DNA of 64,000 nucleotides from Tequatrovirus BCH953P2. The stretch's first letter is position 1. The number at the start of each line of letters is the position of its first letter. Positions 1 to 64,000 of the stretch are shown one piece after another. Below the pieces are notes generated by a model. That model worked only from the letters and a program-made list of their open reading frames with translations. It was not told where the DNA came from and did not search any database. The stretch lies in sequence record OZ035785.1, one strand, 5' to 3'. A program made the translations under genes and the position numbers.

Positions 1-255
1 TGGAAAGAAGACGAAACATATAAACGTGTTTTAATTCGTAATAGAAAAATTGAAGAATTATATAGAGAGTTCCAAGTTTTAAATAATATGATTGAAGCTT
101 CTGTCGCCAATAAAAAGGAAAAATTCTATTATAAAAACCTTAAGCGGTTCTTTGCTCTTTTAGAAAAACATGAGCATTTAGGTGGTGAATTCCCTGCATG
201 GCCTGAAAAAGAACAGAAGCCTTGGTATAAGCGTTTATTCAAGCATTACGTATAA
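1..255 (+). CDS. 3' fragment of a late-strand gene (N-terminus outside window); by position the T4 gene-38 equivalent (tail-fibre assembly protein)
   Basis: Frame-1 ORF open from base 1 to TAA at 253-255 (...PWYKRLFKHYV*); directly upstream of holin t as gene 38 is in T4; identity not verified. Confidence 0.5.
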   Translation, partial: WKEDETYKRVLIRNRKIEELYREFQVLNNMIEASVANKKEKFYYKNLKRFFALLEKHEHLGGEFPAWPEKEQKPWYKRLFKHYV

Positions 256-258
256 ATA
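251..258 (+). promoter_or_regulatory. T4-type late promoter (TATAAATA) for holin t
   Basis: Exact TATAAATA 18 nt upstream of the t start codon, followed by RBS AAGGAGG at 265-271. Confidence 0.65.
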
Positions 259-275
259 TCTTAAAAGGAGGGTCT

Positions 276-932
276 ATGGCAGCACCTAGAATATCATTTT
301 CGCCCTCTGATATTCTGTTTGGTGTTCTAGATCGCTTGTTCAAAGATAACGCTACCGGGAAAGTTCTTGCTTCTCGGGTAGCTGTCGTAATTCTTTTGTT
401 TATAATGGCGATTGTTTGGTATAGGGGAGATAGTTTCTTTGAGTACTACAAGCAATCAAAGTATGAAACATACAGTGAAATTATTGAAAAGGAAAGAAAT
501 GCACGCTTTGAATCTGTCGCCCTGGAACAACTCCAGATAGTTCATATATCATCTGAGGCAGACTTTAGTGCGGTGTATTCTTTCCGCCCTAAAAACTTAA
601 ACTATTTTGTTGATATTATAGCATATGAAGGAAAATTACCTTCAACAATAAGTGAAAAATCACTTGGAGGATATCCCGTTGATAAAACTATGGATGAATA
701 TGCAGTTCATTTAAATGGACGTCATTATTATTCCAACTCAAAATTTGCTTTTTTACCAACTAAAAAGCCTACTCCCGAAATAAACTACATGTACAGTTGT
801 CCATATTTTAATTTGGATAATATCTATGCTGGAACGATAACCATGTACTGGTATAGAAATGATCATATAAGTAATGACCGCCTTGAATCAATATGTGCTC
901 AGGCGGCCAGAATATTAGGAAGGGCTAAATAA
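276..932 (+). CDS. t: Holin T (lysis protein t)
   Basis: 218 aa, same length as T4 holin; N-terminus MAAPRISFSPSDILFGVLDRLFKDNATGK matches my recollection of T4 T; single TM segment; late promoter and strong RBS. Confidence 0.9.
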   Translation: MAAPRISFSPSDILFGVLDRLFKDNATGKVLASRVAVVILLFIMAIVWYRGDSFFEYYKQSKYETYSEIIEKERNARFESVALEQLQIVHISSEADFSAVYSFRPKNLNYFVDIIAYEGKLPSTISEKSLGGYPVDKTMDEYAVHLNGRHYYSNSKFAFLPTKKPTPEINYMYSCPYFNLDNIYAGTITMYWYRNDHISNDRLESICAQAARILGRAK

Positions 933-1205
933 TTATTTGTTCGTATACATCTCTAGATATCGATATACACCCTCAAAACCCTCGTTGAATTCGTCGATGA
1001 GGGTTTTCTTATCTTCTTGAGTTAATTCAGAAACAATTTTACGGAATGAATTCTGATTTAATTTTCTACCTTCATGCGTTACTCCAATCTCATTCAGAAA
1101 TGCAATAAAATTAGCACGATTCTCAACAATATCTTCTCTGGAAAATTTAATCAAAATAGACGCAACAGTAATAATTTCACGAACTGTATCAATGTTTTTA
1201 TTCAT
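933..1205 (-). CDS. asiA: AsiA anti-sigma-70 factor
   Basis: 90 aa (T4 AsiA is 90 aa), MNKNIDTVREIITVASILIKFSREDIVENRANFIAF...; position next to t. Confidence 0.9.
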   Translation of the reverse strand: MNKNIDTVREIITVASILIKFSREDIVENRANFIAFLNEIGVTHEGRKLNQNSFRKIVSELTQEDKKTLIDEFNEGFEGVYRYLEMYTNK

Positions 1206-1217
1206 TAACTATACCAC

Positions 1218-1370
1218 TCAATTAGTTGACTTTGTTATAATATCATCAGACGCTTGATTTGTAAACTGGTCTGTGTTATTTTCTTCAAAAATTTTTTCTA
1301 CGAATTCCTTGAACGACTCACGTTCCTGAGCTACATTATGCTCGATTACCTTTTCAAGATTATGACTCAT
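1218..1370 (-). CDS. Small hypothetical protein (50 aa)
   Basis: ORF MSHNLEKVIEHNVAQERESFKEF..., below the 60-aa ORF-track cutoff; ATG overlaps arn stop in an ATGA junction. Confidence 0.45.
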   Translation of the reverse strand: MSHNLEKVIEHNVAQERESFKEFVEKIFEENNTDQFTNQASDDIITKSTN

Positions 1371-1645
1371 TCGAAATAATCTTCAATTTCGTAATCATGG
1401 ACATAAAACATTATAGTTTTTAATACATCATCGATACTTTTTCCTGGAGCTGGAATTACGTAGAAATATCCTGCTTTTGAGAGGTCTTTATAAGTTCCAA
1501 TCAAGAAATCATTATTCTCAAGATGCAGTTCTTCAACTAATTCATTAACAATTGAGTGGTATAAATTTGGTAGAAACTTATATAGCTTTTCTAGAATATC
1601 AATTTTGATTGTGTATTGAATCACAGACTGAGAATCAATAATCAT
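1367..1645 (-). CDS. arn: Arn-like anti-restriction protein (McrBC inhibitor)
   Basis: 92 aa, same size and position as T4 Arn (between asiA and motA); acidic protein. Confidence 0.7.
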   Translation of the reverse strand: MIIDSQSVIQYTIKIDILEKLYKFLPNLYHSIVNELVEELHLENNDFLIGTYKDLSKAGYFYVIPAPGKSIDDVLKTIMFYVHDYEIEDYFE

Positions 1646-1728
1646 AGACCTTCCCCTTATGTTTCTGTTTGCGATTAGATTCTTTAAACGCTTTCTTCTT
1701 ATCCTTATGAACAGAAGCTTTATTAAAA

Positions 1729-1947
1729 TTATGTTTTGCGACTAAATTGTTCATAATGCTGAATTACCTCTCTTAAACATTTGCATGTGAATGAAAACTT
1801 TTTAGCTACACCACATTCAAATATATGTTCTCTTAAATCACGTGTATCAGTATATCCCATCTCAACAATAAAATGCCGTATTAGATTTTTATCTTTATCA
1901 TTGAGAGAATTAAAATAATCAGATTTTGAATTAATTTCCCTGGCCAA
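1729..1947 (-). CDS. Hypothetical protein (72 aa), Cys-containing
   Basis: ORF in operon context on minus strand; no recognisable motif. Confidence 0.5.
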   Translation of the reverse strand: MAREINSKSDYFNSLNDKDKNLIRHFIVEMGYTDTRDLREHIFECGVAKKFSFTCKCLREVIQHYEQFSRKT

Positions 1948-2227
1948 ATTGAATCACCTTCAGTTGACGTTTTAACTCTTTTATCATTTCTTCGTTCATC
2001 GCAATATAAAGATCGCGTAAAGCAGGTTTTAGCATTCCATTTACTGGAGAACTAAATGGACATATATAATCTTTTCCTACAAGCTTTTTGGTGAATTCCA
2101 TATCACAGAACTTAAATCCCGGCTCATTGGTATAAATTCCCCAATTAGTTGACATCATTTTGTTAGCATATTCCAGTGCCTGGATTTGATTCATAATTCC
2201 ATCAATTTGAAACTGTTTAATATTCAT
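1931..2227 (-). CDS. Hypothetical protein (98 aa)
   Basis: Minus-strand ORF abutting neighbours with short overlaps. Confidence 0.55.
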   Translation of the reverse strand: MNIKQFQIDGIMNQIQALEYANKMMSTNWGIYTNEPGFKFCDMEFTKKLVGKDYICPFSSPVNGMLKPALRDLYIAMNEEMIKELKRQLKVIQFGQGN

Positions 2228-2688
2228 TAGTAAAGGTCCTCAGAGTAAAGTTCTTTTTCACTACCACCACGTTCAATACGTACTTGTCCAGCGTAAGTTG
2301 CAATAATCATTGCTTCTTCACGTGTCCAATAATTACTATATTGGTCAATAAACCCTTGGTCATCATCACAAACTTGCTGAGTAACTAATTGAGGTTTAAC
2401 TACATCTAAAACTTCTGCCATATCTTTAGAATAATGACGAGCACCTGGAATAACAAGAGTTCGTCCATCTTTTAATTTAAAACGGTTGGCTGCGCAAACA
2501 ATTCGTCGTTGATACTTTTGGTTTTCATCCCAGTACGCAGTCTGCCAACAGATTTCAGGAACTTCTTTCAGAATATCTTCTTCTGTGCATTTATAACCAT
2601 GCGCTTTAAATTTTTGAACAAGACTCTCCGGAGTCTCACGAGATAAAAGCACATTCAGCATTTTTAAACGATTAATAAATGGGTTCAT
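2227..2688 (-). CDS. Hypothetical protein (153 aa)
   Basis: Minus-strand ORF, 4-nt overlap with upstream gene. Confidence 0.6.
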
Positions 2689-3014
2689 TTAAACCATCCT
2701 TTAATACGCTGCCACAAAGTTTTCTGCTGAGCTTTGTTGACACCAATTGAACGAATAACTGGTTGAGATTCCTGAAATTCTTTATAATCATCAAGGTAAA
2801 TTTCGTAAGCTGCATCTGTAAATGAACTTATTGCTGCCATAAAATTATTGCGAATACCTACTGGAGCATCTTTACTTTCACGAATAATCATGTATTTACC
2901 AGTCTTAATCTTTACGATAGTTCCAAGATAAGCTCCGTGGTACCAGATGTCCCAACCCTCTTGAGTAGGTTCTGCGCAACGACGAAGTTCATTGACGATT
3001 TCTAACTTGTTCAT
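2685..3014 (-). CDS. Hypothetical protein (109 aa)
   Basis: Minus-strand ORF immediately downstream of motA. Confidence 0.6.
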
Positions 3015-3024
3015 TATTTATTCC

Positions 3025-3660
3025 TCACAGTTCAGATGCTACAGTGATTACAGCTTCAATGTTTTCTGCCGAGCGTTTAATGTCAAGATACACATTACCG
3101 TTTTTAGCGATTTTACATGACATTCCGATGTCAGTAAATTTCTGAATATGATGTTCCATCATTTTGTATCCAAAAATTCGCATATTTCCATTATTGTTAA
3201 TTTCAAAATTACGAATTCCGTGGGTGCGTTTTTCTAAAATAGCGAGATAGTTACTGCGGTAAGTTTCAACCTTTTTAAGAACAAATCCATTTTCATCTAA
3301 AAGTTTTAACATGAGGTCTTTATCTTCTTCCATATCAGAAGTAATCTCGCGAGCTTTACGAGTTGCTCGTTTTTTCAGCAGTTCCGGAGCATTTTCCTGT
3401 GCGTATAAAGTTGCTGCGTTTGAAATAATATCCTGAGCTTCACCTGTAATGATTAATCCATCACCAGATTTCTCCACCAGGCCTTTTTTAATCAATACCC
3501 CAATATTACTATTAACTACTGCGTTACCTAAATCTGGATGCACCTCACGAACTTCTGCAGCTGTAATGAAATCTTTCTTAGCAATAGTAATTAAAATCGC
3601 AGCAGTTTTTTCATTCAGAACATCGTTAGAAGCTTTGATGATGTAAGTTACTTTAGACAT
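3025..3660 (-). CDS. motA: MotA, activator of middle transcription
   Basis: 211 aa (T4 MotA is 211 aa); sequence MSKVTYIIKASNDVLNEKTAAILITIAKKDF... matches recollection; early promoter directly upstream. Confidence 0.9.
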   Translation of the reverse strand: MSKVTYIIKASNDVLNEKTAAILITIAKKDFITAAEVREVHPDLGNAVVNSNIGVLIKKGLVEKSGDGLIITGEAQDIISNAATLYAQENAPELLKKRATRKAREITSDMEEDKDLMLKLLDENGFVLKKVETYRSNYLAILEKRTHGIRNFEINNNGNMRIFGYKMMEHHIQKFTDIGMSCKIAKNGNVYLDIKRSAENIEAVITVASEL

Positions 3661-3700
3661 TTTCTAATCTCCGTAATTCTGTATCAGTAGTTGATAGTTG

Positions 3701-3731
3701 TATAGTACCACAGTATGCTTTGGTTGTAAAC
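3701..3731 (-). promoter_or_regulatory. T4 early promoter (sigma70-type; -35 GTTTAC, extended -10 TGTGGTAyTAT)
   Basis: Minus-strand GTTTAC then about 17 bp then TGTGGTACTATAC; one of about 17 near-identical cassettes in the window; drives motA. Confidence 0.65.
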
Positions 3732-3740
3732 CGTTTTGTG

Positions 3741-3784
3741 AAAAAAAAAATTTAAAATAAAAAAGGGAGAGCCTCGGCTCTCCC
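3741..3784 (-). terminator. Rho-independent terminator
   Basis: GC stem-loop GGGAGAGCC/GGCTCTCCC followed on the minus strand by a long T-run (plus-strand A10 plus more). Confidence 0.65.
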
Positions 3785-3789
3785 TAAAA

Positions 3790-3939
3790 TTACTGCATGA
3801 CTGTGATAACTGTCATGATAACACGTTGAATGCCGAACGCAAGAAGACCTCCTGCTACAGCTGGAACAACGCCTAAACCCGCCAGTAAAATGCTACCGGA
3901 TACTAATGCAGCGCTTGTAATACCTATGAATGGACTCAT
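3790..3939 (-). CDS. Small membrane protein (49 aa)
   Basis: MSPFIGITSAALVSGSILLAGLGVVPAVAGGLLAFG...; ATGA overlap with gene 52 stop; below ORF-track cutoff. Confidence 0.55.
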   Translation of the reverse strand: MSPFIGITSAALVSGSILLAGLGVVPAVAGGLLAFGIQRVIMTVITVMQ

Positions 3940-5264
3940 TTGATTTCCTCTAAATCTTTGGTGTATTCTGTAACTACATCAGTAGTTTTCCAATATTCGT
4001 TTTCTTCTTTCTTAGCTTTAGCTTCTTCAGCAAGTTTCTTTGCTTCATCGGAAGTCATATGAAAAATATTCATTCCAACTAGTTTATCAACATAAGAAGA
4101 ATACATATCAACTTTCGAAAGTTCTTCGGTCAGTTCTTTACGAGTTTTACCCTGTACAACAATTTCACCTGAAATTACTTTCTTAATGAAATGTGCCTTG
4201 GCAAAGGCTAAACGAAAAGCTGACTCAGTTTCTTTGATTTTGTTATCAATTCGTTTTTGGACATAAGTTTTACGAACTTCAACAAAGTCTTTAATTAAAT
4301 CGACTACGTTATCGTAAACTTGTAGTTTTCCTTTCTCATTAATAACCGTAATATTCTGGGAACGACGCTCAATCAACCCGAAGTCTTTCATAATTTTTGC
4401 ATGGCGTTCTTCTTCATTATCGCTCAAAGAGTATTCTTTTCGGAATTTAACTTTGAATCCAAAACCATGCTCACCACAAGCATCATCCCATGTAATGAAG
4501 CCTTTATCTTCAAGTGGGTCTAAGATTTTACTCACGTAAGTTTCACGATCATACTTATACGGAATCTCAGTGATATGCATTTGAGTTCGTGAAGTAAACT
4601 TATATGTTCCGCGAATTTCATATTGACCATCAATTTCAACGACTTCACCACGAAATTCTGGGAATTCTACCTTCGGTTTAGTTACTTTCTTTCCTTGAAG
4701 AGCTTGCAGTACAGCTTTCTTGACAGAAGAAACACTATGAGGAAGAATGTAAGTTGCATAACCAGTTGCAATACCGGAAACGCCATTAAGAAGAACAGTA
4801 GGAATAACAGGCAAATAGAAAGCAGGCGGAATGTGTTCTTTATCTTGATGTACCGGAGCATATTCAGTATCTTTATATACGTTATAGAAATTTTTACTTA
4901 CACGAGCAAAAATATAACGACTTGCCGCTGCCTTTTGGACAGTACGAGAACCAAAGTTTCCTTGACCATCTAATAGAGGAAAGTTATTATTCCAAGTATT
5001 AGCCATCAAAGCACCTGCGTCTTGCGCAGAGTTTTCACCATGATGATATCCAAGGTCCGCTACACCGCCTGCGATAGAAGCGAGTTTGTGAAACTTATCT
5101 TTATTTCCTCGTGCCAAATCAAGAGCTCGAGCAATAACAAATCGTTGAACTGGCTTAAATCCGTCAATCATATTTGGGATAGCACGATTTTCAACCGTGT
5201 ACATAGCATAAGCCAATGCTTCATTATCAATGATACTTTTTAAATCGCGATTATTCAGTTGCAT
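3936..5264 (-). CDS. 52: DNA topoisomerase II medium subunit (GyrA-like)
   Basis: 442 aa (T4 gp52 is 442 aa); MQLNNRDLKSIIDNEALAYAMYTVENRAIP... typical type IIA breakage-reunion domain. Confidence 0.9.
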   Translation of the reverse strand: MQLNNRDLKSIIDNEALAYAMYTVENRAIPNMIDGFKPVQRFVIARALDLARGNKDKFHKLASIAGGVADLGYHHGENSAQDAGALMANTWNNNFPLLDGQGNFGSRTVQKAAASRYIFARVSKNFYNVYKDTEYAPVHQDKEHIPPAFYLPVIPTVLLNGVSGIATGYATYILPHSVSSVKKAVLQALQGKKVTKPKVEFPEFRGEVVEIDGQYEIRGTYKFTSRTQMHITEIPYKYDRETYVSKILDPLEDKGFITWDDACGEHGFGFKVKFRKEYSLSDNEEERHAKIMKDFGLIERRSQNITVINEKGKLQVYDNVVDLIKDFVEVRKTYVQKRIDNKIKETESAFRLAFAKAHFIKKVISGEIVVQGKTRKELTEELSKVDMYSSYVDKLVGMNIFHMTSDEAKKLAEEAKAKKEENEYWKTTDVVTEYTKDLEEIK

Positions 5265-5268
5265 AAAT

Positions 5269-5409
5269 TTACCATACTAGTGAATGTAGTGCCATAATAA
5301 CATCAGAAATGAAAAGCACGACTTGAATTAATCCGAACATTATTCCGTAATATAATGCTATCAATAAAATAGCAAGGGCTAATGAATAGCCCAAGATTTT
5401 CTTAATCAT
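5269..5409 (-). CDS. Small hydrophobic protein (46 aa)
   Basis: MIKKILGYSLALAILLIALYYGIMFGLIQVVLF...; below ORF-track cutoff. Confidence 0.45.
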   Translation of the reverse strand: MIKKILGYSLALAILLIALYYGIMFGLIQVVLFISDVIMALHSLVW

Positions 5410-5557
5410 TAGATAACAACACAAATGTTAAATATGCACACATACCCTGAGCTAAAGCTTGCGAAAACACACTGCTAGCATCGATACAGATAGTTAAAAC
5501 ACATGCTACTATCCAACAAATAAATGAAATAACTCCTAATAATTTTGCGATATTCAT
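5402..5557 (-). CDS. Small membrane protein, 51 aa (Ac-like; one of two tandem paralogues)
   Basis: Start moved to MNIAKLLGVISFICW... preceded by RBS GAGGAG; T4 Ac is 51 aa at this position. Confidence 0.55.
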   Translation of the reverse strand: MNIAKLLGVISFICWIVACVLTICIDASSVFSQALAQGMCAYLTFVLLSND

Positions 5558-5567
5558 AATATTCTCC

Positions 5568-5723
5568 TCAACTATTTTTAGAACCAATGTACGCGAATAA
5601 TGATAAAATCGCTAATACGCCCTGAGCTGATGCTTGCAAAAATACTGAAGTTTCTCCAGTTATTACTGTTCCGATGCATAAAAAGAACCAACAGAAAAAG
5701 GCTATACCGTGAACAAATTTCAT
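5568..5723 (-). CDS. Small membrane protein, 51 aa (paralogue of the previous)
   Basis: MKFVHGIAFFCWFFLCIGTVITGETSVFLQASAQG... shares the F.CW...SVF.QA.AQG pattern with its neighbour; RBS GAGG. Confidence 0.55.
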   Translation of the reverse strand: MKFVHGIAFFCWFFLCIGTVITGETSVFLQASAQGVLAILSLFAYIGSKNS

Positions 5724-5730
5724 ATTTTCC

Positions 5731-5811
5731 TCACTGGCGTCCGAAGACGCCTTTGGTTTTAAGATTGTTACGATAGAACTGCATCACATGTTCGTTATGG
5801 AAATTACTCAT
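5731..5811 (-). CDS. stp: Stp peptide (26 aa; activator of host PrrC anticodon nuclease / anti-restriction)
   Basis: [26 protein letters not shown] matches my recollection of T4 Stp; TAATG overlap with ndd stop. Confidence 0.8.
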
Positions 5812-6269
5812 TAATATGCCTGCAAAACAAATTTAAAGTTATCAGCCAACATACGGTTCATTTCTTCAAGTGTTTGATACTCAGAATGATGATTACGGGT
5901 AAACGCTAAAGCTAACTGTCCTTTTCCAAATCCCGTCGTCAGAGGTTTCATCTTAGAAGCAGGCAGATAAAATACTGTGTATGGAACATTGTTATTTGCA
6001 ATAGTACGCGCAAGCTGAGACCGACGTTGACGAATATGACTTAGAACTGCACTGAATCCTTGCTTAGAACGCTGATTACCTACATAAAATCGTGCAGACA
6101 CACATGGATTACTAAATGGACGACCATCTAATTTACTCACTAAAAAGTAAAATCCAGGTTTAGATAAAATATCTTTATGTGGAGTTCCCAAAAACCATTT
6201 ACCGTCCTTGATTGTACCAACGACAGTAGCACCTGCATTATTCAGATCAGTAACAGTCATGTATTTCAT
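5811..6269 (-). CDS. ndd: Ndd nucleoid disruption protein
   Basis: 152 aa; [42 protein letters not shown]... matches recollection of T4 Ndd. Confidence 0.85.
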
Positions 6270-6328
6270 ATTAATTTCCTCTAATTATTTTCTACTCCAA
6301 GGCCGCATGAATACACACGGCCGATAAA

Positions 6329-6544
6329 TTAATCGTCGCAGTCGACGCTCAATTCCCAGAACTCTTCTACGGTATAAGTTTCAGTATCATTTTCAATACA
6401 GAAACGTTCATTACTGTTGTTTGCTAAAGTAGCGTTAACTGTCATTTTCTCGCTAGTGCTCTTAAGAGGTGAAATACGAATTAACTGATCACCATTATCT
6501 AAACAAAAAATTTCACCAACTTTTACATCTTTAAAAATTTTCAT
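6329..6544 (-). CDS. Hypothetical protein (71 aa)
   Basis: Minus-strand ORF downstream region of ndd. Confidence 0.5.
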   Translation of the reverse strand: MKIFKDVKVGEIFCLDNGDQLIRISPLKSTSEKMTVNATLANNSNERFCIENDTETYTVEEFWELSVDCDD

Positions 6545-6659
6545 AATTCACCTCAAGGAGTATAAAATCCGAATGCAGTTGTCGACCATCCCATCCAATA
6601 CGGAAAATTTGCACCAATGTAAAACATGAGAATATAAAACCAACCGCTCAGCAAATTCA

Positions 6660-6878
6660 TCATTTTACACCATTCCAAATTGTTTCAACCACAGATTTCA
6701 AACCATTTTGGTGAATGTCCATTCCGACAACTACCATCAAATAAATTCCAACTACAACTGAACCTAAGGCAAAAATCAGCATGAAAATGAATAAAGCCGG
6801 AAAAATATTATCGAAAAACCATTCAATAAATGTAAAAGCACCGCGTTTACGCTTCATATTTTCCTCACATAAATCCAA
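6660..6878 (-). CDS. Hypothetical membrane protein (72 aa or shorter)
   Basis: Hydrophobic segment FPALFIFMLIFALGSVVVGIYLMVVV; start uncertain. Confidence 0.5.
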   Translation of the reverse strand: MDLCEENMKRKRGAFTFIEWFFDNIFPALFIFMLIFALGSVVVGIYLMVVVGMDIHQNGLKSVVETIWNGVK

Positions 6879-6978
6879 AGTAAGCGTTTAATACATCAAT
6901 CATTAAAACGATTGGGAATATACTCAAAACTACTAGTATTATAACTACATTCCATATAGCTTTAACAATCTTTTTCAT
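6865..6978 (-). CDS. Small membrane peptide (37 aa)
   Basis: ORF-track 82-aa ORF trimmed to MKKIVKAIWNVVIILVV... because an early promoter lies inside the longer ORF; RBS GGAGGA. Confidence 0.5.
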   Translation of the reverse strand: MKKIVKAIWNVVIILVVLSIFPIVLMIDVLNAYFGFM

Positions 6979-6993
6979 TTTCTGTTCCTCCGT

Positions 6994-7026
6994 AGTTGAT
7001 AGGATAATAATACCACAGAGGAACAG
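6994..7026 (-). promoter_or_regulatory. T4 early promoter
   Basis: Minus-strand GTTTAC ... TGTGGTATTATTAT cassette. Confidence 0.6.
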
Positions 7027-7221
7027 TCTTGTAAACAACTTTTTTAAAAATATTCGTAATAAATGTGAATACCAATCACCACTGCCGAAACTTGCGCAAC
7101 CCACCATGCACAAGCAATAAGCACAGAATTCAAAATTTTCATAATAACCTCATTACAAAAGTAAATGTTAAACAAATTAATGGAATACTAATTAACCAAA
7201 TAAAACACCACCATAATGAAC

Positions 7222-7485
7222 TCATAGTTCAATCTCAGCGATTTTCATTTCATTACTATTAATAGCCGCTTTAAGACTATCTGAAAGAATTACATTCCAG
7301 TGGTCATTCATATGACCATTAACTAAGCGTGTAATTTCTTCGGGAGTTGAAAAATAAGGCGTATCAGACTCCCAATGCGATAGTCCCAAGCGAGTATAAA
7401 TCATGCCTTCATCATCGCTAGAATATTCAACTGACACAAACTCATCAGTTATTTTATGTTTAGCGTAATAAAATTTAAATTTCAT
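7222..7485 (-). CDS. Hypothetical protein (87 aa)
   Basis: Start moved to MKFKFYYAKH... with RBS GGAGGAG; the ORF-track start at 7578 lies upstream of the promoter. Confidence 0.55.
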   Translation of the reverse strand: MKFKFYYAKHKITDEFVSVEYSSDDEGMIYTRLGLSHWESDTPYFSTPEEITRLVNGHMNDHWNVILSDSLKAAINSNEMKIAEIEL

Positions 7486-7511
7486 TTTTACTCCTCCGTA
7501 GCTGATAGTTG

Positions 7512-7542
7512 TATAGTACCACAGTCCTTGTGGTATGTAAAC
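7512..7542 (-). promoter_or_regulatory. T4 early promoter
   Basis: GTTTACATACCACAAGGACTGTGGTACTATAC on minus strand. Confidence 0.65.
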
Positions 7543-7559
7543 CGTTTTGTGAAAATTTT

Positions 7560-8117
7560 TTAAATGGAAAGATACCATCCGTTGTAGTTGCTTTTTCTTA
7601 CAACCTTACGAAGGTCTTCTCTATCACCAATGAACTTCGGAGTGTACTGGATGACACTTGGATGAATTTCTTTAGTGTTGAATATAATTATACAGTCAGC
7701 GACCTGATGATTCAGAATGGGCCCTAGATTTATTCCAGAACCATATGGATACTCTCCGCTGCATCCTGTTGTTACAGAAATCCAACGTGAGTCAGTTTGA
7801 TGTGTCTTAACTTCTACACGAAGCCCGCAGTATCTTGGATGCGCCAATACATCCCATGCATATGTATACGGGTCATTAACATCTTCTTGGCCTTTGTTAA
7901 CATACCCACTTAGCCAATCTGCTACAAAAAATTCTGCGTACACCGCGATACGACATCTTTCAATAACTTCTGCTTTATCCTGATTTGGATTTTGTTTTAA
8001 AGAGTATCTTGCTGTATCAGCAATTTTGACCTTCATTTCACTAGTCAAGTCACTGTTCGATAGGGTAAATGTCGGAATCTGAAATAGTCTCTGTAAACCC
8101 GGATTCGTTTTCTGCAT
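7560..8117 (-). CDS. denB: DenB endonuclease IV
   Basis: 185 aa (T4 DenB is 185 aa), position between ndd and rIIB; start could be a later Met because the upstream ORF overlaps by 68 nt. Confidence 0.7.
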   Translation of the reverse strand: MQKTNPGLQRLFQIPTFTLSNSDLTSEMKVKIADTARYSLKQNPNQDKAEVIERCRIAVYAEFFVADWLSGYVNKGQEDVNDPYTYAWDVLAHPRYCGLRVEVKTHQTDSRWISVTTGCSGEYPYGSGINLGPILNHQVADCIIIFNTKEIHPSVIQYTPKFIGDREDLRKVVRKSNYNGWYLSI

Positions 8118-8379
8118 TTAGACTTTCCTTTTTACCGCTGAGATAAGCGTTATATACTTTAAGAGTGCCGTAATAAATTCGGTCATTTTCATCTAAAGAC
8201 TCATGGTCAAGTTCATCGAGTTCCTTTTTATCCATGACTATAATATCATTGCAGTAAAGAAACCCAAGTTTTTCGTGACCAAACTCAAATTTATTGCAGT
8301 ACACAATATTAGCATGATGATTTCCGTGCAGTTTAATCTCTTTTATGTCGGAATCACCGATATTCATACAATAAATCAT
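8050..8379 (-). CDS. Hypothetical protein (109 aa)
   Basis: Minus-strand ORF between rIIB-side hairpin and denB; His/Cys-containing. Confidence 0.5.
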   Translation of the reverse strand: MIYCMNIGDSDIKEIKLHGNHHANIVYCNKFEFGHEKLGFLYCNDIIVMDKKELDELDHESLDENDRIYYGTLKVYNAYLSGKKESLNAENESGFTETISDSDIYPIEQ

Positions 8380-8390
8380 AATTTTTCCTT

Positions 8391-8413
8391 AAAACAAAAG
8401 GGCCGAAGCCCCT
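8391..8413 (-). terminator. Rho-independent terminator / stem-loop
   Basis: GGGGCTTCGGCCC stem-loop followed on minus strand by TTTTGTTTT. Confidence 0.6.
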
Positions 8414-8417
8414 TATT

Positions 8418-8612
8418 TTATTTGAATTGTGCAATTCTTTTTTCTAAACAATCTGCGTAAGATTTCATTGAGATGAACTGTGAAAGCAGTAATTCTTGCT
8501 CAACTTCATTAATCGTTAGAAACTTTGTGCTTTCTAAAAATTTGCTCAGTGCATTAATTTTGAGCATTAATTGATCGTATTCTTCTTTTACTCGTGCTTG
8601 ATAACCTAACAT
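8418..8612 (-). CDS. Hypothetical protein (64 aa), flanked by two near-identical stem-loops
   Basis: ORF MLGYQARVKEEYDQLMLKINALSKFLE...; stem-loops at 8400-8412 and 8629-8642. Confidence 0.55.
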   Translation of the reverse strand: MLGYQARVKEEYDQLMLKINALSKFLESTKFLTINEVEQELLLSQFISMKSYADCLEKRIAQFK

Positions 8613-8640
8613 AATTTTCCTTAGTTAAGGGCCGAAGCCC

Positions 8641-9579
8641 TTATTTAAATTGTTCAGTAACGTCTTCAACTACTTCGTATTGGCAGGTACGCATTTTAGC
8701 ATCATTGTAATCAATCGGAATTGATACTACATCGCGAGGATGTACTTTAACTTTTACAACTCGACTGGTTGAACTGCCAAAGTGACGAATATAAGATTTA
8801 GAACACACATGCAGACCACGAGAACAAGTTTGTGTATCATCGTCATTCACACGAGTACGTGGCATTTTAACTACTTTACCGGGACTGTTATCAAAAGTAT
8901 TTGAATGGCAGTCAAAGTAATTACTGCGAACTACTTTCCAAGCATAGAAGTAACCATCTTCTGTAATTTCAATATCGTTTGCTACCAAGAAATCAAAGAG
9001 TCGAGATACCGCTTTTTGGCTCGGGTTTTCCAACAGATTTTCCAAGAACGGAAAATAAAATTCAAAGTTTTCGCCTTTTTCCATCGAATCGAGAATACGA
9101 TCAACTAAACCAGACCGCAATTCAATATTTTGATAGAACAAGCTTCCACCTTCAATTCGAACATCACCGGAAATATATTTTTCAACAGCGCGACGAACAT
9201 TAATTTTTTGTGCCGCTTCTTCCAATTTATCTGCAACAAGCAGATTAAGAATTTCCTGGAAGTTTGAATGAGTATTAGGAGTTGCGTTATAAGTTACACC
9301 ATCAACAGTAATTGAAATGAATTTTTTAGATGCATTCCAAATAATGTCAGATTTAGCAACTGGAGCAATAGCTGTATCGCTATTAACTTTAACCGTAATG
9401 TCACCGCTAATGGTAACTTTGGAGCGTTCAGCTTCTTCAGCATTTTTCAAAACACGACGGATTGTGTCAACCGATACACCTTGCCAATTAGCTAATTCCT
9501 GTTGGGTGTAATTACCACTTGAATACAGTTTAACAATTTCAGCTTGTTCGTTTTTGGTCAGGCATTTAATATTGTACAT
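8641..9579 (-). CDS. rIIB: rIIB
   Basis: 312 aa (T4 rIIB is 312 aa); directly downstream of rIIA. Confidence 0.9.
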   Translation of the reverse strand: MYNIKCLTKNEQAEIVKLYSSGNYTQQELANWQGVSVDTIRRVLKNAEEAERSKVTISGDITVKVNSDTAIAPVAKSDIIWNASKKFISITVDGVTYNATPNTHSNFQEILNLLVADKLEEAAQKINVRRAVEKYISGDVRIEGGSLFYQNIELRSGLVDRILDSMEKGENFEFYFPFLENLLENPSQKAVSRLFDFLVANDIEITEDGYFYAWKVVRSNYFDCHSNTFDNSPGKVVKMPRTRVNDDDTQTCSRGLHVCSKSYIRHFGSSTSRVVKVKVHPRDVVSIPIDYNDAKMRTCQYEVVEDVTEQFK

Positions 9580-9590
9580 AATTTTCCTTA

Positions 9591-11768
9591 TTAGGCCGCA
9601 AGGGCCTTCATAGTTTTAGCGATTTGAGAAACTTCATCATCACTTAAAGAGTTGCGATATCCGATGAAGTCGGAAACAATACGGAATTTCTTGGTAAACT
9701 CAGCAACCATTTTATCACTGTTTTTTGAAGCATTATTTGATAATACATCAAAAAGATTAGTTACTGTCCAGATGTCATGACCGATGGTATCTTTTCCACC
9801 GTTGAAATATATACCCTGCAATGAACTAACCATATTACCAAGGCGAGTATATTCTTCAGAAACTTCATCTACACTGAAGTACTTCATCATAAAATCTAGT
9901 TCAGGATACTTAATAATTTTATCAATATATCGTTTAGCTGAACTTGAATAACCTACATACTTATCATAATCTACATCATCAAAAGCATCTACATATAAAT
10001 CACGCAAAGCTTCAAAAATACATTGGCACTGACCGAGTTCTTTTACTTTTTTCTGTAAAAGCGGACGAATAACATAAAATTCATTAATGCCAATAAGATT
10101 AGCCATACGAATCAAAATATTCATAGATGGATGACAAAGAGATGTAGTACCATCCATAGAGAAAATATCAGAACGATGCATATACGCTACATAACCAGTA
10201 ATTTCATCTGCTTCTGACGTAAGCGTAAATAGTTCCTCTTTTTCCCAGCGCCCGTCTTTAATTTCAAACTTAAATGCTGTAGCAGCTTTAGGACGAGGAG
10301 CTTTACTTTTAACTACCTTTGGAATATAGTTTTTAACTAAAGCTTCAATTTCTGACAAATAATGAATGTTAACTTCATCACTTTCAAACATTGCCATAAT
10401 ATCAGGGAGTAAATCAATCTGCGATTCTACTTCCGGATTAATAAACAGAAGACGCTCATTATGATGAATATTCAAAGTGTTGTTAAATTCTTTATCATCT
10501 AACGCATGCGCTAATCCACGGACAATATTAACACGATTTTTAATATTATCAATAACAATATTAATTTTTGTTGTATTAATACCAAACAGACGATAACTTG
10601 ATGCAACGGCTGAAGTTTCATGACTTTGCTTAATGCGTTTCAGTCGAGGGTCAAGATTTACTTCATACACAACTCCTGCATTGCATAACTTACTGTCAGG
10701 TTCAAACATGCTTTGCATCTTCTTATATGACAGATTTTTAGTCGTAAATTTGACTGAATTACTAATCATATAATCTCGAGCAGAATATCCCATCTTCATC
10801 AATTCACGGTATGTATGACGAGGAGATGTAGATTCTTTAAATCGTTTTACATCTTCATTGAATGCCTTCTCACTAAGCTCTTTAACACGCTCAATAATAT
10901 TTTTACGAGTACGATCATCTAGTGAAAGAGCTTCACGTGATGGAGCAATATCAAGTGAACCCATTGGAAACTTAATGTAATTCACTTCATTGCGGATGCT
11001 TAACCAGTTACGGTCTCTAATAACACCATCAATAGGATAAACAATACCACCATAGATAGCATATAATCCACCGCGATCTGGCCAGTATCTTTCTGGATTT
11101 ACACCGTAATAGTCATCAAAATCCGGAAAATAATCAATTTCGCGGTCAAGACCACTAATGATAGCTAAATCTTTGAATGGTCGCATGATATAAGAAACTT
11201 CATAAGCAAAGTTTCTAAAGTCTTTTTCTTCAACTGGAACTACGATTTCAATACCAGTTTTATCATCTGGACCCATTTCTTTTACAAATGTAGGTTTAAT
11301 TTGTGGACCATCGCCATCCATGTAAGCTACATAACCACGAATTTCGCCTTTATGATATGAAGTAATACTAAATGTATCAGTATAACTAAACGGAGATTTA
11401 GAACCTAAACCAAACCCACCAATGAAATCATTAGATTCAGCCTTAGATGAACTAAAGTATGAATTATACAACCCGGGAGAATTATCATCACCTTGAATAT
11501 CAAAATCGCTCATACCTGGACCAAAATCTCGACAAACAAATCGCGGATCTAATCGTCCTGGAACTTGAATGATAAATTTTTCAGGATTTCCATTGAGAGC
11601 ATGGGCATCAATCATGTTGGTAATCAATTCACGGACTACTGCGCGAATCTTGTTTGTATACAAGTCAGATGACAGAATTTTAAATACTTTAGGAGATGCT
11701 GTGATGCTAAATGCTTTTGATTTAGAACCATTACCAAGAATTGTTTCTTTTTCAGTGGTGATAATCAT
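9591..11768 (-). CDS. rIIA: rIIA
   Basis: 725 aa (T4 rIIA is 725 aa); [20 protein letters not shown]...; GHKL-type ATPase-like N-terminus. Confidence 0.9.
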
Positions 11769-11778
11769 AATTTCCTCA

Positions 11779-11982
11779 TTAATTCATATTGCGTTTAATA
11801 ACTTCAGCAACTTCTAGTAGTTCATCTTTAGTTGCGGTGTCGGATTGAATTTTATCTCTAATATCTTTAAAGCGGTTTTTAAATTCTTCGGCTTCTCCCA
11901 TATCGAAAAAGCGTTGAATGATTCTATATTCTCGATGAACTGCTTTATCAAAAAGTTCTAAATTTACTTTATATGATTTCAT
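11779..11982 (-). CDS. rIIA.1-like small protein (67 aa)
   Basis: Position between gene 39 and rIIA; early promoter and RBS GAGGA upstream. Confidence 0.6.
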
Positions 11983-12007
11983 TTCAATATCCTCATTTGC
12001 CCAATTA

Positions 12008-12037
12008 ATTATACCACATCCTTGTGGTAAAGTAAAC
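12008..12037 (-). promoter_or_regulatory. T4 early promoter
   Basis: GTTTAC then 17 bp then TGTGGTATAAT, a near-perfect extended -10. Confidence 0.7.
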
Positions 12038-13857
12038 TACTGGCTCATCCATTCTTTACGAAGGTCAGCATTATCTCCCATGAGCATTTCAAAAAGCTCT
12101 TTCCAGTTCTCAGGAAGTTTAACAACATCATATACTGGGTTTTGAATCATCTCACGATATTCAGATTTTTCCAAAGAGCCAAGTCCTTTAATATAACGGA
12201 TGCTATGTTTAGGTAGAGCATCTTTGGCACTCTCATATTCAGCGACTGTATAAAACCATTCTTGTTTTTTACCGACCTGAGCGATGATTACAGGAGTTTT
12301 GACAAAGCGAATTCGTCCTTGCTCAAACAATTCTGGCCAATTACTAAAAAACCCGAGCAGAGAAGGATAAATGCTTCCTAGGCCATCATGGTCAGCATCA
12401 GTCATAATAGCGATATTATGATAATTCAAGTTTTCAGCTTTTTCACCGAGAACTAATCCAGTGATTGCGCAAATATCAAATAGTTCTTTGTTTTTAAGCA
12501 TATCTGCATAAGACATACCCCAACTGTTGAGAACTTTACCGCGCAATGGATAACCACCGTGAAGTTCTTTATCACGAACATCAATAAGATATCCGATAGC
12601 CGAATCACCCTCAGTCAAGAAAAGAGTAGTGTCAGCATCTTTACCACAAAGATTCGCTTTGATATGTTTATGAACCTTAGCTTTAGAAGCCTTTTTAGCT
12701 GCTTTAGTTTCTGCTGCTTTTTCTGCCGCCAATTTACGAGCCAAAGCAGCTTCAATAATCGGCATTAGAATTGCTTCATTATTTAGAATAGCGCGTGAAA
12801 TCTTTTTAGCATCAAGTTGAATATGACTACGAATTTCGCCAAATGGAGAAGTCAAACGCTCTTTAGTTTGAGAATCAAATCGCATGTTTTTCATATCACG
12901 AACAAACATAACGATAGTCAAACATTCTTTAACACGCGCTTTAGTTACATCAATTTTGAACTTACGTTTGATTTGTGGAATAAGGTCTTCACAAATATCA
13001 TCCATAACACAGTCAATGTGATGGCCACCATTCTTAGTGTGAATGTTATTGACGTATGTTAATTGACGAAAACCATCCGGTGAACGACCAACCGCAATAG
13101 AACAATTTTCTTGTTCTTGAACGATAGCATGCTCATCATATTGGCGTGCATATTTCTTAAAATTGCCCTGAACCTTTTTACCATTAAAGGTAAATTGAAT
13201 ATCAGGATAAACTACTGCAAGTGTCTGGAGACGATCTAGTGTAATGTCAAGATAAACTTGGGACAGCTCATTAGTTTCAAATGACATAAAATCAGGAATG
13301 AAAGTAACACGAGTTCCTTTCCATTTTCCAGGAATAGTTTCCCATGATTTATTTTCCATGCCATTTGAACAACGAACTACAATATTATTTTGACCGTCGC
13401 CAGTTTCACCGACAAACATCACAGAAAAAATGTTTGTCAAACTAGAACCAACACCGTTCATACCGCCAGTGACGCGTTCTTTATCATCGCCGAAGTTACC
13501 GCCTGCTTTTGGAATAGTCCAAGCAGCAACAGGACCAGGAATTTCTTCACCAGTAGGTGTTTTAACCATCGCTTGTGGAATACCACGACCGTTATCTTCA
13601 ACTGTTACTTGATTGTTTTTAATAGTAACATTAATTTTATTTGCGAATTTAAACTTAGTACGAATACCTTCATCTACTGAGTTATCGATAATTTCATCAA
13701 TAAGCTTAACAAGACCAGGTACATACTGAACACTTTCCCATTTACCAAACAGAAAGCGCTCATGCATTTCATTAGCAGAAGAGCCAATATACATGCCGCT
13801 ACGCTTTTTGATATGTTCAATATCGCTCAGAATTTTAATTTCATTCTTAATCATCAC
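12037..13857 (-). CDS. 39: DNA topoisomerase II large subunit (GyrB-like ATPase plus Toprim), single uninterrupted ORF
   Basis: 606 aa covering both the T4 gp39 and gp60 regions in one frame; GHKL and Toprim motifs. Confidence 0.9.
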   Translation of the reverse strand: MMIKNEIKILSDIEHIKKRSGMYIGSSANEMHERFLFGKWESVQYVPGLVKLIDEIIDNSVDEGIRTKFKFANKINVTIKNNQVTVEDNGRGIPQAMVKTPTGEEIPGPVAAWTIPKAGGNFGDDKERVTGGMNGVGSSLTNIFSVMFVGETGDGQNNIVVRCSNGMENKSWETIPGKWKGTRVTFIPDFMSFETNELSQVYLDITLDRLQTLAVVYPDIQFTFNGKKVQGNFKKYARQYDEHAIVQEQENCSIAVGRSPDGFRQLTYVNNIHTKNGGHHIDCVMDDICEDLIPQIKRKFKIDVTKARVKECLTIVMFVRDMKNMRFDSQTKERLTSPFGEIRSHIQLDAKKISRAILNNEAILMPIIEAALARKLAAEKAAETKAAKKASKAKVHKHIKANLCGKDADTTLFLTEGDSAIGYLIDVRDKELHGGYPLRGKVLNSWGMSYADMLKNKELFDICAITGLVLGEKAENLNYHNIAIMTDADHDGLGSIYPSLLGFFSNWPELFEQGRIRFVKTPVIIAQVGKKQEWFYTVAEYESAKDALPKHSIRYIKGLGSLEKSEYREMIQNPVYDVVKLPENWKELFEMLMGDNADLRKEWMSQ

Positions 13858-13908
13858 TTATCCTCGTTTGGTTTCGGGAATATTATACTCCGGTAATCAT
13901 AAAGCTAA

Positions 13909-13922
13909 AGGCCCGAAGGCCT
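13909..13922 (-). other. Intercistronic GC stem-loop (GGCC-CGAA-GGCC family)
   Basis: AGGCCCGAAGGCCT between lipoprotein gene and gene 39; possible MotA-box-like GCTTTA and TATAAT nearby. Confidence 0.45.
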
Positions 13923-13923
13923 T

Positions 13924-14193
13924 TTATTTAAAACGGATAGTCGAATCCTTGAAGAATAGACCAGAACATACGGTTCCTTCTACTTTCTGTCCGGTAGGTC
14001 CAATAGCGCGAAATCCAGTATGTTGGAAATCATTTTCAGAGCAACCGAACCAGTTATATCCAGTGATTTCAATATTAGTAAAACCGCTTGAAGACAAAAT
14101 TTTGGTTGCATTATCAGCATCAGTACATCCTGCTAAAGACACTGCTAATACTAATGCTGCGATAGAACGATTAATATATTTCATAATTTTCAC
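13924..14193 (-). CDS. Putative lipoprotein (89 aa)
   Basis: Signal peptide with lipobox LAG-C (MKIMKYINRSIAALVLAVSLAGCTD). Confidence 0.6.
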   Translation of the reverse strand: MKIMKYINRSIAALVLAVSLAGCTDADNATKILSSSGFTNIEITGYNWFGCSENDFQHTGFRAIGPTGQKVEGTVCSGLFFKDSTIRFK

Positions 14194-14561
14194 TCAAATT
14201 TAATGGCTTGAAGAAGACTAATAATTCTCAAGCGACTTCTTTCATCTTTAACTGTAAAAGAAAGAGGGTCACCAGATTTCATAGTAATAGTGCATTCAAA
14301 ATCAAAATCTTCGGAAACTTCTTTAAAGAAGTCAAATTCTTCATCATAAATTAGAACATTACTCTGACAACTATGAAGAATTTTTCCATCATTTCCAGAT
14401 GCTGTACTAATCATTGTAACATTATGACCTTTCATATCTTCAACGATAAATTCGCTTGTAGATATTACAGCATTAATAGAACCATTCCTATAAATAGCAG
14501 AAAATAGATATTTCTTTTCTTCACCTTCGCGAATGCGATATTTCTTACCGATTTTAAACAT
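14190..14561 (-). CDS. Hypothetical protein (123 aa)
   Basis: Minus-strand ORF with 4-nt overlap to the lipoprotein gene. Confidence 0.6.
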   Translation of the reverse strand: MFKIGKKYRIREGEEKKYLFSAIYRNGSINAVISTSEFIVEDMKGHNVTMISTASGNDGKILHSCQSNVLIYDEEFDFFKEVSEDFDFECTITMKSGDPLSFTVKDERSRLRIISLLQAIKFE

Positions 14562-14563
14562 AA

Positions 14564-14740
14564 TTACCCTTTAAGTAAGTCGTAAAATCCGCCATTCACA
14601 TGCTTAGGGGCAGAGACTAACCGAATAGCAATCCGATGACAATCAGGACATACATCAGTATCTCTTTCAGAAATTTTCTTGATTTTTTCGTATTCTTTTG
14701 CGCAGTCTTTTGATTGACATTTATAATCATAAAGCGGCAT
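14564..14740 (-). CDS. Small zinc-ribbon protein (58 aa), FmdB-like
   Basis: MPLYDYKCQSKDCAKEYE...CPDCH: two CxxC pairs with N-terminal pattern like the FmdB zinc-ribbon family; below ORF-track cutoff. Confidence 0.5.
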   Translation of the reverse strand: MPLYDYKCQSKDCAKEYEKIKKISERDTDVCPDCHRIAIRLVSAPKHVNGGFYDLLKG

Positions 14741-14742
14741 AA

Positions 14743-15156
14743 TTATTCCTTAAAGTGAGCTTTCAACATCTGATACAAGGACCACGCCTGTTCATCATTT
14801 TCAATAGTAACTTTCATTACAGGGAATTTAGATTGATCAGTTATCGGTGCAGATTCTTCCTGCTCTTCAGCTGCCTGGTATGGATTTTCAACTTCATTAA
14901 AGAATTCAGCTTCATTCGATGAAAGCCAAATAAAATCTTCATCCAAAATATCTTTACCAGAAGATAGTACTAAATTTCCAGCAAATGACATAATTTTAAT
15001 AGGACGCCCAAGAGCATCCACATCTAAAATTTTAAAAGGATGCATACCTAAACGGCGTGCATAGATTCCGTTATCAGTATGGTCTTTAATAAAATTTTCT
15101 TGAGCTTGTTTATTTTTAAATTGATACCATTTATTAACTTCAAATCTAATAGCCAT
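14743..15156 (-). CDS. Hypothetical protein (137 aa); position of T4 goF
   Basis: Size and position similar to T4 goF (141 aa); identity not verified. Confidence 0.55.
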
Positions 15157-15374
15157 TAATAAATTTCCTTCCAGTAAGTTGTGCCATCTTCAGTGATTTC
15201 ACGGAATACACCATAAATTGGTTGTTTATCACCGACTTTCTCATATACATAAACCGAAGTCAAGTGAGTAAACTTGATAGTGTGTTCCTTTTGAACTACT
15301 ACCAAATCTGGATCGAATAATACATCTTCAAATTCATCATTAGTGCAATTCTGAACAATTTTACGTTTCATCAT
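15156..15374 (-). CDS. Hypothetical protein (72 aa); position of T4 cef
   Basis: Size and position similar to T4 cef (71 aa); identity not verified. Confidence 0.5.
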
Positions 15375-15472
15375 AATTTCCTCATTAATTGAACATTGGA
15401 GCGATGCGTTTCAGAAGAGTATCAGCGCACCTTTAACGAATTATCCATTTTATTCTTCAAGTTGTTTTCTGT

Positions 15473-15530
15473 ATCAGTAGTTGATATTGATATAGTACCA
15501 TAATCAACTACTGATGTATATAGTTTTATG
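15473..15530 (-). promoter_or_regulatory. Early-promoter variant with 13-bp inverted repeat around the -10 element
   Basis: ATCAGTAGTTGAT (15473-15485) and ATCAACTACTGAT (15503-15515) flank TATAGTACCA; canonical GTTTAC replaced. Confidence 0.5.
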
Positions 15531-15545
15531 AAAAAATTTTAAACT

Positions 15546-16037
15546 TTATGCATAGCGAGCTTTGCTGTAGTGTTTAATCCAACTTTCAGGAATGACTTTG
15601 TATGTTCCTAAAAATACCGCGTTGTATAACTTAACGCCATCTTCTACCCATTGATCAGTAATGTATGCACACATAGCGCGAGTACGCTGAGGAAGTGGTT
15701 GTCCACCTTCGGTAAATTCAAACTCATAAGGAGCAATGAACTTGATAGCTTGACCAAGTTTCCACTTAAAGTCTACACCTACATGCGAAGTATCAATCGT
15801 TTCAATTCCTTTAGCAGGAACAGCTTTCAAAAACGCAGGCTCAAGAAATTTCCATCGAACATAACCAAACTGGGGCTTAGACATTCCATCTTTAGCAATG
15901 ATACGTACTTTTACTTCAGAATCTTCATCTTTAACACCGTGTTTAAGCTGAATGCTTACAACTTCGACCAATTTTCCTGCTACTTTAGAACGGGATTTAT
16001 CAGATACACGAGCAATTTCACCGATATTGATATTCAT
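15546..16037 (-). CDS. motB: MotB-like DNA-binding protein
   Basis: 163 aa (T4 MotB is 162 aa), position between cef and dexA. Confidence 0.65.
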   Translation of the reverse strand: MNINIGEIARVSDKSRSKVAGKLVEVVSIQLKHGVKDEDSEVKVRIIAKDGMSKPQFGYVRWKFLEPAFLKAVPAKGIETIDTSHVGVDFKWKLGQAIKFIAPYEFEFTEGGQPLPQRTRAMCAYITDQWVEDGVKLYNAVFLGTYKVIPESWIKHYSKARYA

Positions 16038-16080
16038 AATTATCTCTCACTTGTTAAAAAGATTTTATACTCCACAGGAC

Positions 16081-16111
16081 CATTATACTCTGGTCCCAAG
16101 AGTTTGTAAAC
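16081..16111 (-). promoter_or_regulatory. Promoter upstream of motB
   Basis: GTTTAC ... GAGTATAATGG on minus strand. Confidence 0.55.
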
Positions 16112-16659
16112 TAGCTTACACGAACATTAATCACTGCGCTACGAGGAACTACAGAGTATTCTCCAGCATGAACTACGTTCAGAAGTTCAACGCCATCTTC
16201 AATCCACTGGTCTGTTACCCAACCACAGATAGGATTATCAAAAGGACGACGGATAGACACAGCAGCACACAACAGGTCTGTAGGGTCTTGTTCTTCAACT
16301 TCTTGGAACAGGATGAACTCATCTTCATAAACCAGGTTTTTCTTTATTTTGTTATTATCTAACCGGCGACCGTGGATGACGTAAGATTTGTCAAACCACT
16401 CACTTTTGGCAAATTCTTCAACAATAAATTCGCCTTCGCCAAAAACATCAGTCAGAGTTTTATGACCAGAAATCAAGGCATTAGTTTTAATTTTAGGTTC
16501 AACCAGTTTGTAGGTTTTGCCGATTTCAATAGCGGTAGTCATAATAGGTTCCTTAATTTCCAGTGGTTTAACAGGGCATACATAAGTGCTTACAACATCA
16601 AAATCAATCAGTTTAGCTACCGGATTTGGTATGTATTCAGGATTATAATTAAATTTCAT
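16111..16659 (-). CDS. MotB paralogue (182 aa)
   Basis: C-terminus PICGWVTDQWIEDGVELLNVVHAGEYSVVP aligns with MotB CAYITDQWVEDGVKLYNAVFLGTYKVIP. Confidence 0.65.
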   Translation of the reverse strand: MKFNYNPEYIPNPVAKLIDFDVVSTYVCPVKPLEIKEPIMTTAIEIGKTYKLVEPKIKTNALISGHKTLTDVFGEGEFIVEEFAKSEWFDKSYVIHGRRLDNNKIKKNLVYEDEFILFQEVEEQDPTDLLCAAVSIRRPFDNPICGWVTDQWIEDGVELLNVVHAGEYSVVPRSAVINVRVS

Positions 16660-16661
16660 AA

Positions 16662-17162
16662 TTATCTCATTTCAATAAAATCTACGAGTTCAGCATGCGA
16701 TTTGCGGAACATTACTTGGTGCCCACCAATGATAACTTCATCTTCAGGAACTTCGTATACAGCGAGATAAAATCCTTTAGAAGATAATTCTTCCCGCTCT
16801 TCTCGTGTGAACCATCTCATCATATCATATTCACTAGCGAAAGCAAAATGATAAAGACCTATAAACCATCCTGGAATATGATATTCTACTCCAACATAAT
16901 CTTTCTTGAACTTAGTATTAATTACTATATTAGCGTTTTTAACTAATAGTTTATCTTCGTGTGGTAAAGGAATTCTTTTATTATTATCGCTATGATGCAT
17001 AAAATTAGGTCTGTCATAACCTACGTGTAATAGCCACTCTTCGCTCCATGAATCTATTATACTCCTGTACGGCGTTATTTGAACACAAAGATTTCGACGT
17101 ATTGTTATAGCATCTTCATTATTAAGAATACTAAACGATGATTCAACACGATAAATTTTCAT
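16662..17162 (-). CDS. Hypothetical protein (166 aa)
   Basis: Start moved to MKIYRVESS... with RBS GAGGA; promoter lies inside the longer ORF-track call. Confidence 0.55.
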   Translation of the reverse strand: MKIYRVESSFSILNNEDAITIRRNLCVQITPYRSIIDSWSEEWLLHVGYDRPNFMHHSDNNKRIPLPHEDKLLVKNANIVINTKFKKDYVGVEYHIPGWFIGLYHFAFASEYDMMRWFTREEREELSSKGFYLAVYEVPEDEVIIGGHQVMFRKSHAELVDFIEMR

Positions 17163-17187
17163 TTTATTATCCTCAGTAGCTATGGTG

Positions 17188-17219
17188 TTATAATACCACA
17201 ACTAACCGAGGAAGTAAAC
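17188..17219 (-). promoter_or_regulatory. T4 early promoter
   Basis: GTTTAC ... TGTGGTATTATAAC on minus strand. Confidence 0.6.
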
Positions 17220-17225
17220 AACTTT

Positions 17226-17909
17226 TTATCGTTTTGTTGGAAGAGACAGAGGATCGCAATCTTCCTCTGACGGAGCATCTTCAAGACCCATAGCGTATCG
17301 CAAAGCATACTTCATCATCAGGATGTCTTTCGCACAGTCATGAATAGAATCATGCGCAACGAATCCATCTAAAGTTCCTTTTGGAAGAGGACACGTGGTC
17401 ATATCACGAACAAGCAGAAGTGCTTCAATTCTGGTACGAATATCACGCTGATTCCAAAATTTACAAGGTTCTAACTTAAATGTATCAAGCTCATTCTCAG
17501 AAACACCATTAAGACGTTGAATATCACGAATGAGATCGACTAAAATTGGAAAATCAAACGACATTCCACGGCACCAGCCTTGAGATTTCCAAGGATCGAT
17601 ATTATGTGCATTGATGTAATCATTAAATTTTGCAATACCATCGATGGTGCTTACATCTTCATCTGATGGTGCAATATTTTTTCGAGCTTCAGGAGACTGA
17701 TTTTTCCACCATTCGATAGTGCTTTTAGTAAAAAGACGATGTCCTTTTTGGCTTTTTAAATCAAATTTGATTTTAATGCCGCGTGAAACTAATTCATCAA
17801 ATGTTTCAACTACTTCTGGGTTAGGGTCAAAAGCAATTACAGCTAAATCAATAACAGCTGCTTTTTCACCACTTCCCATTGTTTCAAAATCTATAATAAA
17901 ATCAAACAT
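17226..17909 (-). CDS. dexA: DexA exonuclease A (DEDD-type 3'-5' exonuclease)
   Basis: 227 aa (T4 DexA is 227 aa); N-terminal FDFETMG exonuclease motif. Confidence 0.85.
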   Translation of the reverse strand: MFDFIIDFETMGSGEKAAVIDLAVIAFDPNPEVVETFDELVSRGIKIKFDLKSQKGHRLFTKSTIEWWKNQSPEARKNIAPSDEDVSTIDGIAKFNDYINAHNIDPWKSQGWCRGMSFDFPILVDLIRDIQRLNGVSENELDTFKLEPCKFWNQRDIRTRIEALLLVRDMTTCPLPKGTLDGFVAHDSIHDCAKDILMMKYALRYAMGLEDAPSEEDCDPLSLPTKR

Positions 17910-18184
17910 TAAATTTTCCTTGCTAAATCGCGAATTTGACCTACAGTATAGTCTTGAATATAAACTTTATTAATAGGTTCATCAATAAATTTTGCCATAG
18001 ATTCAATATCTTTTTGCATCTCTTCAAGACTGTATATTATCTTTAAAGCTTTTTCGCGAATAGTAATATTTTCAGGACCAGAATTTTTCTCAATGACAGC
18101 TTTAACATTTGTCATAAGAGATTTAAACTGACACCAACTTAATTCAATCATTAATAACCGCCTTATAAAGATGGCTAATTTCAC
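17909..18184 (-). CDS. Hypothetical protein (up to 91 aa), paralogue of the next gene
   Basis: C-terminal pattern LEEMQKDIESMAKFIDEPINKVYIQDYTVGQI parallels the neighbour. Confidence 0.5.
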   Translation of the reverse strand: MKLAIFIRRLLMIELSWCQFKSLMTNVKAVIEKNSGPENITIREKALKIIYSLEEMQKDIESMAKFIDEPINKVYIQDYTVGQIRDLARKI

Positions 18185-18404
18185 CTAAAATGTAATCACT
18201 GATTGTAACAGTTTTTACTTCACCACAAAAGAATTCTAACGCAATCAAATCTCGTTCAATTTCTTCCAATTGAAGCATTAACTTGCCTGATTCAATTTTC
18301 ACGTTTTTGCGATTTTTACTATAAGCTATTTCATAAATTTCGCTAACTTTATCCTGAAGAAGATAAAACTGATCTTTAGTTATTTCCACGAATAGCTTCC
18401 TCAA
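18144..18404 (-). CDS. Hypothetical protein (86 aa), paralogue of the previous gene
   Basis: LEEIERDLIALEFFCGEVKTVTISDYILGEI. Confidence 0.5.
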   Translation of the reverse strand: MRKLFVEITKDQFYLLQDKVSEIYEIAYSKNRKNVKIESGKLMLQLEEIERDLIALEFFCGEVKTVTISDYILGEISHLYKAVIND

Positions 18405-18636
18405 ATTTAATTAGTAATTTACAGACACTTTCATCTAGTGTAATTACCGTATCTGTATTACTGTGATATGATTGTTTTTCAATTCGTTTAATTGCTAATA
18501 TAGTATCACTTATAAGATAAAGCTTATGAAGGAGCTCAGCTCCTGTTACCATAACATTAAGATTATCTTGCTTATTAGTATGCTTCCTTATACCATCTAT
18601 TAGACGATTTAAATATTTTGAATTGATGTTAATCAT
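18376..18636 (-). CDS. Hypothetical protein (86 aa)
   Basis: Minus-strand ORF immediately downstream of dda. Confidence 0.5.
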   Translation of the reverse strand: MININSKYLNRLIDGIRKHTNKQDNLNVMVTGAELLHKLYLISDTILAIKRIEKQSYHSNTDTVITLDESVCKLLIKFEEAIRGNN

Positions 18637-18642
18637 ATAGCC

Positions 18643-19962
18643 TCACACATAAAACACATCATAACGACCACGGGTAACACCAACATAAAGAAGTTGTTGG
18701 GCCAATTCAGCATCTGCATAATGAATACAAGGCGTATAAATGAAAGCACGGTCTACAGACATACCCTGAGCTTTATGGAATGTTGATGCAGGAAGTGCTT
18801 TCACTTTACTAAACTGTGATTTAGCATCCCAAAAATCACTCCATGGAGCTTTTCCGCCTTTGTTCCAATTTTTATAAGTTTCTGCTGTTTTACCTAAAAA
18901 TAGATTAAACTTATATAACTCTTCATCAGATGAAATTATTTTAATCTTTTCACGATAATATTCATCATCGCCGTAAGTTTCTACTGTTAAATCCCAATGA
19001 CGAATTAGATATTCCCCAGGAACACCACGAGCTTTAACAAACGTTGATGTATACTCAGCTTCTATAATACGAACTAATTGTCCGTTATTAAAAATAATTT
19101 CTGATACAGGCTTTCCATCAATTTTATATGTTTTAATTAACGGTTCCTGCATTACAATAATTTCACCGACAATAAAATCTTTATCAGTTTCAAAAATCTT
19201 TTTACGAATAATGCTATTTAACTTGTCAACAGATTTATTCGTAAATGCCATTACGCGATTTTCAAACAAATCATCTAAAGATTTGACGATTGAAAAATAA
19301 TTTACCATAAAATCGCGTAAAGCGGTATCACCAGTAAATCCACGTACTCCATGCCCGTCAACAATTTTATCATAAATCCACTTACCGTTACGAACGTCAG
19401 TAGCTACATCAATAATAGGAGCATTACTGCGTTTAACTTCAGTAAGTTCACACTGATAAAAATCTTTGTGTGTAAAGAATGGACTGATATAAGCAGTATT
19501 TTCTCCTGGGTCAACAGGTCTAATTTGCTTATTATCGCCTATTCCAATTATAGTACACCATGGCGGGATAGTTGAAAGCAGAATTTTAAATAGCTTTCTA
19601 TCATACATTGACACTTCGTCGCAGATTAATACCCTGCATTTAGCTAAATCTGGTACTTCCTTCTGTTCAAAAAGAACGTTTTCTTCATACGTAACTGGGT
19701 TAATTTTAAGAATACTGTGAATAGTACTCGCTTCTTTCCCTGACAGTTTTGAAAGAATCTTTTTAGCTGCATGAGTAGGAGCTGCTAAAATAATACCAGT
19801 TTCACCCGTAGATATTAAAGCTTCAATGATGAACTTAGTAAGAGTAGTCTTACCAGTACCAGCAGGTCCATTAATAGTTACATGATGTTTCTTTTCTTTA
19901 ATAGCCCTCATAACGATGTTAAAGGCATTTTTCTGGCCTTCTGTCAAATCATCAAATGTCAT
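18643..19962 (-). CDS. dda: Dda DNA helicase (SF1)
   Basis: 439 aa (T4 Dda is 439 aa); Walker A GPAGTGKTT. Confidence 0.9.
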   Translation of the reverse strand: MTFDDLTEGQKNAFNIVMRAIKEKKHHVTINGPAGTGKTTLTKFIIEALISTGETGIILAAPTHAAKKILSKLSGKEASTIHSILKINPVTYEENVLFEQKEVPDLAKCRVLICDEVSMYDRKLFKILLSTIPPWCTIIGIGDNKQIRPVDPGENTAYISPFFTHKDFYQCELTEVKRSNAPIIDVATDVRNGKWIYDKIVDGHGVRGFTGDTALRDFMVNYFSIVKSLDDLFENRVMAFTNKSVDKLNSIIRKKIFETDKDFIVGEIIVMQEPLIKTYKIDGKPVSEIIFNNGQLVRIIEAEYTSTFVKARGVPGEYLIRHWDLTVETYGDDEYYREKIKIISSDEELYKFNLFLGKTAETYKNWNKGGKAPWSDFWDAKSQFSKVKALPASTFHKAQGMSVDRAFIYTPCIHYADAELAQQLLYVGVTRGRYDVFYV

Positions 19963-20270
19963 CGGAAAGTCCCTGCAATTGGAATACTAACAATACGCCC
20001 AGTATCTAGAATTCGTTGATATAATCTTTGTGTATCTACATCAGGCTTAACATGTTTAACTTCTATTTTATTAAACCAAAACTTGCGTGGAGTCTCAACT
20101 AGTCTTGGAATTCCCATACCTAAAGCTAGTTTATATTGATCTTTGAGAGTAGTAAATACTTTATCAGCAATCTCCCTTTCAAAAAATACAGCAGGACGAT
20201 GTTCATCAAGCGGAACTGGCGCAGTAAATCCGTCTTTGTCTCGGTAAACTATCGCATATACATAAACCAT
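19959..20270 (-). CDS. Hypothetical protein (103 aa)
   Basis: 4-nt overlap with dda start. Confidence 0.6.
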   Translation of the reverse strand: MVYVYAIVYRDKDGFTAPVPLDEHRPAVFFEREIADKVFTTLKDQYKLALGMGIPRLVETPRKFWFNKIEVKHVKPDVDTQRLYQRILDTGRIVSIPIAGTFR

Positions 20271-20271
20271 A

Positions 20272-21018
20272 TTATCCTCGGATAAGTTTAAAAATTGAAC
20301 AATTTAGCGGGTATCCTCTTTTCAGTTTAAGTTTATCAATAAAAGACAAGTTTTGATACCGCTCTACACCTTGAATAATTTTATCACACATATCATATTG
20401 CATTTCTGCTTCTGACAACTTTTTCACAATTTTCCAATCCGAGCCTTTAAGAAGAACGTTCAGTTTAACAACTTCAGCACCTTCTGCTATACGAGAACCA
20501 TCAATACGAGCTTTAAGTGCTATAATTCTTAGCTTAATGTCAGAGGTCTGTTTTGATTTAGAAAGCTGAGAAATGTGTTCAATTCGGTTTTCACGTTTTT
20601 TCTGTATAGCTTTAATTTGATTATAAGTCTTTTTGATTTTAGCCCATTTCTTTTCATCTAAATTTAGTTTATGAACTTTTTTCGCAGATGAACGACCAAT
20701 TCGCAAAGCAAATAAATCACGCTTTTCAATCAACTCCTCTAAAGTATAATCAGAACGAAATGTATTATACTTTTTCTTTACTGCAATAACATTCCCTTTA
20801 ATGTATCCAACGTTATTATCAAAACGTTCTAATGATAATTTCTCTCCTTCAATACGATTATCAAAAGGTTCTCCCGAGTAAGCACAAACTTTTTGATCTA
20901 AAATGTTCTTAATGTAATTGAAGTCTAAGTTAAAATCTTTAGAACGTCTTTTTGCAGATGCCTGAGTATGCTCTAAACGACGTTTAATTTTACGAATTTG
21001 ATTATTAGACAGTTTCAT
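20272..21018 (-). CDS. srd: Srd-like protein (248 aa)
   Basis: Very basic, size and position match T4 srd between dda and modA; identity from position only. Confidence 0.5.
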   Translation of the reverse strand: MKLSNNQIRKIKRRLEHTQASAKRRSKDFNLDFNYIKNILDQKVCAYSGEPFDNRIEGEKLSLERFDNNVGYIKGNVIAVKKKYNTFRSDYTLEELIEKRDLFALRIGRSSAKKVHKLNLDEKKWAKIKKTYNQIKAIQKKRENRIEHISQLSKSKQTSDIKLRIIALKARIDGSRIAEGAEVVKLNVLLKGSDWKIVKKLSEAEMQYDMCDKIIQGVERYQNLSFIDKLKLKRGYPLNCSIFKLIRG

Positions 21019-21050
21019 ATTTTTCTCACATCTTACGGACGGTTAACTAC

Positions 21051-21084
21051 TTATACTATAACATTTTTACTTCAGGTTGTAAAC
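21051..21084 (-). promoter_or_regulatory. T4 early promoter upstream of srd
   Basis: GTTTAC ... TGTTATAGTATAAG on minus strand. Confidence 0.55.
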
Positions 21085-21093
21085 AACTTTATG

Positions 21094-21123
21094 AAAAATG
21101 CTTTAAAAATTTCATGGTATAAT
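21094..21123 (+). promoter_or_regulatory. Plus-strand MotA-box (TGCTTTA) plus extended -10 (TGGTATAAT) promoter, divergent from srd promoter and antisense to modA
   Basis: aaTGCTTTA, 12-bp spacer, TATAAT preceded by TGG, all on the plus strand. Confidence 0.45.
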
Positions 21124-21140
21124 GAATCTAAGTCCTTCCA

Positions 21141-21743
21141 TTATAGATTAAATCCTTCAAAATCAAGAGTATAGATAGTGTATGTTGAATACTTTTTATA
21201 CTCATATCTATCTGCAATTCTAAATACGCTTCCAGCTGGTATCATTACTTCTTGTTCATCTGAAACTAATTCCATATTACGATAACGATGGCTATCCGGA
21301 AACTTAAAGTTTGGATTGTATTCTTTACAGCGTAGAGCTTTTATAGCATACTCCTGGAAATTGAATACCATAGGAGCTTTGAATTCAAAAATAACTTGTG
21401 TGTTATACTCTAAACCAGAAGCAAAATGTAGAGCTATATTTTTATCATATGAAGCTGATACGACTTTATCAAATGTAATAATATCAATTCCTTGATTTAA
21501 CACCCGCTTAGTCTCAGCTGGAACACCTCTCCAAAGAGGTTTATCGTTTGAAACCAAACGAGATTTGATTATTTCATTTAACCAAGTATGGTCATCTGGC
21601 TTATTAGTAATACAATGAATTAAAAGTTCAATTTCAGATAAATTAAACCCTTCAGAAAGTAATTCTTCACGAATAGAAGCACGCACCGATGCATCCATTG
21701 ATTTTATTTTAAAATCTTTTAGTTGCATTACTGAGTATTTCAT
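21141..21743 (-). CDS. modA: ModA ADP-ribosyltransferase
   Basis: 200 aa (T4 ModA is 200 aa); adjacent 207-aa paralogue; position after srd. Confidence 0.65.
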   Translation of the reverse strand: MKYSVMQLKDFKIKSMDASVRASIREELLSEGFNLSEIELLIHCITNKPDDHTWLNEIIKSRLVSNDKPLWRGVPAETKRVLNQGIDIITFDKVVSASYDKNIALHFASGLEYNTQVIFEFKAPMVFNFQEYAIKALRCKEYNPNFKFPDSHRYRNMELVSDEQEVMIPAGSVFRIADRYEYKKYSTYTIYTLDFEGFNL

Positions 21744-22363
21744 TCAACTACCTCAATATCATACACTTTAAATGTTCCAAATGAATCGTGTAATTTTTCT
21801 TTTGAAATAGAAGTTATTCTATACTTTCCAATTGGAATCATCCATTCTTGTTCACGCACAATCATCATTAAGTTATCAGTACGCTCTGAATCTAGCCCAT
21901 CAGTATCTTCATACGTATACTTAAACTCAGTATTAGGAGAAGAAAGTATAATATCGCTGATATGGTCAGAATAATTAAAAGCTTTATCAGTTTTTAAGCG
22001 AAATATTATTTCAGTGAAATACTCAACATAAGAAAAACCACATGCTGTGTGCAAACTAGTAGTAAATGAATCTACCCTGTTCGTTGAAAACACTTCTCCA
22101 ACTTGTAAATCTTTAATGAGTTCTTTTGTCGATTTTGATATACCACGATATAACTGATAAGGAGATTTAGTTAAATGCTTTTTAATGATTTTATTCAACT
22201 GCCTATGAAGAGCTTCATTCTTTTTGGCTTCCATACATTGCCAAAGAACTGACTGCTCAAAGTCAGTAAATTTTTCACAGACCTTTTTATACATATCATA
22301 TTGAAAATCGACGCTTTCAGCTTTTATAGATAACTGTTCAACATCTGCAAGATTAATAATCAT
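21740..22363 (-). CDS. modB: ModB ADP-ribosyltransferase
   Basis: 207 aa (T4 ModB is 207 aa); 4-nt overlap with modA. Confidence 0.65.
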   Translation of the reverse strand: MIINLADVEQLSIKAESVDFQYDMYKKVCEKFTDFEQSVLWQCMEAKKNEALHRQLNKIIKKHLTKSPYQLYRGISKSTKELIKDLQVGEVFSTNRVDSFTTSLHTACGFSYVEYFTEIIFRLKTDKAFNYSDHISDIILSSPNTEFKYTYEDTDGLDSERTDNLMMIVREQEWMIPIGKYRITSISKEKLHDSFGTFKVYDIEVVE

Positions 22364-22385
22364 GATAGCCTCCGTATACTTCAGA

Positions 22386-22419
22386 AGCTATCATATCATC
22401 GTTAGAAAGGAAAGTAAAC
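22386..22419 (-). promoter_or_regulatory. T4 early promoter upstream of modB
   Basis: GTTTAC on minus strand with A/T-rich -10. Confidence 0.5.
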
Positions 22420-22430
22420 AACTTTTTGAA

Positions 22431-22613
22431 TTATTTTGCCCAGGGAGCCCAGGGCGGAGGGTCAAGATGGTATGAAGCTAGTTCTTCTAGAAGAGCATCT
22501 GGGGCTTCAATTCCATAATTCTGTAATACTATACGGTACTCTTTCTTATAATCACTAGAATCATTCTGGTTATTCGTAGAATGATTGTCTTCTAACATCT
22601 CAAATAAATCCAT
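22431..22613 (-). CDS. Hypothetical protein (60 aa)
   Basis: Acidic small ORF. Confidence 0.45.
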   Translation of the reverse strand: MDLFEMLEDNHSTNNQNDSSDYKKEYRIVLQNYGIEAPDALLEELASYHLDPPPWAPWAK

Positions 22614-22621
22614 ATTAATTC

Positions 22622-23092
22622 CTAGCGATAAAAACCAAAATGACGATTAGCTTCAATAATCTTTCTTTCTTCTTCGGACATTCTCCATCGTAGTCCAACA
22701 TCAAAATGAGCCCAGACCATCTTAACAAATGCGTGTATGTCTTTAATATCTTCAATAATGAATGTTTTACTTTTCGAAGATTGACTCGCTAATTTAACTT
22801 TATCATCTTCAAACAGGTCAAAAAGACCATATTCATGAGCTCTTTTATAGCCTTTAATAGTTAAAGCTTCAGAAGAAGAAAACGGTGAATCAGTATTCTG
22901 CAAAATATCTTCAGTATGCTTTATAATTAGAATAACATTTTCTGGATATTTTCTTTCTTTTATATCTTTAATTAAAATATCCGGATTTTCTGCTAAAGGA
23001 ATAATTAATGAGCAATTTTTATCAAGCGTATTTACTGATTTACCTTCTTTAGACATAAATTCTATTGAATAATGTTTTGCTACTTCAATCAT
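22622..23092 (-). CDS. Hypothetical protein (156 aa)
   Basis: Minus-strand ORF. Confidence 0.6.
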
Positions 23093-23249
23093 GTGATTTC
23101 CTTTTGCCTACTAATGGACCGTCAGGAATTTTGTTTTCCTGGATATATTTCTCATTTTCTTCCATCATTTTACTGCCAATTTTAAGAAGCAAATCCATTG
23201 CTTCATTTGCTTTTGCTTTAGCCTCTTCCAATGTCATATCTTTGTTCAT
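23085..23249 (-). CDS. Small hypothetical protein (54 aa)
   Basis: [25 protein letters not shown]...; ATGA overlap with upstream gene; below cutoff. Confidence 0.45.
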
Positions 23250-23449
23250 GATTTATCACCATAGATGTCTCTCATCAATTTAAGCGCTGAGCGTTCTAAT
23301 TTCTTTTCTTTCTCAGCACTAATCATTGATTTCATCCATTCTTCTGATTCGTTCTGCATTTCTTTATTTGCCTGTTCAACCCAACCATCATCAATATACA
23401 TTGAGTTTGGTCTATTGAACCATTCAAGAATCTTCTTCAGAACTTTCAT
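23246..23449 (-). CDS. Hypothetical protein (67 aa)
   Basis: Minus-strand ORF. Confidence 0.5.
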
Positions 23450-23909
23450 TTGTTTTACCTAAAACAATAGTAGGAGCATCGTCAAATTCATGAATTTTTA
23501 GCAAATTTGGATTTAAATTATTCCATAAAGAGGTAATAAAATATGATAAAGCATCTTCGTCCACAATTATAAACTTATTTCCTTTATCTATTTCCCAACT
23601 ATATGCTGAATCATATGAATAAAAAGATAAAGGTTTATCATTATATTTTTCTGTGTTAACATTAATGTATTCTGATTTAGTAAATGCTTCAATTGCTCTA
23701 AATGGAATATTTTGTACAGTTTCAATAATACCAATCTTTTTAAGTTTTATTTCAGCATCTTCTGGAACTGGCATTGAAACGAAATTTTTTACGAGATACA
23801 TTGGGTCACAATAACCCTTATCAATCATTACAGCTACAGTAATTGGAACATCTTTAGCAAACGACATGCTATTACTGCTAATATACATTTCAAACAAAAT
23901 CGCTTCCAT
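23424..23909 (-). CDS. Hypothetical protein (161 aa from MEAILFE...); size and position of T4 mrh
   Basis: Trimmed start gives 161 aa, equal to T4 Mrh; identity not verified. Confidence 0.5.
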
Positions 23910-23917
23910 AATTTTCC

Positions 23918-24259
23918 TCAATCACAAGATGTGGATGAACAACTAGAATCACAAGAACTTCCACATGAATCGCCCGTCCATACATGAACAGGAACATTAG
24001 TATCATATGAATCAGAACTAGACTGTGCATTCTGTGCATTAGATGATGTAGTAGGTACTGACCAACGCCAAGGATTTTTATAATATTCTTGGGCTTCTTC
24101 ATAAGTCATAGTGACTGCTTCTACTGTTCCATCTCCCATATAAACATACTCAACTACAGTTAAAGGAAGGTCGTCATTTGAAATAGGAACTACACCTTCC
24201 CCAGGAACTGTAGAGAAAAAATCCGTAAAGAAATTTTTAAACCAATTAAAGATAAACAT
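23918..24259 (-). CDS. Hypothetical protein (113 aa) with Cys/Ser-rich C-terminal tail
   Basis: C-terminus [20 protein letters not shown]. Confidence 0.55.
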
Positions 24260-24465
24260 TACAAAAAGCCTCTTTTGAATTCAACTTGCTTCTCGCCATA
24301 ATCGTATCGAATCTCTGCATTAAATTCAACAGAACCATCTGCGTACATCATAAATGAATGCACAACAACTTCTGTAGACCATGGTTGCAATTCATATTTC
24401 TTCATTACGTGTCGTGAAATGATAATATCTAAATCTTCATTCGGTTTAATCCAACGATTTAACAT
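24259..24465 (-). CDS. Hypothetical protein (68 aa)
   Basis: Early promoter and RBS GAGGAG upstream. Confidence 0.55.
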   Translation of the reverse strand: MLNRWIKPNEDLDIIISRHVMKKYELQPWSTEVVVHSFMMYADGSVEFNAEIRYDYGEKQVEFKRGFL

Positions 24466-24490
24466 AGCGCTCTCCTCTATAAGATAATTC

Positions 24491-24521
24491 TATTATACCA
24501 TACTCATTTTGATATGTAAAC
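24491..24521 (-). promoter_or_regulatory. T4 early promoter
   Basis: GTTTAC ... TATGGTATAATAG on minus strand. Confidence 0.6.
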
Positions 24522-24530
24522 CATTTAAAT

Positions 24531-24557
24531 GAAAAAAGGACTCCCGAAGGAGTCCTT
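24531..24557 (-). terminator. Rho-independent terminator downstream of soc
   Basis: AAGGACTCC-TTCG-GGAGTCCTT followed on minus strand by TTTTTTC. Confidence 0.65.
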
Positions 24558-24563
24558 GAATTA

Positions 24564-24809
24564 TTAACCACCAGTTACTTTCCACAAATCTTCGTTTGCA
24601 GCAATCCATTCAGTACGCTGATTTTCTTCATATACAGTAGTATATGCTGCTTTTTCTGAAGGGAACGTCTGGTAATGAGCACCAGAAATTTTGTGAACGT
24701 CAGAATAAAGAGGGAAAGCTACAGAAATTTCCTTTCCTTCAATTTTCTTATTTCCATCTAATTTCTGCTCAAATGTTTTAATATTAACATAACCGCGAGT
24801 ACTAGCCAT
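24564..24809 (-). CDS. soc: Soc small outer capsid protein
   Basis: 81 aa; MASTRGYVNIKTFEQKLDGNKKIEGKEISVAFPLYSDVHK... matches recollection of T4 Soc; late-type TATAAATA on minus strand at 24840-24847. Confidence 0.85.
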   Translation of the reverse strand: MASTRGYVNIKTFEQKLDGNKKIEGKEISVAFPLYSDVHKISGAHYQTFPSEKAAYTTVYEENQRTEWIAANEDLWKVTGG

Positions 24810-24842
24810 GTAATTCTCCTTTTATTTAAATTACATGATTAT

Positions 24843-25517
24843 TTATACATCTTCTTTTCTGAATAAGTAAATTAAATTCTTAAGAGCTGAACTTGTTACA
24901 TCATATTTTCCTTTAAGCGCCTTTACAACCGGGCCTGTTGCTGGTTTACCTAAAGAAACCCATAACTCATGTATTTCGCTTTTAAGCGGTTCATGCCAAT
25001 GCGGCGCTTTTCTTTGCGCCCTTGAAGTTCCTTCTGAAATCTTTTTATTTCCGCCATTCGAATAAAACTTTTTCATTACTTCAGATTGCCGAGCTTTTCG
25101 TTCTGCTCTATTTTGGGCTATACGTTGTGAATTCTTCATCCGAGTTTTTGTTTCAGGATTGTTTAATCTAAGTTTATGTTCTAATCGTTGTTGCTCAGTC
25201 CATTTTCTTCCTTCTCCACCCTGACCACCAGGAGAAATATTAATGCAAGTATCTGGGTGTTTACGTTTTAATGCAGATATTAGCTCGCGTTCAACTTCAT
25301 ATGATTTTTCTCTAGAACCATGGCATTTTGACCAACGTATTTTATAATTAAAACCATACTTACGATATATGTTCCATAGTATTTTGCCTGACCCCGGATA
25401 TTTATCATCATATGGATTTACAATAAATGATTCATGTTTCCCAGCGTACCAAAAGACGCCTTTCGGCGTCCTAACTTTTACGATATATGTTCTATAAAAT
25501 TTTTGTTTAATACCCAT
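24843..25517 (-). CDS. segF: SegF-like GIY-YIG homing endonuclease
   Basis: 224 aa from MGIKQKFYRTYIV...WYAGKH (GIY...YIG-like); position between soc and 56 as T4 segF; overlaps gene 56 end. Confidence 0.6.
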   Translation of the reverse strand: MGIKQKFYRTYIVKVRTPKGVFWYAGKHESFIVNPYDDKYPGSGKILWNIYRKYGFNYKIRWSKCHGSREKSYEVERELISALKRKHPDTCINISPGGQGGEGRKWTEQQRLEHKLRLNNPETKTRMKNSQRIAQNRAERKARQSEVMKKFYSNGGNKKISEGTSRAQRKAPHWHEPLKSEIHELWVSLGKPATGPVVKALKGKYDVTSSALKNLIYLFRKEDV

Positions 25518-26022
25518 TATCTTGACGTTCAAAATTATGTTTATTTTTCAAATAATAAAGTTTAAAGATTTCTTCCGCATTCATTCCAAGGCCAGCAAAC
25601 ATATTTAATACGAAATGAAATATATCCACAAGCTCAAATTTAATTTCGAGCTGATCTTCTGGGGACATTTCATCAATGCGTTTTTCTTGCGCTTCAATAT
25701 AACGTGCTTTCCATTTTTTCCAAACTGCCGATGCATCTTTTTCACCACGTGACATTTCACCAAGAGAAGTCAGAAGTTCGCGGAATTCATCATCAATACA
25801 GTCTTTTTGTTCACGCATCCAAGAAACAACATCACCGGCAGTTTCTAATTTATCTGGATGATAACAGTATTCGCGGTCATTTGCTAAACGAATCTGCAGA
25901 GACTTCTGCATGTCAAGCATTACCTGCAGCGGGTCTTTTTCATCACCGAGAATATCCCAGTATTCATTTTGAGCTTTATCAGCGCCTTCGATCAGTTGAC
26001 TACATTCGTTGAAATATGCCAT
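25507..26022 (-). CDS. 56: gp56 dCTPase/dUTPase (dCTP pyrophosphatase)
   Basis: 171 aa from MAYFNECSQ... (T4 gp56 is 171 aa); MazG-like. Confidence 0.8.
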   Translation of the reverse strand: MAYFNECSQLIEGADKAQNEYWDILGDEKDPLQVMLDMQKSLQIRLANDREYCYHPDKLETAGDVVSWMREQKDCIDDEFRELLTSLGEMSRGEKDASAVWKKWKARYIEAQEKRIDEMSPEDQLEIKFELVDIFHFVLNMFAGLGMNAEEIFKLYYLKNKHNFERQDNGY

Positions 26023-26082
26023 TATTTTTCCTTTCAATTCATTAATAAGTTAAATAATTATATCATTTGAATATGTAAGCAA

Positions 26083-27422
<1,340 letters not shown>

Positions 27423-27445
27423 TATATCATCCTCAGCAATTTATT

Positions 27446-27477
27446 TTATAATACCATAACACGCTGAGAAAGTAAAC
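27446..27477 (-). promoter_or_regulatory. T4 early promoter
   Basis: GTTTAC ... TGTTATGGTATTATAA on minus strand. Confidence 0.6.
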
Positions 27478-27521
27478 AAATTTATGAAATTTGTGATAAA
27501 TATTAATTTAAAGGAGGACAT

Positions 27522-27722
27522 ATGGTACAAAAATTAATGGCACTTGTTAATGCCATCAAAGGTAATAAAAAGCGTATAGCTTTTACTATTTCTGCTATGG
27601 TAGGAATTTTACTCTGGAACTTTATTTTATCACCTGTTGCAATTGCGCACGGTGTTAATATTCCAATAGTTACTCTTGATACATTCGTAGATTTAGCATT
27701 TGCTTTAGTTGGGTTAATTTAA
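27522..27722 (+). CDS. Small plus-strand membrane protein (66 aa)
   Basis: Strong RBS AAGGAGG 5 nt before ATG; late-promoter-like GATAAATA at 27495-27502; two hydrophobic segments; stop overlaps gene 61 stop. Confidence 0.6.
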   Translation: MVQKLMALVNAIKGNKKRIAFTISAMVGILLWNFILSPVAIAHGVNIPIVTLDTFVDLAFALVGLI

Positions 27723-28747
27723 ATCTTAGCATATTTAGATAGCCGCATTTTAGCCATTAACCCCTGGGCAATATTATTTTTCATATATTCCATAATTTGT
27801 TCAGGGGTTGCACCTTCCTTTTTAATCATATCATTAACATCTTTTGATTTCCAGGGAGATTTATCCCAAAACATAACCCTTTCTCCTGCATCAACTAATT
27901 TAGTCATTCGTTTGATAGTGTCAGGGTGACGAGGTTCATTATCTAAGACCCACACTCGTCTATCTTTAAATGGAACAATTTCTAGGTCTAATTGACCACC
28001 CGTAATAGCTATACCATTTTCAATAAAAAGTGAATCTATAGGTCCTTCTAGAACATATACATCACCATCTTTAACTCGTTCGACTCCATAGATTTTTGTT
28101 GCCTCAGGATAAGCTTTGATGGTGATATATTTTTGAGGAGCATCTTTCTTTAATGCACGTCCTTGAAAAGACTCAGCTTTTCCATTAGCATTATAAATTG
28201 GAATAACAAGACGAGGCTCAGGTATTTCCTTTTTATATGTTCCCGGTGCTATGCTATTAACCAATTTAGGCCATTCGGTTGTAAACCAAAGATATTTCCA
28301 TTTATCCTTTGGAATACAACGAGCTTTTACGTATTTTATAATTGGATGGTCTTCCGCCAGTTTATCTAATCTAACACATGACGGAAGAGATTTAATTATT
28401 TTCTTCTCAGGTTGTTTAGGAAGTTCTTTAGGTTTTTCTACTGGACGACTTTTACCTTTTTCTTTTCTTATTTCAAAGATATACTCACGATATAAATCAG
28501 GTTCAAACTCCTTTAAATATATTCCGATTGGTGCATGATAGTTACAGTTATAACAATGAATATTTCCTTCATTATTATCACCATAATACCATCCACGGGC
28601 TTTATTCTGGTCGGTTTTTGAATCTCCACAAACTGGGCATCTAAACCGTAATTTAAAAGTTGAACTATTATTTACTTGTGTGAATTTAGGTAAATGAGCT
28701 AATGCACGGTATGCAAACTCATTATCAATCCAAGGTATTGATGACAT
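27719..28747 (-). CDS. 61: gp61 DNA primase
   Basis: 342 aa (T4 gp61 is 342 aa); zinc ribbon CPVCGD...CYNC; Toprim region. Confidence 0.9.
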   Translation of the reverse strand: MSSIPWIDNEFAYRALAHLPKFTQVNNSSTFKLRFRCPVCGDSKTDQNKARGWYYGDNNEGNIHCYNCNYHAPIGIYLKEFEPDLYREYIFEIRKEKGKSRPVEKPKELPKQPEKKIIKSLPSCVRLDKLAEDHPIIKYVKARCIPKDKWKYLWFTTEWPKLVNSIAPGTYKKEIPEPRLVIPIYNANGKAESFQGRALKKDAPQKYITIKAYPEATKIYGVERVKDGDVYVLEGPIDSLFIENGIAITGGQLDLEIVPFKDRRVWVLDNEPRHPDTIKRMTKLVDAGERVMFWDKSPWKSKDVNDMIKKEGATPEQIMEYMKNNIAQGLMAKMRLSKYAKI

Positions 28748-28749
28748 TT

Positions 28750-28914
28750 TTACTCTTCTTTTTCTTTAGATTCCTCTTTTTTCTTTTTAGGAATCTGTTC
28801 AGGACCTTTATTTACTACAGCGCCTGACGTTGTTCCAGTAGAGATATTTTCAGGACTACCACCTGAATCTCCAGCGACCATATCTTCTTTGATAAATTCT
28901 TTATATGTTTTCAT
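28750..28914 (-). CDS. Small hypothetical protein (54 aa)
   Basis: MKTYKEFIKEDMVAGDSGGSPENISTG...; start lies in a duplicated junction sequence. Confidence 0.5.
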   Translation of the reverse strand: MKTYKEFIKEDMVAGDSGGSPENISTGTTSGAVVNKGPEQIPKKKKEESKEKEE

Positions 28915-28915
28915 A

Positions 28916-29269
28916 TTAACCTCTATTCATAAAAGCATTAAAAATTTGGTCATCAATAGATGGTGCAGTAATATTTTCTGCATCATTTAGCAAATCATTA
29001 ATTTCATCAGATAGCATAACACGTGTACCTTTATTTCCTGTAATTGTTACTGCGCAATTACGAACGTTTTCTTTATTAAATTTTAGGTTAATATTTTCGT
29101 AATGAAAATCCTTTAATGCTGAATATATTTTTAAAATAAAATTATCTTTTACTACAATAAACCCAACCTCACTATTAAAACGTGGTTCATGGAAACTGTA
29201 ATAAACCTTTTCATCTATAAAATCGTATGATTTTTTCCATTTTTAAATATGAAAATTCAAACTATACAT
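28916..29269 (-). pseudogene. Decayed partial paralogue of the downstream 210-aa gene (in-frame TAA after 8 codons)
   Basis: Reads MYSLNFHI*KWKKSYDFIDEKVYYSFHEPRFNSEVGFIVVKDN...IDDQIFNAFMNRG; C-terminus nearly identical to ...IDDQIFNAFMNKG of 29271..29903; flanked by ~50-bp direct repeats. Confidence 0.55.
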
Positions 29270-29270
29270 A

Positions 29271-29903
29271 TTAACCTTTATTCATAAAAGCATTAAAAAT
29301 TTGATCGTCAATAGAAACTTTTACTTTAGGCTGTTCTTCAAACGGTAATTCATATCCACATATTACAATTTTGTGATCGATACCAAAATACACAGAAGCA
29401 ATATTATTAATATTATTTTCAGTGAAATCTAAATCAACATCAATATCTTTTTGACTAACGCTCAAAGGATAATTAATACGAATAATTCGATTATCTTTAA
29501 CAAAGATTCCACCGACATACTCTGTGCTGCGTTTAAAGTTTACACGTTTCCTAAATGAAAAATATTCAGGTTCTTTATGGGCTCGACTCATAGGGCTTAA
29601 AGTGTATTCCGAATATGAAATATCAAATCCTACACCTTCAATATGAGCCAAAGTATCATGATTAAACCAATTATAATCGTATGCCAAATCCATTAAATTG
29701 TAATATGTGAAAGGCACCGGATTAACATCATATGTTGTACCTTTAAAATCTGCCCAGGCAACGATTTCGTTATCTTTAACAATTACAAAAATTGTGCCAA
29801 TAAGATATCTACGGTTATTTTCATCAGGTGTTATATTATAACATTGTGCATCAGGAAATTTACCGTATTTAAACGGTGGATTTTTGTGCATATAATAAAT
29901 CAT
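29271..29903 (-). CDS. Hypothetical protein (210 aa); position of T4 61.2
   Basis: Minus-strand ORF between sp and 61; donor of the duplicated C-terminal segment. Confidence 0.65.
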   Translation of the reverse strand: MIYYMHKNPPFKYGKFPDAQCYNITPDENNRRYLIGTIFVIVKDNEIVAWADFKGTTYDVNPVPFTYYNLMDLAYDYNWFNHDTLAHIEGVGFDISYSEYTLSPMSRAHKEPEYFSFRKRVNFKRSTEYVGGIFVKDNRIIRINYPLSVSQKDIDVDLDFTENNINNIASVYFGIDHKIVICGYELPFEEQPKVKVSIDDQIFNAFMNKG

Positions 29904-29904
29904 A

Positions 29905-30198
29905 TTATTCGCCTGTGATTTCGGTTACGATATTTTTGTTATTAAAGTTTTTATCGCAATACAGAACATAATTATACTGCATTACACCACCAGACTTAAG
30001 CTGTTTTTGCACTTCAGCTTTCATTTCAGGACGATCGCGCTCAACGATATTCATAATATCTGCTTCAATTTGGGTTTCAACCTCAGTCTGATCTGCAGTC
30101 ATAGACCATTCACATAAATCTTTATCATAGCCTGCCATAGCAGGCTGAGCAGCACAAGAAGCTAAAGCAAAAATTGTAGCAAAGATAAATTTTTTCAT
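29905..30198 (-). CDS. sp: Spackle (periplasmic lysozyme inhibitor, superinfection exclusion)
   Basis: 97 aa with signal peptide MKKFIFATIFALASCAAQPAMAG; size and position as T4 sp. Confidence 0.75.
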   Translation of the reverse strand: MKKFIFATIFALASCAAQPAMAGYDKDLCEWSMTADQTEVETQIEADIMNIVERDRPEMKAEVQKQLKSGGVMQYNYVLYCDKNFNNKNIVTEITGE

Positions 30199-30223
30199 GA
30201 TAATCTCCTCAGTAGTTTATGTT

Positions 30224-30256
30224 TATATAGTATCTCAATTTCCAACAAAAGTAAAC
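30224..30256 (-). promoter_or_regulatory. Early-type promoter upstream of sp
   Basis: GTTTAC with A/T-rich -10 on minus strand. Confidence 0.5.
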
Positions 30257-30258
30257 AG

Positions 30259-30558
30259 TTATTTTAAAACTTTTGCGTAATCACATGTTACAAACTGTTT
30301 CTCTAGCTTAACGATCTTACGAAAATACCTTTTACACTGACGAATCTGTCGCTTCGTAGGACGTACAGCAAACTTAATAAATTCCACTCTACCAAATGGA
30401 GGGCTTTCTTCTGCTGGAATATCTAGCACCAATTCCCATGTATCTGCAATAAGTGCTTTGAATTGCGTATTTTTCCTGACGTTATACGGAGTGGGTTTAA
30501 ATAAAACAATATGCATATTATCCTCGGCAATCCACTTCACATACTTTCTTGTCATCAA
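30259..30558 (-). CDS. Hypothetical protein (99 aa, or 85 aa from MHIVLF...); position of T4 61.4
   Basis: Basic protein between sp and 41. Confidence 0.55.
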   Translation of the reverse strand: MMTRKYVKWIAEDNMHIVLFKPTPYNVRKNTQFKALIADTWELVLDIPAEESPPFGRVEFIKFAVRPTKRQIRQCKRYFRKIVKLEKQFVTCDYAKVLK

Positions 30559-30712
30559 TGAAAGCTTTAACTAATGCTTTATTAACTTCAGCATACTGAG
30601 TAGTAGCCCATTGAACGTCATCTTTCATCATTGTGATTTCTTTAGTAAACATGCTTTCATTCTTAAACCACCCCATAAAAACTACCTTTACCAATTCCAT
30701 AACAATCTCCAC
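30518..30712 (-). CDS. Hypothetical protein (64 aa)
   Basis: Early promoter at 30731-30759 and RBS upstream. Confidence 0.5.
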   Translation of the reverse strand: MEIVMELVKVVFMGWFKNESMFTKEITMMKDDVQWATTQYAEVNKALVKAFIDDKKVCEVDCRG

Positions 30713-30730
30713 ATTTAACCAACAAGACTA

Positions 30731-30759
30731 CTATACCATAGTCTTGTCAGCTTGTAAAC
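30731..30759 (-). promoter_or_regulatory. T4 early promoter
   Basis: GTTTAC ... TATGGTATAG on minus strand, directly after gene 41 stop. Confidence 0.55.
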
Positions 30760-32186
30760 TAAAATTTTAATTCATTTGCCAAAGCATCTAACTGAGCTCG
30801 AGCTGATTCGTTTCTTTGATAGCGATTCTGTTCAGCCTGAATCTGTTGTGAACCTGCTACTTCGTTCACTTCAGTTGGAGTAGAATCTTGTTCAATTTCT
30901 ACCCATTTCTGATTTCCCTTTTGAACACCCATCAAAAACTTATTCCATTTGTTCTTATCGCCATATCGTGATTTGATTTGCTTAATGAGTTGTTGTTCAG
31001 CAGCTGCTAGCTCCTCGGTTTCAATGACCGCAAGCATAAAATCAGCTGTTGCTGGAAGACCAGCAGATTCTGCAATATCGCTCATGTTAACATCGGAAGA
31101 GTCCCAAGCTTGTTTACCAACCTGTGCTGCAGTCCAAAGAACAGTTTCGGTTTCAACAGCCAGAGCACGCAATTCCTCGGCAATAGCTTTAACAGTTGTG
31201 TAACTATTTTCTGAATAAACTCTAATGCGGCAAGATTTACAAATACCTAGATAGTCGACAATAATGATTGTTGGAACAAAATTCTTCTTGAGCTTCAATT
31301 CGTTTAAAAGTGATCGAAATGTATTAGCGTCTGCTCCACCAGTAGGATACTGTTTAACGATTAAACGACCAAGGGTAGATTTCTCACGCCATTTTTCCAT
31401 TTTTCCTTTATATTCAGCGTAAGAAATATGTCCATCATCAATATCGTCAAGAGAAACATCGAGCATGTTAGCATCAATACGTTTAGCACAGACTTCTTCT
31501 GCCATTTCCATGGAGATATAAAGAACGTTATGACCAAGCTGCAAATAATCTGCTGCTAATGAACAAAGTCCTAATGATTTACCAACGTTAACGCCAGCCA
31601 TTAAAACGTTCAGTGTTCCAGTCTCAGCTCCGCCTTTAGTAATTTTGTTTAGAATTCTGAGTTTAAATGGAACCTTACGAGCTTTATTCATATAAGATAG
31701 CCAACGCGCTTCGTAGTCATCCATCCAATCATGACCAACGTAACTATCAAATGAAATAGATAATGCCTGGCGCATGATGTCAGGAATAGCACCTACATCT
31801 GGCATTTTCTTATTTCGTTTTTCCGGAGGAAGCTCAGCATTAGTTTGAATTTCGATTATTTTAGACGTAGCATTAAACATCGCCCTTTGCTGAACATATT
31901 TTTCTGTTTCTTTTATTAACCAACTGTGGTCTTCCGGAGAATCAGCCAGTTTTGAAATAAGTGTTTTTACACCAGAATATTCTGTTTCAGTAAATGAACT
32001 ATTTTCTAATGCAACATTTAACGCATTAATAGATGGAACGCTATGATACTCATTAACATGAGATTTAATTAATTTGAATGTATTTTTAGCTGGACCACTT
32101 TCAAAATATTCTGAATCCATATATGGCCAAACTTTTGAAAAATAAGCTTGATCAAATATGAGATGAGAAAGAATAATTTCTACCAC
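30759..32186 (-). CDS. 41: gp41 replicative DNA helicase (DnaB-like)
   Basis: 475 aa (T4 gp41 is 475 aa); Walker A GVNVGKS. Confidence 0.9.
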   Translation of the reverse strand: MVEIILSHLIFDQAYFSKVWPYMDSEYFESGPAKNTFKLIKSHVNEYHSVPSINALNVALENSSFTETEYSGVKTLISKLADSPEDHSWLIKETEKYVQQRAMFNATSKIIEIQTNAELPPEKRNKKMPDVGAIPDIMRQALSISFDSYVGHDWMDDYEARWLSYMNKARKVPFKLRILNKITKGGAETGTLNVLMAGVNVGKSLGLCSLAADYLQLGHNVLYISMEMAEEVCAKRIDANMLDVSLDDIDDGHISYAEYKGKMEKWREKSTLGRLIVKQYPTGGADANTFRSLLNELKLKKNFVPTIIIVDYLGICKSCRIRVYSENSYTTVKAIAEELRALAVETETVLWTAAQVGKQAWDSSDVNMSDIAESAGLPATADFMLAVIETEELAAAEQQLIKQIKSRYGDKNKWNKFLMGVQKGNQKWVEIEQDSTPTEVNEVAGSQQIQAEQNRYQRNESARAQLDALANELKF

Positions 32187-32195
32187 ACTTACTCC

Positions 32196-32558
32196 TTAAA
32201 AGAATTTAAATTTTTTCTTTGACCTTTTATTAAATGCATCTTGCAGTTGCATTGTAATACATTTTTCTACATGAGGAGCTAACTCAGCTTTTCTTTCTTG
32301 GTCAAGAACAGCAAAGTCCATTACAACCTTTCCATCAACCCAATCTAATTTTGTCACATACACAATGTGTGTAGAACCATCTTCTAGTTTAATGACAATC
32401 TCCTGGATAACATTTTCCATAGCAGATTTAATTATCTTAAGAGACTCATTAAAAAGACGTTCTTTTCTTTCTTCTTCCCCCTCCGAAGAGGGGGATTCAT
32501 CGATAATTTCTAGATCTAAATCTAAATCATCTTTATTCATTAAATTCTTCCATATCAC
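32196..32558 (-). CDS. 40: gp40 head vertex assembly chaperone
   Basis: 120 aa, acidic; position between uvsX and 41. Confidence 0.65.
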   Translation of the reverse strand: MIWKNLMNKDDLDLDLEIIDESPSSEGEEERKERLFNESLKIIKSAMENVIQEIVIKLEDGSTHIVYVTKLDWVDGKVVMDFAVLDQERKAELAPHVEKCITMQLQDAFNKRSKKKFKFF

Positions 32559-33714
32559 TTAACTGTTCGAGGTCAGTTTCTAAATCAGCAGCTGATTTAC
32601 TTTTACTTTCTGGGGATTTAAATTTTTCAACTTTTGAGTTAATCAATTCATCAACTTCCGCTTCAACAATTTCATTACTATCAATAGCACCTAACTGATA
32701 AGCACGTTTAATAGCATCTCGGAATGGTTGATGCTTAAATAAAGGACCCCAGAATGTAGTGCAGTTGGTATCTTTTGCACGCCAAGATTTTTCTTCGCGA
32801 ATCATCTCACCGGTTTCTTCATCAAGAAATTCACGGGCATACCAGCCATTTTTAGGTTTTACTACAAATCCTAATTCTAGTGCCATATCTAACAATCCAG
32901 AATAAGGATCGATACCACCGTCAAATTTAACATCAATAAAGAATTTACTTTTTTCTTTAACGGTACGAGATTTTTCTACATTTAGAACAAATTGATACCC
33001 CTGAAGATCAGAACCATCTTTAATTTGACGTTTACCGATAATGAATACAGTATCAGCCGAATACATTACGCCTGTACCGCCTGTCATCACGGTTTTACTA
33101 AACATTTCAATTGTTTCAATTGTATGGTTAACCGCAACGCACGGAATATTTTTAATGCTAAAATAAGGAGTAACAATACGGAATAATGACTTCAGTGATT
33201 TAGCACGAGTCATATCTGCCACAGATTTTTCATTCAAGGCATCTTCCGTTTCTTTCTTAGAAGCCATATTACCGATTGAGTCGATGAATACAATAACCTT
33301 TTCACCACGCTCAATAGCTTCAAGCTGATTCACCATATCAATTTTCAGTTGTTCAACTGACTGGATTGGTGTATGAATTACTCGTTCCGGGTCAACTCCC
33401 ATAGATCGCAAATAAGCTGGAGTGATACCAAATTCGCTATCATAGAATAGACAAACCGCGTCAGGATATTTGTTCAAATATGCCGCAACCATAGTCAAAG
33501 ACATATTTGATTTAAAGTGTTTAGAAGGCCCTGCGAAAATAGTTAAACCAGACTGCATGCCGCCATCAATCGCACCAGAAATAGCAATATTAAGCATTGG
33601 GATTTTTGTACGGATTACATCCTTTTCATTAAAGAATTTAGATGTAGTCAGTTCAGCAGTCATTTTAGAAGTGGAAGCTTTAATCAAACGGGATTTTAAA
33701 TCTGCAATAGACAT
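32533..33714 (-). CDS. uvsX: UvsX recombinase (RecA-like)
   Basis: 393 aa; MSIADLKSRLIKASTSKMTAELTTSKFFNEKD... matches recollection of T4 UvsX; Walker A GPSKHFKS. Confidence 0.9.
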   Translation of the reverse strand: MSIADLKSRLIKASTSKMTAELTTSKFFNEKDVIRTKIPMLNIAISGAIDGGMQSGLTIFAGPSKHFKSNMSLTMVAAYLNKYPDAVCLFYDSEFGITPAYLRSMGVDPERVIHTPIQSVEQLKIDMVNQLEAIERGEKVIVFIDSIGNMASKKETEDALNEKSVADMTRAKSLKSLFRIVTPYFSIKNIPCVAVNHTIETIEMFSKTVMTGGTGVMYSADTVFIIGKRQIKDGSDLQGYQFVLNVEKSRTVKEKSKFFIDVKFDGGIDPYSGLLDMALELGFVVKPKNGWYAREFLDEETGEMIREEKSWRAKDTNCTTFWGPLFKHQPFRDAIKRAYQLGAIDSNEIVEAEVDELINSKVEKFKSPESKSKSAADLETDLEQLSDMEEFNE

Positions 33715-33791
33715 TCATTTTTTCCATAGGCATCATTATATTTTCCTCACTGGTTAAAGATAGAGTAATTATAACACAATAAATTTAGGCA

Positions 33792-34634
33792 TTAATCAAC
33801 TGCTATTGGATGAATAGCATTAAACTTATGAAATGCTTCTGATTTTTCTTTACGCGAAACACACATGCGAAGAACCTTTAACGGCTCGTCTTCTTCACCC
33901 AACGATTTTCGTTTTTCAATATTAGAAGTTTTCCAACGAGCTTGCTCTGGAAACTCTCTATTGATTTGTTCAAGCGCTCTATTATGTTTAGAATTACTGC
34001 GAATTGAACTGCACCCGCCAGGAGCTTGTGCTTTTCCAGATACAACCAGATATTTGAACAAGGCCAAATGCGGATAACCTTGATTAATTAAATTGAGAAA
34101 TGCATACATATCTTCGCATAAATCAATTTTTCCATACCCAATTTGTTCTGTGGTAAGTTTTCCGAGGTCATACCATGTATTCGTGAATCCGTATGAATTT
34201 TCACGATAATTACCCCAAGATGAAGTAATTTTAAAAATTGGTAGACGAGCATGACCGTGATAATACCCGCAATCCATGGCATCTTCAACGTATTGAATCA
34301 ATTCATAGAACTGTTCACGAGTTAATTGATTAATTTTATCTACACATCGGCGATCATCTCTTTTTCGCATTGAACTCATACGAATAGTAGTATCATCGTC
34401 AATCATCCAGATTCGTTGACCTGCATACATATCAGTAATTGCTTTACGAGTACCGGCAATTCCATTTACATCATCAGGAATAGTTACAATTTTAGCTCTA
34501 GACCCATAGGCATCATAATAAGCTTTTTCTTCGTGTTCACGCACTACAATATGTGGTTCATAATCAGTCGGAAACATATCAAGGGCAGAAACTGCCCCTA
34601 CACGTTGATAGCTTGGAATTACGAATTGAATCAT
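33792..34634 (-). CDS. Putative DNA-modifying glycosyltransferase (GT-A-like, DXD motif), replacing T4 beta-gt
   Basis: 280 aa with RIWMIDDD; T4 beta-gt is 351 aa, so this is a different enzyme, possibly the T2/T6-type beta-glucosyl-alpha-glucose transferase (inference). Confidence 0.55.
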   Translation of the reverse strand: MIQFVIPSYQRVGAVSALDMFPTDYEPHIVVREHEEKAYYDAYGSRAKIVTIPDDVNGIAGTRKAITDMYAGQRIWMIDDDTTIRMSSMRKRDDRRCVDKINQLTREQFYELIQYVEDAMDCGYYHGHARLPIFKITSSWGNYRENSYGFTNTWYDLGKLTTEQIGYGKIDLCEDMYAFLNLINQGYPHLALFKYLVVSGKAQAPGGCSSIRSNSKHNRALEQINREFPEQARWKTSNIEKRKSLGEEDEPLKVLRMCVSRKEKSEAFHKFNAIHPIAVD

Positions 34635-35271
34635 TTAAGTGCCTTACATTTGTCAAAATGGTATCTTGTCATATTTGGCCCACGTCCTTTTAGTCCGCAA
34701 TGCGGACATATTTTTTCTATCAAATTATGAGGTTTTCCTTTACGATTTTTAGACATCGTTTCTTTAATTATTTTAGCTTTTTCTGCGCCAAAAATTTCTT
34801 CATAAGTTTTACCAGAATTTTCCTTTGCTCGATTTATAATTCCATATGCCTGCTCATTTTTACCATACATTGGATTACCTTCGCCTTTCATTCTTTTAGA
34901 ATGATCAGGACGCTTGATTCCACGAAAGGCATTTCCGCACTTATATCTTTCTTCTGGAGATAGTTTTTACCGTACATTCCATTTAATTTGCCTGGAAAAC
35001 TTCCTCCCCATGCTTCATTCTTTAAATTATATGAATCCGGACAATTAGCAGCATCTAAACAAGTTAAAATAATTTCTTCAACCTGTCTAAACATTGGTCC
35101 TTCATATAATATTTCTTTATTAAAGGATTTTATTCCATATTTCTTTTTAGCATGTTGCCAAACTACACCCGAACCATCATAATTCGGGTTGTGACCATCA
35201 TGACTTCCTATATACCACTTTTTAGTTTTAGGATGTTTATACTTATAAACATGTGGCACATTTACTTCCAT
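34631..35271 (-). pseudogene. GIY-YIG homing endonuclease gene split by a 1-nt frameshift
   Basis: N-terminal ORF 34888..35271 has YKYKHPKTKKWYIGS; C-terminal frame open 34631..34966 has repeated G-x-x-x-GK-x-H motifs and a CPHCG zinc finger; frames join if the T5 run at 34964-34968 gains one base. Confidence 0.65.
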
Positions 35272-36002
35272 TTTCCAGTATAATCCTTTTTAGCAATATG
35301 AGTCTCACCGGTGTTCCACCAATGGTCAACTAAATAAAACTGATTTTCGTACACATGAAGACTTCCAACGTTCCATATAATAGAACCTGCTTTATATTGC
35401 CGCGATGGGTCGCCTGCATTCAAATCAGATACTAATTTATCTAGTACGTATTTTTGCCAAGCATAATCATTACGATAGCCTGCCCAGCAATCATTGCTTC
35501 TCATGCTAACAACCGCATTGACTTTCTTATCACGAATCAGGTACTGTACTGTATTAGTACACATGAAATCTGACATACCATCTTTATTGTAGTCAAATTG
35601 CATGGATGGACGAGTATAAATCATGATACCACGTCGAGAATCAGGATTTTGACCAAGTTCAGCTAAACACATGTCATATTGAGCATAGTTATCTTCTGAC
35701 CAGATAGCCCAACCATAATTCGAGTTAATTTCGCCTTTAGAAGATGCTACCTGCTGCCAAATCTTTGGTGTTTCACCTGGAATATCTTTAACAAACAAGC
35801 TCTTAGATTTATACCATTCAAGTTCGCGCTGAATGTATTCATCATTAAGAGCGCCAAAAATAAACGGTTCATCTGCTACAAATGATGCGCCAATAATTTC
35901 AATAGTTTTAACACCGGTTTTATCAACTACGAAATCTTTTTCTTTTAATGCAAGCCCCAAATGAAGACGGATTTCTTCAACTGTCATAGAGTCACTAATC
36001 AT
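35262..36002 (-). CDS. 42: gp42 dCMP hydroxymethylase
   Basis: 246 aa (T4 gp42 is 246 aa); thymidylate-synthase-like fold. Confidence 0.9.
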   Translation of the reverse strand: MISDSMTVEEIRLHLGLALKEKDFVVDKTGVKTIEIIGASFVADEPFIFGALNDEYIQRELEWYKSKSLFVKDIPGETPKIWQQVASSKGEINSNYGWAIWSEDNYAQYDMCLAELGQNPDSRRGIMIYTRPSMQFDYNKDGMSDFMCTNTVQYLIRDKKVNAVVSMRSNDCWAGYRNDYAWQKYVLDKLVSDLNAGDPSRQYKAGSIIWNVGSLHVYENQFYLVDHWWNTGETHIAKKDYTGKWK

Positions 36003-36009
36003 TTAAACC

Positions 36010-36159
36010 TCAATTGATACATTCATATTTAACTTGTAACAGTAATAAACCCCAACCTAAAATAATAGTTGGAATCATAAGAGGAACCGTTACACTATAG
36101 TATATACTTATTATAATCATCAAGATTAAAAGCAACACTGCTATAATTTTGCTTTTCAT
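36010..36159 (-). CDS. Small membrane protein (49 aa)
   Basis: MKSKIIAVLLLILMIIISIYYSVTVPLMIPTIILGWG...; ATGA overlap with imm stop. Confidence 0.5.
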   Translation of the reverse strand: MKSKIIAVLLLILMIIISIYYSVTVPLMIPTIILGWGLLLLQVKYECIN

Positions 36160-36407
36160 TCCTTCTCTCTGATGATAATTACCTGATTTGGTTGTGCAGA
36201 CTTTTTAGTTTCACCCGCAATTGACCAAATAAATGTAATAAACCAACCAATAATTGACCAGTTAAACAGTAAAGATGTGAAAAAGATTCCTACTGTCGAT
36301 TTTGACCCACGCATCAAGGCGATAAACCATGGAAGCATGTATATAATAATAGCCAACACACCTGAAACTAAAACCATAAAAATTGAACCTGCTACTAAAG
36401 TTTCCAT
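36156..36407 (-). CDS. imm: Imm immunity (superinfection exclusion) membrane protein
   Basis: 83 aa (T4 Imm is 83 aa), two TM segments, position between 42 and 43. Confidence 0.8.
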   Translation of the reverse strand: METLVAGSIFMVLVSGVLAIIIYMLPWFIALMRGSKSTVGIFFTSLLFNWSIIGWFITFIWSIAGETKKSAQPNQVIIIREKE

Positions 36408-36414
36408 GTTTTCC

Positions 36415-36795
36415 TCACTTAGTCAAATTTTTTACACATGAATTATAAGAATTCACTACATACTCCATCGGAGCATTTTTACCAGTACGCCATTGGTAAT
36501 TATTAGCCCAATTAGCCCAAATTTCGGCGCAGTAGTTTTCAATTTTTTCTTCGCGTGTAATTACATCAGAATTACGATATGCTTGAGCAGATTCATCTGG
36601 ACGAATAGCTTCGTCAAAATTCGCCTGCATTTGTTCGACTGTTTGCTTTGGAGCTTCTTTATAACACTTGACATTAGGATTATAAAATTTGCTTGAACAG
36701 TTTACAATTTTTCCTACATCAGACTGATTTACTACCGGTCCTTGAGCTACACAACCAGTAAGACCTAATGCAATAACCAAAATAGCGATTTTCAT
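36415..36795 (-). CDS. Putative lipoprotein (126 aa)
   Basis: Signal peptide with lipobox LTGC (MKIAILVIALGLTGCVAQG). Confidence 0.6.
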   Translation of the reverse strand: MKIAILVIALGLTGCVAQGPVVNQSDVGKIVNCSSKFYNPNVKCYKEAPKQTVEQMQANFDEAIRPDESAQAYRNSDVITREEKIENYCAEIWANWANNYQWRTGKNAPMEYVVNSYNSCVKNLTK

Positions 36796-36805
36796 AATAA
36801 TTTCC

Positions 36806-37054
36806 TCAAATGCAAGTAGTAATTACTCCAGTAGTGCTTATGCAGGTATTACCCATTTGCACACCTAAAGATCCATTTGTATTCACATGAAGATTATCAT
36901 CAATTTTAACTGATATTTTACCATTAGTGTGAATAACGGTGCTAGATTCAATCACAGGTTGAGTATCATTTTCAACACTAACAAATGGAACTGCTGCTAA
37001 TGCAACTAAACACACTGCTAAGCAACCATAAACAATTTTCATTTCATTCTCCAA
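36806..37054 (-). CDS. Secreted/membrane small protein (82 aa)
   Basis: N-terminal signal-like hydrophobic segment; early promoter upstream. Confidence 0.55.
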   Translation of the reverse strand: MENEMKIVYGCLAVCLVALAAVPFVSVENDTQPVIESSTVIHTNGKISVKIDDNLHVNTNGSLGVQMGNTCISTTGVITTCI

Positions 37055-37078
37055 ATCCGTATCAGTAGTTGATAGTTG

Positions 37079-37109
37079 TATAGTACCATAGAAGAACAGG
37101 GATGTAAAC
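37079..37109 (-). promoter_or_regulatory. T4 early promoter
   Basis: GTTTAC ... TATGGTACTATAC on minus strand. Confidence 0.65.
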
Positions 37110-37191
37110 AGTTTTGTGAAAATTTTTTAGGGAATCCAAAGGGTCCAGAATCATCTCTTTTTCATAAGTATAGATTTATATTACTTGTATG

Positions 37192-37212
37192 AAAAAGGGA
37201 CCTGGAGGTCCC
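37192..37212 (-). terminator. Rho-independent terminator downstream of gene 43
   Basis: GGGACCTCCAGGTCCC followed on minus strand by TTTTTC; a second AT-rich hairpin follows. Confidence 0.6.
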
Positions 37213-37225
37213 TAGATTTATTCTA

Positions 37226-39922
37226 TCAGCCAAACAGGAAGTCTAACGAAGCTTTTTCTTCATAGTCCATGCCAGCCGATTCACACATACCCGCAAGCGG
37301 TTTAACAAACGATTTTTGGAACAAAGTTGAGTGGTCAATCCAAGATAGTACATCAGAACGAATTTCTTTTGGAAGTTCTGTACCCGACGGCCAAGCAATG
37401 CACTTGTCACCAAATGGATTTCCTTCACGTAATGGAAGAACCATTACTTTATTTCCATCCAAAATTGGAGCTACACCCAGACCACTAACAGCTCGACGAT
37501 AAGTTAGCACACCGCGAATATGGAACGGGCATTTAAATCCTGGCCAACCTTTATCATCATATTTCGCTATATCGTTCGCAGTTTTTACTTCAGCAATAAC
37601 TTTATAGTCGAGTTGACGATATTCTTTCTCGAAGTTCTTGTAATATTCTTGGACAGACTCTTCACCTTCCTGAAGAATACGACGAATACTTTCTTCGAGA
37701 GCTTCTTGTACTGCTTTTGGTGTTGAACTCTGCTGAGTTTCCATACCCATGATTTTTAGATGTGGTTCAGCAAATCGCTTATCTTCCATATCATAAACGT
37801 TCAGAGCATAACGCTTTTTCGCTTTCCAAAATCCACCAACACCCTTTGAACCAAGTGGAGGGCAAGAAATAGCTTCACGGTCCATATGCATCAGATGCTC
37901 GCGGTTATTCATATAATCACATAACTCACGATATGCAACATCAATCATAGGTTCCATCTTTTTCTTACCGAACTGATTCATGAATTCAACTAAATCGTTC
38001 TGCTCTTTGAATCGGTCAAGACCAACTTTTTCAATAACTTTATCTACACAAACATATACCGAATCAGTATCACCCGCGGCAATGAAATCTTCACCATCAG
38101 TTCCACATACTTTATTTAGATATTCATTAATTTTACGAGCAATCCACTGAATACCAACTTGGCCGAAAATTGTGATAGCAGTAGCATTTCGCAAATCATA
38201 GTAACGGAAATGAATATTACCAAGAGCACCATAAAGACTGTTAATAAGAATTTTACGGTTCAGCTGATTTGTGTTAGCAAGTGTAGCTGCTTTTTCACAT
38301 TCCTCAATCAGACTATTGAGAACGGATTCGGTGTAATTCGATAGTTCATTTAAGAAATCATCACTGAACTTAACATATCGTTCAACTTCTGGTTTAGTTG
38401 AACAAGACCCTGCGCCTTTCATAATAATCTTTTTAATAGCTTCGGCATTCATTTCTTCAGCGAACATTTTCTTTTTCCAGTCTTTACGCTGGAAAAATAC
38501 TTTAGCGATTTCCTTTGGAATGATACCTTCTTGATGCTTATCATACATCCATCCATTCGGAGAACAAGAATATTCATCACTCGGTTTAGGAGCTGTTCCT
38601 GCAATATATTCATGAATTGGATGAACTTTAAACTGCCCACGAATAGTCTCAGGACTAATGTTAACCTGACGAATAATGCTCGGATACAGAGACGTCAAGT
38701 CAAAACTCATAATATATCGACGAGCAATTGGTTTAGGTTCAAACACAAATGCACCCGGAAAACTCTGTTTAACGTGCGAACCCTGTTGAGGAATAACCTT
38801 ATGTTCACCTTTCAATGAGTTAAAAATAATAGCATCCCAAGTTTTAATAGGACTCATTACACCAGAAAAAGGCATTTTAGCATAATAAGACATACTTAAA
38901 ACTAGATCGATAAACCCGCGAATTTTATCAATTGCTTGAACTGATTCTACGTCAATGATGTTATAACTAATGTATCGTTGATGATTAGTCTCACGAAGTT
39001 TATTAATAGGACCGTCGTATGGTAATTTACCTTTTTTGGTTTCATGTTGAGCAACTGATTCCAAAGAGAATGACGGCAAATTAGTAAATGCGAATTTCTT
39101 ATACAAATCTAAATAATCAAGAATAGATACGCCATCAATAGAATAAATTTCTTTGCTACCGTACACATTTTGAATTAGTTTAGATTTTACTCGACCGATT
39201 GGAGAGAAACGTTTCATACTGCGTTCACCGAGAACCATTTTAACGCGATTCATGATATACGGAACGTCAAATCCCTCAATATTCCAACCAGTAAAAATAG
39301 CAGGTCGTTTCTGTTCCCAAAGATTGATATATTCCATGAGCATATCACGCTCATTATCGAATGGCATATAAATTACTCGGTCAAGAATTTCTTGAGGAAC
39401 TTCATCACCACCTTCACAGTCAAGCTTAGCAGCTAACTTTGCATCCCATTTTGATACTGAACCGTACATTGAATTCAAAAGGTCGAAAACATAAAAACGG
39501 TCATCAATTGAATCGTAATGAGTGATAGCATCAATTTCATATTCAGCTTTCATTGGGTCAGGAAATTTATCACCAGTAACCTCAATGTCACAGTTAGCTA
39601 CACGAACAAATTTTCGGTCATAAACAATTTCTGAACCATATGTATCACTAATGTAAGCGAGTTTAAAATCGTTCATACCGAGAGCTTCGAGACCGATGTC
39701 TTCCATTCGCTTCATCCAGTCTCGTGCATCTTTCATTGATGGAAATTTTTGAGGAGCGCAATTTTTACCATAAATGTCTTTGTACTTTGACTCTTCCTTA
39801 CAATGCCTAAACATAGTCGGAAGATATTCTACTTCACGAGTACGTTCCTTTCCGTTTTCATCAATATAACGTTCAACAATGTTATTTCCGACTGTTTCGA
39901 TAGAGATATAAAATTCTTTCAT
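37226..39922 (-). CDS. 43: gp43 DNA polymerase (family B)
   Basis: 898 aa (T4 gp43 is 898 aa); exonuclease and polymerase motifs including DTDS. Confidence 0.95.
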   Translation of the reverse strand: MKEFYISIETVGNNIVERYIDENGKERTREVEYLPTMFRHCKEESKYKDIYGKNCAPQKFPSMKDARDWMKRMEDIGLEALGMNDFKLAYISDTYGSEIVYDRKFVRVANCDIEVTGDKFPDPMKAEYEIDAITHYDSIDDRFYVFDLLNSMYGSVSKWDAKLAAKLDCEGGDEVPQEILDRVIYMPFDNERDMLMEYINLWEQKRPAIFTGWNIEGFDVPYIMNRVKMVLGERSMKRFSPIGRVKSKLIQNVYGSKEIYSIDGVSILDYLDLYKKFAFTNLPSFSLESVAQHETKKGKLPYDGPINKLRETNHQRYISYNIIDVESVQAIDKIRGFIDLVLSMSYYAKMPFSGVMSPIKTWDAIIFNSLKGEHKVIPQQGSHVKQSFPGAFVFEPKPIARRYIMSFDLTSLYPSIIRQVNISPETIRGQFKVHPIHEYIAGTAPKPSDEYSCSPNGWMYDKHQEGIIPKEIAKVFFQRKDWKKKMFAEEMNAEAIKKIIMKGAGSCSTKPEVERYVKFSDDFLNELSNYTESVLNSLIEECEKAATLANTNQLNRKILINSLYGALGNIHFRYYDLRNATAITIFGQVGIQWIARKINEYLNKVCGTDGEDFIAAGDTDSVYVCVDKVIEKVGLDRFKEQNDLVEFMNQFGKKKMEPMIDVAYRELCDYMNNREHLMHMDREAISCPPLGSKGVGGFWKAKKRYALNVYDMEDKRFAEPHLKIMGMETQQSSTPKAVQEALEESIRRILQEGEESVQEYYKNFEKEYRQLDYKVIAEVKTANDIAKYDDKGWPGFKCPFHIRGVLTYRRAVSGLGVAPILDGNKVMVLPLREGNPFGDKCIAWPSGTELPKEIRSDVLSWIDHSTLFQKSFVKPLAGMCESAGMDYEEKASLDFLFG

Positions 39923-39960
39923 AGATATTCCTTAGTTTATAGCCCGAGTTATTAGGCTCT
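39923..39960 (-). promoter_or_regulatory. Gene 43 translational operator (hairpin plus SD; autogenous repression site)
   Basis: Minus strand AGCCUAAUAACUCGGGCU-AUAAACUAAGGAAUAUCU-AUG matches my recollection of the T4 gp43 operator. Confidence 0.7.
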
Positions 39961-39982
39961 TGATATATTATACTCCAATTAA

Positions 39983-39998
39983 GGGGCCGAAGCCCCTT
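39983..39998 (-). other. Intercistronic GC stem-loop (GGGGC-UUCG-GCCCC) between regA and 43
   Basis: Perfect 5-bp GC stem with UUCG tetraloop on the minus strand. Confidence 0.55.
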
Positions 39999-40000
39999 GC

Positions 40001-40369
40001 TTAATTACCAATCGTATATTTAGGAACGAGTTTCCATTCATGTTTTTGTTTAAAAGAAATAACTCGGAAGTTATTAGTTAAATCTTTCATAAAAGTTCTT
40101 TGACCAGGAACGATTTCAATAAGTCCCCAATCTTCTAACAGCCATGCAATCGAATCACGACGAACTTCATCTTCTTCTGTCATTTCAACTTGACGACCAT
40201 CCATACGAAGCATTTCTTTAAAATGAACAATATAGTATAGTCCTTTTTTCTGAAGAATATGACAGGACTGATACAGAACTTTATCTTTATTATTAGCAAT
40301 TCCCATACGAGTCAAAGTTTCTTTTACTTTCAGAAAATCTTCAGGTTTTTTAAGAGTAATTTCAATCAT
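40001..40369 (-). CDS. regA: RegA translational repressor
   Basis: 122 aa (T4 RegA is 122 aa); position downstream of 62. Confidence 0.85.
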   Translation of the reverse strand: MIEITLKKPEDFLKVKETLTRMGIANNKDKVLYQSCHILQKKGLYYIVHFKEMLRMDGRQVEMTEEDEVRRDSIAWLLEDWGLIEIVPGQRTFMKDLTNNFRVISFKQKHEWKLVPKYTIGN

Positions 40370-40370
40370 T

Positions 40371-40934
40371 TTACCATTCCAATGCTAGTTTTTTGAGTTG
40401 TTTCTGTTCTTTTACGTTCTTAGTCACTTCTTTCAAAAAATCATCCGTGACTAATCCTTTTAGTTCTTTTAATACTAAAGGTAGTTTTCCATTTTTAGTA
40501 AGAATTGATTTATAGTTAATTGCATCATTTGTATTAACTTGATACCGCTTAGCAAGTAACTTAATAATCAATACTTCGGTGGAATCTTCAACCAGTTTTG
40601 CCCATTTACCATATCTTTTACCACGAGGAACTGCAGCCATTAGATAATTAAAATGAGCTTCATCACTTAAACCTGATCCAATTAAATTCATAGCATATAC
40701 AGCTGGCATGCACTCCGGAAATTGTGATAATGCATTTTCAACCATGAATTTTGAATAATCTTTTTGAGCAATAGAGCATTTAGTTTTATTATTGATAGCT
40801 CCAATTATTTCAAAAAATTCATTTTCAGCTTTTTCTTTAAAAGAATCAGCAGCGGATTGGACAGCTGTCCAATCTTTTGAATACCAAGCAACTTGATGCT
40901 CGTTTAATTGAATATCATCTTCAAATAAGCTCAT
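40371..40934 (-). CDS. 62: gp62 clamp-loader small subunit
   Basis: 187 aa from MSLFEDD... (T4 gp62 is 187 aa). Confidence 0.8.
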
Positions 40935-40935
40935 A

Positions 40936-41895
40936 TCACTTCCACTGCATTTCACATGCTAATTGAATGAAAAGATAAGCTAGATGCAATTCAGTATTAG
41001 CTGCAATACCATGATACTGATTATTTTCGCCGACAATTTCGTACATACGAATAATACTCTGTGGAGTTACACGTGAATAGATTTCTTCGGCAAGTTTACC
41101 AACGAACCACGAATAATCAGCTGCATATTTTGGTGCTAAAGCTCTGAGTTGTTTAACATCTTTATTTTTGAGAGACTCAAGAACATCATCAATAGCACCA
41201 CGATCGTTAGTAACCAGTGATAAAATACCAGCATCCAAAACACCTTTAGATGAATAACTATCGAGCTCGCCAATAGTTTTACGAAAATCAGGAAAATTCT
41301 TTTTAACCAAAGCTGCTACAACTTTCATATCAGCTATAGCAATTCCTTCATGCTTGCAGATTTCAGTCAATCGACGAATCATCTGCTTCATCATTTCAAT
41401 TTTATCTTCATCGGTCGGTTGACCGAATGTAATAACTCGGCAGCGTGACTGAAGCGGTTTAATAATACCATCAATATTGTTAGCAGTAATAATAATACTA
41501 CAGTTTGAACTATAAGCTTCCATAAAGGAACGAAGATGTCGCTGAGACTCTGCTAGCCCTGAACGGTCAAATTCATCAATAACGATTACTTTTTGACGAC
41601 CATCAAATGAAGCTGCACTGGCAAAATTAGTCAAAGGACCACGAACGAAATCAATTTTACAATCTGATCCATTCACAAACATCATATCAGCATTTACATC
41701 ATGACACAATGCTTTCGCTACAGTCGTTTTACCTGTTCCTGGAGAAGGAGAATGAAGAATAATATGTGGAATCTTACCTTTACTTGTAATAGATTTAAAG
41801 GTTTCTTTATCAAAGGCGGGAAGAATACATTCATCGATAGTAGATGGACGATATTTCTGTTCAAGAATGTGTTCTTTTTCATTTACAGTAATCAT
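40936..41895 (-). CDS. 44: gp44 clamp-loader ATPase (AAA+)
   Basis: 319 aa from MITVNEK...; Walker A SPGTGKTT. Confidence 0.9.
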
Positions 41896-41917
41896 AATTT
41901 CCTCATTCAAGTTTTAG

Positions 41918-41935
41918 TGTAAATTATAAAGGGCC
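41918..41935 (-). other. Intercistronic GC stem-loop
   Basis: AAAGGGCCGAAGCCCTTT between 45 and 44. Confidence 0.5.
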
Positions 41936-41946
41936 GAAGCCCTTTA

Positions 41947-42633
41947 TTAAAAATCGTGGGTAGAATCAGCTTCAAGAGCTACCACATAATTCGCGTGTTC
42001 ACCTTCAAATTTAGCAGCACCTTGTTTACCTTTTGCCCAGAGCAGAAGTTTATAATTTCCTGGTTGCATTTTCATATTTGCCATATTGATAATGAAATTA
42101 AATGTATTTTCACCATCATAATCACCAAGAGTCAAAGAATATTTAACACGGGTCAGAGCAGAATCTTCTACTTTATTAAAACCGTTAATTACGATTTTAC
42201 CTTCTTTTACTGTGATAGCAATTGTATCAATCTGCAGACCACGAGATACACGCAACAGCTGTTGAAGGTCTTCAGCTTTAATTTCGGTAACAACAGATGC
42301 TACCGGGAATGGAATTGGTTTATTAGGAGCAACTACTGTACTCGGATCGGCTGCTGGCCAAAAAATTGTTGAGCGAGCATCTGCAATTTTGATATTTCCA
42401 TCTTCTGATTGCGAAATTTCTGCATCATCATTAACTAGAGACAGAATACCGAGAAAACCGTTCAAATCGTAAATTGCTACATCAAAATCAATAACGTCAG
42501 AAATATTTGCTTCCGCATAAGTTGTACCATTAACTGCGCGAGTCATAATAAATTGACCGGATTTAAGCATAATACCAGAGTTAATAGTAGCGAAATTTTT
42601 AAGCAGAGCAGTAGTATCTTTAGACAGTTTCAT
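41947..42633 (-). CDS. 45: gp45 sliding clamp
   Basis: 228 aa (T4 gp45 is 228 aa). Confidence 0.9.
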   Translation of the reverse strand: MKLSKDTTALLKNFATINSGIMLKSGQFIMTRAVNGTTYAEANISDVIDFDVAIYDLNGFLGILSLVNDDAEISQSEDGNIKIADARSTIFWPAADPSTVVAPNKPIPFPVASVVTEIKAEDLQQLLRVSRGLQIDTIAITVKEGKIVINGFNKVEDSALTRVKYSLTLGDYDGENTFNFIINMANMKMQPGNYKLLLWAKGKQGAAKFEGEHANYVVALEADSTHDF

Positions 42634-42662
42634 GTAATTTCCTTCAATTCAAATGAGATTTA

Positions 42663-42688
42663 ATTTTATAACTAATTAAATAAAGCAA
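42663..42688 (-). promoter_or_regulatory. MotA-dependent middle promoter for gene 45
   Basis: Minus strand TTGCTTTA (MotA box), 12-bp spacer, TAAAAT. Confidence 0.5.
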
Positions 42689-43078
42689 TTAACGATTAAA
42701 ATCAGCTGCGATTGTTTCGGCAACAATTTGAGCAGCAACAATCAGACGTTCATCTGCATTGCCGCAATATTCATCTTCAAGGCGTTCACCACATGAAGTC
42801 ATAATAAATTTAGCACCGGCGTTTAGGGATTCTGTAGTATGTTTGCGCATTAGTTCAATCCATTTATTACTTACTTCACGATCGATAGCTTCATAATACG
42901 CATGACGAGCAGGTGCAGATTTAATTTTGTTCTGAATAACTTCCATTGCGTTATCAGAAAGAGACAAAACCCATGCTCGACGAATTTTATTTTGGTTTTG
43001 TGGATTTGATTCAGAACGCACGTGTTTTGGCTGAATATCTTTTACATCAACAGTATAATTCACAGTAATTTTAGTCAT
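42689..43078 (-). CDS. rpbA: RpbA RNA polymerase-binding protein
   Basis: 129 aa (T4 RpbA is 129 aa), position between 46-side genes and 45. Confidence 0.7.
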
Positions 43079-43087
43079 AATACACCT

Positions 43088-43276
43088 TTAGTCATAATAA
43101 TCAGTAACAGTCCAAGCTTCATTTCTATTGGACATTATTTTTGTATATTCTGCTTTAAATGCATTCCTAAGCATAGATTCAGTAACTATATGCTCTTCAT
43201 TAGAAAAATTATTTCTCAGAATATATCGTTTTATTTCAGGAATAGTTAATAGATGTTGTCCAGTTGAATATTCCAT
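43088..43276 (-). CDS. Hypothetical protein (62 aa); position of T4 45.2
   Basis: Minus-strand ORF. Confidence 0.55.
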   Translation of the reverse strand: MEYSTGQHLLTIPEIKRYILRNNFSNEEHIVTESMLRNAFKAEYTKIMSNRNEAWTVTDYYD

Positions 43277-43331
43277 GTTTTTCCTCCACAGAGATTATAC
43301 TCTAATAAATTAAAGCATAATCTCTTATAAA

Positions 43332-45014
43332 TTAAACCATTACAGTAAATCGACCAACTTTCTTCATTTGAAGATGCTGACCATATGCTTGCGGGTCATG
43401 GTCTCTATGTGAAATAACAAAAACATTAGTATTTTTTAAACTATCTAAAATAGTTGAAATAGCTTTTACACCTTCAACGTCGGTCGCTGAATCAAAAACT
43501 TCATCAAGAATTAGTGTGTTTATTTTAACACCTGAAACTTTTTCAGCAATATCACGCCAAGTAAATAAAAGAGCAATATCAATTCGTGCTTTTTCACCTT
43601 GACTGAATGAAGCATAACTAAAATCTTCGCGACCACGGGATTTAATTGTCTCATTAAATTCTTCATCTAATGTAAACACATAATCCGCTTCCATTATTTT
43701 AAGATAATGGTTAATCTGCTTATTAAATAATGGAATGTACTTTTTAATAATAGCACCTTTAATACCAGAATCTTTGAGCATATCAGTCAAAATTCCTCGG
43801 TGGTATTTTTCCATTACTAAATTAGTTTTTGTCTTAACAATTTTATCAAGTTCTTCTTGAAGCAGTGCTATTTCATCAGCATGGTCAATAAACTCAGAAG
43901 ATGCTTTTTCTATAGCTGCTTTAACTTTTTTGGCTTTATCTACCGTCGTGATTAGAGATTGCTTTTTATTGCGAATATCATTTGCCAACGACTGTTGGGT
44001 TTTAATATTATCTCGGTATTCATCAACAAGAACTTTTAAATTATCACGATGTGTTGAAAGCTGTTCAAACGAATGCGTACATTCAGAAACTTTATCTTTA
44101 ATTTTAGAAACAACTTTATCACCGGAACTCAATTGTGACAAACAGGTTGGACATAATCCACCTTCGTGATACATATTAATGACTTTATTATACGAGTCAA
44201 TTTTTGATTTAATTAAAAATGCTTCTTGACCGATTTTATTAAATGCATCAGTCGGGTCTTCATCTAAAACAATATTAACTAATCTTTCATTAGCTTCTTC
44301 TATTTCCGATTTTAGCGTTCTAGCTTCTTTTGCCAAATCATCATACATATTTTGTAGACGAGTAAGGTTGTCACCCGTTAATTTTTTCTGGCGTTCAACG
44401 TTATCATTATATATTTTAATTTGTTGGATAATACTATCTTTTTTAACATCAAGCACTTGGTTTTGTGAATTTAATTCACGTATTAGTGCTTTATTAAGCT
44501 TATCCATTTCAGCTAGTGTTCCTACCTCAAGCAGGTCTTCCACAAGCTTTCTTCGTGCAGGGGTCGACAAACCCATGAAAGGGGTATACCCTGCTGTACC
44601 AAGGACAACAATCTGCTTGAAACTGGCATATGACATTCCGATAAGCTGTTCAAATTCTGCTTGGAAATCTTTACTGCTGGCAGATTCATTAAGACGTGTA
44701 CCGTTAACGGTGATTTCGAAAACGTTCGGTTTTTGTCCTCTTTTGATATAGTACTTTTTCTCATCATATTCCATCCACAGTTCAACTAAAAGTTCTTTCT
44801 TATTTGTGCTGTTTATTAATTGACCTTTCTTTACATCACGAAATGGCTTACCAAAAAGCCCAAATGTGATGGCTTCTAGCATAGTAGACTTACCACCGCC
44901 ATTTCGTCCAGTAATAAGAGTTTTTTGAACCTTATCTAATTGAATGTCAACTCCATTTTGACCAACTGACATTATATTTTTATATTTTACTCTATTAAGT
45001 TTAAAATTCTTCAC
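43332..45014 (-). CDS. 46: gp46 recombination nuclease ATPase subunit (Rad50/SbcC-like)
   Basis: 560 aa (T4 gp46 is 560 aa); Walker A GRNGGGKST, coiled-coil middle, zinc hook CPTC. Confidence 0.9.
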   Translation of the reverse strand: MKNFKLNRVKYKNIMSVGQNGVDIQLDKVQKTLITGRNGGGKSTMLEAITFGLFGKPFRDVKKGQLINSTNKKELLVELWMEYDEKKYYIKRGQKPNVFEITVNGTRLNESASSKDFQAEFEQLIGMSYASFKQIVVLGTAGYTPFMGLSTPARRKLVEDLLEVGTLAEMDKLNKALIRELNSQNQVLDVKKDSIIQQIKIYNDNVERQKKLTGDNLTRLQNMYDDLAKEARTLKSEIEEANERLVNIVLDEDPTDAFNKIGQEAFLIKSKIDSYNKVINMYHEGGLCPTCLSQLSSGDKVVSKIKDKVSECTHSFEQLSTHRDNLKVLVDEYRDNIKTQQSLANDIRNKKQSLITTVDKAKKVKAAIEKASSEFIDHADEIALLQEELDKIVKTKTNLVMEKYHRGILTDMLKDSGIKGAIIKKYIPLFNKQINHYLKIMEADYVFTLDEEFNETIKSRGREDFSYASFSQGEKARIDIALLFTWRDIAEKVSGVKINTLILDEVFDSATDVEGVKAISTILDSLKNTNVFVISHRDHDPQAYGQHLQMKKVGRFTVMV

Positions 45015-45274
45015 AAAAGATTCCTTTTAATGTATCTTTTAGACCATTCTATCATATCATCATAATCTAAAAAGTATTCATCAAATTCAGCCATGCAAAC
45101 AACGCCTTGTGCTGCTTTTGATGTGATATAAATTATTCCAACATATCTAGAATCTTCTTCGGTATAATCAATGTTTGCTATGAATTCATCATTAATGTCA
45201 AATGTCGAAAACTTCACAATACGCATCCTTAATACAAGATACAGCCATATCTCGCAATGATTTAGGTGTGTCAT
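45011..45274 (-). CDS. Hypothetical protein (87 aa); position of T4 46.1
   Basis: 4-nt overlap with gene 46 start. Confidence 0.5.
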   Translation of the reverse strand: MTHLNHCEIWLYLVLRMRIVKFSTFDINDEFIANIDYTEEDSRYVGIIYITSKAAQGVVCMAEFDEYFLDYDDMIEWSKRYIKRNLL

Positions 45275-45461
45275 TATCTAAAATGTTGAAGTTAAAAGAT
45301 ACAGCCCAATCTGTACAGACCGTAACCTTTTTAATACAATTATCTTCAACCTCTAGCGGTTCAAACCAATATTCAATAATTTCTTTATGACCAATATCAT
45401 CTTTTACTTCGCATTCAAAATGCTGACTCATCATAACATTTTTAAATTCATCAAAAGTCAT
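45198..45461 (-). CDS. Hypothetical protein (87 aa); position of T4 46.2
   Basis: 4-nt overlap with gene 47 start. Confidence 0.55.
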   Translation of the reverse strand: MTFDEFKNVMMSQHFECEVKDDIGHKEIIEYWFEPLEVEDNCIKKVTVCTDWAVSFNFNILDNDTPKSLRDMAVSCIKDAYCEVFDI

Positions 45462-46477
45462 TGTGTTGCCTCTACATATAACTGATTTGCATATTGAATA
45501 AGTGCTTCACGGTCAGAATCAGTGATGTCTGGAATTGCATTAATGTATTCTTCCATCAACGTCTGAAGAGATTGAACTTCAACTTCTTCACTGTCATCTG
45601 ACTCGACAGAGTTATCAATCTTTGACACAACTCGTAATGAATGCACAACTTTCTCTAGTTCAGATTCGAACTTCGTCAGATTTTTGTCTACTTCAGTTAC
45701 TATAACACGTACTGATAGATTTGTAAAATCTTTATAGTCAATTTTTCCTTTAAATGGATAATGAATTCTACGATGCCAGGTAGTATTGTTTGGAATAAAT
45801 TCCATTCGTTCTGTTTCTGTATCAAACATCCAGAACCCACGAGGGTCATTCTCGTCACCTGCAGTTAGTGTCCATGGTGTCCCAATATATCTGACATTAG
45901 CAGCCTCAGAAATAGTATGGAAGTGACCAGACCACACTTCTTTATAAGTCTTAAGGAAATCAGGTTCAAGACCATGAGATTTCATTCCTTTATAAAAATA
46001 AAATCCATTCAGTTCCCAGTGACCAACACAAAAAGAAGCAGATGAAGTTTTGATGTGTTCAAGAATTTCACCAGTATTTTCTTCACACATCCAAGGAATT
46101 AAATCAATTAAACATCCGTCAAAATCTACCGTAGTAGGCTTATCATATACTTTAACATTAGGATATTTAGCCAAAAGCTCAGTAGAGGCATTTGGATGCA
46201 TTACATTTTTGTAGTGGAGATCGTGATTTCCTACAATAGTATGTAATGTGATTCCAGCATCATCAAGCATTTGAACTATTTCACGGGCAAACTCCATAGT
46301 TTTATGTGTGATCGCTTTTCGTACATCAAAAATATCACCATATTGAATCCATACAGTAATTCCATTTTTCTTAGAATATTCTATCGCTTGTTTAATTCCA
46401 TCAATTTGAATACCGCGAATCCACTCATCATCGGCTTTAACGCCTAAATGCCAATCACCTAAATTTAAAATTTTCAT
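45458..46477 (-). CDS. 47: gp47 recombination nuclease subunit (Mre11/SbcD-like)
   Basis: 339 aa (T4 gp47 is 339 aa); calcineurin-like phosphoesterase motifs (GDWHLG). Confidence 0.9.
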   Translation of the reverse strand: MKILNLGDWHLGVKADDEWIRGIQIDGIKQAIEYSKKNGITVWIQYGDIFDVRKAITHKTMEFAREIVQMLDDAGITLHTIVGNHDLHYKNVMHPNASTELLAKYPNVKVYDKPTTVDFDGCLIDLIPWMCEENTGEILEHIKTSSASFCVGHWELNGFYFYKGMKSHGLEPDFLKTYKEVWSGHFHTISEAANVRYIGTPWTLTAGDENDPRGFWMFDTETERMEFIPNNTTWHRRIHYPFKGKIDYKDFTNLSVRVIVTEVDKNLTKFESELEKVVHSLRVVSKIDNSVESDDSEEVEVQSLQTLMEEYINAIPDITDSDREALIQYANQLYVEATQ

Positions 46478-46614
46478 ATATCAAGAACCGTCATTGAAAT
46501 GCAAAATAAAATTATTGAAATAAATCCATCTGGAGTGCTAAAGAACCCAATCCAACATGCTCTAGTGAATAGATAAAATGCAAGAAAAAGTATCACATAT
46601 CCAAGAAATATCAT
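46474..46614 (-). CDS. Small membrane protein (46 aa); position of T4 47.1
   Basis: MIFLGYVILFLAFYLFTRACWIGFF...; ATGA overlap with gene 47. Confidence 0.5.
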   Translation of the reverse strand: MIFLGYVILFLAFYLFTRACWIGFFSTPDGFISIILFCISMTVLDI

Positions 46615-46637
46615 TATATCAAACTCCGTATAAAGCT

Positions 46638-46655
46638 AAAGGGCCGAAGCCCTTT
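46638..46655 (-). other. Intercistronic GC stem-loop
   Basis: AAAGGGCCGAAGCCCTTT overlapping alpha-gt stop. Confidence 0.5.
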
Positions 46656-47856
46656 ATTTTGTAATAATGTCAAACTGTTCTTTAAAGCAGAAGCTTGAAT
46701 CTTGATGCTGATACAAAAATTCATATGCTTTTTCTCGCTCACGGTCATAAAGAGCTCGGTCAGATGACAGTTCTTTAATACGCTCGAATGTTGATTCCAT
46801 GTCATTTTCATCAAACCAAACGATACCGCTATCATGCGAGGTCAAAGGAGTATTATCAACACGGAATTTTAAATTTTCGCCAGTAGATTTCCAAAATACC
46901 GGAATTGTTCCACATGCACCAAGCTCGAGGTGAGTATATTCTAAAGAGCGCTGTAGATATTTTTTATCCAACTTACTCAACTGATAACCAAATCCAGATT
47001 TACTCATACGTTCAAGCATTTCGCTATTTACATAACGATCGAGAATTTGCGTTGGTAAATTAGGAGCAATTTTAATTTGGTCTACTTGATGAAGACGATA
47101 ATACTCGTATGGAATTCCTTTTTCTTTAATAGGAATGAACGCTGGAGAACGTTCCAGACCTTCCATAATAGTACTTAGTCCTGCAGGTTTAAGATGTTTT
47201 TCGTGAAAATCAAACATCTGATAAAAACCTTTCCATGTAGTCGTACGACCAATCCAACGGTTGATATTCATGTTAATTTCAGAAACATCTTTCCAGTAGG
47301 TTGATCGAACCTTCGCAATATCCATAGGAGGCTGAAAGTTGTATACGGTCGGTGCTTCTTCAATATCATCAAACAGAGAAACTGTTTCTGGATACCATTC
47401 TTTCATCAGAACTTTATTAAAATCGCCATTATCAGAATGGCTAAAAATAACATCAGCTCGACGAACAGTTTCTTCTAATCCCAAATTTCGACGCAAAGAA
47501 AGAGAAGAATGGTCATGTTGATAAACTACAACACGAACCGAAGGTTTAATGTTATCAATAATTTTTTTATAGTTATTAATAGTGTCTTCTTCAACTGAAG
47601 TAGCAGGAACTGAATTGATAATTAGAATATCACAATCATTTACCAGCTTAAGTGTTTTATCGTATTCTTTTGCCAATAAAACCGGAATTGAAAATGATTT
47701 ATAATCATGCGCGCAATTACGGGTAAATGATTTATCTTTAGCATAAACCAAAGTTACTTCATGACCATTTTTAATAAACCAATCACGCTGCTCAAGAGAA
47801 AATTTAGTTACACCACAACCTTCAAGACCTCGAGCCATAAAAATACATACTTTCAT
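46654..47856 (-). CDS. agt: Alpha-glucosyltransferase (HMC-DNA alpha-glucosylation)
   Basis: 400 aa (T4 alpha-gt is 400 aa); MKVCIFMARGLEGCGVTKFSLEQRDWFIKNGHEVTLVYAKDKSF... matches recollection of T4 alpha-gt. Confidence 0.9.
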   Translation of the reverse strand: MKVCIFMARGLEGCGVTKFSLEQRDWFIKNGHEVTLVYAKDKSFTRNCAHDYKSFSIPVLLAKEYDKTLKLVNDCDILIINSVPATSVEEDTINNYKKIIDNIKPSVRVVVYQHDHSSLSLRRNLGLEETVRRADVIFSHSDNGDFNKVLMKEWYPETVSLFDDIEEAPTVYNFQPPMDIAKVRSTYWKDVSEINMNINRWIGRTTTWKGFYQMFDFHEKHLKPAGLSTIMEGLERSPAFIPIKEKGIPYEYYRLHQVDQIKIAPNLPTQILDRYVNSEMLERMSKSGFGYQLSKLDKKYLQRSLEYTHLELGACGTIPVFWKSTGENLKFRVDNTPLTSHDSGIVWFDENDMESTFERIKELSSDRALYDREREKAYEFLYQHQDSSFCFKEQFDIITK

Positions 47857-47879
47857 TTAATATCCTCATTGTTTTGGTT

Positions 47880-47905
47880 TATTTTACCAAAAATTTATAA
47901 AGCAA
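47880..47905 (-). promoter_or_regulatory. MotA-dependent middle promoter for alpha-gt
   Basis: Minus strand TTGCTTTA (MotA box), 12-bp spacer, TAAAAT. Confidence 0.55.
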
Positions 47906-47922
47906 TATAGGAGCTGAAGCTC

Positions 47923-48096
47923 CTATCCGCATAATACACCATACAGAGGCTCATTAGAGCTTCTAAATTTTATGCGCTTATATGTTATAGTTCCTTCTGC
48001 TTTAGCTTTATCATGAGACTCTTTAAAGAGTCTCATGATTTCTACTTTAGAGGAACGAATTTTATTATAATCTATTTCAGAAGTCTGGGTGTTCAT
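47923..48096 (-). CDS. Small hypothetical protein (57 aa) whose coding sequence contains a 30-bp perfect palindrome
   Basis: MNTQTSEIDYNKIRSSKVEIMRLFKESHDKAKAEG...; stop lies in stem-loop 47906-47925. Confidence 0.45.
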   Translation of the reverse strand: MNTQTSEIDYNKIRSSKVEIMRLFKESHDKAKAEGTITYKRIKFRSSNEPLYGVLCG

Positions 48097-48099
48097 CTT

Positions 48100-48306
48100 T
48101 CATAACTGCCACCATTTTTTGACTTGATAAGAATCAACCCACACTTTCATATTAGGGTCTGCTCTTACAATAGGAGGATTAACTTCTTTAATTGAACTAT
48201 CATGGTATTCTTTTTCAGAAATTTTCACACAAAGATGACCATTCAAAGATTCAGTAAATCCTGCATTAATTTTAAGACGCTTGAATTTTACGTGTGTAAG
48301 CATCAA
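48100..48306 (-). CDS. Hypothetical protein (68 aa)
   Basis: Minus-strand ORF. Confidence 0.5.
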   Translation of the reverse strand: MMLTHVKFKRLKINAGFTESLNGHLCVKISEKEYHDSSIKEVNPPIVRADPNMKVWVDSYQVKKWWQL

Positions 48307-48589
48307 TCATATCCTCAATCTGCGATCTAGTAGTCTTCCAAAGAATACTGATGAGTTCATCGTTATATGGCTGTTTTAGAATATCCCGACTTTTCTTGAT
48401 AGCATATTCGTATTGAGCAAAATTATTATTTTCAGCTGCGATCTGAGCATGCTTATAAAGACGATTCAGTTCGCGTTTGTTTTTAGACAATAACTTATTT
48501 GCTTTTCTTTCTGCTTCAAGACGGTTCTTTTCTTCAATAGAAGAAATAAGCTTTTCCACTTCATCATTAATTTCGGGTTTATCAGTCAT
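48272..48589 (-). CDS. Hypothetical protein (105 aa)
   Basis: Minus-strand ORF. Confidence 0.55.
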   Translation of the reverse strand: MTDKPEINDEVEKLISSIEEKNRLEAERKANKLLSKNKRELNRLYKHAQIAAENNNFAQYEYAIKKSRDILKQPYNDELISILWKTTRSQIEDMIDAYTRKIQAS

Positions 48590-48590
48590 A

Positions 48591-48809
48591 TTATTTCTCT
48601 AATATAAAATAAAAATCATCATCTGTTAAATGATACCGATAGTTTAATTCTACACCATTAGATTTAAAAGCGGTATCATACGGATTTTCTGGATCAATAT
48701 CAATGTCAAGAGCTAAAACTTCCCTGAGATACATTTTAAGTAAATAGGGAATAGCTTCAACTTCAGGTATTTCTTCCAAGAATCCGGAGAGGTTAATCGT
48801 TAGCCTCAT
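48591..48809 (-). CDS. Hypothetical protein (72 aa)
   Basis: Minus-strand ORF directly downstream of gene 55. Confidence 0.55.
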
Positions 48810-49350
48810 ATAAAAAATCCAAACTAGGAGAATCGTCTACAACACTTTTCTTTTCAGCCCCCGGTGTTCTATAGGTTGATTCTTCGTAATGCGTCATTTT
48901 ATCGTAGATGTCTTGAATAAAAGTTTCATCTACTAACGCAACCATATCGTCGTCACGACTGTCATAGACATTGTGAACGAAGTAACTATATTTCTTTGCA
49001 ACTTCCTTACGTTCTTTTTTAATACGTTGGACGAATGCATTAAAACAAGCTTGAGTTATATACGCATGTGGGTTTTTATATTTCGTTTCATCAAAATTAT
49101 GAAGCCCCTTAATAGAAGCTTCTATACCATCTGCAATCATTTCTTGTTTCCAAGACTGGGTGTATCCTGAAAAGTTGAAACGTTTAGATAAGCCTTCTGC
49201 AATAAGCATAATGGCTAATCCGATAGTATCATTCTGACGAACTACTTTATTTGGGTCTTTATTATTTGCTAATTCTGTTTTCCAATCAATAATAGCTTGT
49301 AAAAGCTCTTTATTGTTTACGTAATTATATTTAGGCTTAGTTTCTGACAT
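48793..49350 (-). CDS. 55: gp55 late-transcription sigma factor
   Basis: 185 aa from [24 protein letters not shown]... (T4 gp55 is 185 aa). Confidence 0.9.
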
Positions 49351-49432
49351 TTTCACCTCTTAGCTCAATTCATAGATCTATTATATCATAATATTTGAAG
49401 ATCTATCTTAAAGCATAGAGGATGAATCAATT

Positions 49433-49648
49433 TCAAGAATTCATCAGCTTAGCCGCTTCAAGAGCTGCATCTAGTGAATCAAATTGGTCAACATATTCAA
49501 TCAATTCGCCGTAATTGGCATATAACCACCATTGGCTAAATTCATACTCAAGGATGAATCCATTTCCTTCAATTTGAGTTAAACCAATGCCATTTGTATT
49601 TACTTCATATCCGGCAAGACGCAAATCGTTAATAAGAGCTTCGTTCAT
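49433..49648 (-). CDS. Hypothetical protein (71 aa)
   Basis: Acidic small ORF. Confidence 0.5.
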   Translation of the reverse strand: MNEALINDLRLAGYEVNTNGIGLTQIEGNGFILEYEFSQWWLYANYGELIEYVDQFDSLDAALEAAKLMNS

Positions 49649-49650
49649 AA

Positions 49651-49977
49651 TTATACCTTAGTAATTTTCAGGTCTGCAAATTTTTTCTTGCGTTGATTTT
49701 TCATACGACGAATAGTTTTATCGGAAATTTCATGCTTTTGATAAGCTTTAGATTCTACACCAAAAGCTTTAACATCAAATTCTGACAGGATATATTGAAC
49801 CAACAATTCACGGATAGTATTGCGTCCAATTTTCTGATCATTCTGTTTCATCGTCTGATGAAGCTCTTTTTCCCATTTATCCAAAATTTGAGGAGTTACA
49901 ATATCGCCTTTTTCTAGCAAAGAAACTACTTTATCATATGCGTAAGAATTGATGGCGTTTTTAATTTGAATAGTCAT
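49651..49977 (-). CDS. Hypothetical protein (108 aa)
   Basis: Minus-strand ORF. Confidence 0.55.
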   Translation of the reverse strand: MTIQIKNAINSYAYDKVVSLLEKGDIVTPQILDKWEKELHQTMKQNDQKIGRNTIRELLVQYILSEFDVKAFGVESKAYQKHEISDKTIRRMKNQRKKKFADLKITKV

Positions 49978-50029
49978 ACATTATCCTCAATTACGTTAAA
50001 ATTTTATTATCCAAAAAGGGCCGAAGCCC

Positions 50030-50230
50030 TTAGCTAAACTTTTTGGCACCCTTCCAGCCTTCATACATCATTGCGGCTGATATTAATATTGCTCCTGAGC
50101 AACTTGAATATTTGTGATTCCAAAACCAGTTTAGAAAAACTTCATCATCAATACCTTGGGCTATCATATTTTCAAAGAACTGACGACGAGCTTCGGCAAT
50201 TCGCTGCGATAATTTAGATTCAGGATTCAT
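50030..50230 (-). CDS. Hypothetical protein (66 aa)
   Basis: Minus-strand ORF; stem-loop overlaps its 3' end. Confidence 0.5.
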   Translation of the reverse strand: MNPESKLSQRIAEARRQFFENMIAQGIDDEVFLNWFWNHKYSSCSGAILISAAMMYEGWKGAKKFS

Positions 50231-50362
50231 TTAAATTTTCCAATTACCGTTTTCATCAATGAATTTAATCCAGTCATTTACTGACCACTTAGTTGTATCA
50301 CCTTTTGGAGTAACATTTAAAGTGTATAACCCCTGCTTAAAAAGCATTCGTTTGATATTCAT
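50231..50362 (-). CDS. Small hypothetical protein (43 aa)
   Basis: Trimmed to MNIKRMLFKQ... with RBS GAGGAAAA. Confidence 0.4.
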   Translation of the reverse strand: MNIKRMLFKQGLYTLNVTPKGDTTKWSVNDWIKFIDENGNWKI

Positions 50363-50369
50363 ATTTTCC

Positions 50370-50663
50370 TCAGCTGTAACGATAACACTCGTTTGATTTA
50401 CGTTTAGCAACTCGTTGAGAAGTATTATAATCAAAATCATCGTCAATGTAAACTGATTTTTTCAACTTTCTTACTTCACCGCGTAATTGACGATTTAACT
50501 CATCTTTAACTTCTGAATCAATACCTTTCATTCTACGCCATTTATCTGAGCGAAAAATGTTTTCAACCATATCTTTATGACTTACACCGTCTGGAGCTTT
50601 ACGCTTTCCGAAATAGTCATAATCACGCACTTTTAAGTCTTTACGACGATACGTTTTACCCAT
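50370..50663 (-). CDS. Hypothetical basic protein (97 aa)
   Basis: Trimmed to MGKTYRRKDLK...; Arg/Lys-rich. Confidence 0.5.
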   Translation of the reverse strand: MGKTYRRKDLKVRDYDYFGKRKAPDGVSHKDMVENIFRSDKWRRMKGIDSEVKDELNRQLRGEVRKLKKSVYIDDDFDYNTSQRVAKRKSNECYRYS

Positions 50664-50838
50664 GGAGTTTAATTTCCTTAGCAACTGAACTAAATACAGC
50701 ACGATCACAAATCATACGTTTATGTAACTTGAGTATAAGATAGTAAACATCAAAACCATTTACATAAGTAACACGAACAACATTACCATTAATAAAATAA
50801 TACTGTCCCTTTTTAATTTCTTTATCAACCACAACCAT
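50656..50838 (-). CDS. Hypothetical protein (60 aa)
   Basis: Early promoter and RBS upstream. Confidence 0.5.
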   Translation of the reverse strand: MVVVDKEIKKGQYYFINGNVVRVTYVNGFDVYYLILKLHKRMICDRAVFSSVAKEIKLHG

Positions 50839-50866
50839 ATCAATTCCTCAAAGGTAATTCATATGT

Positions 50867-50898
50867 TAATAATACCACAGTTTGAGCTCGTTGTAAAC
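50867..50898 (-). promoter_or_regulatory. T4 early promoter
   Basis: GTTTAC ... TGTGGTATTATTAAC on minus strand. Confidence 0.6.
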
Positions 50899-50970
50899 AA
50901 CTTTGTGAAAAATATTTTAGGGAATGATAAGAAAGGAACGATAGCTTAGAATGGTAATATACAGAATGTG

Positions 50971-50993
50971 AGAAAGAAAGGCCCAGAGGGCCC
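50971..50993 (-). terminator. Stem-loop / probable terminator downstream of nrdH
   Basis: GGGCCCTCTGGGCC followed on minus strand by TTTCTTTCT. Confidence 0.45.
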
Positions 50994-50996
50994 GTC

Positions 50997-51305
50997 TTAA
51001 TCTTCTATGATATCTCTATCATATCCAAGTGAAATGAGAGTTTCTTTGAAGTGTTTAATGTTCTTTTGTCTAGAATCATTAATGAAAATGACTGGATAAC
51101 GAATGTTAAGAGATGTGAATCCAGCGCGTTTAGCAAGAGATACAATCAGTGGACGATCATACTCAATCTTACCATTATTTGTAAGAACTTTATAGAAAGT
51201 AAAAGGAGCATTGAGCTCCTTTAGAAGTTTTGTAACTGATTGACATCCAGGACAACGACCTACTTCATCTGGAATTCCATAGACTTCAATCTTATTTTGT
51301 TTCAC
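50997..51305 (-). CDS. nrdH: NrdH glutaredoxin-like protein
   Basis: 102 aa with redox motif CPGC near N-terminus. Confidence 0.7.
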   Translation of the reverse strand: MKQNKIEVYGIPDEVGRCPGCQSVTKLLKELNAPFTFYKVLTNNGKIEYDRPLIVSLAKRAGFTSLNIRYPVIFINDSRQKNIKHFKETLISLGYDRDIIED

Positions 51306-51307
51306 AA

Positions 51308-51520
51308 CTATTCCTTACTAAGAGCAGCATTCAACTTATTAGTAATTTTATCCAGACGCTCATTAAACTCACTAGAAGATAAGCCCTTTTCTGGAGAAAT
51401 TAAACTAATCACGAAAAATATAGCAATAAAAGGAATAAGGAAAATAGCTCCAACTGCCATAAACAGAAAGAATGTTACAGTTGTAAGAAAATCAGCTAAA
51501 CCTTTACGAAATTTATACAT
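51308..51520 (-). CDS. Small membrane protein (70 aa)
   Basis: Central hydrophobic segment FFLFMAVGAIFLIPFIAIFFVISLI. Confidence 0.5.
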   Translation of the reverse strand: MYKFRKGLADFLTTVTFFLFMAVGAIFLIPFIAIFFVISLISPEKGLSSSEFNERLDKITNKLNAALSKE

Positions 51521-51532
51521 TTACCTTTACCT

Positions 51533-51646
51533 TTAATTGATTAACCAAGCATTGATAAGCACTAAACTATATTGGGAATAAAATTCTGGACCAAAATGAA
51601 AAATCATATCATTTATAGTATCCATAATGTAATTCAATTTAATCAT
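51533..51646 (-). CDS. Small hypothetical protein (37 aa)
   Basis: Trimmed from the 74-aa ORF-track call, which overlaps nrdG by 119 nt. Confidence 0.3.
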   Translation of the reverse strand: MIKLNYIMDTINDMIFHFGPEFYSQYSLVLINAWLIN

Positions 51647-52109
51647 GTTTCCACACCCCATCGGTATTTGACCAAAGTCGCTGATTATCTGATCCTCGCC
51701 ACAGCTTTTTAGTCGGAAGATTTTTCTCATACTTCCCATCAATAATAACATCAACATATTTAAGCATTTCTAGTTGTTTAATATCTTCAAACTTATATCC
51801 TGTCCACAACCAAATGCTTTTATTGGGATAAAGATTTTTTACTGTTTGAACAATGCAATGAATAACATCCCGGTTATCAGGATAGAGAGGGTCACCTCCG
51901 GTTATAGTCAATCCTTCTATATAATCATTATTCAAACATTCAATTAATTGTTCTAGTGTTTCACCAGTGAATGGAATACCATTTCTAACATTCCATGTTG
52001 ATTTATTATAACACCCTTCGCATTTATGCAAACAACCTGTAACGAAAAGAACGGTCCTGCAGCCAGGGCCATTCACAAAATCACAGGGATAAAATCTATC
52101 GTAATTCAT
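51639..52109 (-). CDS. nrdG: NrdG anaerobic ribonucleotide reductase activating enzyme (radical SAM)
   Basis: 156 aa (T4 NrdG is 156 aa); Cys cluster CLHKCEGC. Confidence 0.9.
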   Translation of the reverse strand: MNYDRFYPCDFVNGPGCRTVLFVTGCLHKCEGCYNKSTWNVRNGIPFTGETLEQLIECLNNDYIEGLTITGGDPLYPDNRDVIHCIVQTVKNLYPNKSIWLWTGYKFEDIKQLEMLKYVDVIIDGKYEKNLPTKKLWRGSDNQRLWSNTDGVWKHD

Positions 52110-53923
52110 TGATGCTTAACCCTATGCATGATTTCTTTATTTTTACCGAGATTAAATCCGCGTTCGTTCGGGTTTCCAAGATATCCGCATGTTCTTCTTA
52201 TTGTGTTCATCTTTTTAGGATCAGTTTCTCCACAAATAGAACAAACAAATCCGTTTTCAGTAGGAGTCATTTCATGGGTACTTCCGCATGTAAAACATTT
52301 ATCTACTGGCATGTTAACACCAAAATAATCTAAATGTTGTGCAGCATAATCCCATACGGCCTCAAGACCTTTTAAGTTATTTTTCATATCAGGAAGTTCA
52401 ACATAAGAAATGTGACCACCTGTCGCAATGAAATGATACGGCGCTTCACGAGAAATCTTTTCAAACGGAGTAATATTTTCTTCTACTGAAACGTGGAAAC
52501 TGTTAGTGTACCAGCCTTTATCGGTAACATCTTTTACGCTTCCATATTTTTCTGTATCGAGTTTACAGAAGCGATAACAAAGGTTTTCAGCAGGAGTAGA
52601 ATATAAACTAAAAGCAAATCCGGTTCTTTCAGTCCACTGTTTAAGATGAGCATTCATTTTAGTTAAAATTTCTCGTCCAATATCACGACCGACAAGAATA
52701 TTCAATTCGTGAATACCAATGTATCCTAGGGACACTGAACTTCTACCGTTTTTAAATAACTCAATTATGTCGTCATCAGGTTTAAGACGAACCCCGAATG
52801 CACCTTCTTGGTAAAGAATAGGAGCAACAGTAGCTTTAACTCCTTTTAAGGAACTAATTCTACACATCAAAGCTTCAAAACACAAATCCATTCGTTCATT
52901 GAATAATTCAACAAATTTCTGTTCATTGAACTGTGTTCCAATATAAGAATCTAACGCGATGCGAGGAAGATTCAATGTTACAACACCAAGATTATTACGT
53001 CCATCAAGAATTTCATTACCAGTCGAATCTTTCCATACGCTCAAGAAACTACGGCAACCCATTGGAGAAACAGGAACAGATGAACCAGTGATAGCTTTAT
53101 TGTTCTTAGCTGAAATAATATCAGGATACATCCTTTTGCTTGCACACTCTAGAGCAAGCTGCTTAATATCATAGTTCGGATCGTCTTTGTAAAGATTAAC
53201 GCCTTCTTCGACGAACATAACAAGCTTAGGGAAAATAGGAGTTATCCCATCACGACCAAGACCTTTAATACGATTTTTCAGAATTGCTTTCTGAATCATT
53301 CGTTCAGTCCAGTCAGTTCCCGTACCAAATGTAATTGTTACAAAAGGTGTTTGCCCGTTTGAACTAAAGAGAGTATTTACTTCATATTCATAAGCTTGGA
53401 ATGCATCGTATACGTCTTTTTCTGTTTTAGATTGAGCATAATTCAACGCATCAGCGATTTGCCATTTTTCTGCATCTTCAATATGTTTTGCATAGGTGCG
53501 TTTAACATAAGGAGAAAGTACTTTATCTACATTCGCAAAAGTCGTTCCGCCATATTGATGGGAAGCAACCTGTGCAGTAATTTGTGCCATAATTGCAGTA
53601 GCAACACCGATTGATTTAGGAGTTTCAATCTGTGCATTACCGAGCTTAAATCCGTTCTCAAGCATTCCTTTTAAATCTACTAAACAACAATTAGTAAAAG
53701 GCAATGATATACTGTAATCTAAATCATGAAAATGAATTAACCCGGCATTATGAGCATTTACAATATGACTTGGAAGAATACTGCAAGCGATATGTTTAGA
53801 AACAATACCGGCCATTAAATCTCTTTTTGTTGGAAAGACACGAGAATCTTTGTTGGCGTTTTCGGTATTTAATTCTTTATCTTTATTTGAAATAAAATTT
53901 AAAACATCTTTCTCTAAAGACAT
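52106..53923 (-). CDS. nrdD: NrdD anaerobic ribonucleoside-triphosphate reductase, uninterrupted
   Basis: 605 aa in one frame; C-terminal glycyl-radical motif RRTCGYLG and Cys zinc site CFTCGS...CSIC. Confidence 0.9.
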   Translation of the reverse strand: MSLEKDVLNFISNKDKELNTENANKDSRVFPTKRDLMAGIVSKHIACSILPSHIVNAHNAGLIHFHDLDYSISLPFTNCCLVDLKGMLENGFKLGNAQIETPKSIGVATAIMAQITAQVASHQYGGTTFANVDKVLSPYVKRTYAKHIEDAEKWQIADALNYAQSKTEKDVYDAFQAYEYEVNTLFSSNGQTPFVTITFGTGTDWTERMIQKAILKNRIKGLGRDGITPIFPKLVMFVEEGVNLYKDDPNYDIKQLALECASKRMYPDIISAKNNKAITGSSVPVSPMGCRSFLSVWKDSTGNEILDGRNNLGVVTLNLPRIALDSYIGTQFNEQKFVELFNERMDLCFEALMCRISSLKGVKATVAPILYQEGAFGVRLKPDDDIIELFKNGRSSVSLGYIGIHELNILVGRDIGREILTKMNAHLKQWTERTGFAFSLYSTPAENLCYRFCKLDTEKYGSVKDVTDKGWYTNSFHVSVEENITPFEKISREAPYHFIATGGHISYVELPDMKNNLKGLEAVWDYAAQHLDYFGVNMPVDKCFTCGSTHEMTPTENGFVCSICGETDPKKMNTIRRTCGYLGNPNERGFNLGKNKEIMHRVKHQ

Positions 53924-54735
53924 AATTCTAATTTATCCTTTTGAAATTCTTCGTCTAAATATGGGTTCCAACCCATTTTAAACCTTTTGATGAAATTATC
54001 AATTCTAAATTTCGGTAAGTTTAAATCCGCAAAAATAGATGATTTACTTTTAAAATCTGGACCTAAATAATCATATAAAATTTCTGCGTATTTTAACCAT
54101 AATATATAAGTACCAGATTTAATTGCTCTCGGAGTTTTCCAAGGTTTTACACCATACATCGGATTTCCACTTCCTTTATGCCTGATAGAAGATGAAATTC
54201 CAATTTTAATTTTAGCTTCCTCTGTATGCGAAAATCCATGATGTGGATTTTCTTTCCAATATTTTTTAGAAGCTTCTGATATTTTCTTTCTGGCTAAATT
54301 AGTATGATGCTTTCCATAAAATCCATGATTTTTACCTTTATTACGATTTCTTTTAATCATGGTTATTGATTGCTTTTTTCTAGTTTCTTTAGAAGGAGAA
54401 ACACCGTACGTTGTAAATTGACCATCAGCATATGCTAAATTAAAATACTCTTTATTCCATATATCTTTTTCTATATTCTTTTGAAATTCAGCTTCAATGC
54501 TAGTTATTTGCTCATCTCCGACTAATTGAAAATATAATATTTCAACTTTCGGCGTTTCTTTCAACAGGGCTTTTTGAAATTCGGAAGATGACGAAGACGA
54601 ATAATAAAATTTACCATTTTTATCAATAATATTCGTTCCGTCAAAAGCGCAATTAGTTTTACTTCCAATGTAATAATATGGCGGGGTTTTAGCATTAATT
54701 CTATTAATAAATGATAGTTTATATACTACATTCAT
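53914..54735 (-). CDS. Free-standing GIY-YIG-type homing endonuclease
   Basis: 273 aa; VYKLSFINRINAKTPPYYYIGS then repeated GK-x-H DNA-binding motifs (GKNHGFYGKHH, GSGNPMYG); overlaps nrdD stop by 10 nt. Confidence 0.6.
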   Translation of the reverse strand: MNVVYKLSFINRINAKTPPYYYIGSKTNCAFDGTNIIDKNGKFYYSSSSSSEFQKALLKETPKVEILYFQLVGDEQITSIEAEFQKNIEKDIWNKEYFNLAYADGQFTTYGVSPSKETRKKQSITMIKRNRNKGKNHGFYGKHHTNLARKKISEASKKYWKENPHHGFSHTEEAKIKIGISSSIRHKGSGNPMYGVKPWKTPRAIKSGTYILWLKYAEILYDYLGPDFKSKSSIFADLNLPKFRIDNFIKRFKMGWNPYLDEEFQKDKLELCL

Positions 54736-55205
54736 TTTAAACTCTTTCTAAGCTGCTTCTTAAATGAAGCTATTAATTGTGTTTTGGTGTCAGATTCATT
54801 ATATTCAAATCCTCTTTGAAGCATCTCAGCCATCATTTCCTCTTTTCCTAAACGAGAAAATTCCTTTGATTTATCTCCAACGAAGTTAGGGTGAATATTA
54901 TTTTGGGTGTAATCGGATTTTAAATAAGTAAGTAAATTTTCTAACCATTCAAGATAATCAACACCTTGTCCCTTTAAGCCAGAACGATTAAATTTATGCT
55001 TCATTTGACCTTCTGCGGCATTGCAGAGATTACAAAGCAATCCACGTACCTTTCCTGCTTTTGGTCCATTTAATTCATGGTCATGGTCAAGGTGATTAGC
55101 TTGAACGTCAGGATTTAGTTCTCGTTGGCAAATTAAGCATTTACCATTTTGTGCATCATAAAATTTCTGTTTTTCTTCTTTATATAATTTGCCAGTCAAT
55201 AACAT
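54732..55205 (-). CDS. 49: gp49 endonuclease VII (Holliday junction resolvase)
   Basis: 157 aa (T4 EndoVII is 157 aa); Cys and His-rich motif HLDHDH. Confidence 0.85.
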   Translation of the reverse strand: MLLTGKLYKEEKQKFYDAQNGKCLICQRELNPDVQANHLDHDHELNGPKAGKVRGLLCNLCNAAEGQMKHKFNRSGLKGQGVDYLEWLENLLTYLKSDYTQNNIHPNFVGDKSKEFSRLGKEEMMAEMLQRGFEYNESDTKTQLIASFKKQLRKSLK

Positions 55206-55247
55206 AATAAAACCCTTACCTTAAATAGATAAGGGTATTTATTATTT

Positions 55248-55733
55248 TCAAGTATTGTAAAACATTTGATTCAATCGCTTATATTGCCGAATCTTTTGGT
55301 CAGAAAAAGAAATTTGGGTTTCAAGCCATTCAATATATTCTGCCGCAGCTTGCATCAAATTTCCTTCATAGCCATCGTTATTTTCTTGTGCAGCTAATTT
55401 AGCTAATGCGTATGAAATACGTTCACCTTGAAAATCGGCTTTAGGTATTTGAACATCTTGACTAGTTCTCTCTACAACTTCTTCAATTTCGCCATTTTCA
55501 ACGGATTCAGTATTCCATAAGCACCAATACGTAATTGGCTTATCGTAGATGTTAATAATCTTTCCATCAGAAAGTTCAATTTCAATAATTCCAGTATCAG
55601 GTTCTATATCATCTTCGCATTCTTTTGCAAGTTCACGAACTTTAAAGACAGTACCTGCACTAAGTTCCGGCCAGTAATTACATAGCCCTGTATCAGCACG
55701 ATTAATTCTAAACCACTTATCTACTGTAATCAT
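55248..55733 (-). CDS. pin: Pin-like protein (161 aa)
   Basis: Trimmed to MITVDKWFRINR..., giving 161 aa as T4 Pin; identity from size and position only. Confidence 0.45.
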   Translation of the reverse strand: MITVDKWFRINRADTGLCNYWPELSAGTVFKVRELAKECEDDIEPDTGIIEIELSDGKIINIYDKPITYWCLWNTESVENGEIEEVVERTSQDVQIPKADFQGERISYALAKLAAQENNDGYEGNLMQAAAEYIEWLETQISFSDQKIRQYKRLNQMFYNT

Positions 55734-55872
55734 GTCCCATCTCCATATCAATTAAGTTATTTATCGTTGGTTCATTATATACTGTTTCTTCATCAGTGTA
55801 AACCGGTTCTTCCGGCTCTGGCTCTACAGTTTCCCATCTAGCCGCCCACCAAGGTTTTATAGCGTAATCCAT
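55730..55872 (-). CDS. Small acidic protein (47 aa)
   Basis: MDYAIKPWWAARWETVEPEPEEPVYTDEE...; ATGA overlap with pin-like start. Confidence 0.4.
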
Positions 55873-56177
55873 TCTCGTACTGTCTGAGTTACTACACGTT
55901 CTCGAAGCTCAACCAGTTCAACGGTAGGAACTGCATAATACCAGTCAGAATGGTAAGAACCTGAGCGAGATTCATTTACGGAAACATATACGTAGTGTTT
56001 TGGGCTAAAGTAAATTACTCGACGATATTGGCATTTGCCTTGTTGAGTCCATTCTTCGGATTCAATCTGAATAAGATAGTCGGAAAAATCGAAATCATAG
56101 TTTTCCGAAAATGCATCATGGTCTTCGATGATTTCGCTCAGAACTGCATCAACATCTAATTTATTTTCAATAGTCAT
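55857..56177 (-). CDS. Hypothetical protein (106 aa)
   Basis: Acidic ORF. Confidence 0.55.
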   Translation of the reverse strand: MTIENKLDVDAVLSEIIEDHDAFSENYDFDFSDYLIQIESEEWTQQGKCQYRRVIYFSPKHYVYVSVNESRSGSYHSDWYYAVPTVELVELRERVVTQTVREWITL

Positions 56178-56188
56178 TTTTTCACCAA

Positions 56189-56359
56189 TTAATTTCGCAA
56201 TTTATTAAGTTCTTCATAATCAATCCAGGATTCTAATCCTGATGGCAAATCAGATTCAATTTCCCAAAGAAGTTCTTCAATTTTATGAAGACGATCTAAT
56301 TCTTCAGCTGGAATAGTAACCATTGATGGAGTTCTTGATACACTAATATCGTAAATCAT
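56189..56359 (-). CDS. Hypothetical protein (56 aa)
   Basis: Trimmed to MIYDISVSR... Confidence 0.45.
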   Translation of the reverse strand: MIYDISVSRTPSMVTIPAEELDRLHKIEELLWEIESDLPSGLESWIDYEELNKLRN

Positions 56360-56361
56360 AT

Positions 56362-56577
56362 TTACCCCAGCTTGACCATGCAATCACCGTATTTCCACTT
56401 AGAAATAGACTTTTCACCATTAGAATAATAAACTTCGAGTTTAGCACGATTATTTTTAATTTGAATAACCTTGGCTGTCATCAAAGTTCCATACCCATAG
56501 TAAACTGCAACTTCATCACCTACATATACCGCGCTTCCGCGGTAGTCATGGATATAATCAGTTCCTTCGAGAATCAT
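56362..56577 (-). CDS. Hypothetical protein (71 aa)
   Basis: 4-nt overlap with nrdC stop. Confidence 0.5.
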   Translation of the reverse strand: MILEGTDYIHDYRGSAVYVGDEVAVYYGYGTLMTAKVIQIKNNRAKLEVYYSNGEKSISKWKYGDCMVKLG

Positions 56578-56837
56578 TTAAAGTATTCCCGCAATTGGTC
56601 AAATCCACCAATATGACTTCCATCAGGAGCAAATACCTGAGGCATCGTCAATCCGATTTGAGTATCACGACCTAGTTTAGTCAGAAGCTCAGCGATTTTC
56701 TCATCATCAAAAACACCTTTTTCCGGCATAATGTTGATAAATTCAAACGGCTGTTTCTTCACGGTCAAAAGACGTTTTGCATTATCGCAGTACACACATT
56801 TGTGGATGTTGCTATCATAACCATATACTTTAAACAT
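56574..56837 (-). CDS. nrdC: NrdC thioredoxin
   Basis: 87 aa (T4 NrdC is 87 aa) with CVYC active site. Confidence 0.85.
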   Translation of the reverse strand: MFKVYGYDSNIHKCVYCDNAKRLLTVKKQPFEFINIMPEKGVFDDEKIAELLTKLGRDTQIGLTMPQVFAPDGSHIGGFDQLREYFK

Positions 56838-56838
56838 A

Positions 56839-57096
56839 TTATTCCTTAATTCCTAGTACTTGTTTAAAAGTCTCGTCGTAATCAAGACTTTGGCCCGTTT
56901 GTTCTTTATGTTTGTATATAATATCACTTACTTCTGATAGCATATTTTTATATGAACGAGTTAAAGCAGATTTAAGCACGCTGTATCTATCAGGAAATTT
57001 ACCATGTTCATAATAATAAGCTATTGCTAATTCGCGGACTGCCATTTCAGCAGTCTTCATATATTCTTTACGCTTTGTCATTTTCTTCTCGGTCAA
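56839..57096 (-). CDS. Hypothetical protein (85 aa or shorter)
   Basis: Minus-strand ORF; start uncertain. Confidence 0.5.
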
Positions 57097-57382
57097 ATCG
57101 GTGTTTACAATGACGACATTTATAACGAAGATTACTAGTCTGCCAATGAACTAATTGTACCTGTTCAGTACCACACTCAGGACAATTAGGAACGTTTTTA
57201 GAAGCCCTTTCACGACGTTCAACCATGACCATTACAGAATCCCAATTAACAGGAGGGCTATAATCATCACAACCATGAATCTTTCCACGCATTTCCAGAT
57301 CGTCTTCTTCACCAGCCATAATAATTTTAATTAGACTAGAATTACTTGAAGCTGCAATGTCTTCTAATAGACGCTTTTTCAT
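57068..57382 (-). CDS. Zinc-ribbon protein (104 aa)
   Basis: CPECGTEQ...CRHCKH four-Cys arrangement. Confidence 0.55.
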
Positions 57383-58308
57383 TTCAATACCTCAATAGCA
57401 TTACGTAAACCATTTGCTTTTGCATTAAGAGCTTTTAACAATTTGGTGTGTTCTGCAATTTGGGCTTCAACTTCAATCAAACGAGCATTGAGATATTCGC
57501 GTTCTTCACTCAGATTATCAGCCTTTTCTGCTTTAGGTTCTTTTACAACTTGCTTATATGTATTAGGGTTCTTCAGTTTAATTAGAATGCGTGAACTGTA
57601 CAGCATTGAACCATTATCTTCGGTTTCGTCATACATTTCCACTACGTCCATCATCTCCACCATCGTGCAGAGTTTATAAGACAACGAACGAATAATTTTG
57701 TTGTGCTTATTAATTTCTCTAGCTGTCATGGTGCCGAGATTACGTGAGTAATAATAAGGAACCTGGATATTAATTAATACTGATGAACCACCTGGCTTGT
57801 GTGTTACTTCATCAGCAATAACCCAATCCTTAACATGAACTGTATTTGTACGGTCATCGCCCGCGGTAAATAGTTTACGAGCATGCTTAAAAAGCATATT
57901 CACTTGGTCATTGAATTGACAAGCGAATTTATCAGCAAATTTAGTTTCGGGAATGGTAGATAACCAATCAGCCAAATGGGTCTTTTTAACATCGTTAACA
58001 ATAGTAAATTCAACCAAATCGGTTATAGATGTCTCAGATTTAATGAAGCTCGGCTTCATAAAGTTTTTAATGTTATCACTAGCTACAGTAGAAGATAACA
58101 GACGAGAACGTTTAAACCATTGAAGCAAATTGCCTAACGAATGAGAATAAGCGTTTTGAGTATCTTTACAGATATGATTTTCCTGGCCAACATATTGAAG
58201 GAAATCACGAAGAATATTATTGATTACTGCTCTGTGTCCTATCTGATAATTACGATGTTTAGTAATAAGACTGTCAAAATAATCAATATAATGTTTACGA
58301 GTTTTCAT
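57379..58308 (-). CDS. Hypothetical protein (309 aa) with C-terminal coiled-coil tail
   Basis: C-terminal ~45 aa ...[41 protein letters not shown]. Confidence 0.65.
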   Translation of the reverse strand: MKTRKHYIDYFDSLITKHRNYQIGHRAVINNILRDFLQYVGQENHICKDTQNAYSHSLGNLLQWFKRSRLLSSTVASDNIKNFMKPSFIKSETSITDLVEFTIVNDVKKTHLADWLSTIPETKFADKFACQFNDQVNMLFKHARKLFTAGDDRTNTVHVKDWVIADEVTHKPGGSSVLINIQVPYYYSRNLGTMTAREINKHNKIIRSLSYKLCTMVEMMDVVEMYDETEDNGSMLYSSRILIKLKNPNTYKQVVKEPKAEKADNLSEEREYLNARLIEVEAQIAEHTKLLKALNAKANGLRNAIEVLK

Positions 58309-58360
58309 GTTCTTCTCACTTTGTTAATGATTTGTACTCCGAGCCATCCTTGGCTTTAAA

Positions 58361-59362
58361 TTACTTAATTAACTGTAAAGCTTGTTCAAGACGATCCAAG
58401 CGATTAACAGATTCTTCCCAAATCCTTTTAGCCCGCTCATATTCTTTCTGCGCTTTATTAGAAATTTCTAGAACTTCTTTATAAGCTTTTTCTAGTGCAA
58501 TAACTTCTGGACGAATTTCTATCGGTTCAGGTGAATCATCAAGACATTCCATTAGTTCCTCAAGGGTAGTTTCTTCTTTAGGAGTATTCACAATTTCATC
58601 ACATTTTTGTTGGTAAATTTCTTTATCAGTCGGTGAGTACGCGCACTTTACTTCACGAAGACTAATTACAATTTTATATCCTTCCCAACCGCATATATTC
58701 TTAAAAGGATAAGTATGAATATTTTCTACTGTTTCCATACAAAGTAATGCGGTCTCTAATTGACGAGTTATAGTGCTAGCAATTGAGAAAAATTTATTAA
58801 TATTCTTTTGGTTAGTTTCTGGTGTAAAAAATCCATAATTCACAAAAATAGATACTTTATTTTTATCAAGTTCATATTCTTTTATGATAATCATATCAGA
58901 AGCCAAAGGATGAATTTGACGATAATCGCCATAACATAATTTAGAAGCTGATTTTAGAATCTGTCCTTTGAAAAGTCTGAAATTACTAATCCAACGACGA
59001 GTAAAAATATTCTCAGGGTCTTCTTTATTATTAAGATGATAAGAATTAACATCACCGAACCAATTATATCCTACTACATCTTTGGTTCGTTTAATTTCTT
59101 TCCCAAAATTACCAAGAATATCCCGATTAACCAAATATGAAAGAAGACGAGACTCTTTAAAGGTTTTCTTGATAACATCTTTATCTACACGGCTAGAAAT
59201 TTTACGAATTTCATGAATAAATTTAGCAGAAGAAACAATACCTGCATCAACACTATTGAGCCATTGATTGATAATAGAAAGAACGCTATTTTGGCCAAAC
59301 ATCGGTATAGCTTTATCATCAATAACGCTATTGAATGATTTGATATATTCGTTACGAGTCAT
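58361..59362 (-). CDS. Hypothetical protein (333 aa) with C-terminal coiled-coil tail
   Basis: Start moved to MTRNEYIKS... (RBS GAGGAG; promoter inside longer call); tail ...EYERAKRIWEESVNRLDRLEQALQLIK. Confidence 0.65.
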   Translation of the reverse strand: MTRNEYIKSFNSVIDDKAIPMFGQNSVLSIINQWLNSVDAGIVSSAKFIHEIRKISSRVDKDVIKKTFKESRLLSYLVNRDILGNFGKEIKRTKDVVGYNWFGDVNSYHLNNKEDPENIFTRRWISNFRLFKGQILKSASKLCYGDYRQIHPLASDMIIIKEYELDKNKVSIFVNYGFFTPETNQKNINKFFSIASTITRQLETALLCMETVENIHTYPFKNICGWEGYKIVISLREVKCAYSPTDKEIYQQKCDEIVNTPKEETTLEELMECLDDSPEPIEIRPEVIALEKAYKEVLEISNKAQKEYERAKRIWEESVNRLDRLEQALQLIK

Positions 59363-59390
59363 ATTAATCTCCTCAGTAGAAAGTAAGAAC

Positions 59391-59420
59391 ATTATACCAC
59401 ATCCTTGTGGCAAAGTAAAC
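59391..59420 (-). promoter_or_regulatory. T4 early promoter
   Basis: GTTTAC, 17 bp, TGTGGTATAATG on minus strand. Confidence 0.65.
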
Positions 59421-60445
59421 TAGTTCAGTGCATTTAGTGCATTGTTCAGTTTAGAACGTTGCTTTGTCAGATTTTGAACCCTTGACTGAGCTTGTTCTAA
59501 CGCCTTTTCAGCTTCTAGCACTTCATTGGTCGCTTTAACGAGTTCATCATCTACTGCCTTAAGGGACTTCTCAATCGCATCCGCGTGCCATTTTTCAACA
59601 GGTTTAAGACTCGGATTTTCAATAGGAAGAAAATTCACTTTATTGAATTTCCATGCATCCTTATTACCTGAACTATACATCCAAAATTTAGGATCGTTTG
59701 ATAAGTAATTGGATAAATTTAAATTTAAGTTATCTTGTACTTCTTGCTTTTTCTCTTGCGGGACTTCGTCCTTTCTCAAAAAATCATATTTAAATGAAAC
59801 GATCATATCAAGTTCATATGATGTTGTATCTAACTTAAATCGTTCAAAACGAGGTAAAATCTTAGATTGAACAGCAGCAACAACATCCATATACTTAAAT
59901 GCTTCTGTCAACTGTGATTTAAGGCATTCACAAATTGAAAGAGAATTTTTTGTATTAGGCTTAAAGCTAATTCGTGCAGTTCTATTATTTTCTTTTAATG
60001 GTCTTACTTCCATTTGAAGAGTATAACCATCAAATTTCAGATTCTTTAAGTTAATATCAGAACCTTTTAATCGACTAGCAGTAGACAAAATTTGCTTTAA
60101 TTGTTTACGGAATAGAGCAATAAATCTCCATTCAAGACGATAATGATTTGGATTAAAAAATCCTGTTGATAAATCGACCTTACTCTGACCAACGCCTTGA
60201 ACAAATAGAGGATTTTTATAATCAATAGTTTTACAGAAATCGGTGAGCTGCTCACGAGCAGTCATTTGTGTAATATACCCCGCTTTACTAAAATGACGTA
60301 ACCATTCACTGCTATTCATATACTTAAAGTGAATATCACGATTAACTTTATCAGGGTCTAAATTATTTTGGCACAAAAATGTCATAACATCACGAGTATA
60401 GCTGGCATTACGAACCATATCTTCAATTTGAGAACGAGTTTTCAT
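59420..60445 (-). CDS. Hypothetical protein (341 aa) with C-terminal coiled-coil tail
   Basis: Tail ...ELVKATNEVLEAEKALEQAQSRVQNLTKQRSKLNNALNALN. Confidence 0.65.
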   Translation of the reverse strand: MKTRSQIEDMVRNASYTRDVMTFLCQNNLDPDKVNRDIHFKYMNSSEWLRHFSKAGYITQMTAREQLTDFCKTIDYKNPLFVQGVGQSKVDLSTGFFNPNHYRLEWRFIALFRKQLKQILSTASRLKGSDINLKNLKFDGYTLQMEVRPLKENNRTARISFKPNTKNSLSICECLKSQLTEAFKYMDVVAAVQSKILPRFERFKLDTTSYELDMIVSFKYDFLRKDEVPQEKKQEVQDNLNLNLSNYLSNDPKFWMYSSGNKDAWKFNKVNFLPIENPSLKPVEKWHADAIEKSLKAVDDELVKATNEVLEAEKALEQAQSRVQNLTKQRSKLNNALNALN

Positions 60446-60453
60446 AGTGTTCC

Positions 60454-61356
60454 TTAAGATTTAAGTAAATCAACAATTTTAATTAACTTTTCACGCTCAG
60501 ATTTAGCTTTACTACTCAATCCAGATAGTCTGAAAATTTCATCGTCATATTGTTGAATAGAAATATTCAGCTCTTCAATTTGCTTATTAAAATAATCAAT
60601 TTGTTCAGAATGTTTTTCGTTACTACGAACTGGTGCAGGTTTTGTAGGTAATTTAGTTGAACTGGATTCATCCGGGCGATAAATTAAAATACAACTTGAA
60701 CCAATCGGACATTTAGCACCAGACACATATTCTAATGTTCCAGCTTCTTTTAAAATTTCAAAAGCTAAACAGAGATGATGACACATATTGACATAATCTG
60801 TAGAGTGAGCTCTGACGTAATAATCATCTCCACGAGTGCTAAATTTAAAGCATTTAAGGTCTTCTGTATTATTAGTTTTAAAAATCATTTGTTTATCTAG
60901 ACCTTTAGCTAATCGAGCGCCTAATGCTAATAATCGTCGTTGATTTTCCCACAAATCTGCGATCATTTGGTCAAATGATAATTTTGGCATTAGTCGACCA
61001 TAAAGGTCATATCCTTTATTATAATTGCGAAGAATTTCACTCGCGTTAATGCGAGACAACGCTCCAATTTTATTAAGGGCTTTCATGATGCGATTAGATA
61101 AAAGCATTCCAGACCCGTTTGTTCGTTGTAAATGTTTTTCTAATCCAAATCCAATATCAACTTTAAACTTATCTAAAATTTCGGCGTGAACATCTTTATC
61201 AATAACATTTAAATTTAGTACTGGGTTAAATTTATGAAAAAATTTATCTGACTCGTCGCGTTGAAGTACAGTCCATTCATTTGATTTTTTATTAACTAAA
61301 GATTTAATTACTGCATTGACATTATTAATTGCTACTGACATATTTTCCTCACTCAA
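60454..61356 (-). CDS. Hypothetical protein (300 aa) with C-terminal coiled-coil tail
   Basis: Tail ...QIEELNISIQQYDDEIFRLSGLSSKAKSEREKLIKIVDLLKS. Confidence 0.65.
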   Translation of the reverse strand: MSEENMSVAINNVNAVIKSLVNKKSNEWTVLQRDESDKFFHKFNPVLNLNVIDKDVHAEILDKFKVDIGFGLEKHLQRTNGSGMLLSNRIMKALNKIGALSRINASEILRNYNKGYDLYGRLMPKLSFDQMIADLWENQRRLLALGARLAKGLDKQMIFKTNNTEDLKCFKFSTRGDDYYVRAHSTDYVNMCHHLCLAFEILKEAGTLEYVSGAKCPIGSSCILIYRPDESSSTKLPTKPAPVRSNEKHSEQIDYFNKQIEELNISIQQYDDEIFRLSGLSSKAKSEREKLIKIVDLLKS

Positions 61357-61757
61357 TTTTCAATTTTACTAAATACACAGAATATGATGGAAAAGACTAT
61401 ATAAGCACCGCATACAGATTGAACTAATACCATTCCAAAGAACCAAATAATATTATCAAACCATGTCTGTTTTACGTCGAAAGGACGTAAACTTACAGTA
61501 ATATTATCACCTTTTTCTATTGAAGAATACATCTCTGGCGAAATATATTCGCTAAATCTATAACCGTCTTTGAGTTCATATACGGCAATAAACGATAAAC
61601 TAGACCCCTTTCCTTGAGTTCCTGTAAGGGTATTAACTACAGTAACATCATAATCTTTATAATGCATATAATCATTAATAGCATAATAACCATATGCAAT
61701 TACTATACATAAACAACATATCAATAAATTCAATCTTTTAATTATCAACTGTTTCAT
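61353..61757 (-). CDS. Membrane protein (134 aa), TM segments at both ends
   Basis: N-terminal LLICCLCIVIAYGYY and C-terminal FFGMVLVQSVCGAYIVFSIIFCVF hydrophobic segments. Confidence 0.55.
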   Translation of the reverse strand: MKQLIIKRLNLLICCLCIVIAYGYYAINDYMHYKDYDVTVVNTLTGTQGKGSSLSFIAVYELKDGYRFSEYISPEMYSSIEKGDNITVSLRPFDVKQTWFDNIIWFFGMVLVQSVCGAYIVFSIIFCVFSKIEN

Positions 61758-61812
61758 AATAATCTCAATTAAAAGGGCTTAGAACCATTATACCATCCTT
61801 GGTATAAAGCGG

Positions 61813-62340
61813 TTATGCGAGTACCGTCTTTAACCGTTCTTCAAACTTCCGAAGAGTGTTCTGGCGTTCAGCTCTTTGCTTTTTGTAAGTTTCAATACGC
61901 TCTGAAATGAGAGTGTATCGTTCATTTACTGATTCTTTCATAAAATCAGGAATTTCACGAGAAGCTTTAATCTCATCAAATTTATCAATAACAGCTTGCT
62001 CTTCAGCAATTAAGTTATCATACATCAAAATATCTTTCTTGATGAACTCAATATCTTCTTGAGTTACACGAGATAATTTAGATGCTTTATCCTTTTTGTA
62101 CTGTTCGTTAGTATCACGAGACCAGTGTAATGTACGATTTTTATTCGTATTCTTGTAAATTTCTACAATACCAATCTCATCAATAATAACGATCCAATTC
62201 CAACGGGATTTGTAAATTTGTCCTCCATCAACAGTGATTTCACCTCCGATTGAGATGTCATTAAAGAACTTGCTTTGTGCTTCAGATTTAAATTTACCAT
62301 CGTTGTAATTTACCAGGTTGAAAATATCTTTAGCGTTCAT
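61813..62340 (-). CDS. Hypothetical protein (175 aa) with C-terminal coiled-coil tail
   Basis: Tail ...ERIETYKKQRAERQNTLRKFEERLKTVLA; early promoter and RBS GGAGGAA upstream. Confidence 0.6.
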   Translation of the reverse strand: MNAKDIFNLVNYNDGKFKSEAQSKFFNDISIGGEITVDGGQIYKSRWNWIVIIDEIGIVEIYKNTNKNRTLHWSRDTNEQYKKDKASKLSRVTQEDIEFIKKDILMYDNLIAEEQAVIDKFDEIKASREIPDFMKESVNERYTLISERIETYKKQRAERQNTLRKFEERLKTVLA

Positions 62341-62366
62341 TTTGTGTTCCTCCGTAGTTGATAGGG

Positions 62367-62398
62367 TAATAGTACCACGGAAGAACAGTCTTGTAAAC
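62367..62398 (-). promoter_or_regulatory. T4 early promoter
   Basis: GTTTAC ... CGTGGTACTATTAC on minus strand. Confidence 0.6.
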
Positions 62399-62400
62399 CA

Positions 62401-62715
62401 CTAAAAGAAACTTCTTTCACAATTTTTTCCACTGAACCAAGCGCTCACTGCTTTCTTAGTCTCAGGAGCAGTGTTATCCATAAACCATTCAAAGGCAGCC
62501 TTTTTATGATTCTGGAGGGCTTCTCGGGCTTTAATCTGCTCACGGTCTATTAACACTAACATATGAGCCTTTCTTGTCACCAAGGGCTTCTTATGATTTT
62601 TTGAATACTCCCAATCATTTGTCCATCGCATCGTTGTTGCGAATTGAAGTACAGCTTCTTTAATTTTAGTTTCGTAAATTTCACGAGCCTTTGAGTATAA
62701 CATCACTACCTCCAT
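62401..62715 (-). CDS. Hypothetical protein (104 aa)
   Basis: Minus-strand ORF. Confidence 0.55.
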   Translation of the reverse strand: MEVVMLYSKAREIYETKIKEAVLQFATTMRWTNDWEYSKNHKKPLVTRKAHMLVLIDREQIKAREALQNHKKAAFEWFMDNTAPETKKAVSAWFSGKNCERSFF

Positions 62716-62805
62716 TTACCAGTTTAATTCTAGTCATCTTTTTGATGGCGGTCCATATAATCTATTTCTGAACTGCCTTTTTGTCATAGAAGTCCTCTTA
62801 TGAAT

Positions 62806-63786
62806 TTATTTCAGAAGAGTAACCTCAGCGATTTCTTCCCAACCGTTTTTGTCGGTCATAATAAAGTCAGCAAGATAAAGAGCAGTACGCAGTGAAACAT
62901 TGCGTAAACGATTAACATTGACTTTCATCCATGATAATGCTTTATAAGTTTCTTCATCAGAAAGACCGCGCTTTTGCATCATGTCGGTTGAAAGAATAAC
63001 ATCTTCAACCCTGACCATAATTTCTTCATTAGTGTGAACACCCAAATCTAAATAAACTGAGCGGGACACTAATGCTTGTAAATGTGGAGCAAGTTTAGTA
63101 CCACGGTCTAATTCGCGGTCAATGTCAACGTTTGTGATAAAAACAATCGTTCCTTTAAATTCAAACTCACGCTCAATGCCTTTTTCTTCTAAGTAAGAAG
63201 ATGCAGTGCTCCAGCAGACTTTACGGGTCTCTCCAGTGTCCAGAGCAGCTTTTAGAAGATTAAGAATGTCCATATCAGAGAAAACATCCACATCATCAAT
63301 CAAAAGGACAGAATTCTCTTCACGATTATTCCAAAGCTGTTCATAAAGACCAATACCAGAGATTTTACCATTAATGCTTTTATATTCAATGTATCCAATA
63401 TCATTTGCTTTATTTAAAGCTTTATCTAAAGAATGCGTTTTACCAATACCTGCTGCACCAGAGATAATTAATGAACGAATGTTTCCGTTAATAATACCAT
63501 TCGTCATCATTCCCATAACATTAAATCTTTTATTAATGCGGGTTTTCATATCTTCATACGATTCTTTAACTTCTTCAACTTTTACACCATCATATGAAAT
63601 GTCTGATTTGTAAACCCAAACACCGCGACGTTTACCGTCAATTTCAACAAAAACTTTACCATCTCCTTGTGCATCTACCGGAGCATTATCTGGGAACCAT
63701 TCACCTAAGAGCTCAAAAGTTCCAGAGATTTCTTTACCGAAGTAGATACCCTTATTGATAGTTACAGTTTTCATTTTATTCTCCAA
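62806..63786 (-). CDS. P-loop NTPase (AAA-like ATPase)
   Basis: 326 aa; Walker A GAAGIGKT and Walker B VLLIDDVD; early promoter and RBS GGAGAA upstream. Confidence 0.7.
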   Translation of the reverse strand: MENKMKTVTINKGIYFGKEISGTFELLGEWFPDNAPVDAQGDGKVFVEIDGKRRGVWVYKSDISYDGVKVEEVKESYEDMKTRINKRFNVMGMMTNGIINGNIRSLIISGAAGIGKTHSLDKALNKANDIGYIEYKSINGKISGIGLYEQLWNNREENSVLLIDDVDVFSDMDILNLLKAALDTGETRKVCWSTASSYLEEKGIEREFEFKGTIVFITNVDIDRELDRGTKLAPHLQALVSRSVYLDLGVHTNEEIMVRVEDVILSTDMMQKRGLSDEETYKALSWMKVNVNRLRNVSLRTALYLADFIMTDKNGWEEIAEVTLLK

Positions 63787-63807
63787 ATCTGTATCAGTTG
63801 ATAGTTG

Positions 63808-63838
63808 TATAGTACCATAAAGCTTTATGCTTGTAAAC
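63808..63838 (-). promoter_or_regulatory. T4 early promoter
   Basis: GTTTAC ... TATGGTACTATAC on minus strand. Confidence 0.65.
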
Positions 63839-63862
63839 CGTTTTGTGAAAAATTTTTGAAAT

Positions 63863-63886
63863 AAAAAAGGGAGCCCGAAGGCTCCC
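63863..63886 (-). terminator. Rho-independent terminator
   Basis: GGGAGCC-TTCG-GGCTCCC followed on minus strand by TTTTTTATTT. Confidence 0.65.
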
Positions 63887-63888
63887 TA

Positions 63889-64000
63889 TCATTTATAATA
63901 ACTTCGGTGGTTTTCAAGATAAACCCTCTCAAGGAAGTCATCCCAGAAACCCATGTCTACTTTTTGCTGCATACCGTTCTTAGAAGCTTCAGTAGATGCT
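63889..64000 (-). CDS. 3' end of a minus-strand gene whose start lies beyond the window
   Basis: Open frame from window edge to TGA at 63889-63891 (...FLERVYLENHRSYYK*). Confidence 0.4.
   Translation of the reverse strand, partial: ASTEASKNGMQQKVDMGFWDDFLERVYLENHRSYYK

Follow-up and report, generated by a model that had tools for sequence, protein, structure and literature searches.

A half-size paralogue of the anti-DarT factor adfA is probably inactivated by frameshift in a T4-like bacteriophage

Results

The window, i.e., the whole 64-kb stretch of DNA analyzed here, belongs to a T4-like phage (Tequatrovirus). Between genes 41 and 61 it carries the dmd-tifA-sp-adfA accessory island, with a 118-codon gene directly downstream of adfA (Table 1). 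The 118-codon gene lies in the gene 41-61 cluster and there between sp and 61.1, which is where the AdfA family is located in T-even phages. This region was reportedly compared in T4, T2 and T6 in a study from 1993. The 210-aa gene is annotated as 'anti-DarT factor A' in phage Ec_O157kw, and the term 'anti-TA island' used in Table 1 follows a published concept (bioRxiv 10.1101/2022.04.14.488369).

Table 1. Features of the gene 61 to gene 41 region, with positions in the window
Feature	Position	Strand	Description
Gene 61	27719-28747		flank of anti-TA island
Gene 61.1 (54 aa)	28750..28914	minus	start codon inside repeat copy B
Repeat copy B	28912..28960		last 14 codons of the 118-codon gene (SIDDQIFNAFMNRG), TAA, overlapping ATG of 61.1
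Middle-promoter-like motif, copy B	28913..28937	minus	pattern match (TGCTTTT, 12-nt spacer, TAATAT)
Disrupted 118-codon gene	28916..29269	minus	RB32ORF033c type, PHROG 4122; between the repeat copies, 354 nt
Residual 33-codon ORF	28916..29017	minus	MLSDEINDLLNDAENITAPSIDDQIFNAFMNRG; from the earliest start codon past the premature stop; conserved tail only
2-nt deletion in A6T3 run	29230..29231	minus	relatives GGAAAAAATTTCA, window GGAAAAAA--TCA; original frame restored
Premature TAA (codon 9)	29243..29245	minus	exposed within the 29-nt frame-shifted stretch
1-nt deletion	29259..29260	minus	relatives AGTTCTGAA, window AGTT-TGAA (coding strand); frame shifted after codon 3
Repeat copy A	29267..29315		last 14 codons of adfA (SIDDQIFNAFMNKG), TAA, overlapping ATG of the 118-codon gene
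Middle-promoter-like motif, copy A	29268..29292	minus	pattern match
adfA (gp61.2, 210 aa)	29271..29903	minus	intact; Pfam PF23813, 462 bits
sp	29905-30198	minus	published T4 'anti-TA island' (29905..30700)
61.4/tifA	30259-30516	minus	published T4 'anti-TA island'
dmd	30518-30700	minus	published T4 'anti-TA island'
Gene 41	30759-32186		flank of anti-TA island

On the minus strand, positions 28916-29272 translate as MYSLNFHI-stop-KWKKSYDFIDEK...SIDDQIFNAFMNRG-stop (beginning with MYSLNFHI-stop-KWKK and ending with NAFMNRG), exactly as an earlier note on this DNA had read the segment between the repeat copies. Beyond the premature stop, the remainder of the gene stays in one frame and has no usable start codon. 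Two deletions distinguish this allele from that of its relatives, with a net loss of 3 nt. At the first site the lost base is a C, from TTCTG and not from a homopolymer; the 2-nt site follows 29 nt further on. An intact allele across 29200-29290 would read AGTTCTGAA and AAAAAATTTC. Compared with the nearest relative, SA21RB, the window copy shows the two deletions and one substitution (C84R) and is otherwise identical. The residual 33-codon ORF matches the Pfam AdfA family via its tail alone and below threshold, and it is probably not expressed; of the frameshifted gene in phage FL12, only this remnant has been annotated as an ORF. A translational bypass across the stop, of the type known from T4 gene 60, was considered and rejected. 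A pair of take-off and landing codons was sought by eye, the only downstream ATT proved to be out of frame and to run into TAG, and a bypass-like arrangement was conserved in no other genome.

The 118-codon gene is carried by about 298 phage records and is intact in about 290 sequenced relatives. Intact 357-nt orthologues are found in JK1, NR1, O157kw, SA21RB, AV120 and T2 (record AP018813), and the gene is intact and annotated in GiZh and Lutter as well; in every relative read except FL12 it is intact with 118-119 codons. One cluster at 90% identity comprises 205 member sequences, with all matches 118 aa long, and the match to PHROG 4122 has E=2e-72. Orthologues in another genus occur in VR7/VR25 (Gaprivervirus). 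Among intact copies dN/dS is 0.02-0.33, which points to purifying selection. The window copy hence has the marks of a pseudogene: its orthologues are intact and selected for, its own frame is disrupted relative to theirs, and no alternative start rescues the domain. The family is narrowly distributed, as a set of 1.84 billion proteins has only 10 representatives of it at 50% identity, and a Foldseek search of BFVD with the 118-aa model returned T-even proteins only, of 118, 212, 157 and 145 aa. RB32ORF033c was not mentioned in the literature searched. In 141 records, T2 included, sp is joined directly to the 118-codon gene without adfA, and in these roughly 140 T2-type genomes it is the sole AdfA-family gene. 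The T2-type junction keeps AGAGGTTAGTATG as the remnant of a tail. A microhomology account of adfA loss in T2-type phages was discarded, as a clean breakpoint could not be reconstructed.

That the intervening ORF is paralogous to the 3′ part of the 210-aa gene, as the earlier note had claimed, was borne out by significant similarity in protein comparisons. In BLASTP, an intact 118-aa orthologue matched residues 111-210 of the 210-aa protein (37% identity over 106 residues, E=6e-11). Profile-profile comparison by hhalign assigned it to the C-terminal half of AdfA with a probability of 98.6% (E=1e-15), whereas the N-terminal half gave a nonsignificant 7.8%. Pfam PF23813, with a gathering score of 27, was matched by the intact orthologue with 31.9 bits and by the post-stop translation of the window with 31.3 bits, both at about profile positions 113/126-211 only. 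The two-part architecture of full-length AdfA (about 208-216 aa) is thus reduced to its C-terminal half, and judged by sequence the 118-aa protein is a half-size paralogue and not an AdfA orthologue. The paralogues are collinear and share the invariant tail, and their bodies are identical at 33% of amino acid and 46% of DNA positions, with synonymous sites saturated. Between the 118-aa ORF and its orthologue in the Gaprivervirus VR25, amino acid identity is 42% and dS is 1.7. The paralogues are hence more diverged than these orthologues, from which it follows that the duplication is older than the split of the genera. An internal duplication in AdfA, of which the 118-aa protein would be a single repeat unit, was also considered. 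A VK(D/N)N-x-I hairpin motif is present in each half of AdfA, and in the AlphaFold model strands are followed by a helix two times, but hhalign of N-half against C-half reached a probability of only 8-11%, and the idea was not supported. At the position equivalent to residue 164 of RB69 AdfA, the window AdfA has Asn167 and the 118-aa protein Asn72.

The ~50-bp repeat described earlier is present at both places. It is a direct repeat of 49 nt with 46/49 positions identical (94%) and a spacing of 355 nt; the ends previously set at 28962 and 29316 overshoot by 1-2 nt. The 64-kb window contains its 37-nt core exactly two times, with 0 expected from 100 shuffles. Each copy encodes the C-terminal tail and also holds a middle-promoter-like motif, a Shine-Dalgarno sequence for the gene that follows, and an overlap of stop and start (TAATATG). 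The C-terminal peptide S-I/V-DDQIFNAFM-N/K-R/K-G/D is unvarying across three subfamilies and several genera, with synonymous sites that differ between genera. From its sequence, the promoter-like motif would be of the MotA-type middle class; the pattern was matched 23 times in the window versus 5.3 expected (4-fold enriched), and phage Lutter has the motif annotated as 'promoter'. No terminator-like hairpin was found in or beside the repeat, and scanning the region for sigma-70 promoters and terminators was uninformative.

In DNA, the two tails are 93% identical versus 46% for the body. Within this genome their dS is 0.35, compared with 1.5 between orthologous tails. Synonymous codons are identical at 10 of 12 positions versus 6.5 expected (P=0.03), a comparison over 14 codons in which codon bias explains most of the identity. 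At the DNA level, the T4 adfA tail has the states seen in the tail of the 118-codon gene. The two tails have probably undergone exchange. The near-identity of the 49 nt can hence be attributed to the invariant peptide, the overlapping expression signals and probably tail exchange, and not to a young duplication. T4 aligns to the window until 28960 and again from 29267, and the T4 indel therefore corresponds to exactly one repeat unit. Thus T4 has adfA only, the window both genes, and T2 the 118-codon gene only. Presence/absence variants break in the repeat because it forms the end of both cassettes, and recombination between the tails would have made and removed the cassettes. The 49-nt repeat is thus a 3′ junction module shared by the two paralogues and not the scar of a recent duplication.

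An 86-nt stretch over both deletion sites was searched by BLAST against 50,697 phage records. The best of the 287 matching records, and all 15 listed, were 86/89 identical, and these relatives therefore carry all three extra bases. This search found no shared or intermediate allele, and exact-pattern scans of IMG/VR, JGI metagenomes and GTDB genomes did not find the exact 56-nt lesion sequence. FL12 has independently lost one base of this A6T3 run (A6 to A5). The alignment to AV120, over 47 kb, showed one other discrete coding frameshift indel, i.e., one flanked by otherwise matching sequence. It splits a homing-endonuclease-like (seg-like) gene at about position 34969, again in a homopolymer (T6 to T5); core genes showed no frameshift in these 47 kb.

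Discussion

Our analyses make it likely that frameshifting has turned this locus into a null allele of a 118-codon gene conserved in T-even phages. With its single domain, this gene is an ancient paralogue of the AdfA C-terminal half. The 1-nt deletion after codon 3 would shift the frame, so that a TAA is met at codon 9, and the 2-nt deletion in the A6T3 run would bring back the old frame too late to help. As the old frame returns only after the TAA, no full-length product should be possible. Both adfA and gene 61.1 are still intact. We infer that the deletions are real mutations, caused by replication slippage, rather than base-calling errors.

The earlier note had instead suggested a recent segmental duplication whose extra copy has decayed. 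In such a model, 355 nt from the 3′ end of the 210-aa gene would have been duplicated in tandem in this lineage. The tandem order, the repeat at both ends of the unit and the collinear homology might indeed suggest this. However, a recent tandem duplication should show roughly uniform low divergence along the unit, and outside of the 49 nt the DNA is strongly diverged and dS is saturated; the VR25 orthologue is closer to the short gene than its neighbor is. Orthologues of the short gene are furthermore found in Gaprivervirus and in T2-type genomes that lack adfA. Decay is equally at odds with the data, as intact copies are under purifying selection and the gene is normal elsewhere, and the window copy equals an intact relative apart from two deletions and C84R. 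A recent duplication, to which we attach hardly any credence, is already refuted by divergence and distribution. Since the half-size gene is old and widely conserved and only this copy is broken, we regard it as an ordinary null allele and not as a duplication in decay. Direct repeats are also able to mislead assemblers, and a collapse or expansion at the 49-nt repeat would mean that the real genome has no 355-nt unit. However, 49 nt is less than the length of any read, and comparison with related phages found this arrangement of two genes and two repeat copies in well over 100 independent genomes, sequenced on different platforms since 2006 and including RB32. With so many independently sequenced genomes sharing the layout, an assembly artefact has a next to negligible probability.

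A more serious alternative, although we consider it rather unlikely, is an error of sequencing or consensus: the phage would truly have an intact 118-codon gene, and the deletions would stem from base calling or polishing in a low-complexity A/T stretch. In agreement with this, the 2-nt deletion has a homopolymer context, the lesion has no exact match in the phage records or the three large collections, and elsewhere the gene is nearly undecayed, with a single substitution compared with SA21RB. The seg-like gene contributes a second homopolymer frameshift in an accessory gene, and the frameshift of FL12, which affects the same run, might just as well be erroneous. In contrast, the 1-nt deletion lies outside any homopolymer, two independent consensus errors 29 nt apart are unlikely, and 47 kb went without a frameshift in core genes. 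Moreover, classical T4 genetics established A/T runs as the natural hotspots for frameshifts in replication (Streisinger slippage). The broken locus might also still be functional, either by a 33-residue tail peptide from the ATG at 29017 or by a re-initiated, N-terminally truncated protein. The frame is restored past the stop, the 33-codon ORF retains the invariant tail, and AAAGG is found about 10 nt upstream of this ATG. As a ribosome-binding site, however, it is poorly spaced, and from the stop to codon 86 the frame has no ATG, GTG or TTG. Such a product would lack the predicted sheet of five strands and the helix with the residue equivalent to AdfA 164, and this form is kept in no other genome except the frameshifted FL12, which together leaves a functional remnant very improbable.

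Members of the AdfA family would be expected to bind and neutralize the DarT1 toxin, with His at position 164 in active alleles. Previous work showed that AdfA binds DarT1 (PMC11257639), and that R164H in RB69 switches DarT1 binding (PMC11257639 / PMC11825919, LeRoux laboratory). T2 lacking adfN was reported to be sensitive to DarTG1 (PMC11257639). T2 has an intact copy of the short gene, and the 118-aa protein hence does not seem to protect alone against that DarT1; the published T2 data would thus argue against protection from E. coli DarTG1. By analogy, the intact protein may be a toxin-binding inhibitor like AdfA with a different target.

By itself, one accessory gene broken, or mis-sequenced, in one T4-like phage is a sequence feature of small weight. 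However, the 'hypothetical protein' between 61.1 and 61.2 of several hundred T-even genomes is a half-size AdfA relative that keeps the specificity-residue domain. T2-type phages, treated in the literature as lacking adfA, have only this short form, and three diverged subfamilies of the slot have the invariant C-terminal peptide in common. This provides concrete candidates for mapping anti-toxin functions in the T4 anti-TA island, with this phage and FL12 as probable natural knockouts of the short gene.

We may further speculate, although we think it improbable, that the sp-61.1 slot is a small cassette array of AdfA-type toxin-binding domains with a shared end module. The tail peptide would then be a flexible, invariant C-terminal helix docking all family members to one partner, and the ~49 nt of DNA would be a portable junction for gain, loss and swap of cassettes by homologous recombination. 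The 118-aa protein would inhibit, on its own, a toxin different from E. coli DarT1, and it would be the unrecognized AdfA-family member of phages described as lacking adfA, e.g., T2. The A6T3 run near its start would serve as a slippage-prone switch, with repeated null alleles in the window and FL12.

In the T4-type hyperplastic regions, shuffled ORFs are flanked by PeSL cassettes (promoter-early and stem-loop; PMC2839356, PMC4122927). Like these, the 49-nt repeat is a short expression-signal module at both ends of an optional gene and at indel breakpoints. However, PeSL cassettes combine an early promoter and a stem-loop terminator in a noncoding repeat, whereas the repeat here is mostly coding (14 codons), has a middle-promoter-like rather than an early motif, and no stem-loop terminator was found. 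Short-repeat recombination is known to amplify or delete segments of this T4 region, e.g., dmd-tifA (bioRxiv 10.1101/2022.04.14.488369 / PMC9391042). We propose the same type of event in the same island for gain and loss of the 355-nt unit; the dmd-tifA events were observed in the laboratory at microhomologies of 6-10 bp, whereas our events are deduced from natural variants alone and involve 49 nt of homology.

In comparison with AdfA (T4 gp61.2), the 118-codon gene occupies the same slot between sp and 61.1. Its protein is narrowly distributed, too, has the identical tail DDQIFNAFMN(R/K)G and matches the C-terminal half (about residues 111-210) in sequence and predicted fold, including the helix with residue 164 that switches DarT1 binding. 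Unlike AdfA, it is half the size, without the N-terminal half of about 110 residues, and its gene is probably inactivated in this window. The VR7/VR25-type genes of 145-167 aa (PHROG 8539) and the Gaprivervirus-type genes of 117-125 aa, both absent from this window, have very diverged bodies and match the Pfam AdfA family by their tail alone, below threshold. Like the 118-codon gene, they are found downstream of sp, often in tandem, with the same invariant end peptide and the same TAATATG-type overlap, and Foldseek links their proteins to the 118-aa model with E values of 1e-4 to 1e-11.

A conserved half-size paralogue of AdfA

The locus belongs to a T4-like phage (Tequatrovirus, ~97% identity to its nearest sequenced relatives) in which all genes between gene 41 and gene 61 lie on the minus strand. 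This cluster has been labelled an anti-TA island, with dmd directed against RnlA, tifA against ToxN and adfA against DarT (bioRxiv 10.1101/2022.04.14.488369). The 210-aa gene is gp61.2, i.e., AdfA (Pfam PF23813, 462 bits), a name also found in the annotation of phage Ec_O157kw. Between dam and gene 61, a 186-aa ORF and, on the plus strand, a 66-aa ORF with hydrophobic stretches are absent at that position in T4 and present in AV120, JK1, SA21RB and T2.

Features of the locus and further sites in the window
Feature	Position	Strand
66-aa ORF, dam-gene 61 interval	27522-27722	+
186-aa ORF, dam-gene 61 interval	26862-27422	-
gene 61 primase	27719-28747	-
61.1	28750-28914	-
disrupted short gene	28916-29269	-
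adfA (210-aa gene)	29271-29903	-
sp	29905-30198	-
61.4 / tifA	30259-30516	-
dmd	30518-30700	-
gene 41 helicase	30759-32186	-
GIY-YIG/seg-like gene, split	34631-35271	-
repeat copy at short gene's end	28912-28960	
repeat copy at adfA's end	29267-29315	
middle-promoter pattern, short gene's tail	28913-28937	
middle-promoter pattern, adfA's tail	29268-29292	
further pattern matches (examples)	42663-42687, 43294-43317, 47881-47904	

The counterpart of the inter-repeat stretch in relatives is a 357-nt gene of 118 codons, which we call the short gene. It matches PHROG 4122 over its full length (E=2e-72) and is annotated as hypothetical protein in JK1, NR1 ('HY01_0032'), SA21RB ('RB32ORF033c'), AV120, GiZh, Lutter and T2. 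Its intact product scores 31.9 bits against Pfam AdfA (cutoff 27), at profile positions 113-211 only, and the window's own post-stop translation still reaches 31.3 bits. With BLASTP, the intact protein is 37% identical to the window's AdfA over 106 residues (AdfA 111-210, E=6e-11); in profile-profile comparison it matched the C-terminal half of AdfA (probability 98.6%, E=1e-15) and gave no significant match with the N-terminal half. From these three comparisons it follows that the paralogy proposed in the earlier note is real. The short gene runs collinear with AdfA's C-terminal half, and its first codons also weakly match AdfA codons about 90-97 at the DNA level (repeat family D2). A set of 1.84 billion proteins contains 10 representatives of this very narrow family at 50% identity, and a structure search found no solved structural relative.

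The earlier note had taken the locus, between gene 61 and sp, for a recent segmental duplication with an extra copy in decay. Whereas its observation and the paralogy stand, the recent duplication and the decay do not. Divergence is far from uniform: the last 14 codons common to both genes, here termed the tail, share 93% DNA identity, but the 78 alignable codons of the body share only 46% DNA and 33% protein identity, with saturated synonymous sites. A 119-codon orthologue occurs in another genus, in Gaprivervirus VR25/VR7 (42% amino-acid identity, dS 1.7), and the short gene is nearer to this version than to its neighbour AdfA. Moreover, it stands alone: in 141 phage records, T2 with an intact copy among them, the short gene comes right after sp and adfA is missing. 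The T4-type junction of adfA with 61.1 is found in 222 records, and the short gene is present in about 298 overall. Its matches in the protein collection are all 118 aa long, one 90% cluster alone holding 205 member sequences. Intact copies elsewhere are under purifying selection (pairwise dN/dS of 0.02-0.33), at odds with a decaying extra copy. The window locus is an ordinary null allele, possibly artefactual, of a half-size AdfA paralogue that is conserved but uncharacterised.

The lesion in the window

The minus strand reads as previously reported, MYSLNFHI-stop-KWKKSYDF...SIDDQIFNAFMNRG. Compared with every relative aligned, the window carries two discrete deletions in otherwise identical flanks: a C is missing from AGTTCTGAA, after codon 3 of the short gene, and TT is missing from GGAAAAAATTTCA, 29 nt downstream. 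The TAA at codon 9 (29243-29245) falls in the 29-nt frame-shifted stretch, and with a net loss of 3 nt the original frame is regained past the second deletion. There is no in-frame ATG, GTG or TTG before codon 86 of the disrupted gene, and only a 33-codon remnant is left from there. An 86-nt query spanning both lesions matched 287 phage records; the best was 86/89 identical, with all three extra bases present, and none of the matches listed carried one or both deletions. The exact 56-nt lesion sequence was not found in IMG/VR, JGI metagenomes or GTDB genomes, and the two-deletion allele thus appears unique to the window.

Once both deletions are repaired computationally, a single substitution separates the gene from that of SA21RB (C84R); therefore, the inactivation is either very recent or an artefact. 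Phage FL12 (PP400786.1, 337-693) has an independent -1 change in that A6T3 run (A6 to A5), and the part of the gene annotated there is the same 33-codon remnant. The run is thus a recurrent site of either frameshift mutation or sequencing error. We consider a real null allele probable and sequencing error rather unlikely. Error would fit three observations: the 2-nt deletion lies in a homopolymer, the allele is unique and the gene shows no further decay. In addition, the same assembly has a second homopolymer frameshift. However, the 1-nt deletion lies outside any homopolymer, two consensus errors 29 nt apart are improbable, and A/T runs are classical natural frameshift hotspots in T4. Furthermore, in 47 kb aligned to AV120 not one core gene is frameshifted, and the only other discrete frameshift concerns an accessory gene.

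This accessory gene, GIY-YIG/seg-like, lies between gene 42 and beta-gt. AV120 encodes it as a single 213-aa protein; in the window, loss of 1 nt from a T6 run near 34969 leaves two ORFs of 127 aa and 86 aa. Either real homing-endonuclease decay or homopolymer error may account for it.

The shared tail and its signals

The direct repeat is borne out as 49 nt, 46/49 identical, at a spacing of 355 nt. Its 37-nt core is found at these two places and nowhere else in the 64 kb, and shuffles give none. Each copy takes in the gene's last 14 codons (SIDDQIFNAFMN-K/R-G), its TAA stop and, in a TAATATG overlap, the ATG of the gene that follows, while the last tail codons, AAAGGT or AGAGGT, form the Shine-Dalgarno sequence of that following gene. 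The two cassettes hence share this repeat as their junction, both coding and regulatory.

The tail peptide is invariant across three diverged subfamilies of this slot in different T-even genera, i.e., AdfA (208-216 aa), 117-125-aa genes and 145-167-aa genes (PHROG 8539), and a Foldseek search against viral models linked exactly these three groups and nothing else. Synonymous tail positions differ between genera (GAT/GAC, CAA/CAG, GCT/GCC/GCA, TTT/TTC), which places the primary constraint on the peptide. In AlphaFold models, the domain preceding the tail consists of five strands plus one helix and is modelled with confidence (for the 118-aa protein, mean pLDDT is 80.8); the tail follows a low-confidence linker as a separate C-terminal helix, itself of low confidence. 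A docking motif would fit these models. In other T-even genera (VR25-type Gaprivervirus, L008/L009, 1523-2357; loci L013-L020), different genes are arranged in tandem in the same slot, with lengths of 145-167 aa and 117-119 aa; each ends in DDQIFNAFM(N/K)R(G/D) with a TAATATG-type overlap.

Within the window, the two tails agree at 10 of 12 degenerate codons, against 6.5 expected from codon usage in the window and the invariance of the peptide (P=0.03). Tail dS is 0.35 within this genome versus 1.5 between orthologous tails of different genera, and in L009 the two tails differ at 1/39 positions, the VR25 orthologues differing from them at more. On these few sites, the comparison suggests DNA exchange between the tails.

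Both tails also match the T4 middle-promoter pattern (TGCTTTT, 12 nt, TAATAT). Scanning for TGCTTYW-N11-13-TANNNT, a MotA-box-like element plus -10, gave 23 matches in the window versus 5.3 expected, about 4-fold over-representation, and the annotation of phage Lutter marks both tail sites as promoters. By their pattern, the tail motifs are putative middle promoters. Sixteen of the 23 matches are on the minus strand, which is the coding one, as would fit T4 middle promoters.

Likely function

AdfA binds DarT1, and a single residue change, R164H in RB69, turns binding on (PMC11257639). In the 216-aa form this position is residue 168; T4 has H165 there, the window N167 and the short-gene protein N72. 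It lies on the helix that follows the sheet, within the part of AdfA that the short gene duplicates, the C-terminal half. Most economically, the intact short-gene product might be an inhibitor that binds a toxin on its own and has another target. T2 has been described as lacking adfA, and adfN deletion renders it sensitive to DarTG1 (PMC11257639). The T2 record (AP018813.1, 4026-4382) nevertheless has, immediately downstream of sp, an AdfA-family paralogue of 118 aa that is intact. Because T2 without adfN is sensitive despite this gene, the short-gene protein is, extrapolating across strains, probably inactive against E. coli DarT1. Recognition of this short AdfA-family gene, the sole family member in T2-type phages, and of the invariant tail common to three subfamilies provides two useful leads.

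In the window's adfA, codon 167 (29403-29405, -) encodes Asn, where His is reported as DarT1-neutralising (T4) and Arg as inactive (RB69) (PMC11257639). This Asn allele is frequent, with 94 member sequences in its 90% cluster (P0006).

Proposed cassette gain and loss at the repeat

T4 lacks the short gene, and its alignment to the window runs to 28960 and restarts at 29267, so that the two differ by precisely one repeat unit of 355 nt. Both repeat copies can be aligned to the one tail present in T4. At the three positions distinguishing the tails, T4 adfA carries the short-gene states (GAT GAC ... AGA) and not those of the window's adfA, a pattern that a crossover close to the repeat's 5' edge would leave behind. 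Breakpoints and tail states thus indicate that the repeat marks where cassettes are gained or lost. In T4, this region is experimentally known to amplify and delete via recombination at short homologies (bioRxiv 10.1101/2022.04.14.488369). The repeat itself is ruled out as a PeSL: a scan of the region found no stem-loop in it, it is coding, and the promoter type that it resembles is the middle, not the early one. With these differences, the PeSL cassette of T4-type hyperplastic regions is the closest described analogue of the repeat module (PMC2839356, PMC4122927).

Follow-up and report, generated by a model that had tools for sequence, protein, structure and literature searches.

Two adjacent reading frames lie between gene 42 and the glucosyltransferase gene in the 64,000-nucleotide stretch of Tequatrovirus BCH953P2 analyzed here (sequence record OZ035785.1; the window). 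A reading made from the sequence alone had taken them for one GIY-YIG homing endonuclease gene, split by a single base, and had offered three explanations: a homopolymer sequencing error, a recently inactivated mobile endonuclease, or a gene that depends on slippage for its expression. The locus thus raises the question of whether such a gene has really been broken here and, if so, how and with what effect. The best reading, and probably the right one, is a recent and genuine replication-slippage deletion, shortening a run of six A's (A6) to five (A5), in a dispensable selfish gene.

The disrupted gene and its surroundings

All coordinates of the proposed gene were confirmed, and insertion of one base at 34964-34968 restores a single open reading frame (ORF) of 213 amino acids. 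The gene and its parts are as follows.

34631..35271, minus strand: gene for a Seg-like GIY-YIG homing endonuclease, disrupted and 641 nt long in this phage; the intact gene has 642 nt and encodes 213 aa
34888..35271, minus strand: ORF1, 127 aa, comprising native residues 1-102 (the entire GIY-YIG catalytic domain) and 25 out-of-frame residues
34631..34966, minus strand: second reading frame, downstream of the break and covering native residues 103-213; it has NUMOD3-like motifs in the linker, a helical part and, at the C terminus, a zinc finger
34631..34891, minus strand: ORF2, 86 aa, with native Met128 as its first residue (MKGEGNPMYGK...)
34964..34968, minus strand: A5 run (TTTTT on the plus strand), where the 1-nt deletion lies; nearly all relatives have A6 here, and PYps5T has A7

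ORF1 has the N-terminus MEVNVPHVYKYKHPKTKKWYIGSHDG. The downstream frame is open from 34966 to a TGA at 34631-34633, with the translation KLSPEERYKCGNAFRGIKRPDHSKRMKGEGNPMYGK...CPHCGLKGRGPNMTRYHFDKCKALK. The TGA of ORF1 overlaps the ATG of ORF2 in an ATGA at 34888-34891, and the same two ORFs are annotated in phage REP2. The break, after residue 102, leaves the catalytic domain of the protein on one side and its DNA-binding half on the other. Several phage genomes have an intact annotated protein to which the repaired ORF is 100% identical, so the split frame is not a product of chance. The 127-aa and 86-aa ORFs are better annotated as one disrupted homing endonuclease gene than as a “homing endonuclease” followed by a “hypothetical protein.”

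In this T2/T6-like phage, the genes on either side both serve DNA modification, and comparison with genomes that have an empty site defines its boundaries closely.

34635..35265, minus strand: cassette inserted at the site that is empty in T2 and EO1, from comparison of the junctions; 631 nt here, 632 nt when intact
35262..35271, minus strand: 10 nt shared by the start of the endonuclease gene and the end of gene 42, ATGGAAGTAA
34631..34634, minus strand: ATGA overlap of the endonuclease stop with the beta-alpha-glucosyltransferase start
33792..34634, minus strand: beta-glucosyl-HMC-alpha-glucosyltransferase (beta-alpha-glucosyltransferase) gene, the downstream neighbor

The cassette is flanked by ...TGGAA and ATGATTCAATT..., with boundaries that can slide by about 2 nt, and the span at the locus is 1570 nt in empty-site records compared to 2202 nt with the cassette. 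An ATGA identical to the one at the downstream end joins gene 42 directly to the transferase gene in T2. Counts of promoters and terminators in the region did not rise above the shuffled expectation, giving no sign of any internal to the element. The endonuclease gene is a promoter-less cassette at the junction of gene 42 and the beta-alpha-glucosyltransferase gene. The suggestion that T4 lacks a gene at this position is correct: 23 nt separate its genes 42 and beta-gt, and segA flanks beta-gt on the opposite side.

Relationship to Seg-type GIY-YIG endonucleases

The evidence supports the assignment of the gene product, proposed from the letters of the sequence as of Seg/I-TevI type, to the free-standing Seg-type GIY-YIG homing endonucleases. 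The repaired protein matches PHROG 314, “homing endonuclease,” with an E value of 1.8e-31; ORF1 alone matches the same family (E value of 3.9e-20), and the downstream frame matches a second “homing endonuclease” family, PHROG 655. In Pfam searches with the repaired protein, NUMOD3 scored below threshold at residues 125-138 (18.1 bits against a Pfam cutoff of 20.4 bits; E value of 0.0026), and the Pfam GIY-YIG models PF01541 and PF19835 gave no match at an E value of ≤1 on the repaired protein or on either ORF. Membership was therefore established through homologues, profile, and fold. Among 36 homologues, 7 match GIY-YIG PF01541 (best E value of 4.6e-12), 12 match SegE_GIY-YIG PF19835, and 23 carry NUMOD3 at an E value of ≤0.01. 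When the family profile was compared with solved structures, the best match was the I-TevI catalytic domain (1MK0/1LN0; E value of 0.004).

Two regions of the protein carry the conserved residues of the family.

35002..35253, minus strand: GIY-YIG catalytic domain, residues ~7-90, with HVY (7-9), YIG (20-22), Y-x-GSG (31-35), E65/E66 and N82
34646..34708, minus strand: CCHC zinc-finger-like motif CPHC-x12-H-x3-C, formed by C189, C192, H205 and C209 in the numbering of the repaired protein

HVY and YIG correspond to the GIY and YIG of the class, which lie about 10-11 residues apart near the N-terminus; conservation of Y9, Y20, and G22 is at least 90% among 36-41 homologues. N82, in the segment SYNLKN, is invariant in the family alignment and is aligned with N90 of I-TevI, and E65/E66 are the family consensus (EE), lying 1-2 residues from the metal-binding Glu of I-TevI (E75) in the HMM alignment. 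The segment of I-TevI that contains R27, the conserved catalytic Arg that follows YIG, is opposite a 9-residue gap of the family profile alignment; residues 23-61 here include no Arg, and R62, a consensus residue of the family, is not positionally equivalent to I-TevI R27 by sequence. A zinc finger in the C-terminal half had been part of the original proposal, and its four Cys and His residues are indeed at least 90% conserved across the family.

An AlphaFold (AF2) model was built on P0001, an intact relative that is 99% identical to the repaired protein. The model (pLDDT of 90.7) predicts strands at residues 7-12, 19-24, and 51-57 together with helices, and its top three PDB matches in Foldseek are all the I-TevI catalytic domain (1MK0/1LN0), with a probability of 1.00, a TM score of 0.63, and an rmsd of 2.8 Å. 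The modeled N-terminal domain thus shows the GIY-YIG alpha/beta fold. Residues 186-212, around the CCHC motif, are predicted to form a small beta-hairpin and a helix. The sole output of a single-protein phmmer search against the PDB, an ABC-transporter match with an E value of 0.54, was dismissed as spurious. We also set aside P0028 (139 aa, from a 724-nt contig) as a chimeric or miscalled ORF; its first 30 residues are unlike the endonuclease, and its precomputed Pfam assignment is PF01715.

The closest T4 homologue is SegC, with 36% identity over the GIY-YIG domain and the first NUMOD3 motif (E value of 2e-13) and with the Y-x-GSG and KKYGI motifs in common. Like the gene described here, segC is free-standing and promoter-less and overlaps its upstream gene (PMC2988022). 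The two differ in location, since segC lies at the 5.1/5.3 locus. T4 gene 5.3 (MCGANNPRYGK...; Pfam I-TevI_DNA-bd, E value of 3.7e-6) has a NUMOD3-like start, as does ORF2, but SegC/5.3 ends in a C-terminal I-TevI-type helix-turn-helix where the present protein has the CCHC zinc finger. I-TevI itself, encoded in the td intron, shares the order of catalytic domain, linker with NUMOD3-type and zinc elements, and DNA-binding end. It differs in being intron encoded, its identity to the present protein is ~19-20%, and here the zinc finger is C-terminal and no helix-turn-helix was detected. SegA, SegE, SegF, and SegG (targets uvsX, uvsW, 56, and 32, respectively; PMC2988022) resemble the present case in that each sits beside a conserved essential gene; the flank of the gene described here shows a linked tract. 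The endonuclease here is, however, orthologous to none of the T4 seg genes, SegA, SegB, and SegD to SegG included, and its site is empty in T4. Some GenBank records name the gene segD or segE. In the literature that we searched, we found no experimental characterization of this family and no experiments describing an endonuclease between gene 42 and the glucosyltransferase gene, where there are only generic GenBank annotations.

Distribution among relatives and the gene 42 tract

The gene is carried by 77 of ~480 related phage records and is missing from T2 and T4; ~390 Tequatroviruses with the beta-alpha-glucosyltransferase gene have the empty site, shorter by 632 nt. Orthologues occupy the same gene 42 3' junction in T4-like phages of Klebsiella and Yersinia, where the downstream genes differ. 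Presence of the endonuclease shows no linkage with the beta-alpha-glucosyltransferase gene. Its other flank does show one.

35262..35611, minus strand: 3' ~350 nt of gene 42 (dCMP hydroxymethylase), the tract linked to the endonuclease gene

Carrier phages differ from one another at 0-5 positions in the last 350 nt of gene 42, and they differ from T2 at 59 (83.7% identity), whereas the 5' 390 nt of the gene is 97.9% identical to that of T2. This comparison of the tract took two empty-site genomes base by base. A patchy distribution, exact boundaries, a junction shared across genera, and the linked gene 42 tract are all signatures of a mobile element.

The linked stretch is consistent with co-conversion, judging from the sequence comparison, and the 3' tract of gene 42 is a candidate location of the polymorphisms that determine cleavage or immunity. 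In the history that we propose, an intact 632-nt cassette would be read from the upstream transcript and translationally coupled to both of its neighbors. During a mixed infection, the endonuclease would presumably cut alleles that lack its gene, either within the 3' end of gene 42 or close to it, and repair from the carrier genome would copy the cassette along with several hundred bases of gene 42.

Origin and consequences of the missing base

The state of the homopolymer in relatives bears most directly on the nature of the break. At least 67 of the 71 phage records that carry the stretch have A6 and an intact 642-nt ORF, as do one IMG/VR contig and two metagenome contigs; A5 was found among the 71 only in REP2/REP3. 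In an alignment with four relatives, the missing A is the sole difference between the window and the BF15 allele, and the deletion is therefore recent. A5 occurs on two haplotypes, that of the window and that of REP2, the two being distinct at 2 sites in the gene. PYps5T has A7 at this run and REP2/REP3 have A5, so it is a mutational hot spot; runs of A's are sites favored by Streisinger-type replication slippage. The only other A6 run of the gene is A7 in Shinka, and Klebsiella phage Roth04 and a Logan contig of 175 kb also have frameshifted orthologues, that of the contig being broken at an A run. The frameshifts in these other records could themselves be sequencing errors.

That the phage truly has A6 and an intact 213-aa gene, with the sequence or assembly in error at the homopolymer, is an explanation to be taken seriously, given that one base in a homopolymer is the commonest kind of base-calling error and that the remainder of the gene is identical to intact alleles. 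Comparison of the window with AV120, its best-matching record (98.0% identity over 14 kb), nevertheless makes it unlikely. Over ~62 kb, the two differ by 12 isolated indels with lengths that are not multiples of 3, of which 10 lie outside ORFs, 1 affects the final codons of an ORF, and 1 is the A5 site. As 87% of A/T runs of ≥5 lie within ORFs, this pattern has been filtered by selection rather than produced by random error, and with 10 of the 12 avoiding ORFs and no second gene body broken by a frameshifting indel, the error rate of the assembly must be very low. Of the 58 runs of ≥6 in 49.5 kb of AV120, moreover, just 2 fall in the affected gene, which is of the one type for which tolerance of a knockout would be expected. 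The independent genome REP2/REP3 has the same allele. We infer that the deletion is real and not a base-calling error.

Readings in which the split gene still functions fare less well. The two ORFs might work as two pieces, by termination-reinitiation at the ATGA that joins them, or ORF2 alone might serve as a protector or regulator of the target site. ORF2 opens at a NUMOD3-like motif and retains the entire zinc-finger module, and T4 segC (140 aa) and gene 5.3 (56 aa) look similarly split. SegC is listed as an active endonuclease (PMC2988022) with its DNA-binding domain in the separate ORF 5.3, so a split arrangement is not necessarily dead. The split at the present locus is nonetheless rare (2 records and the window, against at least 67 intact) and without sign of maintenance, and in T4 it is the reference state rather than a rare derived allele. 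The last 25 residues of ORF1 are nonsense, ORF2 is preceded by no evident Shine-Dalgarno sequence, and in other lineages the gene is broken at different places, all of which makes a working two-piece gene quite improbable. Alternatively, a -1 shift by ribosomes at the A run, or slippage there during transcription, could yield full-length enzyme at a low, regulated level. The two frames do meet at a run of A's, and low expression is common in endonucleases of this class (PMC2988022). Relatives, however, overwhelmingly carry a plain in-frame A6 gene, as do the 3 environmental contigs, so the split is derived and not conserved. The site, GGU AAA AAC (U AAA AAC in the zero frame), is not an X XXY YYZ heptamer, and the P-site codon in the -1 frame would be UAA. 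Five A's are too short a run for efficient slippage by RNA polymerase. The 93 nt downstream folds no better than shuffled sequence (MFE z score of -1.22; 22 of 200 shuffles fold as well). We rejected programmed frameshifting on these grounds, namely, an unconserved A5, no slippery heptamer, and no downstream structure; the suggestion of a slippage-dependent gene is contradicted by them and scarcely credible.

The existence of A5, A6, and A7 alleles also allows the tract to be seen as a reversible on/off switch of the endonuclease, the “off” state of which may still yield ORF2 as a DNA-binding fragment for the gene 42 target. We regard this as very improbable; if true, a selfish nuclease of a lytic phage would be regulated in the manner of a contingency locus. 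A stand-alone ORF2 fragment coupled through the ATGA would echo the segC/5.3 arrangement of T4.

Among the three explanations first offered, the recently inactivated mobile endonuclease is best supported, with relatives at A6 and BF15 a single A away. Under a slippage deletion, loss of one A during replication would have ended the catalytic domain after residue 102 and uncoupled it from the NUMOD3/zinc-finger DNA-binding half, and site-specific cleavage should therefore be lost. The A5 gene is thus probably a fresh pseudogene devoid of activity. In phages, a frameshift that separates the nuclease from the DNA-binding domain has been described as a typical signature of such genes (PMC10448857), and the one-base loss described here is ordinary decay of a homing endonuclease gene. 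None of this would surprise a specialist. The locus offers a clean view, in nature, of the life cycle of homing endonucleases in T-even phages: it takes in an uncharacterized Seg-like family that occupies the 3' junction of gene 42 in several genera of T4-like phages, together with repeated knockouts at A runs. Its intact and A5 alleles, one base apart, make a simple test system for the cost or benefit of the gene.

Comparable decay has been described in other systems. In phage ICP1, gp115-gp116 have nuclease and DNA-binding domains parted by a frameshift and were read as an inactivated gene (PMC10448857), and T4 I-TevIII is a defunct endonuclease gene persisting in a phage genome (PMC2790892). 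Both differ from the present case in being HNH or T5orf172 enzymes of other phages rather than GIY-YIG enzymes, and here the intact parent allele is still common in close relatives.

The split gene and its neighbors

The window belongs to a T2/T6-like Tequatrovirus. The deposited phage closest to it is AV120, with 98.0% identity over 14 kb, and none reaches 99%. The gene under study lies on the minus strand, in the following order.

Minus-strand genes around the split endonuclease gene
37226-39922, minus strand: gene 43, first in minus-strand order, with the imm genes next
35262-36002, minus strand: gene 42, dCMP hydroxymethylase, just before the endonuclease gene
34631-35271, minus strand: split endonuclease gene, between gene 42 and the transferase gene
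33792-34634, minus strand: beta-glucosyl-HMC-alpha-glucosyltransferase gene, after the endonuclease gene
32533-33714, minus strand: uvsX, after the transferase gene

ORF1 (34888-35271, 127 aa) starts MEVNVPHVYKYKHPKTKKWYIGSHDG, continues past ...GKLNGMYGK with 25 unrelated residues, and ends at a TGA. From 34966 down to 34631 the -1 frame stays open, with the translation KLSPEERYKCGNAFRGIKRPDHSKRMKGEGNPMYGK...CPHCGLKGRGPNMTRYHFDKCKALK. The two meet at GGT AAAAA CTA, whose five A's (allele A5, 34964-34968; a run of five T's on the plus strand) lie directly past the catalytic domain, at the first NUMOD3-like motif. One additional A gives a single ORF of 213 aa (allele A6). The ORF coordinates, the open adjacent frame, and the joining of the frames by one base, all proposed in the sequence-only reading, are confirmed; the split endonuclease gene is a genuine finding, correctly interpreted there. 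Its statement that T4 has no gene at this position also holds: only 23 nt separate 42 from beta-gt in T4, with segA beyond beta-gt.

The same reading placed the gene among Seg/I-TevI-type GIY-YIG enzymes and proposed an HMM search with GIY-YIG and NUMOD3. In Pfam, the window protein yielded just a sub-threshold NUMOD3 motif; the assignment stands instead on other comparisons. PHROG 314, "homing endonuclease," was matched by the repaired protein (E = 1.8e-31) and by ORF1 alone (E = 3.9e-20), and 69 homologues emerged from the 5.8 billion proteins searched. Conserved across their alignment are Y9, Y20, G22, Y31-G-S-G35, and N82, together with NPM-x-GK motifs and a C-terminal finger, C-P-H-C...R-Y-H-F-x-x-C. 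Scanned individually, family members matched NUMOD3 (23 of 36), SegE_GIY-YIG (12 of 36), and GIY-YIG (7 of 36) in Pfam. The only credible PDB matches to the family profile were to the I-TevI catalytic domain (1MK0/1LN0, E = 0.004), which was again the best Foldseek match (probability 1.00, target-normalized TM 0.63) to the AlphaFold model (pLDDT 90.7) of P0001, an intact homologue 99% identical to the repaired protein. The segment around I-TevI R27, a defining residue of the class, is gapped in the profile alignment, with no Arg placed as its equivalent. The nearest T4 protein is SegC (36% identity, E = 2e-13). The product is thus an uncharacterized yet recognizable Seg-type GIY-YIG homing endonuclease. 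The split gene is not a new kind of system; it allows the annotation to be usefully corrected and neatly illustrates the life cycle of homing endonucleases.

One apparent homologue, a 139-aa protein on a 724-nt ENA contig, joins 30 N-terminal residues unlike the endonuclease to its C-terminal half and has a precomputed Pfam match to PF01715. It was set aside as the probable result of contig chimerism or ORF miscalling.

Origin and consequences of the frameshift

The gene is present in 77 phage records, nearly always as a single 642-nt ORF. In a five-way alignment, phage BF15 differs from the window solely by the missing A, and REP2 shares A5 but has two other differing sites within the gene. 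A 101-nt probe is matched at 100% by just two records, REP2 and REP3, equal in length at 167,921 bp; at least 67 other records depart from it by exactly the one-base gap. Three environmental contigs, one from IMG/VR and two from metagenomes, also have A6. Because relatives and environmental contigs carry A6 and BF15 is nearly identical, the comparison indicates that the intact gene is ancestral and that the allele of the window is derived and very recent.

Of the options in the sequence-only reading, the recently inactivated mobile endonuclease is the best supported, and these sequences point to a probably genuine, recent slippage deletion. Runs of six A's are classic Streisinger slippage hot spots in T4 replication, and slippage at such a run would have produced A5, with the gene caught just after inactivation. 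A sequencing error in the run is unlikely. Over about 62 kb, the window and AV120 differ by 12 isolated indels with a length not divisible by 3: 10 outside ORFs, 1 within the final codons of one, and the endonuclease site itself. ORFs make up 89% of the window and hold 87% of its A/T runs of at least 5. Since random base-calling errors would mostly strike genes, and the pattern seen is that left after selection, both assemblies look clean. Moreover, 49.5 kb of AV120 contain 58 runs of at least 6, of which the intact endonuclease gene has just 2, and deposited genomes vary exactly at these two A runs. The first has five A's in the window and in REP2 and REP3 and seven in PYps5T; the second, normally six, has seven in Shinka. 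The Roth04 orthologue has an apparent N-terminal frameshift, and that of a 175-kb Logan contig (SRR9616336) is split into 125 and 86 aa at an A run (CCAAAATATG). The changes in PYps5T, Shinka, Roth04, and the Logan contig are further, independent frameshifts of this endonuclease family. Frameshifts are a recognized hallmark of phage homing endonuclease genes (PMC10448857).

A programmed frameshift, the slippage-dependent gene of the sequence-only reading, is contradicted. The split state is not conserved, the in-frame site is U AAA AAC, where a -1 shift would set the P-site tRNA on UAA, and the 93 nt downstream show no more folding stability than shuffled sequence (z = -1.22). Five A's are also generally too few for efficient polymerase slippage. 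That the two pieces still work together is quite improbable, although the architecture lends it something: the TGA of ORF1 overlaps the ATG of native Met128 (ATGA, 34888-34891), so reinitiation could yield a fragment of 86 aa that retains one NUMOD3-like motif together with the zinc finger. In T4 (AF158101, sequence L018), gene 5.3 (822-992, 56 aa, MCGANNPRYGK...) comes directly after segC (397-819, 140 aa) in a different frame and matches Pfam I-TevI_DNA-bd at E = 3.7e-6 (27.2 bits, curated cutoff 27). The two resemble one GIY-YIG endonuclease broken within the NUMOD3 linker, much like ORF1 and ORF2 (34631-34891) of the window, yet SegC is listed as active (PMC2988022); by analogy, a split Seg enzyme need not be dead. 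However, A5 is rare and other lineages are broken at various points, which favors decay over design, and a recent inactivating deletion remains our preferred reading.

The cassette and its link to gene 42

In T2 and phage EO1, the TGA of gene 42 overlaps the transferase ATG (…TGGAAATGATTCAATT…). The window has an insert of 631 nt (632 when intact) between TGGAA and ATGATTCAATT; its ATG lies 10 nt ahead of the new gene 42 stop, and its TGA restores the ATGA overlap with the transferase. The cassette region shows no excess of promoters or terminators, and in this and in overlapping its neighbors the element resembles the promoter-less, overlapping seg cassettes of T4 (PMC2988022). About 77 of about 480 beta-alpha-gt Tequatroviruses carry it. 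Orthologues with 65-70% identity sit at that junction, at the 3' end of gene 42, in Mexia and Roth04 (both Klebsiella phages), in Yersinia phage MHG19, with a T4-type beta-gt downstream, and in the 175-kb Logan contig, with uvsX directly next. With the junction constant and the downstream genes varied, the element therefore tracks gene 42 rather than the transferase.

The final 300-350 nt or so of gene 42 are near-invariant among carriers. Compared with T2, the gene is a mosaic, 97.9% identical over the 5' 390 nt and 83.7% over the 3' 350 nt (window 35262-35611); no comparable contrast was seen on the transferase side. The enzyme would be predicted to cleave in or near the 3' part of the gene, and the linked tract may be a co-conversion tract that also bears a target variant resistant to cleavage, a situation known for SegA, E, F, and G with their adjacent genes (PMC2988022, review table). 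In cassette-less EO1 (L012, around position 1035; window 35262-35320), gene 42 resembles that of the window except in roughly the last 50 nt before the junction, which are T2-like. Either recombination or precise cassette loss would account for this, and the phage could help to locate the boundary of cleavage or co-conversion. To the Klebsiella and Yersinia phages that carry orthologues, the window's 3' part is slightly closer (72% identity) than T2's (66-69%), a hint that it arrived together with the cassette.

Other Seg-like genes

The window has two intact Seg-like ORFs, both on the minus strand. One, of 229 aa (24843-25532; …VFWYAGKHES…YPGSGKILWNIYRKYGF…), is at the T4 segF position and adjoins an ORF that we take to be gene 56 (dCTPase); AV120 lacks this segment, with an alignment gap at window 24847-25507. 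The other, of 273 aa (53914-54735; …YYYIGSK…, GKNHGFYGKHH, GSGNPMYG), separates nrdD from gene 49 (endonuclease VII); these two genes abut in AV120, where the ORF is missing. AV120 has an annotated homing endonuclease gene of 717 nt on the opposite strand (L013, 44125-44841), immediately flanked by a small hypothetical-protein ORF and a gene annotated "recombination-related endonuclease"; the window has about 70 nt in its place (43273-43346).
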